Both the position numbers and the translations under genes were made by a program. This document shows positions 1-64,000 of a stretch of 64,000 bases of DNA, piece by piece. Within the stretch, counting starts at the first letter, position 1; the number at the start of each line of letters is the position of its first letter. Under the pieces are notes generated by a model. It was not told where the DNA came from. It saw nothing but the letters and a program-made list of their open reading frames with translations, and did not search any database. This DNA is from Candidatus Lustribacter sp. (GTDB taxonomy: Bacteria; Vulcanimicrobiota; Vulcanimicrobiia; Vulcanimicrobiales; Vulcanimicrobiaceae), in NCBI GenBank assembly GCA_965277805.1, contig OZ255842.1:3872001-3936000 (forward strand). Reading direction: 5' to 3'.

Positions 1-43
1 TCATACCCGCGTTGTTAGCCCAACGCGGCTTGTTGGCCCCCTC

Positions 44-766
44 TTACGGGGTGGCAAGTACGGCGAAGGATGCGAGGCCTGCGGCCCGGTCTATGCGGCG
101 GCGCGGCAGGGTGTACGGTGCGGCGAGCGAGGTGACGACGCCGGGCCGCTCGGTGAGGGCCGCCTTCATCCCGGCGCGCTGCATCAGGGTGAGCGTCGCC
201 GCATTCCACCGGCCGGCCGGGTACGCGTAGGTCGTCGGCCGTGCCAGGTACCGCGAGAGCGCCGTCACGCAGGCGGACACCTCGTGCGCCGCCGCCTGCG
301 CGCTCACCCGCGAGAGGTCGAGGTGGTGCGTGCCGTGGCAACCGATCTCCATGCCGTTCGCGCGCATCATGCGCAGCTGTTTCCAACCGGCGTGCTTGGC
401 GTCGCCCACGAAACCCGCGCTGATGTAGAAGCTCGCGCGATCGCCGTACTTACGCAAGAGCGGCGTGACGACCGTGGCGCCGTCGGTGTACCCGTCATCG
501 AAGGTGAGGACGACCGCGTTGCGCGGATGCTGACCGCGGCGCAGCGCGTCGGCCAAATCGTTCATCGTGATCGTCCGGATCGAATGCGCGCGCAGCCACG
601 CGAGCTGCGCTTCGAATGCCGACGGCTCGAGCGTCAGCGACTTTCCGACCGCGCCCGGCGGCGTGCGCGGGTCGACCATGTGATACATCAGCACCGGTAC
701 CCCCGCGACGGGCGCGGCAGCGATGGTGCCGGCGAGGATCGCGAGCAGGCAAACGAGACGCATCAA
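44..766 (-). CDS. Secreted polysaccharide deacetylase (CE4/NodB)
   Basis: Signal peptide, VPVLMYH, TFDDG, H-x3-H (CHGTHH) and AYPAG motifs. Confidence 0.9.
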   Translation of the reverse strand: MMRLVCLLAILAGTIAAAPVAGVPVLMYHMVDPRTPPGAVGKSLTLEPSAFEAQLAWLRAHSIRTITMNDLADALRRGQHPRNAVVLTFDDGYTDGATVVTPLLRKYGDRASFYISAGFVGDAKHAGWKQLRMMRANGMEIGCHGTHHLDLSRVSAQAAAHEVSACVTALSRYLARPTTYAYPAGRWNAATLTLMQRAGMKAALTERPGVVTSLAAPYTLPRRRIDRAAGLASFAVLATP

Positions 767-2730
767 GAACCCCCGGGAACGATAACCGCAAGCGCGCGGA
801 AGCGCAACGTTCCGGCCGCGTGCACCGGTGCCCCGCCGAGCGACGGAACGACGTATACCGACGTTAACCTTACGGGCGGATTGAGATCGGGCGGCAGCGC
901 GATCGCGATACGCCGCCAGCCGGTCCAGTCGACGTTCTTGGCCAGCGTGAGCAGCGATTTCTCGCCGTAACGATTGACGAACGACGCGCGCAGCGGCACG
1001 CCGTTGCCGTCGCCGAAGACCTCGAGCGTGAACCGCACCGGTTCGCCGGGCAGCGGTATCACGACGTTCGCATACGCCGCCCGCGCGCTGCCGGTAAAAT
1101 CATACGCGAGCGCCGTTTCCGGATACGCCGGAACGGTGACGGTGTGGTTGCCGACGCGAATGGGCGTCGTCGCCGTCACCGCGCCGAGCGTCGCGGTAGC
1201 AATTGCGTCGCCGGCTTGCGTGTCGTACACGACGCGCGGCCCGCTCGCCGTTTGCGCGCCGAGCATCCAGCGCACGGGCGCGTCGCCGAGCACGATCGGC
1301 GCCCCGCGTTCGTCGGCAGCGGTAACGGTCAGCGGGAGCTGAACGCCGCGCGCGGGATTCGGACGATCGGGCGCGATCGCAAGCGACGTGACGTGGTCGA
1401 CCGTACGATACGCAACCTGGGCCGTCAACGTGCTGCCGCGTTCGCGCACGACCGCGACGTGCGCGCCCAGCGCGGGATCCGCTATCAGCGGCGCAACGTC
1501 GGCAGCGCGCATGCGATGATCGCCGTCATCGACGATCGCGCCGCGCAACGCGACGGCGGCGCCGCGATACGCGATGAACGACGACGGTCGCACGACGAGA
1601 TGCGGATGCGCGCCGATCGGCGCGTCGCTGTACGCCAGCAGCGCATCGGCGACCGGGCGTTCGCGTCCGTCGCTCGGATCGTTGACCACGGCCGGCGCAG
1701 CCTCGCCGAGCGGGCGCGCCACGAGCGTGGCCGAACCGCCGGAATCGAACGCGAGGCCGTCGGTCGCGCCGAAGCCGCGCATCAACGCGCCGAACTCCGG
1801 TCGCGTGAGCCCGACCGACACCGCCGCGTTGCGTCCGTCGGCCACGATCAGCAGCAGCGTACCGTCAGGTTCAAGCGCGGCGCCGGCAACCGGAAAGCGC
1901 ACGTTGCTCTCCTCGGGCGCCGGACTGTACGGATCGACGATCGCAGCGCCGTGCGCAACGAGCAGCGGACCGCCGCCGACGGCAGCTCGCAACTGCTCCG
2001 CCGCGGGCGTCGTGTCGAACGCGAGCGTCACCGTGTCGCCGACGTTCGGCAACGGCCCCAGCGCTTGCGCCGCGGGACCGAAACCGAGCAGCGCACCGGT
2101 GACCGGCCCCGCCGGCGGCGCGCCGACCGCGCTGACGCGATACGTTCCGGGCGATCCGGCCGGCGTATCGACCGGATCGAGCGTCGCGGCGATGACGTTC
2201 GGCCTTGCGCTGAGCGTGCCGTAGGCGGGCGTGAGCAGCGCCGCACCGCCTTGCGGCGGCCACTCGTTGACGCCGGTGAGCGGCAGCTGCGTCGCACCGT
2301 ACGCAACGGTGCCGGCAAAGCTCACGTAGCCGATGCCGACGTCGCCCGTGCTCGACACGTTGAGCGCGGCGCGCTTCGACGGCGTGCGCAGCAGCGCGCC
2401 GTCGCGCACGACGACGTTGAGCGGCTGGTTCGTGTTGCCGATGTCGAAGTAATCGGCGTTGACGCCGGCGACGGCCCCCGTGCGCACGGCCATCGACGAT
2501 ACGGTCTCACCGCTCGAGATCATGTGGTCGCGCGCGACCGCCGTTTCCAACCGCACCGCCGGATCGTGCGTGTCGATCGCGACGACGTGGATCACGAGCG
2601 GACCGGCGTTCGTCGTCAGGCGGTAATCGGCGCGCCGAATGCCCGGCGCAACATCTTCGGGCACCGACCACTGCGCCACGACGAGCGGAAACGGCGCCGG
2701 CGGCGCTAAGGTGACGGGCAGCGCGATCAC
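763..2730 (-). CDS. Phosphodiester glycosidase (NAGPA-like) protein with C-terminal putative carbohydrate-binding domain
   Basis: GVNADYFD, VADGR and AFDSGGSATL motifs; C-terminal VDWTGW beta-sandwich-like region; 4-bp overlaps with both neighbours. Confidence 0.8.
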   Translation of the reverse strand: MIALPVTLAPPAPFPLVVAQWSVPEDVAPGIRRADYRLTTNAGPLVIHVVAIDTHDPAVRLETAVARDHMISSGETVSSMAVRTGAVAGVNADYFDIGNTNQPLNVVVRDGALLRTPSKRAALNVSSTGDVGIGYVSFAGTVAYGATQLPLTGVNEWPPQGGAALLTPAYGTLSARPNVIAATLDPVDTPAGSPGTYRVSAVGAPPAGPVTGALLGFGPAAQALGPLPNVGDTVTLAFDTTPAAEQLRAAVGGGPLLVAHGAAIVDPYSPAPEESNVRFPVAGAALEPDGTLLLIVADGRNAAVSVGLTRPEFGALMRGFGATDGLAFDSGGSATLVARPLGEAAPAVVNDPSDGRERPVADALLAYSDAPIGAHPHLVVRPSSFIAYRGAAVALRGAIVDDGDHRMRAADVAPLIADPALGAHVAVVRERGSTLTAQVAYRTVDHVTSLAIAPDRPNPARGVQLPLTVTAADERGAPIVLGDAPVRWMLGAQTASGPRVVYDTQAGDAIATATLGAVTATTPIRVGNHTVTVPAYPETALAYDFTGSARAAYANVVIPLPGEPVRFTLEVFGDGNGVPLRASFVNRYGEKSLLTLAKNVDWTGWRRIAIALPPDLNPPVRLTSVYVVPSLGGAPVHAAGTLRFRALAVIVPGGS

Positions 2731-4811
2731 GGTTTGCTCAGCGGGGTCGGTTCGACGTGGGGCCGCGGGGCGGTGACGATCGTTCCGAGCGGCGCCGTGC
2801 TATAGACGAACAAGGCGTCGGTGACGTAGCGCTCTTCGCTGAAGTCCGACGGCGTATTGCGCACGGTCGTCGCGCTATTGCCCGGCGCGCGCGAAACGAG
2901 CGTCACCGAACCGCCGGAATCGAGCGCCATCGCATCGATCATGCCGTAGCCGCGCAACAGCTCGCCGAACTCGGGCCGCGTCATGCCGATCGAGCGTTCC
3001 GGATGACGGCCGTCGACCGATGCGAACATCAGCGTGCCGTCGGGCATCGTGCCGATCGCGATCACCGGCCATTGCACGTCACGCTCGTCGGGCGCAGGCG
3101 CGTGCTTGTCTTCGTACCATTGCCCGTCTTTGAGCAGCAACGGACCCGAACCGATGCCGGCCACCGCGCCCGGCACCGGCGGATCGATCGCATAGCTGAG
3201 ATCGATCACATCTCCGGGCTTCGGCAGCGGCTCGCGTGCCAGCGGGCCGAAGCCGATGCCCCACGTCACCGGGGTCGCGACCGTCATCGGATGCAGGGAG
3301 AGTACGCGGTAGCGCGTATCGCCGAGCGGCTGCAGCGCGGCGAACGTCACGCCGGGCGCCGCCGGCAGCGTCTTGCCGAAATCGGGAGTAATAATCACCG
3401 CATCGCGCGTCGGCCACGAGTTGAAGAGCGTGACCGGATAGGAGCGCGTGCCGTCGACGGCTTTGGCGCGCAGATGGAAGCGCGCGAACGTGGGTTTGTT
3501 CGTGCGATCGAAGATCACCGCTTCGTGATCGGTCGGGCCGTGATAGAGCACGCCGGACTTGATCAGCAATCCCTGCGGTTCGTAGGTGCGGCCGATGTCG
3601 AAGTAGTCGCCGTTCGCGCCGGCGACCGCGTGCGTGCGCAGCGCGAGGTCGGACGTGCGTTCGCCGGTCGAGATGATGTGATCGTGCGAGAGCGCGGTGT
3701 CGAAGTGCAGCGTCGGTTCCTTCGGATCGATTGCGATCAACTGGATAACGTGCGGAACCGCTTTGGTCGTCATCGCGTACTGGCCGAACGTGATACCCGG
3801 CGCCGTCGTCTCGACGTTCATCCAGCGCAGGTTCGGCTGTTGCGCGATCAGCCCGAACATGTGCGCGAGCGCGCGCAGATCGCGCGTTCCCGAGCCGAAG
3901 ATTCGCCCCCAATCGATGCCGTCGTGCACTTCGCCGACCGCCGCCACCGGCGTGCCGTCATCGAGGATGGCGTCGAGGCCGGTGCTGCCCACGCCGTCGG
4001 GCGCGACCGTCACGTTGCCGGTCAGCGCGTGCAGCGCGTGCCCCTGAATCGAACCGCGAACGCCGTCGAGCGCGAGCCTGCCGTGCAACCCGTCCGCCGA
4101 CGTGAACGCGACCTTATGTGCTTCGCCGGCGCTCAAGACCACGTCGGGGTTGGCGAACAATGCGGCGACCGGCGCAACCGGCAACGCGTCTGCGGTCAAA
4201 TGCTGCTCGACGTTCTGCCCGTCGTCGACCGCGTTCGCGCTGAACGGATACGCCGTATCGCCGATGACGTTGCCGTGCAGATCGTAGGTGAGGTGCGTGG
4301 CCGCATCGAGCGTACCGTTCAAGCCGGCGACCTCCAGCTTGGCTGCACCGGTGCTGCGTACCAGCGACAGCGTCGCATTATTCAAGCGGACGTGCAGATG
4401 GGCGAGATTGAGCGTGTGCGCGGCACTCGGCGCACCGTTCAGTTCATCGCCCGTCACGCGATCGACGGCAACCGTAACGTGCAGACCGGTCGGACGCACG
4501 TCCCAAGCGTCACCGTTGACCGCATAGGCGACGCGATCGGCCGTGACCGTTGCCGATCCGCTTGCGGTCTGCGCACTCACGCCTTCCAGGATCGTGAGCC
4601 CGTCTTCACGGCGCAGATTTGCGATCGTGGCGTTGCCGCCGACGGCACCCGACAACGCCCGCTCGACGACCATCTTCTCGATCGCATCGTGCGCCGCGGC
4701 CGCGAACGCGATGAGGAAGATGACGATGCACGCGCCGATGACGGCGTAGCGATGCCACGTGGGCCGAGGGAACGTGCGCTTCGCTGAAGCAACACCGCTT
4801 TTGATGGTCAC
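2727..4811 (-). CDS. Membrane-anchored phosphodiester glycosidase (NAGPA-like) with long N-terminal beta-rich region
   Basis: N-terminal TM helix; GANGDYFD, SVDGR and ALDSGGSVTL motifs. Start uncertain (GTG 4811 or ATG 4847). Confidence 0.75.
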   Translation of the reverse strand: MTIKSGVASAKRTFPRPTWHRYAVIGACIVIFLIAFAAAAHDAIEKMVVERALSGAVGGNATIANLRREDGLTILEGVSAQTASGSATVTADRVAYAVNGDAWDVRPTGLHVTVAVDRVTGDELNGAPSAAHTLNLAHLHVRLNNATLSLVRSTGAAKLEVAGLNGTLDAATHLTYDLHGNVIGDTAYPFSANAVDDGQNVEQHLTADALPVAPVAALFANPDVVLSAGEAHKVAFTSADGLHGRLALDGVRGSIQGHALHALTGNVTVAPDGVGSTGLDAILDDGTPVAAVGEVHDGIDWGRIFGSGTRDLRALAHMFGLIAQQPNLRWMNVETTAPGITFGQYAMTTKAVPHVIQLIAIDPKEPTLHFDTALSHDHIISTGERTSDLALRTHAVAGANGDYFDIGRTYEPQGLLIKSGVLYHGPTDHEAVIFDRTNKPTFARFHLRAKAVDGTRSYPVTLFNSWPTRDAVIITPDFGKTLPAAPGVTFAALQPLGDTRYRVLSLHPMTVATPVTWGIGFGPLAREPLPKPGDVIDLSYAIDPPVPGAVAGIGSGPLLLKDGQWYEDKHAPAPDERDVQWPVIAIGTMPDGTLMFASVDGRHPERSIGMTRPEFGELLRGYGMIDAMALDSGGSVTLVSRAPGNSATTVRNTPSDFSEERYVTDALFVYSTAPLGTIVTAPRPHVEPTPLSKP

Positions 4812-5589
4812 CCGCTTCCTCGCCTGGACGGCCTTCGTTTGCTTCATGCTGATGGCAGCACCCGTAAGGGGAGCGAGTGACGGACTTCCGCAGATCGCTT
4901 CCGGTGGACGAACGCCGTACGTCGCCGTCATCGTGTGGCACGACGTCGTTCCGGCGAAGGAACTTTGGTTCGACACCCCGCTCGATACCTTCAAAACGCA
5001 GCTCGCCGCGATCGCGCGCGGCGGCTATCACGTGATCACGCTCGAGACGTTGCGCGCGCACCTCGAGCACGGCGCACCGTTACCGGGCAAGCCGCTCGCC
5101 TTGACCTTCGATGACAACGGCCACGGCATCTACGAAAACGCCTTCCCGTTGCTACGGCAGTATCATTATCCCGCCACAATGTTCGTGCACTCGAACTTCG
5201 TCGGCACGACGACGCACGGCAAGCGGCACACGACCTGGCCGCAGTTGCTCGAGATGTCGCGCAGCGGCATCATGACGATCCAGAGCCTCACCGCCAATCA
5301 TCCGCCCGATCTGCGGCAGCTCAGCGACGCGGATGTGGTGCACGAGCTCACGCTCTCGCGCACGTCGCTGCAGTATCACCTCGGCCATAAGATCTACGCG
5401 CTCGTCTATCCCGAAGACAACTACGACGAACGGCTCGAGAAGCTCGCCGCAGCCAACGGCTACGACATGGCGTTCATCGAGGATTGGGGCAGCGCCGGCG
5501 AATCCGCCAACCTGCTGGAAATCCACCGCTACTCCGCCCTCACCCGCTTCCCCCAAGCCCTATCGGACGTCGCAGCCGGCCATAGCTAA
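4804..5589 (+). CDS. Polysaccharide deacetylase family protein with atypical metal motif
   Basis: Signal peptide, VIVWHDV, LTFDDN, QSLTANHP, VYPED; start 4804 or 4846. Confidence 0.8.
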   Translation: MVTRFLAWTAFVCFMLMAAPVRGASDGLPQIASGGRTPYVAVIVWHDVVPAKELWFDTPLDTFKTQLAAIARGGYHVITLETLRAHLEHGAPLPGKPLALTFDDNGHGIYENAFPLLRQYHYPATMFVHSNFVGTTTHGKRHTTWPQLLEMSRSGIMTIQSLTANHPPDLRQLSDADVVHELTLSRTSLQYHLGHKIYALVYPEDNYDERLEKLAAANGYDMAFIEDWGSAGESANLLEIHRYSALTRFPQALSDVAAGHS

Positions 5590-8018
5590 TTTGTGCGGAT
5601 CGAAGCGGCTAACTTGACTGCCTGATCTTCATCGTCATGCGCTCCACGTTCTAGGAGCATTGCTCGCAACGCGCTGGAAAGACCCGTGTCCAGGGCGCTC
5701 ATCAGAAGCTCACGAGGCCGCGCCTCGGTTTTCCCGAGAACAATGCCGAGTTGCGAAAAACGGCGTTCGACGAAGCCGGTCAAACGAGCTGCTGATTCAA
5801 GCTCGCCGTTTAGGGCTGCCACGGTCGCCAGATGCTGCAGCGCGACCAAAACGATTAGCTGGTCGCTCCCGCGCGCCGCCGCGACCGCCATCGTGCCCGC
5901 GGTATGCGCTCCCGGCAGGTCGCCCGCGACGATGCGATATCCCGCAAGATTGCAAAGGAGGTACATCTCATCTCGTCGCGAGCCGGAGCGGTTCGCATCT
6001 TCGAGCGCCGCCTCTGCAGCGGCGATTGCTGCCGGCACGTTACCAGAGAGGTATTCGACGTCGGCCAAATAGTGCCCGATATGCGAAAGATAGAATTCTT
6101 CGTCAAGTGCCCTGCAGAACTCGAGAGCAATTAAAAAGTCGGCTCGGGCGTCTGACAGTCTTGCGCAGTCCTTTGCAATGCACGCACGTTCCATATGCGT
6201 GTGCATTGCCAGGCGAGGGCGGCGCTTCGGCGTTTTCTCGATGCCTGCGAATGCCTGTTCGAGTACGCGCTCAGCCTGTTCGAACTCACCCAATTGCCGT
6301 AACCTCGAAGAGAGGTTAATGAGGAGCATTACCTCTCCATCCCCACCAAGCGCCCGATCGAAATCAACGGCGCGGCGTGCAAGCTCCACGCCTGCAGATC
6401 GTTCGACAATACGAGATCGAAATTCCAGGACGTCAACAACCGTCCAAGACACCTCGTTTAAGTCGACCGTTGGGGAGAGCTCATCGAAATAGCCGCGTAA
6501 CTCTTCATCAAGTCCGCTCTCGTACCAGAGCGAGCGCAGTCCGCAAACGATCTCCAGCGCGTCGGCTTGGCGGCCTCTTTCGCCCATCGTCCACCGAAGC
6601 GCACTTCGAATATTATCTAACTCAGGATAGAACGCGCTGCGCCAGTCGGAGCGGTTCGTAAAAGAGCGCAACCCAACGGCATGCCGGGCCAAGCCGGCAA
6701 CCCATGAGGCATGCCGATCGGCAATGGCTCGGTGTTCGCCGGCTTCCTCGGCCTTTGCCTTGGCAAATGCGCAATGAACCTGCAACATTGAGTACCGCGG
6801 AATCTCTTGAGCCAGATTGCATTGGACGAGCGCCTTTTCGAAGAGCGCACTCATTGCGTCTCGCACGTTCGATTCGGAAAGCGCATCGTCAGAACATACG
6901 GTTTGCGCCGCTTCAAGGGTCCATCCGCCGGAGAACGCGCTCAGCCGTCGATAGAGTGTCCGCTCGCTAAATCCGAGCGAGGAGAAGCTCCAGTCCAGTG
7001 TGGCTTGCATCGTTCGCTGACGAGGTGGCAGATCGCGGTTGCCAACCAGATTTAGTCCGACGCTTTTCGAAACCTCATCACGTAGTGCTTCGAGCCCGCC
7101 TGGAGTAACACGCGATGCGACGATTTCGATCGCGAGCGGGATTCCGTCTACCGCCCGGCAGATGTCGGCGATCGCAGATAGCCGGACCGGCATTGCAACC
7201 TCCGGCGCCATCACGCTAGCCCTTTCGATGAACAGCTGAACGGCCGGCGAGTGTCGTAAGACTTCGACATTGCTCGTAGCCGGTGGAATCGGCAACGGCG
7301 CGAGTGGATAGACGGCTTCGCCTGCGATGCGTAAGCGCTCTCGGCTGGTCGCCAAGATTGCCACCGAAGGACACGCTTCGCGAAGTCTGCTCGCGAGCGT
7401 TGCGGCGGCTCCGATGACGTGCTCGCAATTGTCAAGCACGATCAAGAGATCTCGCTCGCGGAGCGCAGCGGCGATACGTTCGACCCCTTTGGCACCGGCT
7501 CGGACATCGATGCCAAAAATTCCGCCGACGACGGTCGCTACGTCAGCCTCATTACTTCGCGACCCAAGATCGGCAAACCAGAGGCCGTCTTTTTTCCTTC
7601 CCCCGAAGCCGTGCGCGACCGCAAGTGCCGTGCGTGTCTTTCCGACGCCTCCGTCTCCCGTGATGGTAACGATCTTCAAGCGCCCCAGCATATCGGAAAT
7701 GGCGGCCACATCGCCTTGCCGTCCAAAAAATGAGTCTGCTTCAACGGGAAGGTTTGACATCGTTCGCGCCGGCTCCGACGCCCTGTTCTGCGCGGGCTTA
7801 CGCTGCGCCGACGCCTCGAAGTCCGCCCGCTCGATGCCCGACAGGCCCAATACATCGGCCAGCATCGCTACGGTTGCCCGGTGAGGAACTCCGCGGATAC
7901 CGCGTTCGTACGCGCTCACCGCAGCCGGACTGATTTGAGCGAGTTCCGCTAGCGCTTCCTGCGACAGGCTCGCTTCGAGGCGCCACTTCCGCAAGAGCAG
8001 CCCGAACGTAAACGACAC
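5586..8018 (-). CDS. XRE-type HTH + STAND/NB-ARC-like ATPase + TPR regulator
   Basis: LSQEALAE...AYERG HTH, Walker A GDGGVGKT, Walker B LIVLDNCEH, DGIPLAIE, helical C-terminal repeats. Confidence 0.85.
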   Translation of the reverse strand: MSFTFGLLLRKWRLEASLSQEALAELAQISPAAVSAYERGIRGVPHRATVAMLADVLGLSGIERADFEASAQRKPAQNRASEPARTMSNLPVEADSFFGRQGDVAAISDMLGRLKIVTITGDGGVGKTRTALAVAHGFGGRKKDGLWFADLGSRSNEADVATVVGGIFGIDVRAGAKGVERIAAALRERDLLIVLDNCEHVIGAAATLASRLREACPSVAILATSRERLRIAGEAVYPLAPLPIPPATSNVEVLRHSPAVQLFIERASVMAPEVAMPVRLSAIADICRAVDGIPLAIEIVASRVTPGGLEALRDEVSKSVGLNLVGNRDLPPRQRTMQATLDWSFSSLGFSERTLYRRLSAFSGGWTLEAAQTVCSDDALSESNVRDAMSALFEKALVQCNLAQEIPRYSMLQVHCAFAKAKAEEAGEHRAIADRHASWVAGLARHAVGLRSFTNRSDWRSAFYPELDNIRSALRWTMGERGRQADALEIVCGLRSLWYESGLDEELRGYFDELSPTVDLNEVSWTVVDVLEFRSRIVERSAGVELARRAVDFDRALGGDGEVMLLINLSSRLRQLGEFEQAERVLEQAFAGIEKTPKRRPRLAMHTHMERACIAKDCARLSDARADFLIALEFCRALDEEFYLSHIGHYLADVEYLSGNVPAAIAAAEAALEDANRSGSRRDEMYLLCNLAGYRIVAGDLPGAHTAGTMAVAAARGSDQLIVLVALQHLATVAALNGELESAARLTGFVERRFSQLGIVLGKTEARPRELLMSALDTGLSSALRAMLLERGAHDDEDQAVKLAASIRTN

Positions 8019-8238
8019 GTGGCTCCATCTTCGCCGCCGCGATTCCGCGACGATTGTATGAATCGTCTGTGTTCCATTCCCCGTCGCCCCGATATCGTGG
8101 AGGACACAGACGCTACGCTCTGTTCTTTACGACTCGCTGCTTTTCCGCGGAGGTCATGCCGTGACTCCTAGTTTCAACGCGCCCTCGCGCACGACCGCCG
8201 CCGCATCACCACCCACTACCGCACAAGGAGCATCCAAA

Positions 8239-9057
8239 ATGTTTTTCACGCTCAAAGACGGGACCGAACTCTTCTACAAAGACTGGGGTACCGGGAAACC
8301 GCTTTTCTTTCATCACGGCTGGCCGCTAAGCGCCGACGACTGGGACACGCAGATGATGTTCTTCTTACAGCGTGGCTATCGCGTCATCGCACACGACCGC
8401 CGAGGGCACGGCCGGTCGACGCAAACGGCCACAGGGAACGACATGGACACCTACGCTTCCGACGTTGCAGAACTCGTCCGATCGCTCGATCTTCGGGACG
8501 CCATTCATATTGGGCATTCGACCGGCGGCGGCGAAGTGACGCGCTACGTCGCGCGCCATGGCAACGGTCGCGTTCGGAAGGCCGTCATCATTAGCGCGAT
8601 ACCGCCGGTCCTCATCAAGTCCGAGTCGAACCCGGAAGGCGTCCCGCGGGAAGCGATCGACGGAATTCGCGAAGGCACCGCCTACAATCGCGCGCAGTTC
8701 TACCAGGACATCACCATTCCGTTTTACGGTTACAACCGCCCCGGGGCCAAGATCTCGCAGGGCATTCGCGACAACTGGTGGCGTCAAGGCATGATGGGCG
8801 GCATCAAAGCCCACTACGATTGCGTCAAAGTGTTCTCAGAAACCGACTTTCACGAAGATCTCAAGCTCATCGACGTCCCCGTGCTGGTGATGCATGGCGA
8901 AGACGATCAAATCGCGCCATTCCTTGCGACCGGCGCAAAATCGGTGAAATTGCTGAAGCACGGAACGCTCAAGTCATATCCCGGATTCTGTCACGGGATG
9001 CCGGCCACGAACGCGGAGCAAATCAACGCCGACCTGCTCGCGTTTATCGAGGCCTGA
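8239..9057 (+). CDS. Non-heme chloroperoxidase-like alpha/beta hydrolase
   Basis: YKDWG, HHGWPL, HDRRGHGRS, GHSTGG nucleophile, HGEDDQ; AAGGAG RBS before ATG 8239. Confidence 0.9.
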   Translation: MFFTLKDGTELFYKDWGTGKPLFFHHGWPLSADDWDTQMMFFLQRGYRVIAHDRRGHGRSTQTATGNDMDTYASDVAELVRSLDLRDAIHIGHSTGGGEVTRYVARHGNGRVRKAVIISAIPPVLIKSESNPEGVPREAIDGIREGTAYNRAQFYQDITIPFYGYNRPGAKISQGIRDNWWRQGMMGGIKAHYDCVKVFSETDFHEDLKLIDVPVLVMHGEDDQIAPFLATGAKSVKLLKHGTLKSYPGFCHGMPATNAEQINADLLAFIEA

Positions 9058-9075
9058 CGCCTCTTGCGCGGCATA

Positions 9076-9918
9076 TTAAAGCCAAATGCCGGTGATCGGC
9101 GCCGCAGTGGCGGCTTTGCCGCTGAGGGGTAAGCCGTAGAGGTCTTCGAGCGTGCGCAGGACGTTGTAGTGGTTGATGCGCTGCGGGTAGCGGCCGGCAC
9201 GGATCATCGGGCCGACGAACATTGTCGGTATCGAGTTGACCGCATCGTAGCCTTCATCCCACGTGAAGATGACCAGCGTGTCGTGCGTCGCCGCCCACTT
9301 CAAGAGCGGCGTCAGATGCGCGGCGGCCCAATCGTCGCCTTCCTTGACCGTGCCGCTGTGCATGTCGTCGTCGACGTCGGGAACGATGAACGTCACCGTC
9401 GGTAATTGGTCGAACGACGTTAGGTCGTCGAGCGGGCGATGCAGTTGCTGCGGGATGTTGGTGAAGTGCGTCCATGGCGCGTGTTTTTGCGCGTACGTCC
9501 CGGCCCAACAGCCTACGAAGCCGGCCTTCGGTAACGCTTCGGAATACGCGACGAACGTAAGGTGTGCGGCGAGCAGTTCGCTCGCGATGTTCGGTGCATC
9601 CGCAGGAACGTCGCGCGCGGGGCAACCGTCGCCATTGGTATTCGTGAGGCCGGCGAAGAGCGCGAAGTAGTTCGGTTGGCTCGGGTGCATGACGCCGTAT
9701 GCGTGCGTGAACAACGCGCCCGACCGCGCGACCGTGGCGAGATAGGGTGCGTTGCCGCTCTCGACGACTTGCGCGAGCGTGTGGTTCTCTTCAATGACGA
9801 CCACAACGTGCGCCGGCCGCGGCAACGTCGCGGCTCGCGCGCCGCTTCCGAATAGTAACGCCACGATGAGCGCGACCACGATGAAGGCGGCCCCTCGACA
9901 AGCTCGGGGTGACATCAC
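9076..9918 (-). CDS. Secreted acid phosphatase / phosphoesterase family protein
   Basis: VVVVIEENH, HPSQPNY, KHAPW, DMHSG, TWDE motifs; start uncertain because it overlaps a repeat. Confidence 0.85.
   Translation of the reverse strand: MMSPRACRGAAFIVVALIVALLFGSGARAATLPRPAHVVVVIEENHTLAQVVESGNAPYLATVARSGALFTHAYGVMHPSQPNYFALFAGLTNTNGDGCPARDVPADAPNIASELLAAHLTFVAYSEALPKAGFVGCWAGTYAQKHAPWTHFTNIPQQLHRPLDDLTSFDQLPTVTFIVPDVDDDMHSGTVKEGDDWAAAHLTPLLKWAATHDTLVIFTWDEGYDAVNSIPTMFVGPMIRAGRYPQRINHYNVLRTLEDLYGLPLSGKAATAAPITGIWL
9892..9914. repeat. REP-like dispersed repeat, copy 1
   Basis: ccctcgacaagctcggggtgaca; near-identical to copies at 12859, 41401, 56314 and 60105. Confidence 0.85.
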
Positions 9919-9937
9919 ATCTCCACTCGCGGCCGCG

Positions 9938-10993
9938 TCACTGTTCGCCTTCGAAGTAGTCGAGGGACGGTTCGCTGCGCACGATGATGCCGGTCGCCTC
10001 GACCATTACTTTGCGCGAATCGGGATAGTGGCAGACGTCGCCCGCATCGATGTTGGCGAACATCAGGATCACGGCCGAGGTGTCGCCTTCGTTCGAGAGC
10101 CGGTGCGCGCCGCGCTCGCCGGTCGGAAACGCGATCACGTCGCCGGGCCGCAGTTCGAAGGTGCCTTGGGGCGTTCGCAGCGTCGGCGTGCCCGACCACA
10201 CGACGAACGCTTCTTCTTCCTGCGTGTGCCAATGATTGGGGCAGTAGACTTCGCCGCGCTCGAGCACGCCGAGCGCGTATCCCAAGCGCGTCGCGCCGAG
10301 CAGCCGGCCGACCTCGGCCGCCGAACCGGTGTACGGCGGCGGGCCGTCGTCGGGCGCGATAGCGAGCTCGTCGAGGTTCACGCGCCGCGTCAGCACGCCG
10401 TTGCGCGCATCGAGCATGTCGCACAGCGCTTCCCAGCCGTGGTGAAACACCGGCATGCCGTCGCCGACGAGCAGGTGCCGTACGCCCAGCGCCAGCAGCT
10501 GCCGCACCGAAAGCGCCGCGCGCGCCGCGTCTTCGAGTTTTTCATCGGGCATCAGCCGGACCGCGCCGGCGGGTACGCCCCACAACGCGTCGCCCGTGAT
10601 GGCGCTGCGATTGTTGCGGTGCACGAGCGCGAATTCGCCCGGCGTCTTGAATCCGTCGAGGCCAACGACGCTCCAGCCGAAGATCGATTCGCCGTGCCCA
10701 AGCGTGCGCGCGACGGGAACGCTCATCTCGTCCGCATCGGGCAGCGACGCGATCACCGGCACGTTGTAGCGCTGGGCGAACAGCGCGGCCGCGCGCTCGT
10801 GATCGCGATTGGTGATAACGACCGCCGCCAAACCCCGTTCGTCGACGAACGCCAGATCGTCGTCATCCGGCTCGAGCGGGTCGACCACCATGTTGCCGCC
10901 GTCGCCGGCGACGAACCACGCGTTGAAGAACATCGCGCGATCGGCTTGCCAGCGCGACCACGTCCACACACCCGGCACGATCGTGGTCTGCAT
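9938..10993 (-). CDS. MBL-fold domain + cupin domain fusion protein
   Basis: N-terminal VVDP...ITNRDHER...ITGDAL (degenerate MBL); C-terminal NHWHTQEEE...GDVIAFP..G.AHRL cupin. Confidence 0.75.
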   Translation of the reverse strand: MQTTIVPGVWTWSRWQADRAMFFNAWFVAGDGGNMVVDPLEPDDDDLAFVDERGLAAVVITNRDHERAAALFAQRYNVPVIASLPDADEMSVPVARTLGHGESIFGWSVVGLDGFKTPGEFALVHRNNRSAITGDALWGVPAGAVRLMPDEKLEDAARAALSVRQLLALGVRHLLVGDGMPVFHHGWEALCDMLDARNGVLTRRVNLDELAIAPDDGPPPYTGSAAEVGRLLGATRLGYALGVLERGEVYCPNHWHTQEEEAFVVWSGTPTLRTPQGTFELRPGDVIAFPTGERGAHRLSNEGDTSAVILMFANIDAGDVCHYPDSRKVMVEATGIIVRSEPSLDYFEGEQ

Positions 10994-12651
10994 CAGGATG
11001 CGCTCGCAATGCCGTCGGCGGCGTCGCGTGCGATCGCGTTCGCCGCGCGTTCACCCGCCGGACCGTATCCGCCGCCGCCGGCCGTTTGCACGACGAGCGT
11101 TTCGCCCGCGTTCACCTGCAGGGTCACCTTGGCTGGAAGCGTGCGCATCGTTTGTTCCCCCTCGTCGCCGGCCGCAATCAGCGTATGCCGTCCGGGTGCG
11201 CCGGCGCCGCCGCCGGCACTTCCCTGCGGCCGCACGGCATGCCGTTCACCCAAGAGCGAAATCGTCGCGCTGCCGCTGCGAACCTGCAACGCGCGCACGA
11301 GCCCCGCGCCGCCGCGCCGGCGGCCCGCGCCGGCGGTGTCATCCGCGAACTCATAACGCGTGACGCGCAGCGGAAAGGCGCGCTCGAGTACCTCGATCGG
11401 CGTATTGAGCGTGTTCGTCATGTGCGCTTGGATCGCATCGACGCCGTCGGCCTCGGGACGCGCACCCATTCCGCAGCCGTTTGTCTCGTAGAACGCCCAC
11501 GGCGCGCCGCGCTCGTCGATGCCGCCCATCATGACGTTGTTCATCGAACCGCCGCTCTGCGCGGGCACGCGATCGGGCGCGAGCATTCCGAGCGCCGCGA
11601 GCACGAGATCCGCATTGCGCATCGACGTCTCGACGTTGCCGGCCGAGACCGGCGCCGGACGGTGCGGGTTCAACAGCGTGCCTTCGGGCACGTGCACTTC
11701 GATCGGCCGGAACACGCCGTCGTTCATCGGAATATCCGCCGCCAGCAACGCGCGGATCGCATAGTATACGCCGGATAGCGTGACGCCGTAGACGGCGTTG
11801 AGCGGCATCGGCAGCTGCGGCGAGGTACCAGTGTAGTCGAGCCGCATCGCCTCGCGGCGCTTCTCGAGCCGCAGTTTGAGAACGATCGTCGGCTCGCCGT
11901 TCGCATCTTCCATCACGTCGCTGCACGCGGCGACCCCGTCGGGAAACGAGCGCAGCGCGGCCCGCATGCGCCGTTCGCCGTCGTCGATCGCCTTGGCCGT
12001 GGCCTGCGCGACCGTGGCGGCGCCGTAGCGCTCGACCAGATCGCGCACGCGGCGCTCGCCCGTTACGTTGCCGGCCAGTTGGGCGCGCAGATCGCCGCTG
12101 CGCGTCTCGGGGGTGCGCGAGTTGGCGCGAAAGAGCGCGACGGTTTCCGGCACCACCACGTCGTCGCGCATCAAGCGCATCGGCGGCATGATGAAGCCTT
12201 CGGCGAAAAGCTCGCGCGCATTGGGCGGCATCGACCCCGGCACCATGCCGCCGACGTCGGCGTGATGCGCTTTGTTGCAGGCATAGCCAAAAATCGCGCC
12301 GTCGACGAAGATCGGCCGGATGACGGTGACGTCGTTGAGGTGCGTGCCCGACAGATACGGATCGTTCACCACCCACTGGTCGCCCGGCCGCATCGCATCG
12401 CCCGTCGCAGCGATGCGTTCGAGCGTGCGCATCAGACCCCAGGGCAGCGAGCCGAGATGCACGGGAATGTGTTCGGCCTGCGCGACCAGCCGCAACTGTG
12501 CGTCGAAGAGCGCGCACGAGTGGTCGAGCCGCTCCTTGATGTTCGGTGAGTACGCGGCGTTGCGCACCGCGATCCCCATCTCTTCGCTCGCATACAGCAA
12601 ACCGGAGACGATGATCTCGGCCGTGATCGGATCGAGGGTGCCGGTTATCAC
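10993..12651 (-). CDS. Hydantoinase B / 5-oxoprolinase subunit
   Basis: SPNIKERLDHSCA, HIPVHLG, NDPYLSGTHLND, HHADVGG, TAGGGGYG; GTGA overlap with upstream gene. Confidence 0.92.
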   Translation of the reverse strand: MITGTLDPITAEIIVSGLLYASEEMGIAVRNAAYSPNIKERLDHSCALFDAQLRLVAQAEHIPVHLGSLPWGLMRTLERIAATGDAMRPGDQWVVNDPYLSGTHLNDVTVIRPIFVDGAIFGYACNKAHHADVGGMVPGSMPPNARELFAEGFIMPPMRLMRDDVVVPETVALFRANSRTPETRSGDLRAQLAGNVTGERRVRDLVERYGAATVAQATAKAIDDGERRMRAALRSFPDGVAACSDVMEDANGEPTIVLKLRLEKRREAMRLDYTGTSPQLPMPLNAVYGVTLSGVYYAIRALLAADIPMNDGVFRPIEVHVPEGTLLNPHRPAPVSAGNVETSMRNADLVLAALGMLAPDRVPAQSGGSMNNVMMGGIDERGAPWAFYETNGCGMGARPEADGVDAIQAHMTNTLNTPIEVLERAFPLRVTRYEFADDTAGAGRRRGGAGLVRALQVRSGSATISLLGERHAVRPQGSAGGGAGAPGRHTLIAAGDEGEQTMRTLPAKVTLQVNAGETLVVQTAGGGGYGPAGERAANAIARDAADGIASAS

Positions 12652-14720
12652 GCGCTTTTCTCCAGCAGCAAGTTTGCCGTGACGTCCACCGTCGCGCGCC
12701 AGCCGCGCGGCACCCACGTCGTCGTGTCGTACTGCTCGACGATCGCCGGCCCCTCGAACGCGTCTCCTTCACCGAGAAGTTCGCGTTGATAGATCGCGGT
12801 GTCGACGAAGGCGCCTGCGTCCCAGACGCGGCGCGTGCCGATGGCGGACGGTTTGGCGGTCCCTCGACAAGCTCGGGATGACAGGTCTTGCGCGCCGCTC
12901 TCTGCGGAGTGCGAGCCGATGGCGGTGATGCGCACTGTGGCGAGTTCGATGCGTTCGTCGCGGACGGCGTAGCCGTAGCGGCGTTCGTGGCGGTGATGGA
13001 ACGCTTCGGCGATCGCGCCTTCGTCGCCGTCGAACGGCACCGTCAGGTCGAACGACTGCCCGGCATAACGCAAGTCGAGTTCCGCTACGATGCGGATCTG
13101 TTCGTCCGGTACGTCTTGCAGGCGCAACGACGCGCGCGCTTCTTCGCTCATTGCAGCGGCAACGTCGCGCGCGCCGGCAAGCGTTGCCGCATCGAGCGGC
13201 GCGACGAGCGAGCGCGAGTACGCCGCGCGGACGTCGGCGGCGAGCAATCCGAGCGCGCTGAACAAACCGGGGTAGCGCGGCACGACGACGCGCCGCATGC
13301 CGAGATCGTCGGCCAGCGCGCAGGCGTGCAGCGGGCCGCCGCCCCCGAACGCCATCAGCACGAAGTCGCGCGGATCGAGCCCGCGCTCGACCGACACGAT
13401 GCGCAGCACTTTCGCCATGTCGGCATCGACGAGCGCGACGATGCCCGCCGCCGTACGCTCCACGTCGCCGTCCAGCGGCGCCGCAACCGTCGCGACCGCC
13501 GCGCGCGAGCGCGCCGCATCGATCGGGAACGCGCCACCGACCAGCGCGACCGGATTGAGGCGGCCCAGCACGACGTTGGCGTCGGTCACGGTCGGCTGTG
13601 TGCCCTTGCCGTAGCAGGCCGGGCCCGGATCGGCGCCGGCTGAGAGCGGCCCGACGCGCAGCACGCCGACCGAGTCGAGTCGCGCGAGCGTTCCGCCGCC
13701 GGCACTCACCTCGGCCAAGTCGACGAACGGGAAGCGCACCGGGTAGCCGCTGCCCGCGCGGCCGCGTCCGCTGTGCGTCGCGCCGGCGGCTTCGAACTCA
13801 TAGGCGATCTCGGGCCGGCCGCCGACGATCGTGCCGGCCTTGGCCGTCGTGCCGCCCATATCGAAGGACAGCACGTCGGCGACGCCGATCGCCGCCCCGG
13901 CCGCGGCCGCCGCGATCACGCCGCTGGCCGGACCGCTTTCCACCAGCGTCGCCGGTCGATCGGCCACGAACGCCAGCGCCGCCGTGCCGCCGTTGGATTG
14001 CATGACGAAGACCGGCGCCGCAATGCCGAGCGCGCGCACGCCGGCGGCCAGCCGTTCCAGATAGCCGCGCACCACCGGCAGCAAGGCCGCATTGACGACG
14101 GCGGTCGAGAAGCGCTCGTACTCGCGCTCTTCGCGCACCAGCGCCGACGACGCCGTGACGGCCACGCCGGGGAGCGCGTCGTGCAAGGCGGCGACGACGG
14201 CCCGTTCGTGCGCGTCGTTGGTGTAGCTGTTGAGGAAGCCGACGGCGACGCTGCGGATCCCGCGTTCGCGGATCGTCGCCACGGCCGCGGCAACGCCGCC
14301 CGGATCCAGCGGCTCGTGCACGCTGCCGTCGTAGTCGATGCGCTCGCGAACCGTGAGCCGGTCTTCACGGCGGGCCAGGGGCGTCGGGCGCCCGACGTGG
14401 AGGTCGTACACCGAGCTGCGCGCTTGGCGCCCGATTTCGAGCACGTCGCGGAAGCCTTCGGTGGTGATGAACGCGACCCGCGGCAGATCGAGGTTGACCT
14501 GACCGAGCAGGGCGTTCGTGGCGATCGTGCTGGCGTGGCAGAGGGCGGCGATCTCGCCGGCATCGACGTCGCGCAGCAACGCGCGCAGGGCCTCGAGCAG
14601 GCCGATCTCCGGCGCGGCCGGCGTTGTGGCCACCTTGTAGCGCAAGATGGCGCCGTCGGCGCTGGTCGCGACGAGATCGGTGAACGTCCCGCCGACGTCC
14701 ACGCCCACCCGCCAACTCAC
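12648..14720 (-). CDS. Hydantoinase A / 5-oxoprolinase subunit
   Basis: GVDVGGTFTD, ESGPASG, DMGGTT, SAGADPGPACYG motifs. Confidence 0.92.
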   Translation of the reverse strand: MSWRVGVDVGGTFTDLVATSADGAILRYKVATTPAAPEIGLLEALRALLRDVDAGEIAALCHASTIATNALLGQVNLDLPRVAFITTEGFRDVLEIGRQARSSVYDLHVGRPTPLARREDRLTVRERIDYDGSVHEPLDPGGVAAAVATIRERGIRSVAVGFLNSYTNDAHERAVVAALHDALPGVAVTASSALVREEREYERFSTAVVNAALLPVVRGYLERLAAGVRALGIAAPVFVMQSNGGTAALAFVADRPATLVESGPASGVIAAAAAGAAIGVADVLSFDMGGTTAKAGTIVGGRPEIAYEFEAAGATHSGRGRAGSGYPVRFPFVDLAEVSAGGGTLARLDSVGVLRVGPLSAGADPGPACYGKGTQPTVTDANVVLGRLNPVALVGGAFPIDAARSRAAVATVAAPLDGDVERTAAGIVALVDADMAKVLRIVSVERGLDPRDFVLMAFGGGGPLHACALADDLGMRRVVVPRYPGLFSALGLLAADVRAAYSRSLVAPLDAATLAGARDVAAAMSEEARASLRLQDVPDEQIRIVAELDLRYAGQSFDLTVPFDGDEGAIAEAFHHRHERRYGYAVRDERIELATVRITAIGSHSAESGAQDLSSRACRGTAKPSAIGTRRVWDAGAFVDTAIYQRELLGEGDAFEGPAIVEQYDTTTWVPRGWRATVDVTANLLLEKSA
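12859..12884. repeat. REP-like dispersed repeat, copy 2 (inside hydantoinase A frame)
   Basis: gtccctcgacaagctcgggatgacag; encodes LSSRACRG without breaking the frame. Confidence 0.9.
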
Positions 14721-14768
14721 CGGGCTGCGTTCAGCCCGGCGCGGTGTTGTTGTCTACGTTGGAGTTGA

Positions 14769-14939
14769 TTAGTTCCAGTGCAGCTCGCGGGCGATCTGCT
14801 TGCGCTCCCACTCATCGGAGAAGGCCACGTCGGCCACTTCCGCGGGGGCTTGCGTATGCTGATGTCCGTTGAACCAGCCCAGCACCGTCGCGACCAGCGC
14901 GTCGATGGCATCGTGTGAGAATTGAGTTTTCCGTTCCAT
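14769..14939 (-). CDS. Small hypothetical protein, 56 aa (MERKTQFSHDAIDALVATVLGWFNGHQHTQAPAEVADVAFSDEWERKQIARELHWN)
   Basis: Translated by hand, below ORF-track cutoff; ATG to TAA, mostly G/C third positions, promoter directly upstream. Confidence 0.65.
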   Translation of the reverse strand: MERKTQFSHDAIDALVATVLGWFNGHQHTQAPAEVADVAFSDEWERKQIARELHWN

Positions 14940-14948
14940 GATGGACTA

Positions 14949-14978
14949 ATTGTAACGTAACGTAACATTACTTGTCAG
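14949..14978 (-). promoter_or_regulatory. Sigma70-like promoter (CTGACA-N18-TACAAT) overlapped by TGTAA-N7-TAACA dyad
   Basis: Read directly; -10 ends 9 nt before the ATG at 14939; dyad spans 14951-14967. Confidence 0.55.
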
Positions 14979-15086
14979 TCGCATTTGTCTGAGATGCCAC
15001 TTTAATCGAGCGTTAAGTAACTGCAGAAAACTGCTAAAAGCCCGTCAAAAGGCTGAAAGAATCTCCCAGGAAACAATCTGAGCAAG

Positions 15087-17129
15087 CTAACTCCCGACGA
15101 GCTCGCGCAGCGCGTGCTGGAAAATCTTCGGCGCTTTGCCCTGGAAGAGCACGGATTCGTTGCCGCCGACTTGTTTGCGCAACTCGATCAGCTCGTCGCG
15201 CAGCGCGGCCGCCTTCTCGAATTCGAGGTTCGCCGCGGCCTCGCGCATCTTGCGCTCGATGTCGTTGGACATGGCCATCGCCACCTCGCGCGGCAGCTTC
15301 TCGCCTTTGAGCCCGGTGGCCGCGACGCTGCTCGTACTGACCAGCGCGAGAATGTCGCGCACTTCTTTGCGAATCGACTTCGGCTCGATGCCGTGCTCGA
15401 GGTTGTACGCCACTTGCCTCTCGCGGCGCCGTTTCGTCTCGCCGAGCGCGCGGGCCATCGACTCCGTGACGACGTCGGCGTACATGATCACCTTGCCCTC
15501 GACGTTGCGCGCCGCGCGGCCGATCGTCTGGATCAAGGCGGTGCCGCTGCGCAAATAGCCCTCTTTGTCGGCGTCTAGAATACCGACGAGCGAGACTTCC
15601 GGCAAATCGAGGCCTTCGCGCAACAGATTGATGCCGACCAGCACGTCGAACTCGCCCTTGCGCAAATCGCGCAGGATCGCGATGCGTTCGAGCGTCTCGA
15701 TCTCGCTGTGCAGGTAGCGCACCTTGAGCCCGTTTTCGAGCAAATAGTCCGTGAGGTCTTCGGCCATCTTCTTGGTCAGCGTCGTGACCAGCACGCGTTC
15801 GTCTTTTTCGGTGCGCTTGCGGATCTCGTCCATCAGATCGTCGACTTGATGGCGCGTCGGACGCACCTCGACTTCAGGATCGACGAGCCCGGTCGGCCGG
15901 ATCACCATCTCGACGACCTGCTGCGAACGCTTCGTTTCGAACTCCGCCGGCGTGGCCGAAACGTAGATCACCTGGTTGAGGTGGGCTTGGAATTCATCCG
16001 CCGTGAGCGGCCGGTTGTCGAGTGCCGACGGCAGCCGGAAACCGTGCTCGACCAACGATAATTTGCGCGAGCGGTCGCCGCCGTACATGCCGCCGACCTG
16101 CGGGATCGTCACGTGCGACTCGTCGACGAAGAGCAGCCAATCCTTGGGGAAAAAGTCGAGCAGGCAGAACGGGGTCGAACCTGCTTCGCGGCCCGAAAGC
16201 GGGCGCGAGTAGTTCTCGACACCGTTGCAGTAGCCGACTTCGCGCAGCATGTCGAGGTCGTAGCGCGTGCGCTGTTCGAGCCGCTGCGCTTCGAGCAGTT
16301 TGCCGTTGTCCTTGAAGTATTTCAACCGGTCTTCGAGCTCGATCTCGATGTCTTCGATCGCGCGTTTGAGCTTTTCGTCGGGCGTGATGTAGTGCTTGGC
16401 CGGGAAGATCTTCAGCTCGTCCTTCGACTCGACGTATTCGCCGGTCATGATGTTGACGACGTTGATCGCTTCGACCTCATCGCCGAAAAACTCGATGCGG
16501 TGCACGAGTTCTTCTTCGACGCCGACGAACTCGAGCGTATCGCCGCGCACGCGGAACGTGCCGCGCACCAGGTTGAGGTCGTTGCGGCGGTACTGCATCC
16601 CGATCAGCTTGCGCAAGAACTCGTCGCGGTCGATCGTATCGCCGATCTTGATGTCGGCCGAAAGCTCCATGTAGTCGGCCGGCGAGCCCAAACCGTAGAT
16701 GCACGACACCGAGGCCACGATCAGCGTGTCGGGCCGGGTCAAGAGCGACTGGGTAGCCGAGTGCCGGAGGCGCTCGATCTCGTCGTTGATCGAGGAATCC
16801 TTGGCGATATAGGTGTCGGTGTGCGCGATATACGCTTCGGGCTGGTAGTAGTCGAAGTACGAGACGAAGTACTCGACCGCGTTGTGCGGGAGAAAGTCCC
16901 GGAACTCGGCGCACAGCTGGGCGGCGAGCGTCTTGTTGTGGCACAGCACGAGGGTCGGCTTCTGGACCAGCTCGACGACCCGGGCCATCGCCATGGTCTT
17001 GCCGCTGCCCGTCACCCCGAGGAGCGTCTGGGCGTGATCGCCCCGCAGGACCCCCTTGGCCAGGGCCTCGGTGGCGACAGGCTGGTCCCCGGCCAACGCG
17101 TAGGGGCTGACCAACTCGAATTTGGGCAT
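15087..17129 (-). CDS. uvrB: Excinuclease ABC subunit B
   Basis: [38 protein letters not shown]-terminal UVR motif. Confidence 0.98.
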
Positions 17130-17256
17130 AAGAACTCCCCATAACACCCCGACGGGTCCGAACCGCTTCAGGAGGGCGACTGCCGCTCCGGCGAGGAAAG
17201 GTCAAGGCTTCCCCCGTGCGCTCAGGCGATCGCGGGATGCGTTAAGGAGTACCTCC

Positions 17257-18330
17257 GTGATCCAGCCGCCGCTGTTGTTTAGCGGGACGTCCAACCGCGA
17301 ACTAGCCGACGAGATCGCCAAGAAGATGCAAACGCGCATCGGCAACGCGCTCGTCGATCGCTTCAAGAACGACGAATGTCGCATCGAAATTCGCGAGAAC
17401 GTCCGTGGGGCGGAGGTCTTCGTTCTTCAGTCGCTTTGCCGCACGCCGTGGGGCGGGTCGGTCAACGACGCGACGATGGAACTGCTGCTGATGATCGACG
17501 CCCTCGTGCGCGCATCGGCCAACCGCATTACGGCCGTGATTCCGTACTACGGCTACGCAAAGCAAGACAAGAAAACGAAAGGCCGCGAACCGATCTCCGC
17601 AAAGCTGCTGGCCAACATGCTGCAGACCGCGGGTGCGGAGCGGATCGTCACGCTCGACCTGCACGCCGCGCAGATTCAGGGCTTCTTCGACGTCCCGGTC
17701 GACAACCTGATGGCCGCACCGCACATGTGCAATCATCTGCGCAACGAGAAACTCTTCGGCGACAAGATCGTCGTCGTCTCGCCCGACGCCGGCGGCGTGC
17801 CGCGCGCCGAGTTCTTCGCCAAGCGGCTGAAGTCGACGCTGGCCGTGATCATTAAACGCCGGCCCGAACCCGACGTTTCGGAAGTGACGCACATCGTCGG
17901 CGACGTCGAGGGCAAGATCGCGGTGGTCGTCGACGACATGATCTCCACCGGCGGCACGCTCGTCAAAGCCTCCGAGGCCTTGATGAAGCGCGGCGCCACC
18001 GACGTCTACTGCCTCGCGACGCACGGCATTTTTGCCGGCGACGCGATCAAGCAGTTCGAATCCTCGGCGATCCGCAAGGTGATCGTCACCAACACGATCC
18101 CCGTCTCGGCTCATCCCGACGGTTTGGGCAACCGGATCGAGCAACTCTCGATCTCGCAGATCCTCGCCGATGCGATCAAACGCATCACCGCCAACCGTTC
18201 GGTCTCCGAACTCTTCGCGAGCGATGACAGCATCGAGCCGCCTCCCGACGACAATTCCGAAAAAAAACCCTCTGAAGAAGCTCCGCACCACGAAGCGAAC
18301 GCCGAAGCGGCGATCGCAGCTGCGGTTTAA
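17257..18330 (+). CDS. prs: Ribose-phosphate pyrophosphokinase
   Basis: PYYGYAKQD, DLHAAQIQGFF, VSPDAGG, VDDMISTGGT; AAGGAG RBS before GTG. Confidence 0.97.
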   Translation: MIQPPLLFSGTSNRELADEIAKKMQTRIGNALVDRFKNDECRIEIRENVRGAEVFVLQSLCRTPWGGSVNDATMELLLMIDALVRASANRITAVIPYYGYAKQDKKTKGREPISAKLLANMLQTAGAERIVTLDLHAAQIQGFFDVPVDNLMAAPHMCNHLRNEKLFGDKIVVVSPDAGGVPRAEFFAKRLKSTLAVIIKRRPEPDVSEVTHIVGDVEGKIAVVVDDMISTGGTLVKASEALMKRGATDVYCLATHGIFAGDAIKQFESSAIRKVIVTNTIPVSAHPDGLGNRIEQLSISQILADAIKRITANRSVSELFASDDSIEPPPDDNSEKKPSEEAPHHEANAEAAIAAAV

Positions 18331-18348
18331 GGAACCACCAACCCCGTC

Positions 18349-19002
18349 ATGGCGAAAGTTCAACGCGTCACCAACGTGACGATCCATTCCCGCGCCGAAA
18401 TCGGCACCACCGGCGCCAAGAAGGCACGCCGCGAAGGCCGCATCCCCGGCGCACTGTACGGTCACGGCGACGCGCAAGCGATCGCAGTCGACGCGAAAAC
18501 CCTCAACGAGCTGCTCTCATCGGGCGGCCAAAGCCACATCGTCGAAGCGACGATCGCCGGCAAGAAAGAATCCGTGCTGTTGCGTGAAGTGCAGCGCGAT
18601 CCGATCACGCACCGTCCGATCGCGGCCGACTTCCAGCGCGTCTCGTCGACCGAGGCGATCAACGCTTCGGTGCCGATCGTCACCGTCGGCGTCGCGCCGG
18701 GCGTGAAAGAGGGCGGCGGCGTCATGGACGTCGTGACCCACGCACTCGAGGTCAAGGGCCCGGCGGGAAGCCTGCCGGAGCACTTCGAGCTCGACGTCAC
18801 CGCGCTCAACGTCAACGATCACATCACCGCCGGTGATGTGAAGTTGCCGGCCGGGTTCACCCTGATCACGCCGGCGGAAACCGTCGTCGTGGCGGTTGAA
18901 GGCTCGCGCACGGCGTCCGACGATGCGGCGCTCACCGCTGCAGCAGCGGCCGCCGCACCGGCTCCGGTGCCCGACGCCGCAGCCGCACCCGCCGCTTCGT
19001 AG
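18349..19002 (+). CDS. rplY: 50S ribosomal protein bL25/Ctc
   Basis: RREGRIPGALYG, EVQRDP, GVKEGG; Ala/Pro-rich tail. Confidence 0.95.
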   Translation: MAKVQRVTNVTIHSRAEIGTTGAKKARREGRIPGALYGHGDAQAIAVDAKTLNELLSSGGQSHIVEATIAGKKESVLLREVQRDPITHRPIAADFQRVSSTEAINASVPIVTVGVAPGVKEGGGVMDVVTHALEVKGPAGSLPEHFELDVTALNVNDHITAGDVKLPAGFTLITPAETVVVAVEGSRTASDDAALTAAAAAAAPAPVPDAAAAPAAS

Positions 19003-19011
19003 TTCGGCGTC

Positions 19012-19623
19012 ATCGACGACCTTCGGCTCATCGTCGGGCTCGGCAACCCCGGGCCCGAATATGCGCGAACGCGCCACAACATCGGGTTCATGGTCGTCGA
19101 AGAACTCGCGCGCCGCTGGCAGCTTTCGAACTGGACCAAGCGGCGCGACGCGCGCCTCGTGCTCGATCGCAGCCGCAATGCCGCGATCGTCGAGCCGCTC
19201 GCATACATGAACGAAAGCGGCCCGCCGACGCTCGGCGTGGCGACGTTCTACAAAGTGCCCCCGCCGCGGATCCTGGTCGTCGTCGACGATCTGGATTTGC
19301 CGTTCGCGCGGCTACGTCTGCGTGCGGAGGGAAGTTCCGGCGGACACAACGGGCTCAAGTCGCTGATCGAAGTCTTCGGGCAAGGTTTTCCGCGGCTGCG
19401 CGTAGGCATCGGCCGTGATCGCGACAGCGGTGAAGCGATTCGCCACGTGCTCGGCACGTTTTCGCCCGCGGAAATCGAGGCGCTGCCGGGCGTAATCGAC
19501 CGCTGCATCGAGGGCATCGAGCTGTGGCTGCGTGGTGACATGCAGGGCGCGTTGAACCGCGTGAACGCTTCGAACGCACCAAATGCAAAGAGGAACGAAG
19601 CCGAAGAGCCCAAAGAAAAATAG
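19012..19623 (+). CDS. pth: Peptidyl-tRNA hydrolase (no canonical start; ATC 19012 used provisionally)
   Basis: LIVGLGNPG..Y..TRHNIGF upstream of first ATG (19090), YMNESG, DDLDL, GGHNGLKS, RLRVGIG. Confidence 0.93.
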   Translation: MDDLRLIVGLGNPGPEYARTRHNIGFMVVEELARRWQLSNWTKRRDARLVLDRSRNAAIVEPLAYMNESGPPTLGVATFYKVPPPRILVVVDDLDLPFARLRLRAEGSSGGHNGLKSLIEVFGQGFPRLRVGIGRDRDSGEAIRHVLGTFSPAEIEALPGVIDRCIEGIELWLRGDMQGALNRVNASNAPNAKRNEAEEPKEK

Positions 19624-20271
19624 ATGATCGTCGTTCGGATCGACGAGTCGACGCTCGCGACCGATGGCACTACCCTCTACGCGGATCTCGCGTTTCTGGT
19701 CGAGCGCGGCCAGCAGCCGATCGTCGTCGCGCCGTCGACCGACGCGGCCCGCACGATCGTGAAGACGATAAACCGCACGAGCGATTCGGCCGTCGGCGTG
19801 TCGGGCGCCGACGCCGGCATGTTGCCCGCCGCGGGTGAGGGTTTGGGCGCGGTGCAGACGCGGCTCTTGCACACGCTGCTTTCGGCCGGCTACATCCCGG
19901 TCGTCGAGCCGCTCGCATTCGGAATGTTCGGCGGCGACGTCGAGGTACAAGCCGACGAGGTTGCAAGCGCGGTCGCGCGCTCGATGGCGGCAAAGCGCGC
20001 GCTCTTCTTCCACGAGAACGGCGGCGTGATCGATTCGCTGACGCGCGAGTGCATCGGCGAGCTCACGCCGGCCGAAGCGCTCGCGCTGGCCGAAGATACG
20101 ACGCTGCCGCACGACCTGCGGGCGGCGATGCGTGCCGCGGCGCTCGGCGTGCGCGGCGGCGTCGGCGCCGCCGACATCCTCGACGGGCGCATCGCGCACG
20201 CCTCGATCGTCGAGCTCCTTACCGCCCGCCACGTCGGCACGCGCGTGCTGGGAACGGTCTTCCTCCAGTAA
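19624..20271 (+). CDS. Degenerate acetylglutamate-kinase-like (amino acid kinase fold) protein
   Basis: AVGVSGADAG, GYIPVV, QADEVA..VA, ILDGRIAH resemble ArgB; K-x-GG and HGGG motifs absent. Confidence 0.6.
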   Translation: MIVVRIDESTLATDGTTLYADLAFLVERGQQPIVVAPSTDAARTIVKTINRTSDSAVGVSGADAGMLPAAGEGLGAVQTRLLHTLLSAGYIPVVEPLAFGMFGGDVEVQADEVASAVARSMAAKRALFFHENGGVIDSLTRECIGELTPAEALALAEDTTLPHDLRAAMRAAALGVRGGVGAADILDGRIAHASIVELLTARHVGTRVLGTVFLQ

Positions 20272-20281
20272 CGCTGCGCGG

Positions 20282-20782
20282 TTATTGAGCCGGCTTTAGT
20301 AACCGTTCGACCTCGGCTTGCAGCGGCATGACGATGTCGGCGGCGATCAGCGCGATGTGCGCCGCCGCGGGCGCAACGCTGCTCGCGATGCCGTTTGATG
20401 CACCCGCGCTGAAGCGGTCGATGAATTGCGTGTAGGGTCCGCGGCCGATATGCGCGGTCCATTCGTCGTCGTTGCCGCTCTCGAGCCGCGCCACCGCGAC
20501 CGTCGTCGTCGCATCGGACGCGCTCGCATAGACCCAATGCTGCACGGTGATGTCGCGCTGCGGCCGCGTAGTATGCCGGCGCGGCAACGGGCGGTAGCGC
20601 GGCAGGTTCGCATCTGCCGGAAGTGCGAGCGAAATTTCTAGCCGCGGTACCTGAAAGTAGCGCGTGCCGTCGATCGCGACGATCCACTTCGGAACCTCGC
20701 CGTAGAGCTCGAGCCCGGCGCCGTGCGCGGCCAGCCAGCCGGCGATGTCGTGCGCCGCCGCGACGATCGCTTCGTTTTCCAC
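20282..20782 (-). CDS. Hypothetical protein
   Basis: 166-aa ORF with protein-like composition filling the gap between genes. Confidence 0.6.
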   Translation of the reverse strand: MENEAIVAAAHDIAGWLAAHGAGLELYGEVPKWIVAIDGTRYFQVPRLEISLALPADANLPRYRPLPRRHTTRPQRDITVQHWVYASASDATTTVAVARLESGNDDEWTAHIGRGPYTQFIDRFSAGASNGIASSVAPAAAHIALIAADIVMPLQAEVERLLKPAQ

Positions 20783-20798
20783 CCGGCCAACGTTGGCG

Positions 20799-20993
20799 TT
20801 ATTTGTGCTGCGTCCCCGGCGACTTCACGTCGGGCGGCTTCGGGCCGCCGACCCGCACCGCATCGATGGCCGTCTGCAGTGCAGCGGCCGCATCAAGCAG
20901 GCAACCACACGGCTGGTAGCGGCCAGCCCGACAACCGTTATTGGTGTGTAGCGCCGACGGATGTCCGCAACGGCAGAGGACCATGGAATCCAT
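20799..20993 (-). CDS. Small Cys/His-rich putative metal-binding protein
   Basis: CRCGH-x4-H-x4-C-x7-CGC pattern. Confidence 0.6.
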   Translation of the reverse strand: MDSMVLCRCGHPSALHTNNGCRAGRYQPCGCLLDAAAALQTAIDAVRVGGPKPPDVKSPGTQHK

Positions 20994-21079
20994 AGATACA
21001 CGAGTGATACGTCACGAGCAAGCGTGGGTCTGTACGAAATCGTGCTCTAGATCGTCCGGTTTTTCGGATAGTGCGACGC

Positions 21080-22321
21080 TCAGCGCGGGCAAGGGTCGGC
21101 GGTGTTGCTGATGGCCGCGATGCGCGACCCGAGCGGCGGCCGCGATTCGAAGTACCAGCGGACGGTCCGGCGTCCGCATAACGCGACCAGATCGTCGTCG
21201 GCGCGGCGCACGAAGAGGCGCACGCCGGCCGAGCGGTCCTTGACGATGTTGAGCGCGACCGCGTCGGCGCGCCACTCGCTGGCGCGTTCGAGTGAGTTGA
21301 ACGCGGGATAGAGCAGCAGCACAGCGATGCCGAGGAACGTGCCCACCAGCGGCAGGCGCGCGAGCGGATCGTCGTCGCGGCGAAAGCCGATGCGGTCGCT
21401 GATCAGCACGGCGAGCGCGGCCGCGAAGACGAAGAGCGTCGTGCCCGCGAGCGTGAGCAGCAAGACGTCATGTTCGGCCTGGTGCGCGTACTGTCGCGCC
21501 AATAGAAAGACCCGCTCGCCCGGCGTCATCCCCTGCAGTGCCTGGGCGCCGATGATGATACGCGCGAACGGGCCGAGGCCCGACGTACGCGCGACGAGCG
21601 ACGTCGTGCGCTGCGCGGAGCCGCTGATCATCAGCGGCACGGGCGACGTCCGGAGAGCCTGCGCGACGGCATCGCCCTGCGCGACCAGGGCCGCCGGCGC
21701 GGGCCGGTCGTTCGAGGTCAACGGGGAGAAGAGCACGGGCTCGATGGCAACCACGGTCAGTGCCGCAACGTAGAGGATGCCGATGAAGATCAGATACCAG
21801 AGGCGCGTGCTATCGACGAGCGCCAGAATAAGCGCCACGACGATCGCCGTTGCGAGCGAGACGGTCGCGAGCCGCAACAGCTCGGCGAGAAACCAGTTCG
21901 GGATCGTCTGCACCGTAAGACCCACGCTGTGCGCGACGCGGTACGAGGCGAACGCGAACGGCAGCGCCGCGATCGTTGCCAGCGCCCCGAGCGCGGCGCC
22001 GAACCCGCCGCGGTAGAGCCACCGCGCGCGCATGCGCCGGCGCAGCGTATCGCGCAACCGGGCGGAATTTCCCGACTGCCACAGCCACCAAAACGCCACG
22101 ATCGGCGCGAGCGCCCAACCGCCGAAGAGCAAGTCCTGATAGTCGGCGATCGCGCGGGCGCGGCGCTGGCGGAACGGGTCGACGAGCGACGGTGCGCTCG
22201 CGTGCATCAGGACCGCCGCCGGGATCGACGTTACGTGCCGGTCCTCGCTCGTCTGCGCCCGCACCGTTACCGGCGCCATCAGCACCAGCAAGAGCGCGAT
22301 GAGCGCTAACTTAAATCGCAG
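21080..22321 (-). CDS. M48 (Ste24/HtpX-like) membrane protease homolog, probably inactive
   Basis: Multiple TM helices, IEPVLF, RIIIG, EWRAD, PPLGSRI; HExxH position reads RQYAH. Start uncertain (CTG 22321). Confidence 0.7.
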   Translation of the reverse strand: MRFKLALIALLLVLMAPVTVRAQTSEDRHVTSIPAAVLMHASAPSLVDPFRQRRARAIADYQDLLFGGWALAPIVAFWWLWQSGNSARLRDTLRRRMRARWLYRGGFGAALGALATIAALPFAFASYRVAHSVGLTVQTIPNWFLAELLRLATVSLATAIVVALILALVDSTRLWYLIFIGILYVAALTVVAIEPVLFSPLTSNDRPAPAALVAQGDAVAQALRTSPVPLMISGSAQRTTSLVARTSGLGPFARIIIGAQALQGMTPGERVFLLARQYAHQAEHDVLLLTLAGTTLFVFAAALAVLISDRIGFRRDDDPLARLPLVGTFLGIAVLLLYPAFNSLERASEWRADAVALNIVKDRSAGVRLFVRRADDDLVALCGRRTVRWYFESRPPLGSRIAAISNTADPCPR

Positions 22322-23162
22322 CGGCGTATGCGTCGGGAAACGTAGCGGCGTGCTCCTGGGGGAACCGCTTGCGGTATTGCTCCCAGCCGGTAAAGTTGCC
22401 TGATTGCGCGTGCGCATCGGGTGCCGGCGTCGCAACGTGTTCGAACGGGCTCCAATGACCGTTGGCGCCACCTTCGAGCAGCTTCTCGTACAGATCCAAA
22501 TCGCGCTCGACATCGCGCTTGCCGTCGTGAGTGAGGTAGGAGACGCGCGCGCAGCGGGCCACGCTCAGCTTGCACAGTTGTTCTTGGGGCAGCGTGCGTT
22601 CGTCGTCTTGGATCAACGGCAGGTGCCAGCTGCCGAGCGCAACCGGCGCCGGCGTGCTGGCGAGAAACTGCGCGAGCATCATCTCCGCGATGTGCTTGAT
22701 TTCCGGCTGCGCGTCGGGATGGCAGCGCTGGGTGAAGAAATTCGCCCAGTCGGTGGCGGTGATGATCACCGTGATCCAGGCGAACGGCTCGAGCAGCCGG
22801 TTCACCAGCTGCTTGTGCAAGTCGATGTCTTTCTCGGCCAGCCGTTCGGCGTGCTTGAGAGCGTCTTCGAGTGCCGACTGCCACTCGGCGCGCGCCAGCG
22901 CTTCCACGCCGGGGCTGACGGCTTCGCGCGCACTCATGCCGGTCTGGTTGCGGCCCCAGTAAACCGGCAGCGCGGGCTCCTCACGCACCGCGGCGATCAT
23001 CTTCTTGATCGGGATCGCGCGCGAACTCGCGGCGTTGCGCGAGAACACGCGGTGCGTCATCATTTCACTGTGGATGAAACGCGGATAGCGCACCTCGAGG
23101 GTCGTGAGGCGCGCTCCCGACGGGGACCGGCTGTCGAGCAGAACCCGGGCTGAAAACGCCAT
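22311..23162 (-). CDS. thyX: FAD-dependent thymidylate synthase
   Basis: EMMTHRVFSRNAASSR, HKQLVNRLLEP, ARCARVSY, HWSPFEH. Confidence 0.88.
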   Translation of the reverse strand: MAFSARVLLDSRSPSGARLTTLEVRYPRFIHSEMMTHRVFSRNAASSRAIPIKKMIAAVREEPALPVYWGRNQTGMSAREAVSPGVEALARAEWQSALEDALKHAERLAEKDIDLHKQLVNRLLEPFAWITVIITATDWANFFTQRCHPDAQPEIKHIAEMMLAQFLASTPAPVALGSWHLPLIQDDERTLPQEQLCKLSVARCARVSYLTHDGKRDVERDLDLYEKLLEGGANGHWSPFEHVATPAPDAHAQSGNFTGWEQYRKRFPQEHAATFPDAYAAAI

Positions 23163-23192
23163 TCCGGGCGCCTTCGGCGGAGCGCGAACGCG

Positions 23193-23840
23193 CTACTTCT
23201 GGGCGACGAGTTGCGGGTAAGTTTTCTTCAGGTCGACGAGTTTCGGCGCATCGTTCATCACGATGTACGGATCGTCCGGATGCAGCTGCGCGTAGTGACG
23301 GTGGTAGGTTTCGGCGGGATAGAACGCCTTGAACGTTTCGAGCTTCGTCACGATCGGCGACTTGAACCGGTGCTCGGCCGTGAGGCGTGCGATCATCGCC
23401 TGCGCGACCTCACGCTGCTCGGGATTTGCCACGAAGATCGCCGAGCGATATTGCGTGCCTTCGTCGGGGCCTTGATAGTTGAGTTCGGTCGGATCGTGCG
23501 AGACGGTGAAGAACACGTTGAGGATCTGCTCGAGCGAGATCTGCGCCGGATCGTAGGTGACGCGCACCGACTCCGCGTGGCCGGTCGTGCCCGTGCTGGT
23601 CAGCTCGTAGTGCGCCGTCGCCGCCGAGCCGCCCGAGTAGCCGGGCATCGCTTCTTTGACGCCCTTGAGGCTGCCGAAGACCAGCTCCTGGCCCCAGAAA
23701 CAGCCGCCGGCGAGCACGATTTGCTGTAGCGGAGCCGCGGCCGCCGGCCGGGGCAAGCCGCCCGCCAGCGTCAGCTGCGCAACCAGCGCAACGAATCCCA
23801 ATGCGAGTCCCAAGCCAAACCGTCTGCGTGAAGTCGTCAT
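23193..23840 (-). CDS. msrA: Peptide-methionine (S)-S-oxide reductase with Tat-like signal
   Basis: AGGCFWG, GHAESV, GTQYRSAIF, AETYH; SRRRF plus hydrophobic N-terminus. Confidence 0.93.
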   Translation of the reverse strand: MTTSRRRFGLGLALGFVALVAQLTLAGGLPRPAAAAPLQQIVLAGGCFWGQELVFGSLKGVKEAMPGYSGGSAATAHYELTSTGTTGHAESVRVTYDPAQISLEQILNVFFTVSHDPTELNYQGPDEGTQYRSAIFVANPEQREVAQAMIARLTAEHRFKSPIVTKLETFKAFYPAETYHRHYAQLHPDDPYIVMNDAPKLVDLKKTYPQLVAQK

Positions 23841-23852
23841 GATGCAGCTATA

Positions 23853-25115
23853 TTACGACGCGGGAGACGGTTTAGATGCAAGGGGGCTTACGTCAGGTCC
23901 GACCTCGACCGGCGAATCGACGCGAGCGAGCGACGGGAAGATGCGCCAGCACGCGATCGCGACCAGGATCGTGCCCACGCCGCCCATGACGCAGGCTGCG
24001 ATCGGCCCGAACAGCGCCGCGGTCACGCCGGACTCGAACTCGCCCAGCTGGTTCGAGGTGCCGATGAACAGCGCGTTGACGGCGTTCACGCGGCCGCGCA
24101 TGACGTCTGGGGTGAGGATTGCAACGAGCGTCGAGCGGATCACGACGCTGAGCACGTCGGATGAGCCGAGCACGACTAGCGCGCAAAACGACAGCACGAT
24201 CCAGTGCGAGAGCCCGAACACGACGGTGGCGATGCCGAACATCATCACGGCACCGAACATCACCCGCCCGGCATGGCGGCGAATCGGATAACGCCCGATG
24301 AAGAGCGACACCGTGAGCGCGCCGACCGCGGGCGCCGTGCGCAACAAGCCGAGTCCCCAGGGGCCGGTCATCAGGATATCGCGCGCGTAGATCGGTAAGA
24401 GCGCCGTCGCCCCGCCCAGCAGCACGGCGAAGAGGTCGAGCGAAATCGAGCCCAGCACGAGCGGCGAGCGGCGGATGAAGGCAAGGCCGGCGAACACCGA
24501 CTCGCGAGTCGGCGGTCCGGACGTCGTCACGGACTTGCCGCGCGTGCGCATCAGCGTCATCATCAGCGCCGCGGTGAGATACATGACGCCCGCGATGCCG
24601 TACGGAATCGCCGGATGCCACGCGTAGAGCAGGCCCGCGATCGCGGGGCCCGTGATCGTCGAGACTTGCTGCGCGGTCGATACGCGCGCTGACGCGGCCG
24701 GCAGAATCTCCGCCGGCACCACGTTGGGCAGCAGCGCGAACTGCGCCGGGCTCTCGAACGCGCGGCCGAGCCCGAGCACCGACACCATCGCGTAGATGAG
24801 CGCCGGCTGCGCCGCGTGCCGCAGCGTCGCGACGCACAGCACGATGACCGCTACCGCTTCGACCAGCTCGCAGATGCGCGCGATGTGGCGGCGGTCGAAG
24901 CGATCGGCGACGTGGCCGACCACAAACACCAGCAGCAACAGCGGCAGAAATGCGGCCAGCCCGACGAACCCGAGGGCCAGCGCGCTGTGGGTGACGTCGT
25001 ACATCTGCCAGCCGACCGCGACGCCGATCATCTGCGACGACAGCGACGTGCACATGCGCGTACAGCAGTAGTAAACGAACGACGGGTAGCGGAGCGGTTC
25101 GGCGGGTTCGATCAG
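23853..25115 (-). CDS. MFS transporter
   Basis: GHVADRFDRR motif A, many TM helices; frame open to CTG 25115 overlapping the glmU stop (first ATG 25055). Confidence 0.88.
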   Translation of the reverse strand: MIEPAEPLRYPSFVYYCCTRMCTSLSSQMIGVAVGWQMYDVTHSALALGFVGLAAFLPLLLLVFVVGHVADRFDRRHIARICELVEAVAVIVLCVATLRHAAQPALIYAMVSVLGLGRAFESPAQFALLPNVVPAEILPAASARVSTAQQVSTITGPAIAGLLYAWHPAIPYGIAGVMYLTAALMMTLMRTRGKSVTTSGPPTRESVFAGLAFIRRSPLVLGSISLDLFAVLLGGATALLPIYARDILMTGPWGLGLLRTAPAVGALTVSLFIGRYPIRRHAGRVMFGAVMMFGIATVVFGLSHWIVLSFCALVVLGSSDVLSVVIRSTLVAILTPDVMRGRVNAVNALFIGTSNQLGEFESGVTAALFGPIAACVMGGVGTILVAIACWRIFPSLARVDSPVEVGPDVSPLASKPSPAS

Positions 25116-26473
25116 GTCGATGGGGCCTTCTTCTTCGCGCCGATCGAGCGCGCGGGATTGCCGACGACGCGGTCGCCCGCCGGCACGTCGCGGATCACGA
25201 CCGTACCGGCGCCGGTAACGGCGCCGTCGCCGAGCGTCACCGGCGCGACGAGCGAGCTGTTGGAGCCGATGAACGCGTTGCGGCCGATCGTCGTCGGATG
25301 CTTGTTGACGCCGTCGTAGTTGCAGGTGATCGTGCCCGCACCGATGTTGGCGTTCTCGCCCACCGTCGCATCGCCGAGATAGGCCAGGTGGTTGGCTTTC
25401 GCACCCGCCGCCATGCGCGTGTTCTTCAACTCGACGTAGTCGCCGATCGCGACGTCGGCGCCGACGGTGTTCCCTTGACGCAGATGGGCAAACGGGCCGA
25501 TCGTCGTCCGCGCCCCGACCAAGGTGTCGAGTACGACGCTTTCGGTGATGCGCACGTCGTCGTCCAGCCGCACGTTGTACAGGCGCGAATTGGGGCCGAC
25601 ATGCGTGCGCTCGCCGAGCACGGAGTTGCCGCCGATCGACGTGTTGGGCTCGATGATCGTATCGTTGCCGATGAAGATGCCGGGCTCGAGGTAAGTGGTC
25701 GCGGGATCGACGATCGTGACACCGTTGCGCATGTGGGCGTGACAGAGCCGTTCGTTCATCGTGCGGCGCGCGATCGAGAGCTCGACCCGGTCGTTCACGC
25801 CGAGGACGAGCCGGTAGTCGACGGCCTGCACGGGCACGCAGCGAAAACTCGCGCCGGCCAAGAGGCCGACCGTATCGGTGAGGTAGAGTTCGCCTTGGGC
25901 GTTCTGGTCGTCCAGCTTGCCGATGACGCCGCGCAGCGCTCGTTCGTCGAAGGCATAGATGCCGGCGTTCATCTCGTCGATTTCGCGCTCGGCCGTGGTG
26001 GCATCGCGAAACTCAACGATCTTCTCGATCGTCGAGCCTTTGCGCACGACGCGGCCAAAGCTCGACGGCAGCGGCATGCGCGCGGTGACGAGCCCGAGCG
26101 CCGTGCCGGCATCCGCATCGACGGCGGCCTGCACGTCCTCGAAGATCGTTGCGTCGACGAGCGGCATGTCGCCGTACGCGACGACCACCGTCTCGTTGCG
26201 CGGCTCGAGCGCATCGAGCGCCACCTGCACCGCGTGCCCGGTGCCGCGCTGCGGCGTTTGCACCACGCACGTCACGCCGAACTCGCCCAGCTGCGGCTTG
26301 AGTTCCTCGTTGGCGACGACGACGATCTGATCGATCCCCGTGGCCCGGAGCGCTTCGAGCACGTACCACAGCATCGGCCGCCCGCACAGGTCGTGCAGTA
26401 CCTTCGGCTGCTTCGACTTCATACGCGTGCCCTTGCCCGCGGCCAAAACGATCGCGCGGCTCACTTGCGCCAC
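25112..26473 (-). CDS. glmU: Bifunctional UDP-GlcNAc pyrophosphorylase / glucosamine-1-phosphate acetyltransferase
   Basis: LAAGKGTRMKS..PKVLH, GTGHAV, hexapeptide repeats, ITCNYDG. Confidence 0.97.
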   Translation of the reverse strand: MAQVSRAIVLAAGKGTRMKSKQPKVLHDLCGRPMLWYVLEALRATGIDQIVVVANEELKPQLGEFGVTCVVQTPQRGTGHAVQVALDALEPRNETVVVAYGDMPLVDATIFEDVQAAVDADAGTALGLVTARMPLPSSFGRVVRKGSTIEKIVEFRDATTAEREIDEMNAGIYAFDERALRGVIGKLDDQNAQGELYLTDTVGLLAGASFRCVPVQAVDYRLVLGVNDRVELSIARRTMNERLCHAHMRNGVTIVDPATTYLEPGIFIGNDTIIEPNTSIGGNSVLGERTHVGPNSRLYNVRLDDDVRITESVVLDTLVGARTTIGPFAHLRQGNTVGADVAIGDYVELKNTRMAAGAKANHLAYLGDATVGENANIGAGTITCNYDGVNKHPTTIGRNAFIGSNSSLVAPVTLGDGAVTGAGTVVIRDVPAGDRVVGNPARSIGAKKKAPST

Positions 26474-27933
26474 TCCTTCTGTTCGTTCGCGCTCGGTGTG
26501 CCGAGCGTATTGAGCGCGCCGCGCAAGCGTTCGCGGCAGATGTCGCGGCCCAGCAATTCGGCCGCGTCGAAGAGCGGCACCGACGTCGGGCTGCCGGTCA
26601 GGACGACGTAGAACAGGCGCGCGATGTCGCGCAGTTTGCGTTCCAGCTTTTCGGCCACGCCTTTGAGCACGGTCTCGACGGTCGTCTTATCGAACTTCGG
26701 CGCGGCATCGAACTCCCACATCGCGAGCGCGAGCGCGCGGCGCGCGCCGTCGCGATCGAGCTTCTGCCCCTCGAGAATTTGGGCTTCGGTCAGGTTCAGG
26801 CGACCGGCGAAGAAGAATGCCAGCAGCGGCCCGAGGTCGCTCAAGCGTTCGACACGCGACTGCGCGAGCGCCGCCATCGTTGCGAACCGCCGGCGATCGC
26901 CGCCCCACTCCAACACGCGGTCGGCAAATGCGTCCGGCGGCAGTTCGCGCAAGCGTTTGCCGTTCAGCCAATCGAGCTTCGCGAAGTCGAACACCGGGCC
27001 GCCGAGCGAGAGATGCTCGATCTCGAACCGCGCGATCAGCTCGTCGAGCGTCATCACTTCTTCCCCCTCGGCCGACGAGACCATGAGCAGCCCGAGAAAG
27101 TTGAGCAGCGCTTCCGGCAGATAGCCCATCGCCTTGAAGAACAGGATGCTGGTCGGGTTCTTGCGTTTGCTGAGCTTGCTCTTGTCGGGATTGCGCAGCA
27201 GCGGCACGTGCAAGAACGCCGGCACTTCCCAGCCGAAGTATTCGTACAGCAGCAGATGTTTGGGAGCCGAGGAAACCCACTCTTCGCCGCGGATGACGTG
27301 CGTGATTTCCATGAGGTGATCGTCGACGACGTTGGCGAGATGGTAGGTCGGCAGACCGTCCGACTTCATCAGGACCTGCATGTCGACCGTGTTCCACTCG
27401 ATCTCGATCTTGCCGCGGCGCAGATCCTCGATCACGGCCGTGCCGTGATCCGGCACCTTCATACGCACCACGTACGGTTCGGTCTGCGCTCGCGCGGCCG
27501 ACTCGGCTTCCGGCACGCGTAGACAGTACCCGTCGTAGCGCGGCGGTAACTTCGCCATCCGCTGCGCTTCGCGCATCTCCTCGAGCCGTTCGGGCGTGCA
27601 GAAACACCGGAAGGCGTGGCCCTCGGCGAGCAGTTGATCGGCGTACTTACGATAGATCGCGCTGCGTTCGCTCTGGCGGTAGGGGCCGTGCGGGCCGCCG
27701 ACATCCGGACCTTCATCCCACGAGAGTCCCAGCCAGCGCAGCGAATCGAGAATCGCCCGCTCCGACTCGTGCGTGCTGCGGACCTGATCGGTGTCCTCGA
27801 TGCGCAGCAAGAACCGGCCGCCGTGTTTTTTCGCGAAGCAGTAGTTGATCAATGCGACATAGGCCGTGCCCACGTGAGGATCGCCGGTCGGCGAGGGTGC
27901 GATGCGCGTGCGCACCGGACGATGTTCAGCCAA
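26461..27933 (-). CDS. gltX: Glutamate--tRNA ligase
   Basis: [37 protein letters not shown] start after GAAGGGA. Confidence 0.96.
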
Positions 27934-28357
27934 CGCGTTCCCTTCGTTTGCCGCATTCGCGTTGGACGAACGTGACAATGTCGGCGAGCGGCGCGCCGGG
28001 TGTGAAAATTTCGCGCACGCCGAGCCGCTTCAACTCGGCGGCGTCGTCGGCCGGGATCGTTCCGCCACCGAAAAACACGATGTCGCCCGCACCCTGGGCC
28101 TCGAGCTGCTCGACGACCAGCGGAAAGAGCGTCATGTGGGCGCCGGAGAGGATCGAGAGGCCGATCCCATCGGCATCTTCTTGAATCGCGGTGCGCACGA
28201 TCTGTTCCGGCGTCTGGAAGAGGCCGGTGTAGATCACTTCCATACCGGCATCGCGCAACGCGCGCGCGATCACCTTCGCACCCCGGTCGTGACCGTCCAG
28301 ACCCGCTTTCGCAACGATGACGCGGAACGGCCGCTGCGCCTCGTCTGACACGCTCAT
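27926..28357 (-). CDS. Cobalamin-binding small subunit of acyl-CoA mutase (IcmB-like)
   Basis: [11 protein letters not shown] (DxHxxG), SILSGAH, GGGTIP. Confidence 0.92.
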
Positions 28358-28393
28358 GGAAAGCATCTTACCGAGCAGCGCGGCCACGGCCCT

Positions 28394-29986
28394 CTAATAC
28401 GTCGCGCGCTCGATGTAGCGGCCGAACACCTCGGCCATCGCATCGACGATCTCGCCTTCGGTCGCGAGCACCCGGCAGGCCTCGACCAGCGCCGGCATCA
28501 CGTTCTGCTCCGAGCGGCAGATGCGCTTGAGTTCCGCCAGCGCCGCTACGACCGCGTCACTGTCGCGTGATGCGCGCACGGCCTGCACGTCGCGCGCTTG
28601 CCCGAGCTCGATCTCGCGGCCGATCTTGAGCAGGTGCAGGTCGTCCTGCGACTCCTCGCGTTCGAACGCGTTGACGCCGACCACGATGCGGTCTTTGGTT
28701 TCGAGCGAACGCTGATAGCGATACGACGCGTCGGCGATCTCACGCTGAAAGAATCCGGCCTCGATCGCTTCGATCACGCCGCCGAACTCTGCGATCTGGC
28801 GGAAGTAGTCGAGCGCCTGACGTTCCATTTCGCTGGTCAGCGCTTCGACGTAATACGAGCCGCCGAGCGGATCGGCGACGTTGACCACGTTCGTCTCGTA
28901 CGCCAGCACCTGTTGCGTGCGCAGCGCGATCTCGACGGATTTTTCGGTGGGCAGTGCCAGCACTTCGTCCATCGAGTTGGTGTGCAAGGATTGCGTTCCG
29001 CCGAGCACGGCCGAGAGCGCTTCGTAGGCCACCCGCACGATGTTGTTCTCGGGCTGTTGCGCGGTCGCGCTGCAGCCTGCGGTTTGGGTGTGAAAGCGCA
29101 ACGTCCACGACCGCGGGTCTTTCGCGCCGTAAACGTCGCGCATGCGGCGCGCATAGATGCGCCGGGCTGCGCGGAACTTGCAGATCTCTTCGAAGAAGTC
29201 GATGTGCGCGTTGAAGAAAAACGACAGGCGCGGCGCGAAGGCATCGACGTCCATGCCGGCGGCGATCGCCGCTTCGACGTACGCGAACCCGTCGGCCAGC
29301 GTGAACGCGAGTTCCTGAACGGCCGTCGAGCCGGCCTCGCGAATGTGGTAGCCCGAGATCGAGATCGTGTTCCACTTGGGCATCTCGGCCGTGCAGAACT
29401 TCATCATGTCGACGATGATCCGCACGTGCGGCCGCGGCGGAAAGATCCATTCTTTTTGCGCGATGTATTCTTTGAGGATATCGGCTTGCAAGGTGCCGCC
29501 GAGCGCCGCGCGCGGTACGCCGGCATTCTCGGCCGCGACGATGTACTGCGCGAGCACGATCGCGGCCGGACCGTTGATCGTCATCGACGTGGTGACGGCG
29601 CCCATGTCGATGCCGGCAAAGAGCATTTCCATGTCGCGCACGGAGTCGATCGCGACGCCGCACTTGCCGACCTCGCCGAGCGAATGCGGGTTGTCGGAGT
29701 CATAGCCCATCAGCGTCGGCATGTCAAAGGCCACCGAGAGCCCGGTCTGACCTTGCGAGAGCAAGAAGTGGTAGCGCTCGTTCGTTTGGCGAGCGTTGCC
29801 GAAGCCGGCGAACTGCCGCATCGTCCAGAGGCGATCGCGATACATGTGCGGATGAATGCCGCGCGTGTAGGGGAACGCGCCGGGGTCGGCGATGTCGCGT
29901 GCAACGTCGATGCCCGCCACATCGGCCGGTCCGTAGACCGGCTTCAACGGCAGATCGGAGATGGTGCGATCGATCGCCTTGCCCAC
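28394..29986 (-). CDS. Acyl-CoA mutase large subunit, isobutyryl-CoA mutase type (IcmA-like)
   Basis: [35 protein letters not shown]; no fused B12 domain. Confidence 0.9.
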
Positions 29987-29987
29987 G

Positions 29988-30788
29988 TTAGCCCTGACTC
30001 AAAAAGCGGTTGACGGACCGCAAAAACGCTTCGAACGCGCTGCGGTGCAGCGTGTGCCCCTCGCCCTCGAACACCTCGACCGTCACGTTGGGCCCGCCGT
30101 ATTGCCGCAAGAACGCGACGTCCTCGGGCGAGACGACCGAATCCGACGGATCGGCGAGCAGAACGAGCAACGGCTTCGGATACGCGCGCACGGTCTCGCG
30201 CAGATCCCACCGGCCGTCGTCGGCACCGTTCTCGGCGCCGAGCGCGACGATCGGATCGATCGTCATGTGCGCGAGCGCGTGCACCTTCGCGTCGATCTCC
30301 ACCGGCGCCGAGCCCGCGAACATCTCGCGCACCGCGGCTTCGCGCGCGCTCGCCGGCGTGGACATCAAGGGCACGAGATCGTCGACGAATTCGGTCCTCC
30401 ACTGGCCCGGCACCGGACGGATCATCGGATCGACCGCGATCACGCGCCGGCACGCAAGCTCGCGCCCGCCGAGCAGCACGATCGCGCCGCCCCAGGAATG
30501 TCCGAGCAGCGCGAAGACCTCGCCGACCACGGCACTCACCGCGAGCAGATCGCGCACCGATTGCGCGTGCGTCATCGGGCCCGCAACCGCGGCCGAATCG
30601 CCGTGACCGCGCTGATCGTAGGCGAACACGCGATACGACCCGGATAGCGCTTCCGCCGTGCGCACCCACGACTTGCGCGAGCTCGCAATGCCGTGCACGC
30701 ACAGCACCGCCGGGCCGCTGTTGCCCCACTGCTCGAGCGTGGTGACCGTGCCGTCGCCGAGATCGACCGTGCGCGTTGTGCTAGCCAC
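29988..30788 (-). CDS. Alpha/beta hydrolase
   Basis: [22 protein letters not shown]. Confidence 0.88.
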
Positions 30789-31686
30789 CCGTAATATTGA
30801 CCGGCCGGCGATCGTTGAAGGTCAACTCCGCGACGCCCGACTTATCGAGTTCGCCCAGTCCCACTTCGACCATCAGTTCGTACTGGCTCAAGGTCGCCGC
30901 GGCCAGCGGCAAGACGACGCCGGCTTCGTGTCCGAGGTCGAAGGCGATGCCCGAATCCTTGGCCGCGTGCGCGGCGGAGAAATACGTCTCGTGTTCGCGA
31001 TTCTGCATGTCCTCGCCGTCGGTGACGAGCACGCGCGAAGCGGCGCCGGTTTGCGAGAACACCTCGCGCAGCATCGCAAGATCGAGTCCGAGCGCGTTGC
31101 CCAGACCGAGCGCCTCGGCCAAACCGGCCGTGTTGATGTTCATCAGCATATTCACCAGCGCTTTGACCTGCGCGGCCTTCCCCGGCCCGCCGATCCAGCG
31201 CATCGATGACGACATCTTCTCGAGCATCGGCTTCACGTGCGCGTAGGCGGTTTCATCGCCCGCGCACATCAGGTAGAGCTCGCCGTTGCGCGCCTGCGGA
31301 ATCGAGCTCGCCATGCACGCCTCGACCGCCGTCCCGCCGGCGGCCGCGATCAGCTCGTCGACCGCCACGTGGACGCTGGGCGTGATCGTCGCGGCATTGA
31401 TGAAGATCTTGCCCTGCGCGCCGGTCAAAAGCGAATCGCCGCTGGTCGCGTAGATCGCATACATCGCCGCATCGTCGGTGACGACCGTGACGATCACATC
31501 GCTTGCAGCCGTTACGGCGGCAAGCTTCTCGGGTGCCATCGCGCCCAGCTCCGCAGCCAGGTCGCGCGCCCGCGCATGATCGACGTCATACACCGCGCTT
31601 ACTGCATATCCGACGTCCTTGAGGCGGCGCGCCATGTTCGCGCCCATGCGTCCGACCCCGACAAAACCGATCTTCTCGCTCATCAC
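30781..31686 (-). CDS. 3-hydroxyisobutyrate dehydrogenase family oxidoreductase
   Basis: GFVGVGRMG Rossmann motif, catalytic K in QVKALVN, AAKD. Confidence 0.85.
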   Translation of the reverse strand: MMSEKIGFVGVGRMGANMARRLKDVGYAVSAVYDVDHARARDLAAELGAMAPEKLAAVTAASDVIVTVVTDDAAMYAIYATSGDSLLTGAQGKIFINAATITPSVHVAVDELIAAAGGTAVEACMASSIPQARNGELYLMCAGDETAYAHVKPMLEKMSSSMRWIGGPGKAAQVKALVNMLMNINTAGLAEALGLGNALGLDLAMLREVFSQTGAASRVLVTDGEDMQNREHETYFSAAHAAKDSGIAFDLGHEAGVVLPLAAATLSQYELMVEVGLGELDKSGVAELTFNDRRPVNITGG

Positions 31687-31689
31687 GGC

Positions 31690-33234
31690 CTATTTGGCCG
31701 CTTGGTCGACGCCCTCCCAGGGGGACTCGGACTCGGCGAGTTCGAGAGCCCGCCCGTGCAGGTAGCGCGCCGCACCGTCGGCCGCATCGCGGCGCAGCAC
31801 GTCGTTGAAGCGCTCGGCTGCCTCGGCGAACGCACCGGCGACGAACGCGCCGACCGCGGCGGTGAACGGCTCGGCGGTCGCGCGCTTGGCGGCAAGACGA
31901 TCGGGCGGATCGCCGTCGAGCACCTCATATAGCCCAACGCCTAGACGCTTCCCCATCACGGCGACGCGACCGAGGAAGCGCATCGTGTATGCATCCGGAT
32001 CGGTCAGCCCCGCGCGGATCTCGCCGGTCACGATCACGCGCGCCCCAAAGTACTTCGTGAGGCCCTCGACGCGCGAGGCCACGTTGACCGCGTCGGCGAT
32101 CACCGTGCCGTCCATCCGCTCGTGCTCGCCGATCGTGCCGAGCATGAGCGAGCCGCAGTGGACGCCCACGCCGACCGCGATCGGTGCGAGGTTGTTGGCC
32201 GCGCGCTCGACGTTGAGCGCGGCGACGGCGCTCTGCAGCGCAACGGCCGCGCGAACGCCGTCGTCGGCCGCGCGCGGGAAGAGCGCCATGATCGCATCGC
32301 CGACGTACTTGTCGACGATTCCGCCGTGTTCGCGCACGACGGGTCCGGTGCGCGAGAGCAGGCCGTTGATGAAACCGAACGTCTCGTTGGGCGAGAGCGA
32401 TTCGGAGATCGTCGTGAACGAGCGCACGTCGCTGAAGAGCACGGTCATGTGGCGCTCGATGCCGTCGCCGAGCCGCACGTCGCGCACGTCGTCTTTTCCG
32501 AGCAGATCGAGGAACGTGCGCGGCACGAAGCGCGAGTACGCGACGTTGAGCGTGCTGATCTCCTCGATCGTGCGACGTTGCGCGCGATCGCGTTCTTCGT
32601 TGGCGAATGCGATTCGGTCGGCGAGTCCGAGCGCCAGCGTCAGCGCTTGAAAGACCGTGCCGATCTCCAAACCGCGCGCGAAGAGCGGACCGAACGCTCC
32701 GAGTTGCGCGCCGGAATTCGCGACGTACCACATCAGCGAGCCGATGAAAAACCCGATGTACGCGATGCCGAAATACGTCGCGACGCGAACCCGCTGACGC
32801 ACTGCCGCGACCAGCGCCGATCCGGCGACAACGAGCAGCGCGAGCGCCAGCGCTTCCATCGCGACCTGATAGCGCGGGCCGCGCCAGACCGCGAACGGCG
32901 CCGCCACCGCGAACAGGCAGGTCAGGCCGAAGAAGACGCGTTCCAACCGCGGCTGCAGCGGGCGCAGCGAAAGAAACGTGCGGAAGAGCCAATAGCCCAG
33001 AAACGCCAGTACGGCAAAGGTCCACCAGAACAGCTGCTTGGCGTCCGCCGTGAGACCGAGCACCGAGAGATACCGCGGGTAGCGCGCGAGTTGGAAGACC
33101 GTCAGCGCGGCGAGATACGAGCCGTAGGACAGAAACTCGGGCACGCGCAGGATCGCGTACATCAGCAAGTGATAGATCGCGACGGCCGCAACCAAACCGA
33201 AGAACGCGCCGAAGAACATCGCATCGAGCGTCAC
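31690..33234 (-). CDS. Membrane adenylate/guanylate cyclase (7TM-DISM-like helices + class III cyclase)
   Basis: About 7 TM segments ending LADRI; LFSDVRSFT, VDKYVGDAIMA, DAVNVASRVE; GTGA overlap with meaB. Confidence 0.88.
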   Translation of the reverse strand: MTLDAMFFGAFFGLVAAVAIYHLLMYAILRVPEFLSYGSYLAALTVFQLARYPRYLSVLGLTADAKQLFWWTFAVLAFLGYWLFRTFLSLRPLQPRLERVFFGLTCLFAVAAPFAVWRGPRYQVAMEALALALLVVAGSALVAAVRQRVRVATYFGIAYIGFFIGSLMWYVANSGAQLGAFGPLFARGLEIGTVFQALTLALGLADRIAFANEERDRAQRRTIEEISTLNVAYSRFVPRTFLDLLGKDDVRDVRLGDGIERHMTVLFSDVRSFTTISESLSPNETFGFINGLLSRTGPVVREHGGIVDKYVGDAIMALFPRAADDGVRAAVALQSAVAALNVERAANNLAPIAVGVGVHCGSLMLGTIGEHERMDGTVIADAVNVASRVEGLTKYFGARVIVTGEIRAGLTDPDAYTMRFLGRVAVMGKRLGVGLYEVLDGDPPDRLAAKRATAEPFTAAVGAFVAGAFAEAAERFNDVLRRDAADGAARYLHGRALELAESESPWEGVDQAAK

Positions 33235-34142
33235 GGCGGAACGAGCGTCCCGAATCGTGCCAGCACGTCGTGCGCGGCCGTGTACGGATCGCCGCCGTCC
33301 GGCAGCGCCGACACCGCCTCCTTGACCCGCCGTTCGAGCGCGCCGACGGCCAGTGCGCGCACGCGATGCTCGTAGGCCGCGCGCCGTTTGTGCGCGATCT
33401 CGCCCGACGAGCGCAGGTAGGCGTCGTGTTCCGCGATTGCGTTCCACAGCGCGTCGACGCCTTGGCCGTCGATCGCTTGGGTCGCAACGAGCTGCGGCAC
33501 CCAGCCGGCGTACTCGATCATCTCCATCATCGAGCGGATCTCGCGTTCCAGCTGCGGCGCCATCGGGTGATCGCGTTTGTTCACGACGAACACGTCGGCG
33601 ATCTCGAGGATCCCGGCCTTGAGCATCTGCACGCTATCGCCCGAACCGGGCTGCAGCGCCACGAGGATCGTGTCCGCGATCTCGGCGATCTCGATTTCCG
33701 ACTGGCCGACGCCGACCGTCTCGATCAGCACCACGTCGAAGCCGAACGCATCCATCAGCGTCGCCGCATCGGCCGTCGCGCCCGCGACGCCGCCCAGGTG
33801 GCCACGGCTGGCCATCGATCGGATGAACACACCTTCGTCAACGAAATGCTCGGTCAGCCGGATTCGATCGCCGAGCAGGGCGCCGTGCGAAAACGGCGAG
33901 CTCGGATCGACCGAGATGACGCCGACGGTCTTGTTCCGGCGGCGCAGGCGAACGACCAGCGACGCGGTTAGCGTCGACTTGCCGACGCCGGGCGGTCCGG
34001 TCAGGCCGATCGTCATCGCCCGGCCGGCCCGCTCGAACACGGCCCGGATCAACGGCTCGCCCAGGCCGGACTCGCAGCGCGTGATCGCGCGGGCGAGCGC
34101 GCGCTGCTCGCCGCGGTCGAACGCCGCCAACAGATCCTCCAT
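33231..34142 (-). CDS. meaB: Acyl-CoA mutase-associated GTPase (MeaB/ArgK)
   Basis: GPPGVGKST, VDPSSP, LGDRIR, IETVGVGQSE, NKRD. Confidence 0.92.
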   Translation of the reverse strand: MEDLLAAFDRGEQRALARAITRCESGLGEPLIRAVFERAGRAMTIGLTGPPGVGKSTLTASLVVRLRRRNKTVGVISVDPSSPFSHGALLGDRIRLTEHFVDEGVFIRSMASRGHLGGVAGATADAATLMDAFGFDVVLIETVGVGQSEIEIAEIADTILVALQPGSGDSVQMLKAGILEIADVFVVNKRDHPMAPQLEREIRSMMEMIEYAGWVPQLVATQAIDGQGVDALWNAIAEHDAYLRSSGEIAHKRRAAYEHRVRALAVGALERRVKEAVSALPDGGDPYTAAHDVLARFGTLVPP

Positions 34143-34196
34143 GGCCTACGCTCTTCGGCCCGAGGACAGGGTACACCGGCGGCCAATCCCGCGCCG

Positions 34197-37100
34197 ATGG
34201 ACTCCCGTGGCTACTACCGCACCCCCACGATCGCCGGTGACACGATCGTCTTCGTTTGTGAGGACGATTTGTGGAGCGTCGCCGCGCGCGGCGGGCTCGC
34301 GCGCCGGCTGACCGCGGGTCCCGCCACGGTCGCGCTGCCGCGCCTCTCGCCCGACGGCTCGACCGTGGCGTACGTCGGCAGTGATGAAGGAACACCGGAG
34401 GTCTACACGATTCCGGCGCTGGGCGGTCCGCCGCGGCGCTTGACCTTCCTCGGCAGCAGCGCGCTCTACGTCTGCGGCTGGTCGCGCGACGGCAGTGAGA
34501 TCTTCTTCACCTCCGATGCGGGCGTGCCGTTCGTCAAGGAAACGCTGGCGTTCGCGATCGGCCGCGACGGCGGCGAACCCCGGCGGTTGCCGCTCGGCCA
34601 TGCGATGAGCCTCGACGTCGCGGCCGGCGGCGCCACGCTGCTCGGACGCAACAACATCGATCCGGCGCGCTGGAAGCGCTATCGCGGCGGAACGGCCGGC
34701 CATCTGTGGGTCGACGCGACCGGTTCGGGTACGTTCGCGCGCCTTGGCGCGGAGCTCGACGGCAACCTGGTCTGGCCGATGTGGCTCGGCACGCGCGTCG
34801 CGTTTCTCTCCGATCACGAAGGCATCGGCAACCTCTACTCCGCGAACGCCGACGGCTCCGGCGTGCAGCGCCTGACGGACGAGCGCGAGTACTTCGCGCG
34901 CTTCCCGTCGACCGACGGCACGCGCATCGTCTACGCGTGCGGCGGCGAGATCGTGCTGCTCGCGCCCGGCAGCGCGCCCGTGCGCGTGCCGATCGAAACG
35001 CCGTCGGCCGCGCCGCAGACCGCGCGCCGCTTCGTCGACGCCGGCGATCTGCTCGGCGCGTACGCGCCCTCACCCGACGGCAAGGCGCTGGCGCTCGTTT
35101 CGCGCGGGCGCGCGTACACGATGCCGTTGTGGGAAGCGGCCGTCAGCGAACTCGGCACCGGCACGACGGCGCGCCGCCGCGCGGTCGCGTGGCTGCACGA
35201 CGGCGAGCGCGTGGCCTACGTCGACGACAGCGCGGGGTTCGAACGCATCGCGGTCGAGCCGGTCGATCAGAGCGCGCCGCCTGCCTACGTGACGACGGCC
35301 GACGTCGGCCGCATCACCGAACTCGCGGTCTCGCCGTGCAGCGACCGCATCGCGTTTGCGAATCACCGGCACGAACTCTTCGTGCTCGATCTCGGCAGCG
35401 AACCGCGTAAGCTCGATGCGAGCCAAGCCTGGCGCTGCATCGACCTGGCGTTTTCGCCCGACGGGAAGTGGCTCGCGTACGTCGTGTCGCCCAAATCCAG
35501 CACGATGATCGTGCGCATCGCCGATTGCGATTCCGGCACCGTCGTCGACGCTACCGAAGCGCTGCGCGAAGATCGCGCGCCGGCGTGGGACCCCGAAGGC
35601 AAGTATCTGTACTTCATCTCGGCGCGCGACTTCAACCCGATCTACGACGCGCTGCAATTCGACCTGAGCTTTCCGCACGCGATGCGTCCCTATGTCGTGA
35701 CGTTGCGCCGCGACGTGCCCAATCCGTTCGTTCCCGTGCCTGCGCCGCTGCACCAAGCGAAGGACGACGAAGACGACGATGCGGACGATGACGGCGACGA
35801 CGGCAAAGACGACAAGGCAAAGAAAGCTCCCAAGCCCGTGCTGATCGACACGGACGGCTTGGCGCACCGCATCCTCGCGTTCCCGGTCGAAGAGGGCAAC
35901 TACGCGCGCGTGGCCGGCGTCAAGGGCCGCGCGCTGTTTTCGCGCTTTCCAGTACACGGCATCAAGACGAGCTCGCGCCACGACGACGACGAGGAAGGCG
36001 GCGCGCTCGTCGCCTACGACTTCCGCAGCGAACGCAGCGCGACGCTGGCGAATGACATCGACGGCTTCGTGCTCGGCGCCGACGCTCGCACGCTGGTCTA
36101 CGAATCGCACGGCAAACTGCGCGCGATCGACGCCGGCGGCGAATTGCCCGAAGACGATCCCGAAGACAAAGCCCCGACGGAAACCAACCGCCGCAGCGGC
36201 TGGCTCGATCTCGGCCGCATCGGCGTGCTGGTCGAACCGCGCACCGAGTGGGCGCAGATGCTGCGCGAAGCGTGGCGTCTGCAGCGCGAACAGTTCTGGG
36301 ATCCGCAGATGTCGGGAATCGATTGGAACGCGGTGCTCGTCCGCTACGAAGCGCTGCTGCCGCGCATCCGCACGCGGGCCGAACTCTCCGATTTGATCTG
36401 GGAAATGCAAGGCGAACTCGGCACCTCGCACGCCTACGAGATCGGCGGCGATCTGCGCGTTCCGCCGCAGTACAAACGCGGCTTTCTCGGCGCCGACTAT
36501 CATTGGGACCCGGAACGCAAGGGCTACCGCATCGATGCTATCCTGCGCGGCGATTCGTGGAACCGCGGCGACGACTCGCCGCTCGCCGAGCCCGGCGTCG
36601 ACGTGGCGCCGGGCGATGCGATCGTAGCGATCGCCGGCACGCGCGTCTCGGCCGAACGCACGCCCGACGAGCTGCTCGTCAACCTCGCGAACCGCGACGT
36701 CGCGGTCGACATCGAGCGCGCCGGCAAGACCACGCGCGTGCTGGTGCATGCGATGCGCGACGAACGCACGCTGCGCTACCGTTCGTGGGTGAACGCCAAT
36801 CGCAAGCTCGTGCACGAACGCACCGGCGGCCGCGTCGGCTACGTGCACATCCCCGACATGGGACCGTGGGGCTTCGCGGAATTCCACCGCGGCTACCTGA
36901 CCGAATTCGAACGCGACGGTTTGATCGTCGACGTGCGCTACAACCGCGGCGGCCATGTGTCACCGCTGCTGCTCGAAAAGCTCGCGCGCAAGCGCGTCGG
37001 TTACGACGTTTCGCGCTACGGTCCGCCGCAGCCGTATCCGCCCGAATCGCTGGGCGGTCCGATGGTCGCGCTGACCAACCAGTTTGCCGGCTCGGACGGC

Positions 37101-37436
37101 GACATCTTCTCGCACTGCTTCAAACTCTACGGGCTCGGAACGCTGGTCGGCATGCGCACGTGGGGCGGCGTCGTCGGCATCAATCCCTATCACGAACTCG
37201 TCGACGGCACGGTGACGACGCAGCCGGAATACTCGTTCTGGTTCGTCGACGCGGGCTGGCACGTGGAGAACTACGGCACGGACCCCGACGTGGAAGTGGA
37301 CATCGCGCCGCAGGACTCAGCCGCCGGCCGCGATCCACAGATGGACAAGGGGCTCGAGTTGATCCAGGCGGCGCTCGCGAACGTCCCCGCGCGGCCCGCG
37401 TTCCCGCCGTATCCAAACCGGCGTTATCCGCTGTGA
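34197..37436 (+). CDS. Tricorn protease homolog (S41)
   Basis: Beta-propeller SPDG repeats, WKRYRGG, SHAY, PDZ-like region, GSDGDIF, RTWGG. Confidence 0.93.
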   Translation: MDSRGYYRTPTIAGDTIVFVCEDDLWSVAARGGLARRLTAGPATVALPRLSPDGSTVAYVGSDEGTPEVYTIPALGGPPRRLTFLGSSALYVCGWSRDGSEIFFTSDAGVPFVKETLAFAIGRDGGEPRRLPLGHAMSLDVAAGGATLLGRNNIDPARWKRYRGGTAGHLWVDATGSGTFARLGAELDGNLVWPMWLGTRVAFLSDHEGIGNLYSANADGSGVQRLTDEREYFARFPSTDGTRIVYACGGEIVLLAPGSAPVRVPIETPSAAPQTARRFVDAGDLLGAYAPSPDGKALALVSRGRAYTMPLWEAAVSELGTGTTARRRAVAWLHDGERVAYVDDSAGFERIAVEPVDQSAPPAYVTTADVGRITELAVSPCSDRIAFANHRHELFVLDLGSEPRKLDASQAWRCIDLAFSPDGKWLAYVVSPKSSTMIVRIADCDSGTVVDATEALREDRAPAWDPEGKYLYFISARDFNPIYDALQFDLSFPHAMRPYVVTLRRDVPNPFVPVPAPLHQAKDDEDDDADDDGDDGKDDKAKKAPKPVLIDTDGLAHRILAFPVEEGNYARVAGVKGRALFSRFPVHGIKTSSRHDDDEEGGALVAYDFRSERSATLANDIDGFVLGADARTLVYESHGKLRAIDAGGELPEDDPEDKAPTETNRRSGWLDLGRIGVLVEPRTEWAQMLREAWRLQREQFWDPQMSGIDWNAVLVRYEALLPRIRTRAELSDLIWEMQGELGTSHAYEIGGDLRVPPQYKRGFLGADYHWDPERKGYRIDAILRGDSWNRGDDSPLAEPGVDVAPGDAIVAIAGTRVSAERTPDELLVNLANRDVAVDIERAGKTTRVLVHAMRDERTLRYRSWVNANRKLVHERTGGRVGYVHIPDMGPWGFAEFHRGYLTEFERDGLIVDVRYNRGGHVSPLLLEKLARKRVGYDVSRYGPPQPYPPESLGGPMVALTNQFAGSDGDIFSHCFKLYGLGTLVGMRTWGGVVGINPYHELVDGTVTTQPEYSFWFVDAGWHVENYGTDPDVEVDIAPQDSAAGRDPQMDKGLELIQAALANVPARPAFPPYPNRRYPL

Positions 37437-37978
37437 TCACCCCGCAGATCCGGCGTGCGGCGATCGACGTCTTTCCGATCGGCACGCCGGTCCTGATCGC
37501 GGCGAGTGAAGCGGCCGGCTTCGCGCAGCTAGTGGCCGAGCGCGGTGACCCGAACGTTGCGTGGGTGCCCCTCGGAGCGCAACCGCCCGCGTCGACCGCG
37601 CCGCATCTGCTGCTCGAAGGGATCGACGATCTCTTCGATCCGGCGGGTTATCTTCGCGCGGCCCGCGCGTCGCTGCCCGAGGCTCGCATCTTCGCGCTGA
37701 TCGCGAACGCCGGACATCTGATCGGCCTCGGCGCATTTTTCGCCGGCCGGCCCCTCGCCGCCGGTCATCCGCTCTCGGAAAGCGAGATCGCACCGCTGTT
37801 CGGCACCGCGGGCTGGAAGGTGCTCGCCGTCCAGCGACTGCTCGACGAACCGTTGCCCGAGCCGCACTCGGCACCCGTGGTGGTGACCGTCGGCGACGTA
37901 AGTTTCGAATGCGCCACGCCGCAGGACCTCGAGCGCGGACGTACGGCGGGCTTCCTCGTCATCGCCGACCGCGCATGA
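37433..37978 (+). CDS. Hypothetical protein, degenerate methyltransferase-like fold
   Basis: GTGA overlap with tricorn stop; resembles C-terminal half of 38622-39986. Confidence 0.6.
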   Translation: MITPQIRRAAIDVFPIGTPVLIAASEAAGFAQLVAERGDPNVAWVPLGAQPPASTAPHLLLEGIDDLFDPAGYLRAARASLPEARIFALIANAGHLIGLGAFFAGRPLAAGHPLSESEIAPLFGTAGWKVLAVQRLLDEPLPEPHSAPVVVTVGDVSFECATPQDLERGRTAGFLVIADRA

Positions 37979-37990
37979 TAGCATAGGTCC

Positions 37991-38617
37991 ATGGCTGACA
38001 ACGTAACGATGACGATCCCGATTGTGACCGTATCGGATCTCGCGCTGCCCCGTTGGATGTCGCCGTTTGCTCGCCAGCTCTTTGCTATCCCCACCCACAT
38101 GACGGCGCAAGAGCGTCTGATGCTCATGCAGCTCGCACTGAATGCCGGCGATGGTTTCACGGCGCTCGAAATCGGCAGCTATTTGGGCGCGAGCACGGCT
38201 TTTCTCGGCTTCTCCGCGCTGCACAAAAACGGTACCGTTCACGCCGTCGATCCATGGACGAACAACGCCATGGGCTCCGAAGGCGAACGCGACACGTTTG
38301 GAGAGTTTCGCCGCAACACGGCGTCCTTCGAGCACTACATCGTGCCGCATCGCGGAACGTCGGCTGAAATTCACGCCCGCGAAACCGTGATCCCGTGTAA
38401 CCTGCTGTTCATCGACGGCGATCACAGCTACGACGCGGTCGCGGCCGATTTGCGCATGTGGCTGCCGAGCTTGAAACCGGGCGGCACGCTCGCGATGCAT
38501 GACATTGATTCGCCGCCCGTCGCGCAAGCGTTCAACGAAATCGCACCCTCGCTCGCGCTCGAGGGACCGCCACAGATGACGGACCGCTTGCTATTCTGCA
38601 AACTCGCATCCGCCTGA
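37991..38617 (+). CDS. Class I SAM-dependent methyltransferase (Methyltransf_24-like)
   Basis: LEIGSYLGAS, AVDPW, LFIDGDHSY, LKPGG..AMHD. Confidence 0.88.
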   Translation: MADNVTMTIPIVTVSDLALPRWMSPFARQLFAIPTHMTAQERLMLMQLALNAGDGFTALEIGSYLGASTAFLGFSALHKNGTVHAVDPWTNNAMGSEGERDTFGEFRRNTASFEHYIVPHRGTSAEIHARETVIPCNLLFIDGDHSYDAVAADLRMWLPSLKPGGTLAMHDIDSPPVAQAFNEIAPSLALEGPPQMTDRLLFCKLASA

Positions 38618-38621
38618 GCGA

Positions 38622-39986
38622 ATGATCCTCGACTGCTTCACGTTCTTCAATGAGTTTGACGTGCTCGAACTGCGTTTGCGCACGCTCGGCGACGTCGTCG
38701 ACACGTTCGTGATCTGTGAAGCGCCGTTCACGTTCAGGGGTAATCCGAAGCCGCTGTACTTTGCTGATGAAGCGGCGCGGTTCGCACCCTGGAGCGATCG
38801 CTTGCGGCTGATCGCGCTGCCCGGACCTCCGGCCGCGATTGCGTGGGACAACGAAGCCGCGCAACGTTCGTTTCTCGCGACCGCACTCACGGACTGCGCG
38901 CCCGGCGACGTTATTCTCATCGGCGACGTCGACGAGATTCCCGATCCGCGACTGCTCGCGACGCCACCCGCCGCCGGCCGCATCGTCACGCACCGGATGG
39001 TCCTGATGCGCGGCTACGCAAACCGCGCCGACTTCGGCGGTGCGCCATCGTGGTACGGAACGCGCGCGCTGCGCGCCGGCGATCTCGCCGCCTTCGGAAC
39101 ATTGAATGACGTGCGCTATCATCCGTTCGCCGATACCGACGTCGTCAGCGGCGGTTGGCACTTTTCGTCCTTTGGCGGCGGCGAAGTCATGGAGCGGAAG
39201 CTGCGCTCGTTTTCGCACGCCGAACTAGATATTCGCTACCTGCGCGATCGCCGGCGCCTCGACGTCCATTACGAAGGCGCCGGCGGAGAAGCGGGCACCG
39301 TCGAGGTTTCCCTCGACACGCTGCCCGCGCCGCTACGCGAAGATGCTCGCTGGGCGCCTTATCTCTGGCGTCAAAGCAGCGCGCTCGCGCCCGAACACAC
39401 CGCGCTGCTCGAACACGCCCACGGCTGCCTCGCGTACGTCCCCGACGACGCAACCGGGGTGGCCGTGCTCGCCGCGCAGCCCGGCGTGTGGAGCGAGGCC
39501 GCCGCGGAGCGATTCGGCGCGGGCTTCCGCGGCGTTTTCACCGATGCGGCTGACCTCGCCGCGGCGGAGCCGGCGTGGATCGTCGTCGACGGTCTCGAAC
39601 GCCAGCCCGAAACGGCGCTCACTCGCTTACGCCGGACGGGTGCGACGGTGATTGCTTTCGCCGCCAACGCGCGCTCGCTCGAGCCGATGACGGAAGCGCT
39701 CGCCGGGCGGCCGCTTCCACCGGGCCGCGCTCTCGGGCGCGCCGAGTATGTGGCGGAAATGCGCGCTGCCGGGTTCGACGTGGGACCGGCCGACCGCGTA
39801 CCGACCCGCCTGATGCCCTGGACGATGCCGGCCCCCGGCAGCACCGCGCTCTACCGGATCTCGGTCGGCGCGTTCCGCTTTCCCGAGCTCCAGGCCGAGG
39901 CGCTGGCCGACTTCCAGACCAACGCCTTCATCTTTACCCTGAACCCAAGCCCCGCGTTTGACCCCTCTGCCTCAGCCGTGGTATGA
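38622..39986 (+). CDS. GT17 (MGAT3-like) glycosyltransferase fused to a degenerate methyltransferase-like domain
   Basis: DCFTFFNEFDVLELR, TFRGNPKPL, GDVDEIP, GGWHFS. Confidence 0.82.
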   Translation: MILDCFTFFNEFDVLELRLRTLGDVVDTFVICEAPFTFRGNPKPLYFADEAARFAPWSDRLRLIALPGPPAAIAWDNEAAQRSFLATALTDCAPGDVILIGDVDEIPDPRLLATPPAAGRIVTHRMVLMRGYANRADFGGAPSWYGTRALRAGDLAAFGTLNDVRYHPFADTDVVSGGWHFSSFGGGEVMERKLRSFSHAELDIRYLRDRRRLDVHYEGAGGEAGTVEVSLDTLPAPLREDARWAPYLWRQSSALAPEHTALLEHAHGCLAYVPDDATGVAVLAAQPGVWSEAAAERFGAGFRGVFTDAADLAAAEPAWIVVDGLERQPETALTRLRRTGATVIAFAANARSLEPMTEALAGRPLPPGRALGRAEYVAEMRAAGFDVGPADRVPTRLMPWTMPAPGSTALYRISVGAFRFPELQAEALADFQTNAFIFTLNPSPAFDPSASAVV

Positions 39987-39987
39987 T
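39958..39987 (+). promoter_or_regulatory. Sigma70-type promoter of the infC operon
   Basis: TTGACC-N18-TATGAT with extended -10 TG. Confidence 0.7.
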
Positions 39988-39992
39988 CCGCG

Positions 39993-40120
39993 AGCCGAAG
40001 CAGCGTCGAGAGACGCTCACCGGATGCCTCACGGCGATCCGGTCGCAACCTCAGGAGCCCGTCGGCACGGGTCTCGTGAATAGCGGAGATGCTTCGGCGT
40101 CCCCGTTCTTTTGTTTTTGT
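39993..40120 (+). ncRNA. Probable L20 leader (ribosomal protein autoregulatory attenuator)
   Basis: Located before infC-rpmI-rplT; stacked hairpins (agcgtc/gacgct, ccggat/atccgg, cccgt/acggg) ending in a U-tailed terminator at about 40083-40118. Confidence 0.65.
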
Positions 40121-40134
40121 CAGGAGTAAAGCCC

Positions 40135-40803
40135 ATAGCACGACCGCTACGCGTCAACGACCAGATCCGTATCCGCACCGTTCGAGTAATCGACGATGAA
40201 GGGACGCAGCTCGGCGTCATGCCGACTGAGGAAGCGATGAACCTCGCGCGCTCAAAAGGCCTCGACCTCATCGAAGTCTCGCCCACCGCGGTTCCGCCGG
40301 TCTGTAGAATTGGTGATTACGGCCGTCTCAAGTACGAGCAATCGAAGAAAGACAAAGACGCGCGCAAGAAGCAGAAAAACTTCGAATTGCGCGAGGTCAA
40401 ATTGCGACCGAAAATCGACACCCACGACTACGAAGTCAAAGCGAAGATGGCCGAACGGCTGCTTCTCGACGGCGGCAAAGTCAAAGTGACGATCATGTTC
40501 CGGGGTCGCGAGATCACCTACACGTCGTACGGCAAACGGTTGCTCGATCGCATCTCGGTCGATCTCGCGAACAGCGCGATCGTCGAGCGCGACGCCAAAC
40601 TCGAAGGCAAAAACATGTTCCTCATCCTCGCCCCGCGGCAGACGCCGCTCGGCCCGCCGCGATTCGTCCATCACAAAGACGAAGCCGCGCCGACGCACGA
40701 GCAGGCCACGCACGTGGGCGAACATCCGGATGACGAACACGAAGACGCACATGAATCCGTGGAACACCACGAAACACCACCAGTCGAGGGAGCTCATGCC
40801 TAA
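40135..40803 (+). CDS. infC: Translation initiation factor IF-3 (ATA start, His/acidic tail)
   Basis: VNDQIR, LDLIEVSP, PPVCRI.DYG, MFRGRE; AGGAG RBS before ATA 40135. Confidence 0.95.
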   Translation: MARPLRVNDQIRIRTVRVIDDEGTQLGVMPTEEAMNLARSKGLDLIEVSPTAVPPVCRIGDYGRLKYEQSKKDKDARKKQKNFELREVKLRPKIDTHDYEVKAKMAERLLLDGGKVKVTIMFRGREITYTSYGKRLLDRISVDLANSAIVERDAKLEGKNMFLILAPRQTPLGPPRFVHHKDEAAPTHEQATHVGEHPDDEHEDAHESVEHHETPPVEGAHA

Positions 40804-41002
40804 GATCAAGACGCACCGCGGAACCGCGAAGCGAGTGAAGGTCAGCGGAAACGGTATCGTTACGCACCGTCACCAATTCAGCGGCTGCGGCCACATTCTC
40901 AGCAAGAAAACACGTAAGCGCAAGCGGAATTTCCGCAAGGACCAGCCCGTTTTCGCCGGCGATCTGAAGCGCTTTGCGCCCCAGATCCCCTACCTGCTTT
41001 AA
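40796..41002 (+). CDS. rpmI: 50S ribosomal protein bL35
   Basis: MPKIKTHRGTAKR...HILSKK. Confidence 0.95.
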   Translation: MPKIKTHRGTAKRVKVSGNGIVTHRHQFSGCGHILSKKTRKRKRNFRKDQPVFAGDLKRFAPQIPYLL

Positions 41003-41020
41003 TTTCTGGAGTAACGATCG

Positions 41021-41392
41021 ATGGCACGAATCAAGCGCGGCGTACATGGCTTAAAGCATCGCCGCAAAGTGATGAAGCTCGTCAAGGGCTTCCGCGCGGC
41101 ACGCCGCCGCAATTACCGCGTCGCAAACGAAGCACTGCTCCATTCTCTGGCATACTCGTATCGCGACCGCCGCGTGCGCAAGCGCGACTTCCGCTCGCTC
41201 TGGATCGCCCGCATCAACGCGGCCGCGCGCGCCGAGGGTCTGACGTATTCGCGTCTGATCGCCGGCCTCAAGAAGAGCGGCGTCGTGGTCAACCGCAAGA
41301 CACTGGCCGAACTCGCCGTCCACGACCACGCCGCCTTCGCCCAGCTCCTCACCACCGCCAAAAACGCCAACGGCGCCACGACGGCGGCCTAA
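41021..41392 (+). CDS. rplT: 50S ribosomal protein bL20
   Basis: [29 protein letters not shown]. Confidence 0.97.
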
Positions 41393-41400
41393 CGGCCCCA

Positions 41401-41428
41401 CTGTCATCCCGAGCTTGTCGAGGGACAG
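41401..41428. repeat. REP-like dispersed repeat, copy 3
   Basis: ctgtcatcccgagcttgtcgagggacag, reverse complement of copy 2. Confidence 0.9.
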
Positions 41429-41433
41429 CCACC

Positions 41434-41465
41434 AACCGCTCCGATCATCGGGGCGGTTTTTCTTT
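41434..41465 (+). terminator. Intrinsic terminator after rplT
   Basis: aaccgctccga-tca-tcggggcggtt followed by T-run. Confidence 0.75.
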
Positions 41466-41474
41466 GCCCGCGAA

Positions 41475-41501
41475 TGTCGATTGCGCACCCCGCCGTTCGT
41501 C
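41475..41501 (+). promoter_or_regulatory. ECF42-type promoter
   Basis: TGTCGA-N17-CGTC directly upstream of a DGPF gene and ECF sigma gene. Confidence 0.6.
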
Positions 41502-41512
41502 TGAGGAACGTG

Positions 41513-41875
41513 ATGACATACATGCTGCTGATCTACACGCCCAACATCGGGCGCGACCGCACGGATGAAGAGTGGGAGGCGATGGTCGAGCCGTTCGTCG
41601 CCTACAACGAATATGTGAAGGGCACGGGCTATTACGTCGACGGATCGCCGCTGGCCGAGCTCAGCACCGCGACCACCGTGCGCATCCGCGACGGCAAGCG
41701 CGTGATCACCGATGGGCCGTTCGCGGAGACGAAAGAGTGGCTCGGGGGCTTCTACATGCTGGAGTGCCCCTCGATCGACGAGGCGATCGAAATCGCCGCC
41801 AAGTGCCCGGCGGCCCAGTTCGGTTCGATCGAGCTGCGGCCCGTGATCGACGGCCCCGGCGCGGATGGCGGCTAG
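41513..41875 (+). CDS. YciI/DGPF family protein
   Basis: [27 protein letters not shown]. Confidence 0.9.
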
Positions 41876-43112
41876 CGCCGACGAGCGCATCGCGCAGTGC
41901 TTCCGTGACGACGGCGGACGCGCCGTGGCCTCGCTGGCCCGCGCCGTCGGCGATCTTCGCTTGGCGGAGGACGCCGTGGCGGACGCCTACGTCGTGGCGC
42001 TCGAACGCTGGCCGCTCGACGGTTTCCCGGCCCATCCATCGGCGTGGATCCTCACCACCGCGCGGCGCCGCGCGATCGATCGCTTGCGCCGCGAACGCGT
42101 CGGGCGCGAGAAGCTGGCGCGCCTGGCGGTACTCGATGCCGCCGATGCCGCCGCCGGCGTTGCCGGCGAAAATGAGGATGAGGCAATGAGCGCGATCGAC
42201 GACCGGCTCGGCTTGATCTTCGCCTGCTGCCATCCGGCGCTCGGACTCGATGCGCGCATCGCGCTGACCCTCAACGCGCTCGGCGGTTTGTCGACGGCGG
42301 AGATCGCCGACGCGTTTCTCGTGCCGCCGGCGACGATGGCGCAACGTTTGGTGCGCGTGAAGCGCAAGATTCGCGACGCTGCGATCCCGTTCGACGTCCC
42401 GCCCGAACCGCGCTTAGCCGAACGGCTCGACGACGTATGCAGCGTGATCTACCTGATCTTCAACGAAGGCTACGCCGCGACGTCGGGCGAGCAGTTGATC
42501 CGCGCGGAGTTGTGCCGCGAAGCGATTCGCCTCGCGCGCGTCCTGGCGCAACTGATGCCGCAAGAGCCTGAGGTGATGGGGCTGCTCGCGCTCTTGCTCT
42601 ATCACGATTCACGCCGCGGCGCGCGCACCGACGGCTCCGGCGCACTCGTCACGCTCGCGACGCAAGATCGCACGCTCTGGGATTGCGATGCGATTGCGGA
42701 GGCCAACGGGCTGCTCGCGGCCGCGGCGCGCCATCGCAGCGTCGGTCCCTATCAACTCGAAGCCGCCATCGCGGCCGCGCACGCGCACGCCCCGTCCGCC
42801 GAACGCGTCGACTGGACGGCCATCGTGTCGCTCTACGATCAGCTCTGCGCGATCGCTCCCTCACCCGTCGCGGCCCTCAACCGCGCCGTCGCCATCGCAT
42901 ACGCGCAAGGCCCGCAGGCGGGCGCCGCCGCCCTCGACGCACTCCCCACCGAAGAACTCGACACCTATCACCTCTATCACGTCGCGCGCGCCGACACACT
43001 GCGCCGCTTAGGTAACATCCCCGAAGCCCGCTCTGCGTATGAACGCGCTCTCACCCAAACGCAACACCCTAGCGAACAAGCCTTCCTCCGAAGAACCATC
43101 AGCGAACTCTGA
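41865..43112 (+). CDS. ECF sigma factor with C-terminal TPR-like extension (ECF42-like)
   Basis: [50 protein letters not shown]. Confidence 0.9.
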
Positions 43113-43129
43113 ACGAGTGCAGTGCCCCT

Positions 43130-43330
43130 TGTCACCCCGAGCAAAGCACCGAAGGTGCGTCCACGAGGGGCGCGAGAGCGTCCTCGCCATCGAGTGCGAG
43201 TGCGAAGGCACGAGCAGTGGATAAAAAAAGACAAAAGTAACCACTGCTCCCGCCGTCGCGGTCGCACGCTAATCGCCGAGATTTTCTCGCATTCCTCGTC
43301 GACGCGCCTTCGGCGCTGCTCGGAATGACA
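43130..43330. repeat. About 200-nt nested inverted repeat (REPIN/MITE-like)
   Basis: Imperfect arms of about 45 nt (tgtcaccccgagca... / ...tgctcggaatgaca) and inner gagcagtgg/ccactgctc stem; ends resemble the REP-like repeat. Confidence 0.75.
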
Positions 43331-43358
43331 TATAAACAACAGCCCTGCGGGTGGCCGG

Positions 43359-43544
43359 TTAGTCTTTTTCGTCGAGGAAGATGCGTTTGCCGATGATGAC
43401 GAGGAGGCCGCCGAGGATTAGGACGCCGAGGACGAAGACGATCGCGTCGATGATCAGATTTTGCTGCGAGATGCCGCCTTTGGCCGGGGCTTCGGGGGCG
43501 GTGAGTTGTGAAGTGATGTCGGCGATGATTGCGAGCACGTTCAT
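43359..43544 (-). CDS. Small single-pass membrane protein
   Basis: One hydrophobic helix; ATGA overlap with the PCuAC stop. Confidence 0.65.
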   Translation of the reverse strand: MNVLAIIADITSQLTAPEAPAKGGISQQNLIIDAIVFVLGVLILGGLLVIIGKRIFLDEKD

Positions 43545-43945
43545 ATTGGCCGCACCCGTACGGTAACCGACGTCCAGCCGGCGCGCGCGAAGTGGAGCTG
43601 CAACGGGAATTGCGTGTTGGGATGTAGGTCGTGGCGCAGGTCGATTGCCATGAGGTGATAGCCGCCGGGGGCGAGCGTGACGCTGCCGTGGGCGGGAATC
43701 GTTAACGCGCGGACGCGCTCCATCGACATGACGCCGGTCATCTTCATGCCGGGCATCGATTTGCTCTCATCCATCGACTCGTGGATCTCGACCACACGCG
43801 CGACCGGCGTGCGCGCCGCATCCAGTTGGTCCGGTACGTCACCGCGGTTGCTGAGGCGCATGTATACGACGCCGGTGCCGATCGCCGGCCGCGACCAGGC
43901 ATCGGAAACCGTCAGCGCTGCAGCCATCGCGAGCGCTGCGATCAC
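43541..43945 (-). CDS. Copper chaperone PCu(A)C
   Basis: AWSRP, EIHESM...MSM, PGGYHLM; GTGA overlap with SCO gene. Confidence 0.88.
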   Translation of the reverse strand: MIAALAMAAALTVSDAWSRPAIGTGVVYMRLSNRGDVPDQLDAARTPVARVVEIHESMDESKSMPGMKMTGVMSMERVRALTIPAHGSVTLAPGGYHLMAIDLRHDLHPNTQFPLQLHFARAGWTSVTVRVRPI

Positions 43946-44520
43946 GAGCGCGCCTGCTGCATCAGCGTGGCCAACTCGTCGGGTGAATCGCTCCAGTCGC
44001 CGGTGCCGCGCAAACGGCCTTCGGGCGAGATGAACTGCACGGCCGAACTGTGCGCGACGATGTAGCCGTTCGCGCTGCCCTTGCCGGGCGCGATCTCGTG
44101 ATAGACGTGATACGCATCGTAGACCGGACCAAGTTGCGCCGCGGTTCCGGTGAGCCCGGTGAACGACGGATCGAACAAATGCACGTAGCGTTTGAGCACG
44201 GCCGGGTTGTCGCGCGCCGGATCGACCGTCACCAGCACGACGTCGAAGTTCGCGCCCGCCGCGCCGAGCTTGCGCTTCGCGCGCGCCAACGCCGAAAGCG
44301 TCGTCGGGCACACGTCGGGACAGTGCGCGTAACCGAAGAATAGTGCCATTGCATGTCCCCGCTGTGCGGAGAGCGTGTACGGTTTGCCGTCCTGATCGGT
44401 GAGCGTGAAATCCGGCGCGCGCGGTCCCGAGGGCAACAGGGCGCGTGCGGTCAATGCCGCGACCGAGGCGAAGATGAGCACGGCCGCCGCAATCCAGGTC
44501 AGACGAGTGCGCTGCTTCAA
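43942..44520 (-). CDS. SCO family copper chaperone
   Basis: FGYAHCPDVCP (CxxxC), VDPARD, AHS; TTG start overlapping upstream stop. Confidence 0.9.
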   Translation of the reverse strand: MKQRTRLTWIAAAVLIFASVAALTARALLPSGPRAPDFTLTDQDGKPYTLSAQRGHAMALFFGYAHCPDVCPTTLSALARAKRKLGAAGANFDVVLVTVDPARDNPAVLKRYVHLFDPSFTGLTGTAAQLGPVYDAYHVYHEIAPGKGSANGYIVAHSSAVQFISPEGRLRGTGDWSDSPDELATLMQQARS

Positions 44521-45542
44521 CCCGCCGGAACCGCCCCGCGCCGCTCGTTGGCGGCCAGCTGCTTCACGAGCTTGCGCGCGGCCAGCGCCGCCGCGTCGCC
44601 CGGAATGCTCAGCTCGATATGCTCGGGCGGCAAACGCTGCAAGCGCGCTTCTTGCGCGGCCAGCGCCGCGACGTCTTGATCGAAGATCGCGCTCGAACCC
44701 TTGTGCCAGCCTTCGCTGACGGCCGGATCGTCGAGCGCGTAGTCGCGCGCTACGGCCCAGTTGTAGCGGGTGCGCGTTGCGGTCTCGGGCGTAACGCAGT
44801 GGATCACGACGAAGCTCAACGTCGGATAGCCCGGCTCGGTCGAAGCCGCCTTTGCGCGCGTCAACACCATCCCGGGCGGATGGAACTCCGCGATCTGCGT
44901 GCGGTCGATGCGTTCGCTCACGCCGAACTTCGCGAAGAGCGCCGGCGGCGGGATGTTCTTCATCAAGCGCGTCGCGCGCACGCAATCGGGTTCGGTCTGG
45001 GTGACGATCGGCGTCTCAGCGACCGAGCTGTTGCCGATCGTTTCGGGATGCAAGAACGCCTCGTGCGAGAGGTCCATCAAGTTCTCGATCAGCAACTGCG
45101 CGCGCGCCTCGAGAATCTTCGTGCCGTGCACGGACGTCCAGCCCGGCGCGGCCAGCCACTGTTCTTTGATCTGCGTGGGATCGGCTTGGCCCGGATCGCC
45201 GGCGTACAGCCAGATCAATCCGCCGCGCTCGTGCAGCGGAAACGCGCGCACGCGCATGGCGGCCGGTGTGCGTCGCTCGCCCGGCACGCGCGCGCAGGCG
45301 CCGTCACAACCGAATGTGATGCCGTGGTAGCCGCACTCGACGTTGTCGCCTTTAAGGCGGCCCAAGGCGAGCGGGTACTGACGGTGCGGACAGGTGCCTT
45401 CGAGGGCGACGGCCGTGCCGTCTTCGCGGCGGTAGAACACGATCGGGACGCCGCAGATCCAGCGCTCGACGAGTTCCCGACCGATCTCTTCGCTCCATGC
45501 GGCCGCGTACCACGCGTTCCGGACGAAGGGAATCACTTCCAT
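44517..45542 (-). CDS. Rieske non-heme iron oxygenase (VanA-like) catalytic subunit
   Basis: NAWYAA, CPHR...CGYHG Rieske ligands, ENLMDLSH..FLH, DQD. Confidence 0.9.
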   Translation of the reverse strand: MEVIPFVRNAWYAAAWSEEIGRELVERWICGVPIVFYRREDGTAVALEGTCPHRQYPLALGRLKGDNVECGYHGITFGCDGACARVPGERRTPAAMRVRAFPLHERGGLIWLYAGDPGQADPTQIKEQWLAAPGWTSVHGTKILEARAQLLIENLMDLSHEAFLHPETIGNSSVAETPIVTQTEPDCVRATRLMKNIPPPALFAKFGVSERIDRTQIAEFHPPGMVLTRAKAASTEPGYPTLSFVVIHCVTPETATRTRYNWAVARDYALDDPAVSEGWHKGSSAIFDQDVAALAAQEARLQRLPPEHIELSIPGDAAALAARKLVKQLAANERRGAVPAG

Positions 45543-45583
45543 GGTGAGGGCCTGCGACGTTCGATCGGCAGCGCCCTGGCGGA

Positions 45584-46462
45584 TTAAGCCGGCTCGATCC
45601 GGTGCTCGCGATCGGCCGGCGTATGATCGCTGGCCAGAATGTCGACCAAGGTCGCCAGCGCGCGTTGCGCCGGCACGCGTTCGGGTTCGATGATGTCGTG
45701 CGACCAGCTCAAGCCGGCGAGCCGGTGCACGGCGATCGATGCGCCTGCCTTGCGCCAATCGTCGGCGAGGCGCTGCGCGGTGCGGTTGTTCACCGACGTC
45801 TCGGTTGCATTGATCACGATGTCGATTTCGCCCACCGACGGTACGCGCCGCGCGTCGTCGCGCGTCCGGTCGGCGATCGAGATGCCGGCGCGCAGTGCGG
45901 TCAGCGGATAGCGCGGGTAACCGTGCACCGGCTCGAGCCGTTCGCGCAGCACCGGGTCCCACCACAGAAACAGATTCGGCGCCAGCCCGAGCACCGCGAG
46001 CAGCAGCGGATGCGCTTCGTGCGGCACGCCGGCGATGCCCAGGAACGGCGCGACCGCCACCACGCGCGATGCCGCCGTTCCGCGCGCGGCGTAGTCGAGC
46101 GCGAGCGTCGCGCCGAGCGAGTGGCCCGCGACCGTCAGCGTTTCGCCGAGCGCTTGCGCCGCGCGCACGATGGCGGCAACGTCGTCGATCAACGCCTGCG
46201 CGCGCATCGCGCGCAGTGCGGTCGTCAAGCGATCGCGGTGGCCGTGCAAGAGCAAGCGCGGAACGACGACGGTTTGCCCGCGCGCAACCAGCGCTTCGGC
46301 AACGGCGCGCCACGCCGGCGGGCTCGCGGTGAGACCGTGCAGCAAAACCACGGCGCCCGCGCCGGCCGTGCCGGGAAACACTTGCGAACGCATCTCCGGC
46401 GCGACCGCCGGTTCGGCCGCATCGCGCTCGCGCAGAAACGCTTCGAGCGCCTCGACGTTCAG
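45584..46462 (-). CDS. Alpha/beta hydrolase (esterase-like)
   Basis: LLHGLT, GHSLG; start uncertain (CTG 46462 or ATG 46393). Confidence 0.8.
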   Translation of the reverse strand: MNVEALEAFLRERDAAEPAVAPEMRSQVFPGTAGAGAVVLLHGLTASPPAWRAVAEALVARGQTVVVPRLLLHGHRDRLTTALRAMRAQALIDDVAAIVRAAQALGETLTVAGHSLGATLALDYAARGTAASRVVAVAPFLGIAGVPHEAHPLLLAVLGLAPNLFLWWDPVLRERLEPVHGYPRYPLTALRAGISIADRTRDDARRVPSVGEIDIVINATETSVNNRTAQRLADDWRKAGASIAVHRLAGLSWSHDIIEPERVPAQRALATLVDILASDHTPADREHRIEPA

Positions 46463-46974
46463 CGCCGGCGTAGCGCCCACAGCACGGCAACCTGCGTCTT
46501 CGCATCGCGCAGTTCGTCGCGCTCGATCATCTCCATCACGCGCGTGAGCGGGAACGTCGCGATCTCGATCTCTTCTTCCGCGTCCGGTTCGGGTTCGCCG
46601 ATCTCGTAGCTGTCGGTGTGAAAGAAGTGCAGCAGCTCGTTGCAAAACCCGGGCGCCGAGTAGGCCGACCACAAACGCTGCACGGAGCGCGCGCGAAAGC
46701 CCGTCTCCTCGCGCAGTTCGCGTATCGCCGCTTCTTCAGGTGTCTCACCCGGATCGATGCCGCCGGCGCAAACCTCCCACGTGTCTTCGCCGATCGCGTG
46801 CCGATTCTGGCGCACCAAAACGATCTCGTCGGGCGCGGGCTGCGCGATTACCACCACCGCACCGCTGTGCTCGACGATCTCCAGCACGTGCTCTTTGCCG
46901 TGCGCTTCGACCGTATCGACGCGCAGGTTGATTACGCGCCCTTCGTAGATGCGCTTGGTCGAGACAACCTTCAT
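46459..46974 (-). CDS. Nudix hydrolase (ADP-ribose pyrophosphatase-like)
   Basis: Nudix box GGIDPGETPEEAAIRELREETG, SAPGF, DAKT. Confidence 0.9.
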   Translation of the reverse strand: MKVVSTKRIYEGRVINLRVDTVEAHGKEHVLEIVEHSGAVVVIAQPAPDEIVLVRQNRHAIGEDTWEVCAGGIDPGETPEEAAIRELREETGFRARSVQRLWSAYSAPGFCNELLHFFHTDSYEIGEPEPDAEEEIEIATFPLTRVMEMIERDELRDAKTQVAVLWALRRR

Positions 46975-46977
46975 CGT

Positions 46978-47856
46978 TTAAGGTACGACCGTGTTGGCGA
47001 GTTCTTCCAGCACCGTCGGACGACGCGGGTCCCAGCCCAGTTCGCGTTTGGCTTTCTCGCTGCTCAGCTGCAGATCGACCGCCAGCGCGTCGGCGAACCC
47101 GCCCATCGCAGCGCGCGCATTCTCCGGCGTGAGATGTTCGATCGAACCGTTGCCCCCGGCGGCGCGCGACGCGGCCCGTGCGATCTCCACGTACGGCACG
47201 GCGGCCGCGCTCGATGCATTGTAGATGCCGTTCGCCGGCGCTTTCTCGAGCGCCGCGGCGTAGAGTTCGGCCAGCGCGTCGACGCGCACCATCGGCCAGC
47301 GGTTCGCGCCGTCGCCGACGACGCGCACGGGTCCGGGCACGGCGCTTGCCATCAGCATGCCGACGATGCCGCCGCCGTCGCCGTAAACGACGCCCGGGCG
47401 AATCACGATCGCGCGCACGCCGCGCGAGCGCGCCGCGAGCACGCGGTCTTCGTGCGCCGGACGCCAGGCCACCATCGGGATCGGGTTGACCGGCGCATCT
47501 TCATCGATCACCGCATCGCCGCGGCTGCCGTACACCCACGCGCCGCTGGTGTAAACGATCGTGTGGTCGTTGGGCGCGACGCGTAAGAGCACGTCGAGCA
47601 GCTTCGCCTCGCGCGCGACGCCGTCCGGAGGCGTCGGCGCCGCGATATGCACCGTTGCATCGTGTTCGCGCGCGGCGAGTTCGATGACGTCGAGCGAGTC
47701 GAGCGAACCGTGAACGTGCGTCGCACCCAGCTTGCGCACCGTCGCGCCGGCCTCGTCACTGCGCACGAGCGCGGCGACGTGATGGCCGCGGCGCACGAGT
47801 TCGGCGACCACCGCGCGGCCGATGTAGCCGCTTCCGCCGGTAACGAAGATCCGCAT
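46978..47856 (-). CDS. NAD-dependent epimerase/dehydratase family protein
   Basis: VTGGSGYIG, YTSGAWVYG, IRPGVVYG, ELGWDP. Confidence 0.88.
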   Translation of the reverse strand: MRIFVTGGSGYIGRAVVAELVRRGHHVAALVRSDEAGATVRKLGATHVHGSLDSLDVIELAAREHDATVHIAAPTPPDGVAREAKLLDVLLRVAPNDHTIVYTSGAWVYGSRGDAVIDEDAPVNPIPMVAWRPAHEDRVLAARSRGVRAIVIRPGVVYGDGGGIVGMLMASAVPGPVRVVGDGANRWPMVRVDALAELYAAALEKAPANGIYNASSAAAVPYVEIARAASRAAGGNGSIEHLTPENARAAMGGFADALAVDLQLSSEKAKRELGWDPRRPTVLEELANTVVP

Positions 47857-48218
47857 CAATTTCCTCCGGGCGCGCGCTGTGGCGCCACGAGCGTTATCAG
47901 GTCAAAGACCAGAGCAATTTCAACCGCTACGATACACGAACCGTCCACCCAGCGCGCCGGCAGAAGTACGGACCACAGCGCGAGGATAGCCGCGCAGAGG
48001 TACGCGCCGGCTTTCGTGACCTGCACGCGCGCTTCGGGGTGCTCGGGGTGATAGGCGTTGCGCACGCCGTGCACGGCAACGTAGACGAGCGCCGCAGCGA
48101 TCAGCCAGCCCCACGGCTTGTGCATCCACATCATGACGAGCACGTTGTGGCCGCCGAGTGCGACCAAGACCGCGATCACCGCCAGCGCCGCGATCTCCAC
48201 CATCCGTCCCCGTTTCAT
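47856..48218 (-). CDS. Hypothetical membrane protein
   Basis: About 4 hydrophobic segments; start 48218 or 48203. Confidence 0.6.
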   Translation of the reverse strand: MKRGRMVEIAALAVIAVLVALGGHNVLVMMWMHKPWGWLIAAALVYVAVHGVRNAYHPEHPEARVQVTKAGAYLCAAILALWSVLLPARWVDGSCIVAVEIALVFDLITLVAPQRAPGGN

Positions 48219-48257
48219 CCGGCCCGGACGCTTCGGCAAGGCGGTGGCGACTCCGCC

Positions 48258-49058
48258 GTGAAGGTCGGGGCGGTGCCCACCGCGCTCAGCCCGCATAACC
48301 CGCGCATCGAGCGCGTCCGTGACCTGCGCACCCCCCGCGTGCGGCGCGAGCGGGGCCGCTTCGCCTTCGAGGGGCCGACGCTGCTGGCCGAGGCGCAGCG
48401 CAGCGGTATCACGATCGAGGAGCTCTACGGCACCGAAGCGGCCCTCGGCTCCCACGCGGCCCTCGTGGCCGAGTTCGAGGCGGCGGGCACGCCGGTTTTC
48501 GCCGTCCCCGACCGCACGCTGGCGCGCCTCTCGGACCTCGAGACGCCGCCCGGGCTGCTCGCGGTCGGTATCGTACCGGCGAGCGACGTGGCGACGATCC
48601 TGGAGCGTCCGGGGGCCGTTCTCTTGTTAGCCGGCATCAACGATCCGGGCAATGCCGGGACGCTGTTGCGCTCCGCCGAGGCCTTCGGAGCGGCCGGCGT
48701 GCTGTTCGGGCGAGGCGGGGTCGACCCGTTTGCCCCCAAGGTCGTCCGCGGGGCAATGGGCTCGCTCTTCCGGCTTCCGGTGGCAGTGGTGGAGGCCGAG
48801 GAGCTCTTTCTGGCCGCAGGGGCAGCTGGGCGGCCCATTATCGCAGCCGCACTCGATGGAGAGCCACTTGCGGGAGCGATGCTGCCCCCAGGCGCGATCC
48901 TCGCAGTCGGTAACGAACGGCATGGGGTCGGCGGCTTTCTGCCGCACTGGGACGCGGCGGTGCGGATCGAACAAGCGGCGGCCACCGAAAGTTTGAACGC
49001 TGCCGTCGCGGGCAGCATCCTGCTTTATGCCTTTTCCCTGCGAAAGGGCCAAAAATAG
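48258..49058 (+). CDS. TrmH/SpoU family RNA methyltransferase
   Basis: NDPGNAGTLLRSA, VRGAMGS, GNERHG, ESLNAAVAG; start 48258 or 48273. Confidence 0.9.
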   Translation: MKVGAVPTALSPHNPRIERVRDLRTPRVRRERGRFAFEGPTLLAEAQRSGITIEELYGTEAALGSHAALVAEFEAAGTPVFAVPDRTLARLSDLETPPGLLAVGIVPASDVATILERPGAVLLLAGINDPGNAGTLLRSAEAFGAAGVLFGRGGVDPFAPKVVRGAMGSLFRLPVAVVEAEELFLAAGAAGRPIIAAALDGEPLAGAMLPPGAILAVGNERHGVGGFLPHWDAAVRIEQAAATESLNAAVAGSILLYAFSLRKGQK

Positions 49059-49072
49059 GTGCTTGTCAAGAC

Positions 49073-49102
49073 TTGGCGAGCCTTATCCACAGGGGTTATA
49101 CT
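49073..49102 (+). promoter_or_regulatory. Sigma70-like promoter (TTGGCG-N18-TATACT) containing DnaA box TTATCCACA at 49083-49091
   Basis: Read directly from sequence. Confidence 0.6.
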
Positions 49103-49152
49103 CCGCACAGATTTCGCGAACACCACTCGTCCGAGAGAGGAATCGTCGACCG

Positions 49153-49257
49153 ATGCGCACTTCGGAGCTCTTCTGGAAACTGTTCGCCACGACCGGATCG
49201 ATCAACGCGTATTTGGTCTACCGGCGCCTGAATCCGACGGCCACTAGCGCGGGATAG
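49153..49257 (+). CDS. YqzL-family small protein (34 aa)
   Basis: MRTSELFWKLFATTGSINAYLVYRRL fits W-x2-F-x2-TG-x-I-x-AYL pattern; GAGG RBS. Confidence 0.75.
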   Translation: MRTSELFWKLFATTGSINAYLVYRRLNPTATSAG

Positions 49258-49293
49258 CAGCCGAAGCAGCTCCAGCCCAAGTTGATCCCACGT

Positions 49294-49328
49294 AACGCCT
49301 GGTCGAAGGACCGGGCGTTTTGTTTTGT
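49294..49328 (+). terminator. Terminator/attenuator hairpin before pheS
   Basis: aacgcctggtc-gaag-gaccgggcgtt followed by ttgttttg. Confidence 0.7.
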
Positions 49329-49346
49329 CCAACAACGGCGTTCGGG

Positions 49347-50393
49347 ATGACGGACCTCGCAACGAACCTATCGGCGCTCGAAGACCGGCTCACTGCCGAG
49401 CTGGCCGGCGTCGCCGACGCAGCTGCGCTCGAGGAGCTCCGCGTCCGCTTTCTCGGCCGCAGCGGCGAGGTGACGGCGATTAGGCGCGGCATCGGCGCGC
49501 TGCCGCCGGAAGAACGCCCCACCGCCGGCAAGGTGATCAACGCTGCGGTCGAGCGGATGGAAGCCGCGCTCGCCGCCGCGACCGACAAACTCGGCAATGC
49601 GGAACTCGAAGCGCAGCTCTCGGAGACGATCGACGTCACGCTGCCCGGACCGCCGGCGCGCATCGGTTCGATTCACCCAGTCCGCCGCGTGATCCGCGAC
49701 ATCGCGGATTACTTCACGCGGCTCGGCTTCGCCGTGCTGCAGGGCCCGGAGATCGAAACCGACGCCAACAACTTCGATGCGTTGAACATTCCGGCCGATC
49801 ATCCGGCGCGCGAAGGCTTCGACTCGTTTTACTTACGGCCCGGCTTGGTGCTCCGTACGCACACCTCGCCGATGCAGGTGCGCGCGATGCGCGAGTCCGG
49901 GCCGCCGATCGCGATCATCGTGCCCGGCAAAGCCTACCGGCGCGACGCGGTCGATGCGCGCCATCTCTATCAGTTCCACCAAGTCGAAGGCTTGATGATC
50001 GGCACGGACATCCACTTCGGCCACCTCAAAGGCGTTCTCACGGGACTGATGCGCGACTTGTTTGGTCCGCAACAGGCCGTGCGCTTCCGCCCGTCGTTTT
50101 TTCCGTTCACCGAACCGTCGGCCGAAATCGATACCACCTGTCCCGGTTGCGGCGGCAGCGGACGCCGCGGAGAAGCAACGTGTCGCACGTGCGGCGGATC
50201 CGGCTGGATCGAAGTCGGCGGCTCGGGCATGGTGCATCCGAACGTCCTGCGCGAAGTCGGCTACGATCCCGAAGCGGTGGCCGGTTGGGCGTTCGGCGTC
50301 GGTCCCGAACGGCTCGCAATGGTGCGCTACGACATGAGCGATATCCGCGACTTCGTCGAAAACACGCCGTCCTTCTTAGAGCAAACGGCGTAG
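49347..50393 (+). CDS. pheS: Phenylalanine--tRNA ligase alpha subunit
   Basis: NFDALNIPADHPAR, LRTHTS, FHQVEG, FRPSFFPFTEPS, GMVHP. Confidence 0.97.
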   Translation: MTDLATNLSALEDRLTAELAGVADAAALEELRVRFLGRSGEVTAIRRGIGALPPEERPTAGKVINAAVERMEAALAAATDKLGNAELEAQLSETIDVTLPGPPARIGSIHPVRRVIRDIADYFTRLGFAVLQGPEIETDANNFDALNIPADHPAREGFDSFYLRPGLVLRTHTSPMQVRAMRESGPPIAIIVPGKAYRRDAVDARHLYQFHQVEGLMIGTDIHFGHLKGVLTGLMRDLFGPQQAVRFRPSFFPFTEPSAEIDTTCPGCGGSGRRGEATCRTCGGSGWIEVGGSGMVHPNVLREVGYDPEAVAGWAFGVGPERLAMVRYDMSDIRDFVENTPSFLEQTA

Positions 50394-50394
50394 G

Positions 50395-52743
50395 ATGCGC
50401 GTACCGATTTCCTGGCTTCGCGACTATGTCGTGCTGCCGCATGATGCGAGCGAGATCGTCTCACGTTTGGCGACGCTCGGTTTTCCCGTCGATGCGATCG
50501 AAACGCGCCCGGCGATTAGCGGCGTCGTGGTCGGCAAGATCGCGAAGATCGAGAAGCATCCCAATGCGGATCGTTTAGTCGTGTGCACGGTCGACATCGG
50601 CGCCGATCGCCCGTTGACGATCGCCACCGCCGCGACCAACGTTGCCGAAGGGCAAGTGATTCCGGTTGCGACGATCGGCGCGAAATTGCCCGAGCTGACG
50701 ATCGAACCACGCAGGATGCGCGGCATCGCTTCGGAGGGGATGTTGTGTTCGGCGGGCGAGCTGGCGCTCGAGCCGGATTGGTTCGAAGACGGCATCATGC
50801 AGCTCGATCACGATGTCGAGTTGGGCGCGAATGTGGTCGAGATGCTCGGGCTTGCGGATCCGGTACTCGACGTCGACGTCACGCCCAACCGCGTCGACGC
50901 GATGTCGATGCTTGGCCTCGCGCGCGAGCTCGCGGCATCGTTCGGCGAAGAGTTGCGCGAACCGTCGACCGCCGTTGCCGTCAGCGGCGAGAGCGACGAC
51001 GTACGGGTGACGCTCGAGACGCTCGATGCGCGCCGCTACGTCACCCAGCGGGTCGGTAACCTCACCGTGCGCCCGGCGCCGGCGTGGATGCGGGTGCGGC
51101 TCGCGCTCGCCGGCCAGCGGCCGATCAACAATTTGGTCGACATCTCGAACTTCGTGATGCTCGAAACCGCCCAGCCGCTGCACTTCTTCGACTTCGAGAA
51201 GATCGCGAACGCGCACATCATCGTGCGCGACGCCGAGCCCGGCGAATCGATCACCACGCTCGACGGCACGCAGCGCGCGCTCGATCCGACCGCGATGCTG
51301 ATCGCCGATGAAAGGCAGCCCACCGGCCTCGCCGGCCTGATGGGCGGCCAAGTCAGCGAAGTCAGCGAGAGCACCCGCGAGATCGTGATCGAAAGCGCGA
51401 ACTTCAGCGGACCGCGCGTGCGGCGCATGAGCCTCAAGCTCGGACTGCGCAGCGAAGCCTCGACGCGCAATGAGAAAAATCTGCCGCCGGCGTTGACCGA
51501 CCTCGGTGCGGCGCGCGCCGCCGTGCTCTTGGCAGCCGAAGGCGGCATCGTCCGCGCGCCCAAGCCGTACGGTGCGCAACTCACGCCGCCCACGCCGATC
51601 GCGTTGCCCAAGAGCGACGTACAACGGCTGCTCGGCTTCGCACTCGAGGATCGTGCCGTCACCCGCGCGCTCGTTTCGCTCGGGTTCACCGTTGAAGACC
51701 GTGGCGCAACGTTTGCGGTCACCGCGCCCGGCTGGCGCAGCGACATCGCGATCCTGGCCGACCTCGTGGAAGAGATAGCGCGCGTCGTGGGCTACGACCG
51801 GCTCGAGAGCGCGATGCCGGTGGTGAGCGCGCAGCCGCTCTCGAGCGAAATCTTCGATCGCGACAACGATCTAGCAACAGTGCTGTCCGGTCTCGGGTAT
51901 CGCGAATGCATGACGCTGGCGCTGCAGCCTGCCGCGATCGCCGAACGCGACCGCGCGCTCGGCTTCGCGATTCCGGACGTGGTCGAGATCGCGAACCCGC
52001 TCTCCGACGATCAGCGTTACCTGCGCTACGGGCTGATCCACGCGCACTTGGCGATCGCCGCACGGGATCGCTTGCGGCCGTATCGCACCTTCGAGATCGG
52101 CCACGTGTTTGCCGACGCGCAACCATATCCGACCGAACGCAACACGGCGCTGATGCTGACCGCAACCCGGCACGTCGACGAACCCGCGTGGCGCAGCACG
52201 CCGTACGCCGCCGTGCTCTCCGACCTGCTCGCCGCGTTGCGCGCGCTGACCGGGAAAATCGCCGAAGTGAAACGTGCGACCGCACCGTGGCTGCACCCGG
52301 GAAAGACGGCCCAGCTGTTCATCGACGGCGAGGCGGTGGCGACGATCGGCGTCGTCGACCCGCGTCTCTTGCGCGCCTACGATATCGACGATGATGTCGT
52401 GGCGGCCGGCATCCTCGTCGAGACGCTGCCTAAACGCACGATCGCGCCGTTCGTCCCGCCGTCACGCTTTCCGCCCGTCGAACGCGATCTCGCGCTCGTG
52501 CTGGACGCCGCCGTACCCGCCGCGGACGTGCTCGCAGCGGTCCGCTCGCACGCCGGCGTGCGCAACGCCGAAGTCTTCGATGAGTACCGCGGTGCGCAGA
52601 TCGACATGGCGAAAAAATCGCTGGCCGTGCGCGTGACGCTGCAGCGCGACGACGCCACGCTGACCGACGCGATCGCCGACGAGACGATCGGAGCGATCGT
52701 CGCCGACCTGAAGAGCCGTTTCGGCGCGACCCTGCGCGGGTGA
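50395..52743 (+). CDS. pheT: Phenylalanine--tRNA ligase beta subunit
   Basis: HPNADRL, SEGMLCS, TPNR.D, INNLVD, DLVEEIAR, RFPPVERDL. Confidence 0.96.
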   Translation: MRVPISWLRDYVVLPHDASEIVSRLATLGFPVDAIETRPAISGVVVGKIAKIEKHPNADRLVVCTVDIGADRPLTIATAATNVAEGQVIPVATIGAKLPELTIEPRRMRGIASEGMLCSAGELALEPDWFEDGIMQLDHDVELGANVVEMLGLADPVLDVDVTPNRVDAMSMLGLARELAASFGEELREPSTAVAVSGESDDVRVTLETLDARRYVTQRVGNLTVRPAPAWMRVRLALAGQRPINNLVDISNFVMLETAQPLHFFDFEKIANAHIIVRDAEPGESITTLDGTQRALDPTAMLIADERQPTGLAGLMGGQVSEVSESTREIVIESANFSGPRVRRMSLKLGLRSEASTRNEKNLPPALTDLGAARAAVLLAAEGGIVRAPKPYGAQLTPPTPIALPKSDVQRLLGFALEDRAVTRALVSLGFTVEDRGATFAVTAPGWRSDIAILADLVEEIARVVGYDRLESAMPVVSAQPLSSEIFDRDNDLATVLSGLGYRECMTLALQPAAIAERDRALGFAIPDVVEIANPLSDDQRYLRYGLIHAHLAIAARDRLRPYRTFEIGHVFADAQPYPTERNTALMLTATRHVDEPAWRSTPYAAVLSDLLAALRALTGKIAEVKRATAPWLHPGKTAQLFIDGEAVATIGVVDPRLLRAYDIDDDVVAAGILVETLPKRTIAPFVPPSRFPPVERDLALVLDAAVPAADVLAAVRSHAGVRNAEVFDEYRGAQIDMAKKSLAVRVTLQRDDATLTDAIADETIGAIVADLKSRFGATLRG

Positions 52744-53276
52744 TGTTGGCCTGGCCCGATTTGATCATCGGCGGGATCACCATCTTCTTCGCGGTCAAGG
52801 GATTTTCTAAGGGCTTCGTCTCCGAACTCGCGGGCGGCGTGGCGGTGTTCGTCGCGATCGTCGCGGCATTTCGTTATAACGGCGCATTCGACGGCATCGT
52901 CACCACGATCACCGGTCTCACGCAAGGCTCGGCGCACGCGGTGGGTTTGTTGCTGTTCGCGATCGTCGCATATGCGATCGTGCTGCTTATCGCGTGGCTG
53001 CTCGGCCGCGTCGCGAAACTGCCGCCGATCGGTCTCATCAACGGCGTACTCGGCGCGTTCCTCGGCGCATGCAAAGCGCTCTTCGGCGCGTTCCTAATCC
53101 TCTACGCCGTGTTGTTTTTTCCGTTGCCGGGCGACTTACGCCACGATCTCAAACGCTCGACGCTGGTCTCGCTGGTCACCCAGCCGGATGCGGCGGTGGA
53201 TGAGGCAGTCCGCAGCCTGATGCCGTGGTTCGTGCGACCGCTGGCAGCGCCGTTCTTCAGCCGTCACCACGTTTAA
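52740..53276 (+). CDS. CvpA family membrane protein
   Basis: KGFSKGFVSE, INGVLGAFLG, TM pattern, position after pheT. Confidence 0.8.
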   Translation: MMLAWPDLIIGGITIFFAVKGFSKGFVSELAGGVAVFVAIVAAFRYNGAFDGIVTTITGLTQGSAHAVGLLLFAIVAYAIVLLIAWLLGRVAKLPPIGLINGVLGAFLGACKALFGAFLILYAVLFFPLPGDLRHDLKRSTLVSLVTQPDAAVDEAVRSLMPWFVRPLAAPFFSRHHV

Positions 53277-54453
53277 GCGCGGGGGTAAGGACAAGCGTCT
53301 GCGGCAACCCGAACCAGCGAAAAAGCCGGCTGGCAAACGGATTCACGCGCTCGCGCCAGCGCCGGCGGCGCACGGAATCAATCAGCGGCCGCTCGCAGCA
53401 CCACCAGAACGCCGCACCGGCGGCGATCGATAACACGAATGCGAGCGCCCCCGCACCCGGTCCCCACATCGCGTGCACGAGCGCGATCACCGGCTGGTGC
53501 ACAAGGTAGATGCTGAACGATGCGAGTCCGAGCGCGCGCAACGGCCGCCACCCGAACACGGCCCGCGCGAACGGTGCCGTTGCAACGACCAGCACCAACG
53601 CGAAGGCCGCAACGTGCCAGGGAAACGACGTCGGCTGGCCGCGAAAGCGAGCCTCCGCTAACCACGGGTCGGGCACGACGGCGTGCGGATCCCAGGCGAG
53701 CGCAGCCACGATCGCAATCGGCAAAAGCAGGACGGCGTAACGGAGCAAGTGATGCCGCCTGATGATCAGTTCGGCCGCTACGATACCGAGCATGAAAAGC
53801 GGCAGCGTTCCGAGATCGATCGTGCGGACGCGGGTGAAGAGGAAACCGATCCACGCCAACACCACAACGGCGGCAAACGCGCGCGGCGATCTCGTCCATA
53901 GTAATAAAATTAGCGGAAAGAGCAGATACCAGCGCAGCTGCACCGCCACGGTCCAGAGCCCGGGATTTGCTGGAAAATTCGCCCGATCGAGAAACAGGAG
54001 TGGCAGCACCGCCTCGTAGAGTGAGTGCGGCGTGTAGAGCACGTCGGCGGTCCCGAATCGTCCGAGGTGATCGGCGAGTACCTGCGTCGCAATTGCACAT
54101 GCGACCGCAACGTAGAACAGCGGCAAAATGCGGTACGCGCGGTTGAACGCGTATGCCATGGTATCGAGCGTGGCCGGGCGCCCGGCAAAGCGTTGCGCCA
54201 GCAACGGGTAAGCGAGTCCGAAACCGGACAGCACGAAAAACAGATCCACTCCATGCGCCGCAGAGCCGGCGATGCCGGCAAGCCAACCCGGTCCCGGTAA
54301 CATTCCAGCGGCAGCGATGTGCGGCACGATCACCAGCAGGATCGCGAACCCGCGCAAGCCGTCCAATGGCGCGACGTGCGCAGGCGGCGTAACCCGTGCC
54401 GCTCTCATGTTACGGTCGATTCCGGCCGCTACCGATTCCTCGACGAGGGTCAT
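53257..54453 (-). CDS. Acyltransferase-3 family membrane O-acyltransferase
   Basis: LDGLRG, GVDLFFVLSGF, RILP, LWT, SFSIYLVH, ERP. Confidence 0.88.
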   Translation of the reverse strand: MTLVEESVAAGIDRNMRAARVTPPAHVAPLDGLRGFAILLVIVPHIAAAGMLPGPGWLAGIAGSAAHGVDLFFVLSGFGLAYPLLAQRFAGRPATLDTMAYAFNRAYRILPLFYVAVACAIATQVLADHLGRFGTADVLYTPHSLYEAVLPLLFLDRANFPANPGLWTVAVQLRWYLLFPLILLLWTRSPRAFAAVVVLAWIGFLFTRVRTIDLGTLPLFMLGIVAAELIIRRHHLLRYAVLLLPIAIVAALAWDPHAVVPDPWLAEARFRGQPTSFPWHVAAFALVLVVATAPFARAVFGWRPLRALGLASFSIYLVHQPVIALVHAMWGPGAGALAFVLSIAAGAAFWWCCERPLIDSVRRRRWRERVNPFASRLFRWFGLPQTLVLTPALKRGDG

Positions 54454-54633
54454 CGCCGAGCCGCCCGCGGTCCGTGCCGCAGCAGCAAAGCAGCACGTAG
54501 GCCGATCACGCTTCGAAGTATGCCCGCAGCGCGAAGGTCGACACAGGGCCATATGTCGCGGTCTGCGGGGACTTCCGGCCGCAGGACGCTGGCTGCGCCC
54601 GCTTCAAGAAACCTTGCAAGCGAGGTATCGAAC

Positions 54634-55410
54634 GTGCAGACGAAGATTACGGGCGAGACGCTACCTGTTCTGGAGATCGGCCTTGAGGCCGGCGACAAAA
54701 TCGTTGCCGAACCCGGCGAGTTCTCGTGGATGACCCAAACGGTCCAAATGAACACGACGCCGATGGCGGCCGGGGCCAAGGGCCTGTTCGGCGTGCTGGG
54801 ACGGGCGCTCTCGGGCGGCGGCTTGTTCATGACCGAGTTCACGGCGCCGGGCGGACCGGGGCTGGTGGCATTTGCCGCCAAAGTGCCGGGCCGCATCATG
54901 GAACTCGACGTGGTACCCGGTCAGGGCTACCTGATCCATCGCCACGGCTTCTTGTGCGCGACTGCCGGCGTCGAACTGGGGATCGGCTTCCAGCGCTCGC
55001 TGGGTGCCGGAATCTTCGGCGGCGACGGTTTCATCATGCAACGCCTCAGCGGCCAGTGCAAAGCCTGGGTCGAGCTGGGCGGCGAGGTGATCACCTACGA
55101 TCTCGGGCCGGGTGAAACGATTTCGGCGCATCCCGGACACGTCGGGATGTTCAGCGAGACCATTAACTTCGACGTGACGCTCTTGCCGGGCATCAGCAAC
55201 ATGTTCTTCGGCGGCGACGGCCTGTTCGTTGCGCGCTTGACCGGGCCGGGCAAAGTTTGGCTGCAATCGCTGACGCTGCCGAATCTGGCGCACGCAATTT
55301 CACCCTATCTCGGCGGCCGCGACGCCGCACCGCAGCAAGCCGTGCAAGGCGGCGTCGCGGGCGGCGTGGCCGCGTCGGTGCTCGGGAGCCTCTTCGGAAA
55401 TAACCGTTAA
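54634..55410 (+). CDS. AIM24 family protein
   Basis: AEPGEFSWM, LSGGGLF, FGGDGF/GGDGLF repeats, GPGKVWLQS; GAGG RBS. Confidence 0.88.
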   Translation: MQTKITGETLPVLEIGLEAGDKIVAEPGEFSWMTQTVQMNTTPMAAGAKGLFGVLGRALSGGGLFMTEFTAPGGPGLVAFAAKVPGRIMELDVVPGQGYLIHRHGFLCATAGVELGIGFQRSLGAGIFGGDGFIMQRLSGQCKAWVELGGEVITYDLGPGETISAHPGHVGMFSETINFDVTLLPGISNMFFGGDGLFVARLTGPGKVWLQSLTLPNLAHAISPYLGGRDAAPQQAVQGGVAGGVAASVLGSLFGNNR

Positions 55411-55413
55411 CGG

Positions 55414-56352
55414 TTGACCGCCGAACGCATCGTAAGCCTGTTGCCGAGCGCGACGGAGATTCTCTTCGCGATCGGCGCGGGCAAGAGCGTCTCGGGCGTC
55501 ACGCACGAATGCGACTTTCCGCCGGCAGCGCGCACGCGCACGGTGCTGACATCGTCACTCTTACCGGGTGATGTCCTCACCGCCGGTGCGATCGACCGGC
55601 ACGTGCGCGCGAGCGTGCACGGCGGTTCGAGTTTGTATGCGCTCGATGCCGAACGGTTGGCGCAGCTCGAACCGGATCTGATCGTCACGCAAGAACTGTG
55701 CGAGGTCTGCGCGGTATCCTACGAAATCGTAACGCACGCGGCAAAACGGCTGCGCGGCGATCCGCGCGTCGTCTCACTCGAACCGTCGACGCTAGAAGAC
55801 GTGTACGCCACGATCATCTTTCTCGGTGAGCTGTCGGGTCGCGAGCGCGGCGCCGCCGAAGTGGTTGCCGGGTTGCGCTTGCGCGAATCCGTGTTGCGCG
55901 ATACGCCGCGCGAGACGGCGCCGCGCGCGCTGATTCTCGAATGGACCGATCCGCCGATGAGCGGCGGTCATTGGACGCCCGGGCTCGTCGAACTCGCGGG
56001 CGCGATTCCGGTGCTCGCCAATCCGGGCGCGAATTCGCAAACGCTGACTTGGGAGGCCATCGCGCAAAGCGATCCCGACGTCGTGATCGTGGTTCCGTGC
56101 GGGTTCGATCTCGCGCACGCGCAGCACGCCGCCGCCGGCCTCGCGCACAATCCGGTTTGGAACGAATTACGCGCGGTGACGAGCGGGCGCGCCTACGTGA
56201 TGGACGGCAATGCCTACGTCAACCGCCCGGGACCGCGCCTCATCGATAGCGCCGAGCGCTTCGCCTGGTGCTTCCACGAAGCGGCGCACTTACCGCAGCC
56301 GTCGGGTTGCACCGTCATCCCGAGCTCGTCGAGGGACCGCCGAGTGGGCTAA
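55414..56352 (+). CDS. Cobalamin/iron-siderophore binding protein family (BtuF-like), no signal peptide seen
   Basis: RIVSLLPSATE, GVTHECDFP, TQELCEVCAV, NRPGPRL. Confidence 0.85.
   Translation: MTAERIVSLLPSATEILFAIGAGKSVSGVTHECDFPPAARTRTVLTSSLLPGDVLTAGAIDRHVRASVHGGSSLYALDAERLAQLEPDLIVTQELCEVCAVSYEIVTHAAKRLRGDPRVVSLEPSTLEDVYATIIFLGELSGRERGAAEVVAGLRLRESVLRDTPRETAPRALILEWTDPPMSGGHWTPGLVELAGAIPVLANPGANSQTLTWEAIAQSDPDVVIVVPCGFDLAHAQHAAAGLAHNPVWNELRAVTSGRAYVMDGNAYVNRPGPRLIDSAERFAWCFHEAAHLPQPSGCTVIPSSSRDRRVG
56314..56337. repeat. REP-like dispersed repeat, copy 4 (in 3' end of CDS)
   Basis: gtcatcccgagctcgtcgagggac. Confidence 0.85.
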
Positions 56353-57311
56353 TGCCCGACGTGCACGGGAGGGGGAACGATCGTATCGATCTCGGCCAAT
56401 TCGTCCGGCGTCAGGGTCCACGTCACTGCGTTGACGTTTTGCTGGATCTGCTCCGCATTGCTGGCCCCTGCGATGACGCTGCCGACCGTCGGACGCGCTA
56501 GGAGCCAAGAGAACGCGAGTTCGAGCAACGTGTGGCCGTGCGCGTCCGCGAATTCGCCCAAGCGGTCGGCCAACGCCAGCCGCTCTTCGGTCATGAACGT
56601 ATCGGCGAGCCCACCCGGACGCATGAGGCGCGTGCCCGCCGGCCGCGCACCGCCGCGGTACTTGCCGCTCAGCAAGCCGCTGGCAAGCGGGAAGTACGGC
56701 AAGAAGCCGACGCCGTGCGCGAGCATGGCGCCCACGTGCTCGCGCTCGATTTCGCGCTGCAGCAGACTGTATTCGTCTTGATAGGAGATGAACCGCGTGC
56801 GATCTTGCGCCTTCGCCGTCCAGATCGCGTCGGTCAATTGCCACGCCGCGAAGTTCGAACAGCCGACGTAACGCACTTTGCCCTGCGTGACGAGATCGTC
56901 GAGCGCGCACACCGTCTCTTCGATCGGCGTGAGCGGGTCGAAGATGTGGACTTGATACAGATCGATCCAGTCGGTCTTCAAGCGGCGCAGGCTCGCTTCG
57001 ACGGCGGCCATGATGTAGCGCCGCGATGCGCCTTTCTTCTTGCCTTCGGCATCCATCGGCAAACCGAACTTCGTGGCGATCACGACGTCGGCGCGCGCGC
57101 GGCCGAGCGCATCGCCGAGCAGTTCTTCGCTTTTGCCGAACGACGTCAGCGGGTAGTGATCGGCCGTATCGAACAGCGTGATCCCGTTCGTCAGCGCCGC
57201 TTGAACGACGACGCGCGAGGCCGACGGATCGAGCCGTCCGCCGAGGTTATTGCAACCTAGGCCGACGGCCGAAACGCGTAGACCCGACGAACCTAGGTTG
57301 CGGAGTTCCAC
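56349..57311 (-). CDS. Aldo/keto reductase
   Basis: GLGCNN, FDTADHY, IATKFG, IDLYQVH, GCSN, PLASGLLSGKY. Confidence 0.92.
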   Translation of the reverse strand: MELRNLGSSGLRVSAVGLGCNNLGGRLDPSASRVVVQAALTNGITLFDTADHYPLTSFGKSEELLGDALGRARADVVIATKFGLPMDAEGKKKGASRRYIMAAVEASLRRLKTDWIDLYQVHIFDPLTPIEETVCALDDLVTQGKVRYVGCSNFAAWQLTDAIWTAKAQDRTRFISYQDEYSLLQREIEREHVGAMLAHGVGFLPYFPLASGLLSGKYRGGARPAGTRLMRPGGLADTFMTEERLALADRLGEFADAHGHTLLELAFSWLLARPTVGSVIAGASNAEQIQQNVNAVTWTLTPDELAEIDTIVPPPVHVGH

Positions 57312-58469
57312 CTACGCCGGGACAGGCCCCATAAAGGCGCGTACCGCGGCTTGCACGCCGCTGCCGGCTTGCGTCTTGAAGCCTGCGCTGAGCAATTCCA
57401 TCTCGAGCGCGCCGAGCATCGCGAGCACGTCGGTTTGCGTGACGTCGCCCATCGTGCCGATGCGGATGATTTTGCCGGCGAGTTTCTCTTGACCGCCACC
57501 GAGCACGTAACCGTGTTCGAGGCGCAGCTTCTTGCGAATCTCGTCGCCGTTGACGCCTTCCGGCACGTGAATCGCCGTCACCGTCACCGAACGCATACCG
57601 GGTTCGGCGAACAGCTTGAGACCCGCACCTTCGGCGAACGCGACGATCGCATCGGTGTTGCGCTGATGGCGCGCCCACACGTTGGCCGGACCTTCTTTCG
57701 CATAGAGATCGAGCGCGACGTCGAGCGCGTACGCGATCGACACCGGCGGCGTGCACGGCGTTTGACCGATCGCTTGAAACTCGCGCGCTTTCTGCAAGTC
57801 CAGATAGTAGCGCGGGCTCTTGACGGTTTTCATCTTGTCCCATGCGCGCTGCGACACGGCGACCATCGCCATGCCGGGCGGAACGCCGAGAGCTTTCTGC
57901 GACGCGGCCACGACGACGTCGAAGCCCCACGCATCCATCGTGAACTCGCTCGCGGCCAAACCGCTGACGGAGTCGACGAGCGAATACGCGCCATGCGCCC
58001 GAATCGAATCGGCGAGCGGGCCCATCGGGTTCTGCACGCCGGTCGACGTCTCGTTGTGCGTGAGCACGACGCCCTTGATCTCTTTTTTCGTATCGGCTTC
58101 GAGGCGCGCTTTGAGCGCTTTCGCGTCAACGCCCTTGCCCCATTCGGTGTCGAGAATTTCGACATCGACGCCCCACGTGCGCGCGATTTCCGCAAAGCGG
58201 TTACCGAAAACGCCGACCGGCGCAACCAGCACCTTTTCGCCGGGGCCGAACATGTTGGTCATCGCCGCTTCGAGGCCGCCGGTACCGGAGCAGCCGAGCA
58301 ACAACACGTCGCTCGTCGTCCCGAAGACCGGCTGCAGTTTGCGCACGATCGAGGCCTGGAGTTCCTTGAACTCAGGTCCGCGATGATCGATCATCGGCTT
58401 CCCCATGGCCGCGAGCACGGGCTCGGCGACGGTCACGGGGCCTGGGATGAATAGCAGCTGCTTAGACAC
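57312..58469 (-). CDS. Class V PLP aminotransferase (alanine/serine-glyoxylate type)
   Basis: FIPGP, IDHRG, HNETSTGV, VDSVS, ASQKAL, RIGTMG; GGAGG RBS. Confidence 0.92.
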   Translation of the reverse strand: MSKQLLFIPGPVTVAEPVLAAMGKPMIDHRGPEFKELQASIVRKLQPVFGTTSDVLLLGCSGTGGLEAAMTNMFGPGEKVLVAPVGVFGNRFAEIARTWGVDVEILDTEWGKGVDAKALKARLEADTKKEIKGVVLTHNETSTGVQNPMGPLADSIRAHGAYSLVDSVSGLAASEFTMDAWGFDVVVAASQKALGVPPGMAMVAVSQRAWDKMKTVKSPRYYLDLQKAREFQAIGQTPCTPPVSIAYALDVALDLYAKEGPANVWARHQRNTDAIVAFAEGAGLKLFAEPGMRSVTVTAIHVPEGVNGDEIRKKLRLEHGYVLGGGQEKLAGKIIRIGTMGDVTQTDVLAMLGALEMELLSAGFKTQAGSGVQAAVRAFMGPVPA

Positions 58470-58524
58470 GGATTCCTCCGGGAGATATGAGCGATTGATA
58501 GGCCATATGTTGTATCCTGCGGAC

Positions 58525-59568
58525 ATGCAATCCCCCGAAACGGTGCGTCTCAGCCTGTGCTCACGATTCGGCGGCTGTGCGAGTAAAGTCGGCGCCGCCG
58601 ACCTCGCCCGGGTGCTTGCCGGCGTGCGCTTTCCTGAGGATGCGAAGGTGCTCGTTGGACTCTCGACCAGCGACGACGCCGGCGTCTATCAGCTCACGCG
58701 CGATCTCGCATTGGTACAGACGGTCGACTTCTTCACGCCGATCGTGGACGACCCGTTCGATTTTGGCCGGATCGCCGCGACGAACGCGCTCAGCGACGTG
58801 TACGCGATGGGCGGAACGCCCGTGACCGCACTCAATATCGCCGCGTTTCCCATCGATACGCTCGACGAGTCGATTCTGCGACGCATTCTCGAAGGCGGGG
58901 CGGCCGTTGCGGCCGCGGCCGGCGTCGTGATTCTGGGCGGCCATACGGTGAAAGACGAGGAACCCAAGTACGGGATGGCCGTGACCGGCACGATTCACCC
59001 GGGCAGAGTCATCAGCAACGCGGGCGCGCGTCCGGGCGACCATCTGCTGCTGACGAAGCCGATCGGCGCGGGGATCTTGACGACCGCGCGGCGCCGCGAC
59101 GGCATTCCCGAATCCGATCTCGCCGTCGCGATCGCGGAAATGACGCGGCTCAACGCCGCCGCGCGCGACGCGATGCTCGCGCACGGCGCGCATGCGGCCA
59201 CCGATGTCACTGGCTTCGGATTGCTCGGACATGCGAGCGAAATGGCGCGCGCCTCGCGCGTCGGCGTCGAAATCGAAGCGTCGTCCGTACCGCTCTTCCC
59301 GCGCGTGCTCGAGTTGATCGATCGCGATTTCGTGCCCAGCGGCACCGAAGGCAATCTGACCCATCACGCCGAGTTCACATCGTTCGCCGATCACGTCACC
59401 GGCGCGATCCGCATCGCACTCTCCGATGCGATGACGTCCGGCGGCCTGCTGATCGCCGCCGAACCGCGCGACATCCGCGCCATGTACAACGAACTCGCCC
59501 CGACCCATACCTGCGCCATCGTCGGCCGCATCACCGAAGACGGCGACGGCACCATCTCCGTTTTGTAG
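58525..59568 (+). CDS. selD: Selenide, water dikinase (Cys-type)
   Basis: GGCASK, DDAGV, QTVDFFTPIVDDP, NALSDVYAMGG, TDVTGFGLLGH, TSGGLL. Confidence 0.93.
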   Translation: MQSPETVRLSLCSRFGGCASKVGAADLARVLAGVRFPEDAKVLVGLSTSDDAGVYQLTRDLALVQTVDFFTPIVDDPFDFGRIAATNALSDVYAMGGTPVTALNIAAFPIDTLDESILRRILEGGAAVAAAAGVVILGGHTVKDEEPKYGMAVTGTIHPGRVISNAGARPGDHLLLTKPIGAGILTTARRRDGIPESDLAVAIAEMTRLNAAARDAMLAHGAHAATDVTGFGLLGHASEMARASRVGVEIEASSVPLFPRVLELIDRDFVPSGTEGNLTHHAEFTSFADHVTGAIRIALSDAMTSGGLLIAAEPRDIRAMYNELAPTHTCAIVGRITEDGDGTISVL

Positions 59569-59613
59569 CCGCGGCCTTGCTGCGATCGCGTATGTGCGTG
59601 ATCGGGTGCGGCA

Positions 59614-60090
59614 ATGGTATCGTTCGTACACTATGGGTCGCTGGATGTTGCCGTTTCGGCGCGGCGTGATTTTGATTCTGCCGTCAAATATTTGAGCCGG
59701 GATCCGGTCGAGCGCGCATTGTTCGCTCGGCTGGAGAACGGCCGGCAGCATATTACGCTTACGGCCAATCGGAATAACGAAGATTATTACGATCCGAACA
59801 CGCATGCGATCCACTGGGATCCGCATAGCGCGTTGCGCACGAGCCGCGGCGGGACGCAATCGCCGGCGCTCGGGCTCGGGCACGAGGTCGATCACGCGGT
59901 GCACGATGGGCCGCGCGAGTGGGAACGCTCGTCGATTCCGGATGCGCGCTTCGACGATGCGGAGGAACGGCGCGTGATTCTGGGATCGGAGCGGCATGCC
60001 GCGCGCACGCTCGGCGAAGCGGTCCGCAGCGATCACGGCGGCTTCACCTACCGGGTCGACCGGCCGACCGCAATGCCGCTCATCGCATAA
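59614..60090 (+). CDS. Small HExxH zinc-metallopeptidase-like protein
   Basis: IHWDP...SPALGLGHEVDH...EERRVI. Confidence 0.65.
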   Translation: MVSFVHYGSLDVAVSARRDFDSAVKYLSRDPVERALFARLENGRQHITLTANRNNEDYYDPNTHAIHWDPHSALRTSRGGTQSPALGLGHEVDHAVHDGPREWERSSIPDARFDDAEERRVILGSERHAARTLGEAVRSDHGGFTYRVDRPTAMPLIA

Positions 60091-60104
60091 ACCGGCGATA
60101 ACGG

Positions 60105-60149
60105 CTGTCCCTCGACAAGCTCGGGATGACACGGCGCTCGGGATGACAG
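60105..60149. repeat. REP-like dispersed repeat, copy 5, plus partial tandem duplicate
   Basis: ctgtccctcgacaagctcgggatgaca then gctcgggatgacag. Confidence 0.9.
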
Positions 60150-60170
60150 GGGGAGTGGCGCGCGAATCTG

Positions 60171-60826
60171 TTGGGAATGTTAGCGCTCATCCTTTCCACG
60201 CTCGTGGCACAGGCCGGTGCGCCGGCCTACCTCTCGTCGTGTGCGCCGCCGCAGCCGATCCGCGTGCTCGCCACCTCGCAAGTGGTCGTCGGCGACAACA
60301 TCCACCCGACCAATCGCCGGACGCGTTTCTTCATCGACATCGGCAGCGACGGAAGTTTCCGGCGCGCGATCATGTACGAATCGTCGGGCGACGCGACGTT
60401 CGATCAAGCCGCACTCGAGGCCGCGCAACGGTTCAAGTTTGCGCCGCCGACGCAAGGCTGCATCAGCACGAGCGCGATCGTCCCGGAAGAGTTCAACGTG
60501 CCGCTGCTCGCGTTCGGACACGCCTCCGGCAACGGGTCGGTGTTGCCGACGCCGCCGCCGGAGGCCGCCGCGATCTGCGGCGATCCGGCGGTTGAAGTCG
60601 CCGGACTCGACATTCCCGATACGCATCAAGCGCCGGGCACGGCGGCAATCGACGTAACGCTCGACGCGAACGCGCACGTGAAGACGGCGAAGCTCGCGAA
60701 GTCGAGTGGAAATGCAAAAACCGACGCCACGGCCGTCGATGAAGCCAAGAGCGCGCAGTTCAAGTTCGACGTCGGACCAGGCTGCCGGCCGAAGCCGGCA
60801 ACCTACCAACTCGAACTAACTTTCCA

Positions 60827-60830
<4 letters not shown>
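60171..60830 (+). CDS. Secreted protein with tandem TonB C-terminal-like domains
   Basis: Two SSG-x3-D-x-(A/T)A-x3-A-x3-(K)F units; signal-like N-terminus. Confidence 0.7.
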
Positions 60831-63300
<2,470 letters not shown>

Positions 63301-63301
<1 letters not shown>

Positions 63302-63720
63302 CAGGCCAGGGTCCTTTTAACGGTCATGCGGATCTCGGTCCGCACGATCGGGAAGCGATCGCGAGCGCCGAGCGGGAGCTCGATGGTCAGGATGCCGTCG
63401 CGGTAGGTTGCGGACGCGCCGGAATCATCGACCGGCAGCGGCAGGCGAATGCGTTTATAGAACTCGCCGTAGAGAATTTCTTTTTGGAGGATCGACGCCG
63501 AACGGTTCTCGGCGCGGTCGGTGCGGGTGCCCATGATGTAGAGATAGCGCTCGTCGACGGCGACGCGGAGCTCATCGCCGTCGGATCCGGCCAGCTCGAC
63601 GTGAACCACCATCCGTTGCCGCGCTTCGTCGATATACACGTCCGCATTAGGCTCAAAACGCCCGTGGGCACGGACGCCGAACGCACGGTCTACTTCAGCA
63701 AAAAATGGGTCTTGGCGCAC
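63301..63720 (-). CDS. Hsp20/alpha-crystallin small heat shock protein
   Basis: PNADVY, EILYGEF.KRI.LP, ATYRDGILTIELP. Confidence 0.9.
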
Positions 63721-63742
63721 GGGTCGAGCCTCCTTCCTTCGG

Positions 63743-63769
63743 TTAGCACTCGCCTAAACACAGTGCCAA
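63743..63769. promoter_or_regulatory. CIRCE element (HrcA operator)
   Basis: TTAGCACTC-N9-CAGTGCCAA versus consensus TTAGCACTC-N9-GAGTGCTAA, upstream of hsp20-lon. Confidence 0.85.
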
Positions 63770-63807
63770 GGGGAAAGGGTTTCCGAATTCGGCCCGGGCC
63801 AGGCCGG

Positions 63808-64000
63808 CTACTGTTGCTGCTGTTGGGCTTGGGTCCCGGGCAGGGCCTCCATCGCGACGTTCACCGACATGCTCGCCCGCGATACGCCCTTGTATATGCC
63901 CCGGACCGGGCTGACATCACGGTAATCGCGCCCGACCGCGATCCGGGCGAAGCGGTCGTCGATCAGGGTGCCGTTGGTCGGATCGTAGCCGACCCAACCG
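63808..64000 (-). CDS. Transglutaminase-like family protein, C-terminal fragment running off the window
   Basis: Hand translation GWVGYDPTN...IAVGRDYRDVSPVRGIYKG...QQQQ*. Confidence 0.85.
   Translation of the reverse strand, partial: GWVGYDPTNGTLIDDRFARIAVGRDYRDVSPVRGIYKGVSRASMSVNVAMEALPGTQAQQQQQ

Follow-up and report, generated by a model that had tools for sequence, protein, structure and literature searches.

The junction between rplY and pth in this genome raises the question of how an essential protein is made from a reading frame that lacks a canonical start codon. In the window, which denotes the whole stretch of 64,000 nucleotides analysed here, rplY occupies positions 18349-19002 of the forward strand and encodes bL25. 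The gene begins with ATG and ends with the stop codon TAG at 19000-19002. Pfam detects both bL25 domains, PF01386 (68.3 bits) and PF14693 (85.4 bits), which assigns the protein to the long TL5/CTC form, and the translation shows the linker-like, Ala/Pro-rich C-terminal tail described in the original prediction. The pth gene is located on the same strand and in the same frame, and a single reading frame, interrupted by the TAG, runs from 18349 to the end of pth at 19623. The junction reads ...GCT TCG TAG TTC GGC GTC ATC GAC GAC CTT..., exactly as first quoted. The stop codon is followed by a 9-nt spacer, TTC GGC GTC (19003-19011), and by ATC (19012-19014), the near-cognate codon at which pth is proposed to start; this ATC lies eight codons 5' of the glycine of the GLGNPG motif. 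Read from this ATC, the proposed pth coding sequence (19012-19623) would comprise 203 codons and the stop codon TAG at 19621-19623, which is directly abutted by the ATG of a forward-strand gene of the amino-acid-kinase family (19624-20271; PF00696, 33.8 bits).

No ATG, GTG, TTG or CTG occurs in frame from 19003 to 19089, in agreement with the original prediction, and the first canonical in-frame start is the ATG at 19090-19092 on the same strand. This ATG lies inside the Pth domain and opens a frame (19090-19623) of 177 amino acids. The GLGNPG motif (19036-19053, with its Asn codon at 19045-19047) and the RHN motif (19072-19080, in which 19075-19077 encode the catalytic His) are both located 5' of it, and with the in-frame stop at 19000 no canonical start would give a complete protein. 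The spacer contains no Shine-Dalgarno (SD) core, and the cores GGAG, GAGG and AGGA are absent 4-11 nt before the ATC. In addition, no promoter-like or terminator-like site was found between rplY and pth, the fold of 18950-19070 is no better than those of shuffled sequences (z -1.04), which provides no sign of a structured RNA at the junction, and Rfam gives zero matches anywhere in the window.

The encoded protein is a full-length Pth. It matches PF01195 over the whole profile (1-183 of 183), scoring 193.9 bits (cut-off 27), and profile position 1 corresponds to nucleotide 19027. Solved Pth structures match it at E = 4e-41 (2jrc), and its GLGNPG and RHN motifs align identically with those of Mycobacterium tuberculosis Pth. 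When the ATC is counted as residue 1, residue 6 is in register with residue 6 of the M. tuberculosis protein (2z2i, 2jrc); judged from this alignment, a start at ATC 19012 gives an N-terminal length equal to that of the solved M. tuberculosis Pth. The structure paper on Escherichia coli Pth, in the sections available, assigns Asn10 a role in substrate discrimination and describes His20 as the catalytic base (PMC3488237). By alignment, the GLGNPG Asn and the RHN His of the window correspond to these two residues.

The absence of a canonical start codon is a genuine property of the locus. The start-less, in-frame layout of rplY and pth is present in all eight genomes of the genus, and in genome G003 the junction is identical to that of the window. 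Contigs from three runs of one sample, which is probably the source of the genome, are identical over 18700-19400. Moreover, a contig from a different study spans 18856-19190 with six substitutions and zero gaps, bridging the junction. There is next to no likelihood that the layout reflects an assembly error or a pseudogene. The missing start is the sole point in favour of an error, to which may be added that the source assembly may derive from long reads, but the identical junction of G003, the layout kept throughout the genus and the gapless contig of the other study all speak against it. The full-length Pfam match, free of stops, and the occurrence of pth as a single copy in this one-contig genome of 5.53 Mb argue in turn against a pseudogene.

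The ATC codon is retained among relatives. In the eight genomes of the genus the codon is ATC or ATA; the latter is otherwise very rare here (0.55 per 1000 codons). The rplY stop of these genomes (TAG in seven, TAA in one) is followed by T, C or G, and the spacer between stop and codon measures 3, 6, 9 or 12 nt and varies in sequence. In the seven nearest genus groups, which contribute 24 loci, the position is occupied by ATC in 14, ATA in two, ATT in one and ATG in one, which is the pattern of a start-capable codon alternating with ATG; three of the remaining six loci have a canonical start further upstream. The residues between -8 and -3, DDLRL in the genus and T-R in other genera, are retained while their codons vary synonymously, and are therefore translated. 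The database relatives P0198 and P0208 carry a Met at or adjoining the ATC position. The comparison of the junction across relatives bears out the original prediction in part: an ATG at the ATC position was found in locus L218, where rplY lies 83 nt off in another frame, and the shared frame is conserved in the genus (8/8), but not in the phylum (37/91).

The same arrangement extends far beyond the genus. We surveyed 91 Eremiobacterota pth loci from 59 genus groups, the counts being taken over related loci whose kin are not independent. Of these, 19 carry a canonical start between codons -4 and -25, two have one only at -3, 58 have only near-cognate codons and 12 have none. Among 74 pth loci of other phyla, 72 have a canonical start and two have TTG at -3. 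Near-cognate-only starts (58/91 in Eremiobacterota versus 0/74 in the other phyla) are, on these sequences, clade-wide and gene-specific, and a start-less pth behind rplY appears as the layout of most of the phylum. These genomes have not lost canonical starts in general, since the rplY start is canonical in 35 of 36 surveyed loci, with its ATG conserved in relatives. The 12 loci of 91 that lack even a near-cognate codon, for example L217, L241 and L250, indicate that AUH initiation is not the whole story for the phylum. GTA is found at the start position in L012, L230, L248, L255, L263 and L270.

The near-cognate codons are associated with a close rplY stop. Where this stop lies within 45 nt of GLGNPG (n = 76), 11 loci have a canonical start, 55 a near-cognate codon and 10 neither, whereas at greater distances (n = 15) the corresponding numbers are 10, three and two (Fisher 8e-5, with kin not independent). 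The two genes of the window are on the same strand at a stop-to-start distance of +9 nt, within the range of -8 to +10 nt that is treated as predictive of termination-reinitiation in the available part of PMC10666635. At overlapped junctions of the ATAG/ATAA type, an SD core is located 4-11 nt upstream in 18/24 loci versus 0/24 at the control position. Frame-0 junctions show no such enrichment (6/26, control 6/26). In locus L224 the ATC is retained with the rplY stop 116 nt away and in another frame, an observation that counts against strict coupling. A 26-codon open frame with TTG codons, ending at an in-frame TAG, was considered as an upstream partner of the ATC in L035 and L224, and nothing supports its use. 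For the frame-2 loci, -1 frameshifting was likewise set aside; no slippery sequence was seen by eye in the printed junctions.

Taken together, the sequence comparison establishes pth as an intact, essential gene without a canonical start and shows that relatives conserve both its AUH codon and the association of this codon with the rplY stop. The original prediction had offered coupled reinitiation at AUC 19012 as one of two explanations, and the comparative data favour it through the ATH (17/24) and ATG (1/24) codons, the register with Met1 of M. tuberculosis Pth and the close rplY stop. We consider it probable, from the sequence evidence, that pth starts at this AUC with the initiator tRNA, using ribosomes fresh from rplY 9 nt upstream. 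Both genes would be carried by one transcript, and ribosomes that terminate bL25 at the UAG (19000-19002) would not leave the mRNA but would begin again 9 nt downstream, with initiator tRNA. Since there is no SD sequence, the restart would depend on proximity, that is, on termination-reinitiation coupling. No other start is possible in this scheme, because the frame is closed by a stop three codons before the AUC, and the first canonical codon after it (19090) follows the catalytic Asn and His. The product would be a Pth of 203 residues, (f)Met-Asp-Asp-Leu-Arg-Leu-Ile-Val-Gly-Leu-Gly-Asn-Pro-Gly..., with the predicted N-terminal peptide (M)DDLRLIVGLGNPGPEYAR. The absence of an SD sequence together with the weak codon leads to a very low predicted initiation efficiency in the genus of the window, which counts against this reading. 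The weak codon would hold Pth output at a small, fixed fraction of bL25 output and would make it sensitive to initiation fidelity, i.e., to the level of IF3. From the literature, IF3 sensitivity of pth, the property that the original prediction attached to an AUC start, is plausible. We infer the use of initiator tRNA at the AUC, the dependence on rplY translation, the IF3 sensitivity and a role in stoichiometry.

Three other ways of making Pth from this locus have to be weighed. Among loci whose rplY stop is at most 45 nt from GLGNPG, the two genes share a frame in 18 genus groups and are in the +1 frame in two. The in-frame bias of the SD-less junctions is real, and it is predicted neither by initiator-tRNA reinitiation nor by current reinitiation models. 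It would be accounted for if a near-cognate tRNA decoded UAG 19000 in some ribosomes, yielding a bL25-Pth fusion of about 424 residues that might be tethered to the 50S subunit. Such readthrough would also fit the spacers of the genus, which are all multiples of three, the common frame of its eight genomes, the linker-like Ala/Pro stretch of the bL25 tail, the missing SD enrichment of the frame-0 group and its three loci (L217, L241, L250) without any start-like codon. Nevertheless, we regard readthrough as very unlikely. Across the phylum the frame is not kept wherever the arrangement occurs: the 91 loci divide into 37 in frame 0, 50 in frame 2 (-1) and four in frame 1 (+1), and L218, with its ATG, and L224 both have rplY in other frames. 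ARAGORN predicts 47 tRNA genes, none of them with a CUA anticodon, and the stop context is not conserved as that of a leaky stop would be, the base after the stop varying within the genus and the spacer residues being unconserved. Spacers in multiples of three may also have a neutral origin, namely point mutations that shift the stop within a disordered tail. Natural fusions, which the original prediction had named among the points to compare, look mostly like frameshift artefacts: two-domain proteins account for 8/120 among the matches listed, all are singletons, and six contain Arg-rich, out-of-frame stretches. The other two PF01386-PF01195 fusions among the matches listed, P0006 and P0009, look clean, but their lineages are distant. 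As a conserved mechanism, the readthrough fusion is poorly supported, given the frame count and the tRNA complement.

The in-frame bias, the absence of an SD sequence and the start-less frame-0 loci would equally suit post-termination ribosomes that are not released and continue in frame independently of a start codon, yielding an untethered Pth that is extended by a short FGV stretch, with no use of initiator tRNA. This route seems highly improbable: the RRF gene is present in the genome and the published effect requires inactivation of RRF, the retention of the -8 codon as ATH or ATG is left unaccounted for, and the 50 frame-2 loci are beyond its reach. Initiation at another codon has still less to commend it and is given very little chance. 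It could take place at a second AUC (19030), two codons before GLGNPG and also near-cognate, or at ATG 19090, the sole canonical codon, to give the 177-residue protein, and loci L225, L214, L216 and L223 indeed carry an ATG three codons before the GLGNPG glycine. However, residues -8 to -3 are conserved in the manner described above, and a start at 19090 would delete roughly the first 21 Pfam positions, and with them the Asn and the catalytic His, from the sole pth copy of the genome. A broader proposal is unlikely, though it merits statement: in the SD-less in-frame lineages, the window genome included, part or all of Pth may arise without true initiation, by UAG readthrough or by resumption, with pth (AUH/CUG) at the same time belonging to a lineage-specific, IF3-tuned near-cognate set with infC (AUA), rpsA (AUC/AUU) and rsfS (CUG). 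If true, Pth supply would report directly on the quality of termination and recycling.

Coupled reinitiation at AUC 19012 requires that such codons be usable in this lineage, and the window contains a comparator. The infC gene on the forward strand has an SD sequence, AGGAG (40122-40126), an 8-nt spacer and the start codon ATA (40135-40137), and its start codon is ATA, ATC or ATT in 30/30 loci of relatives. Together with the SD pattern at the ATAG/ATAA junctions, infC indicates on sequence grounds that AUH initiation works in the lineage. In addition, rpsA (AUC/AUU) and rsfS (CUG) keep near-cognate starts in the same family. The starts of infC, rpsA and rsfS raise the possibility that IF3 sensitivity extends to a larger group of translation genes. 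The ATT start of valS is limited to genomes G000, G003 and G004, most other relatives having ATG or GTG. An extra or unusual initiator tRNA was rejected as an explanation, as ARAGORN finds one ordinary initiator tRNA-CAU, with a C1:A72 mismatch and three G-C pairs in the anticodon stem; two further CAU tRNAs and one Ile-GAU are also present. Loss of fidelity or recycling factors was rejected likewise, since RsmD-like, RsmB-like and RRF genes are all present.

The locus resembles several known systems in part. The AUU/AUC initiation triplets of infC are described in the sections of PMC5499595 available as the target of IF3 autoregulation. Like pth, infC is a gene of the translation apparatus whose AUH start is kept across a lineage, but it has a good SD sequence and initiates alone, whereas pth lacks one and lies 9 nt behind the stop of another gene; moreover, infC is subject to IF3 autoregulation, whereas no feedback loop is known for pth. 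In Deinococcus, N-terminal peptides show that dnaA starts at ATC and rpsL at CTG, as given in the available part of PMC2830850, in whose main text pth has zero occurrences. These are also conserved housekeeping genes with near-cognate starts missed by gene finders. The Deinococcus starts rest on peptides and the pth start of the window on comparative evidence, and the tie to an upstream stop is specific to pth. Described termination-reinitiation pairs (ATGA, TAATG and short gaps, including E. coli galT-galK and rplK-rplA at +3 nt) share with rplY-pth the common strand and a stop and start a few nucleotides apart. They use ATG, GTG or TTG, whereas at rplY-pth most of the phylum has a near-cognate restart codon (ATC, ATA or CTG). 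Coupling efficiency falls steeply with distance and coupling is possible in the absence of an SD sequence, according to the available portions of PMC12548453 and PMC10666635, and reinitiation requires formylated initiator tRNA and drops under IF3 overexpression, according to that of PMC2268962. In the available text of the review PMC12548453 the term 'near-cognate' is absent, and 'non-canonical' appears twice, for an SD sequence and in a reference title. With the start at AUC 19012, pth would join the few housekeeping genes that retain a near-cognate start codon, and a weak codon tied to a very close upstream stop would fit a simple means of keeping a low-copy rescue enzyme in a small, fixed proportion to ribosomal-protein synthesis.

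The missing canonical start has a practical consequence for annotation, as an essential enzyme of a soil phylum is missed in its full length by gene finders. Judged from the sequences, gene callers use the internal ATG (19090) and produce a truncated Pth of 169-177 amino acids, a fragment predicted to be catalytically dead. Because Pth is truncated in this way, annotation, completeness estimates and alignments are affected for the phylum. The closest relatives in a collection of 5.8 billion proteins are mostly 169-177 amino acids long, and the two that were fetched, P0121 and P0122, both begin at this internal Met.

The long form of bL25 is encoded by rplY at 18349–19002 (+ strand; matches to Pfam PF01386 and PF14693), whose Ala/Pro-rich tail ends at a TAG codon (19000–19002). 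The rplY frame is open from 19003 up to the pth stop TAG at 19621–19623 (+), and directly after the rplY stop it reads TTC GGC GTC ATC GAC GAC CTT CGG CTC ATC GTC GGG CTC GGC AAC CCC GGG. The Pfam Pth profile is covered in full, beginning at 19027, and the score is 193.9 bits (cut-off 27). Reading this frame finds no ATG, GTG, TTG or CTG across 19003–19089. The first canonical in-frame codon (ATG, GTG or TTG counting as canonical) is the ATG at 19090 (+), located 3' of the codons for the GLGNPG Asn (19045, +) and the RHN His (19075, +). In E. coli Pth, His20 is the catalytic base and Asn10 tells peptidyl-tRNA from aminoacyl-tRNA (PMC3488237). No Shine–Dalgarno (SD) core (GGAG, GAGG or AGGA) lies 4–11 nt 5' of the proposed start ATC (19012–19014, +), and the rplY–pth gap of the window holds no promoter-like or terminator-like site. 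The layout thus agrees with the original prediction in every respect described there: the TAG at 19000, the ATC at 19012 and the quoted codons, the missing canonical or CTG start before ATG 19090, the missing SD, the two essential residues upstream of that ATG, and the Ala/Pro-rich bL25 tail. The next gene, of the amino-acid-kinase family (19624–20271, +), has an ATG directly adjoining the pth TAG (19621–19626); its coupling to pth, via this canonical start, is thus probable.

The start-less pth is neither an assembly error nor a pseudogene. The gene is single-copy in a one-contig genome of 5.53 Mb, and region 18700–19400 is identical in contigs from three runs of one sample, from which the assembly probably derives. 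Sequence error had been named as a possible cause; a contig from a different study spans 18856–19190 with six substitutions and bridges the junction without a gap, and none of the eight genus genomes has a canonical start. All eight share one layout, composed of the rplY stop (TAG in seven, TAA in one), 1–4 codons, ATC or ATA, and then GAC/GAG-GAC.

Start positions are given in codons upstream of the GLGNPG Gly, so that the window's ATC stands at −8. The seven nearest genus groups contribute 24 loci, and these carry ATC (14), ATA (two), ATT (one), ATG (one) or another codon (six) at −8; Val or Leu never occupies this position in the same junction. Of those six, L213, L214 and L216 have canonical starts further upstream, L217 has TCG, L228 lacks one base relative to its congener, and L230 has a junction of a different type. 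The single ATG, which the original prediction had suggested looking for, is found in L218, where rplY is 83 nt distant in another frame; a free-standing Pth starting from this codon therefore exists in a relative. Two database proteins from Eremiobacterota MAGs, P0198 and P0208, begin MGDLVLIVGLGNPG and MAEGLALIVGLGNPG. With ATC as residue 1, residue 6 aligns to residue 6 of the solved M. tuberculosis Pth (2z2i, 2jrc), and the N-terminal length therefore equals that of the characterised enzyme. Elsewhere in the genome ATA is a very rare codon, with a usage of 0.55 per 1000 versus 45.8 for ATC. We consider it fairly probable that pth starts at AUC 19012, coupled to termination of rplY.

For a broader comparison, pth junctions were taken from 40 relatives, six Eremiobacterota species-representative records and 60 further family genomes. 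L242, which has no recognisable motif, was dropped, duplicates were merged (L032 = L213, L035 = L224, L036 = L225) and L021 from the unpublished genome G015 was left out, leaving 91 Eremiobacterota loci from 59 groups at genus level, with an outgroup of 74 loci of other phyla. The best matches outside the genus belong to Candidatus Elarobacter, Vulcanimicrobiaceae, Candidatus Velthaea and Candidatus Eremiobacteraeota (phylum Eremiobacterota/Vulcanimicrobiota). The 47-nt junctions of L012 (genome G024, group g18) and L230 (G098, g85) are identical despite different genus labels, which may reflect cross-binning or mislabelling.

Among the 91 Eremiobacterota loci, a canonical codon is present at −4 to −25 in 19 and only at −3 in two, 58 have a near-cognate codon only (ATA, ATC, ATT or CTG, sought at −4 to −20), and 12 have none. 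The outgroup contains canonical codons at −4 to −25 in 72 of 74 loci and only at −3 (TTG) in the other two, with no locus in either remaining class. Moreover, rplY starts with ATG, GTG or TTG in 35 of 36 Eremiobacterota loci, one being unclear. By these counts, the missing canonical start is a clade-wide, pth-specific feature. Six of the 12 loci without a near-cognate codon (L012, L230, L248, L255, L263 and L270) carry GTA at the start position, overlapping the rplY stop, and no other start-like codon. An SD core stands at the right distance in 10 of 16 GTA loci, including these six except L270. GUA is not a single-mismatch near-cognate of AUG; either it is used, or these are assembly errors, or another mechanism operates. 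The finding matters for annotation. The closest relatives in a collection of 5.8 billion proteins are mostly 169–177 aa long with 84–87% of the query covered, and P0121 and P0122, the two of these whose sequences were inspected, start at the internal Met matching 19090; public gene calls therefore systematically miss the true pth start.

The pth start is associated with the rplY stop. In 50 of the 91 loci pth lies in frame −1 relative to rplY, and its start-position codon typically shares bases with the stop in an ATAG or ATAA, a near-cognate counterpart of the widespread ATGA. An SD core 4–11 nt upstream accompanies 18 of 24 overlapped ATA codons, whereas the control, shifted a further 30 nt in the 5' direction, gave 0 of 24. 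The overlapped junction of genus group g35 reads ATA-AAG-CTC-GTT-GTC-GGG, that is (M)KLVVGLG, which matches the MKLIVGLGNPG-type N-terminus of many outgroup loci. The in-frame form (37/91, window included) has ATC or CTG 0–4 codons after the rplY stop and shows no SD enrichment (6/26 versus 6/26 in the control). With the rplY stop no more than 45 nt from GLGNPG, 11 loci have canonical, 55 near-cognate and 10 no starts; at larger distances the numbers are 10, 3 and 2 (Fisher p 8e-5, overstated since kin are not independent). The window's spacing of +9 nt from stop to ATC falls within the −8 to +10 nt range treated as predictive of termination-reinitiation in PMC10666635, according to which coupling falls steeply with distance. 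In addition, galT-galK and rplK-rplA are coupled at +3 nt, and coupling without an SD has been described (PMC12548453). Between the two routes originally proposed, coupled reinitiation thus appears favoured, given ATC, ATA, ATT or ATG at −8 in 18 of the 24 nearest loci and near-cognate starts near the rplY stop. As to the stop itself, the 91 loci use TAG 63, TAA 24 and TGA 4 times, and TGA is strongly under-used at this junction compared with the 3,933 coding ORFs of the window's genome (TGA 40%, TAG 33%, TAA 27%). In L035 = L224 (Candidatus Velthaea), there is an insertion of ~113 nt between the rplY stop and an in-frame TAG-CGC-ATC; it holds a hairpin and a 26-codon open frame ending at that TAG.

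The other proposed route, a bL25–Pth fusion made by UAG readthrough, is unlikely as the main one. The shared rplY-pth frame in all eight genus genomes, with spacers of 3, 6, 9 and 12 nt, is what it would predict, but the comparison of frame and stop identity across relatives found the frame common to only 37 of 91 loci and the stop to be TAG or TAA. The base after the stop also varies, the residues between stop and ATC are not conserved, pth is unlinked from rplY in L218 and L224, and ARAGORN finds no tRNA-CUA in the genome. Natural fusions were also sought: a search with the readthrough product did return proteins with both domains, but only eight among the 120 matches listed, all singletons, and six of these carry Arg-rich out-of-frame stretches typical of assembly frameshifts. 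The remaining two, P0006 and P0009, look clean but belong to lineages far from this one, and where Pth usually starts P0009 still has an internal Met.

An in-frame bias nevertheless exists, since loci with the rplY stop within 45 nt of GLGNPG are in frame 0 in 18 genus groups and in frame 1 in two, and three frame-0 loci (L217, L241, L250) wholly lack a start-like codon. The bias could be partly neutral, as point mutations that shift the stop within a disordered tail would change the spacer by threes, and partly phylogenetic inertia. A more exotic route, in which unreleased post-termination ribosomes resume in frame behind the rplY stop, has been reported in E. coli systems without RRF (PMC9955659), but RRF is present in the window's genome. 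Taken together, in-frame routes of all kinds have a small chance of being correct.

In the preferred reading, coupled reinitiation, ribosomes ending bL25 at UAG would restart at AUC 19012 using initiator tRNA. ARAGORN detects one ordinary initiator tRNA-CAU and no unusual initiator tRNA in the genome, so its pairing with AUC would be mismatched, as at infC, for which near-cognate initiation is established. AUA, AUU and AUC reach ~5–7.5% of AUG in one E. coli construct (data quoted in PMC5499595), and with so weak a restart after a ribosomal-protein gene of high expression, Pth output would be expected to be low and proportional. Reinitiation in E. coli requires formylated initiator tRNA and is reduced by IF3 overexpression (PMC2268962), which makes IF3 sensitivity of pth initiation plausible. 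The ATC start of Deinococcus dnaA and the CTG start of rpsL were shown by N-terminal peptides (PMC2830850, whose main text does not mention pth), whereas the pth start is proposed from sequence comparison. Within the literature collection searched, and judging the papers listed by their titles and the opening of their abstracts, we found no published description of such a pth start. Near-cognate starts and termination-reinitiation coupling are both known, and pth adds a new case.

A screen ranked the 3,933 coding ORFs by coding signal 5' of their first canonical codon, and the top 40, with pth at rank 36 counting from 0, were searched with Pfam and inspected. At least 12 have a domain beginning before any canonical start, namely rpsA, rsfS, valS and pth together with FMN dehydrogenase, HAD hydrolase, GT2 glycosyltransferase, AlgX-like, YmdB, TldD/PmbA, MR_MLE and MarR genes; the further eight in this genome are L115, L119, L123, L125, L126, L130, L133 and L139. 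HAD hydrolase and GT2 glycosyltransferase show CTGA overlaps, and YmdB and MR_MLE have putative ATC and ATA starts, respectively. Near-cognate starts seem commoner here than in model bacteria.

In the window, infC with its SD (40122–40803, +) has AGGAG at 40122–40126, followed after 8 nt by the start ATA 40135, with TTG codons at 40111 and 40117 located 5' of this SD. All 30 loci of relatives have ATA, ATC or ATT at the infC start (two from unpublished genomes; the relatives' counts for infC, rpsA, rsfS and valS include loci of the unpublished G015 and G036). Among the loci listed, the window's family has ATA with a single exception (ATC), the sister family has ATC and the sister class ATT, and GGAG-like SDs are visible by eye upstream. 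A GC-rich hairpin with a T-run, also seen by eye, lies directly 5' of the infC SD (40084–40120, +) and may be an attenuator or leader; Rfam gave no match anywhere in the 64-kb window.

The gene for ribosomal protein S1, rpsA (L113, G000:C1:4060880-4062061, −), has no ATG, GTG or TTG in the first 94 codons after the upstream stop and most likely starts at an ATT behind an A-rich leader. In all 19 family loci analysed, ATC or ATT is the first codon of its conserved N-terminal peptide, and nine of these loci lack a canonical codon upstream of the conserved acidic motif; the three analysable sister-class loci have ATG there instead. In rsfS (ribosome silencing factor; L114, G000:C1:4912069-4912473, −) the Pfam domain begins at residue 30 and the first canonical codon is 105; an SD (GGGAGA), 6 nt and CTG are kept in most family members, and the sister family has ATG in place of the CTG. 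An in-frame TAA lies three codons before the ATT at which the valS gene (L141, G000:C1:1465504-1468152, +) begins (IQELAKSYDP...). This start is limited to the window's genome and two relatives (G003, G004), and the switch is therefore recent; most other relatives have GTG or ATG. Hence pth appears to be one of a few translation genes whose near-cognate starts this lineage has long kept, and that they form an IF3-tuned set is speculation. ARAGORN also predicts a tRNA-Ser with anticodon ACT and a tRNA-Sec in the window's genome, where a SelA gene (L137) is present.
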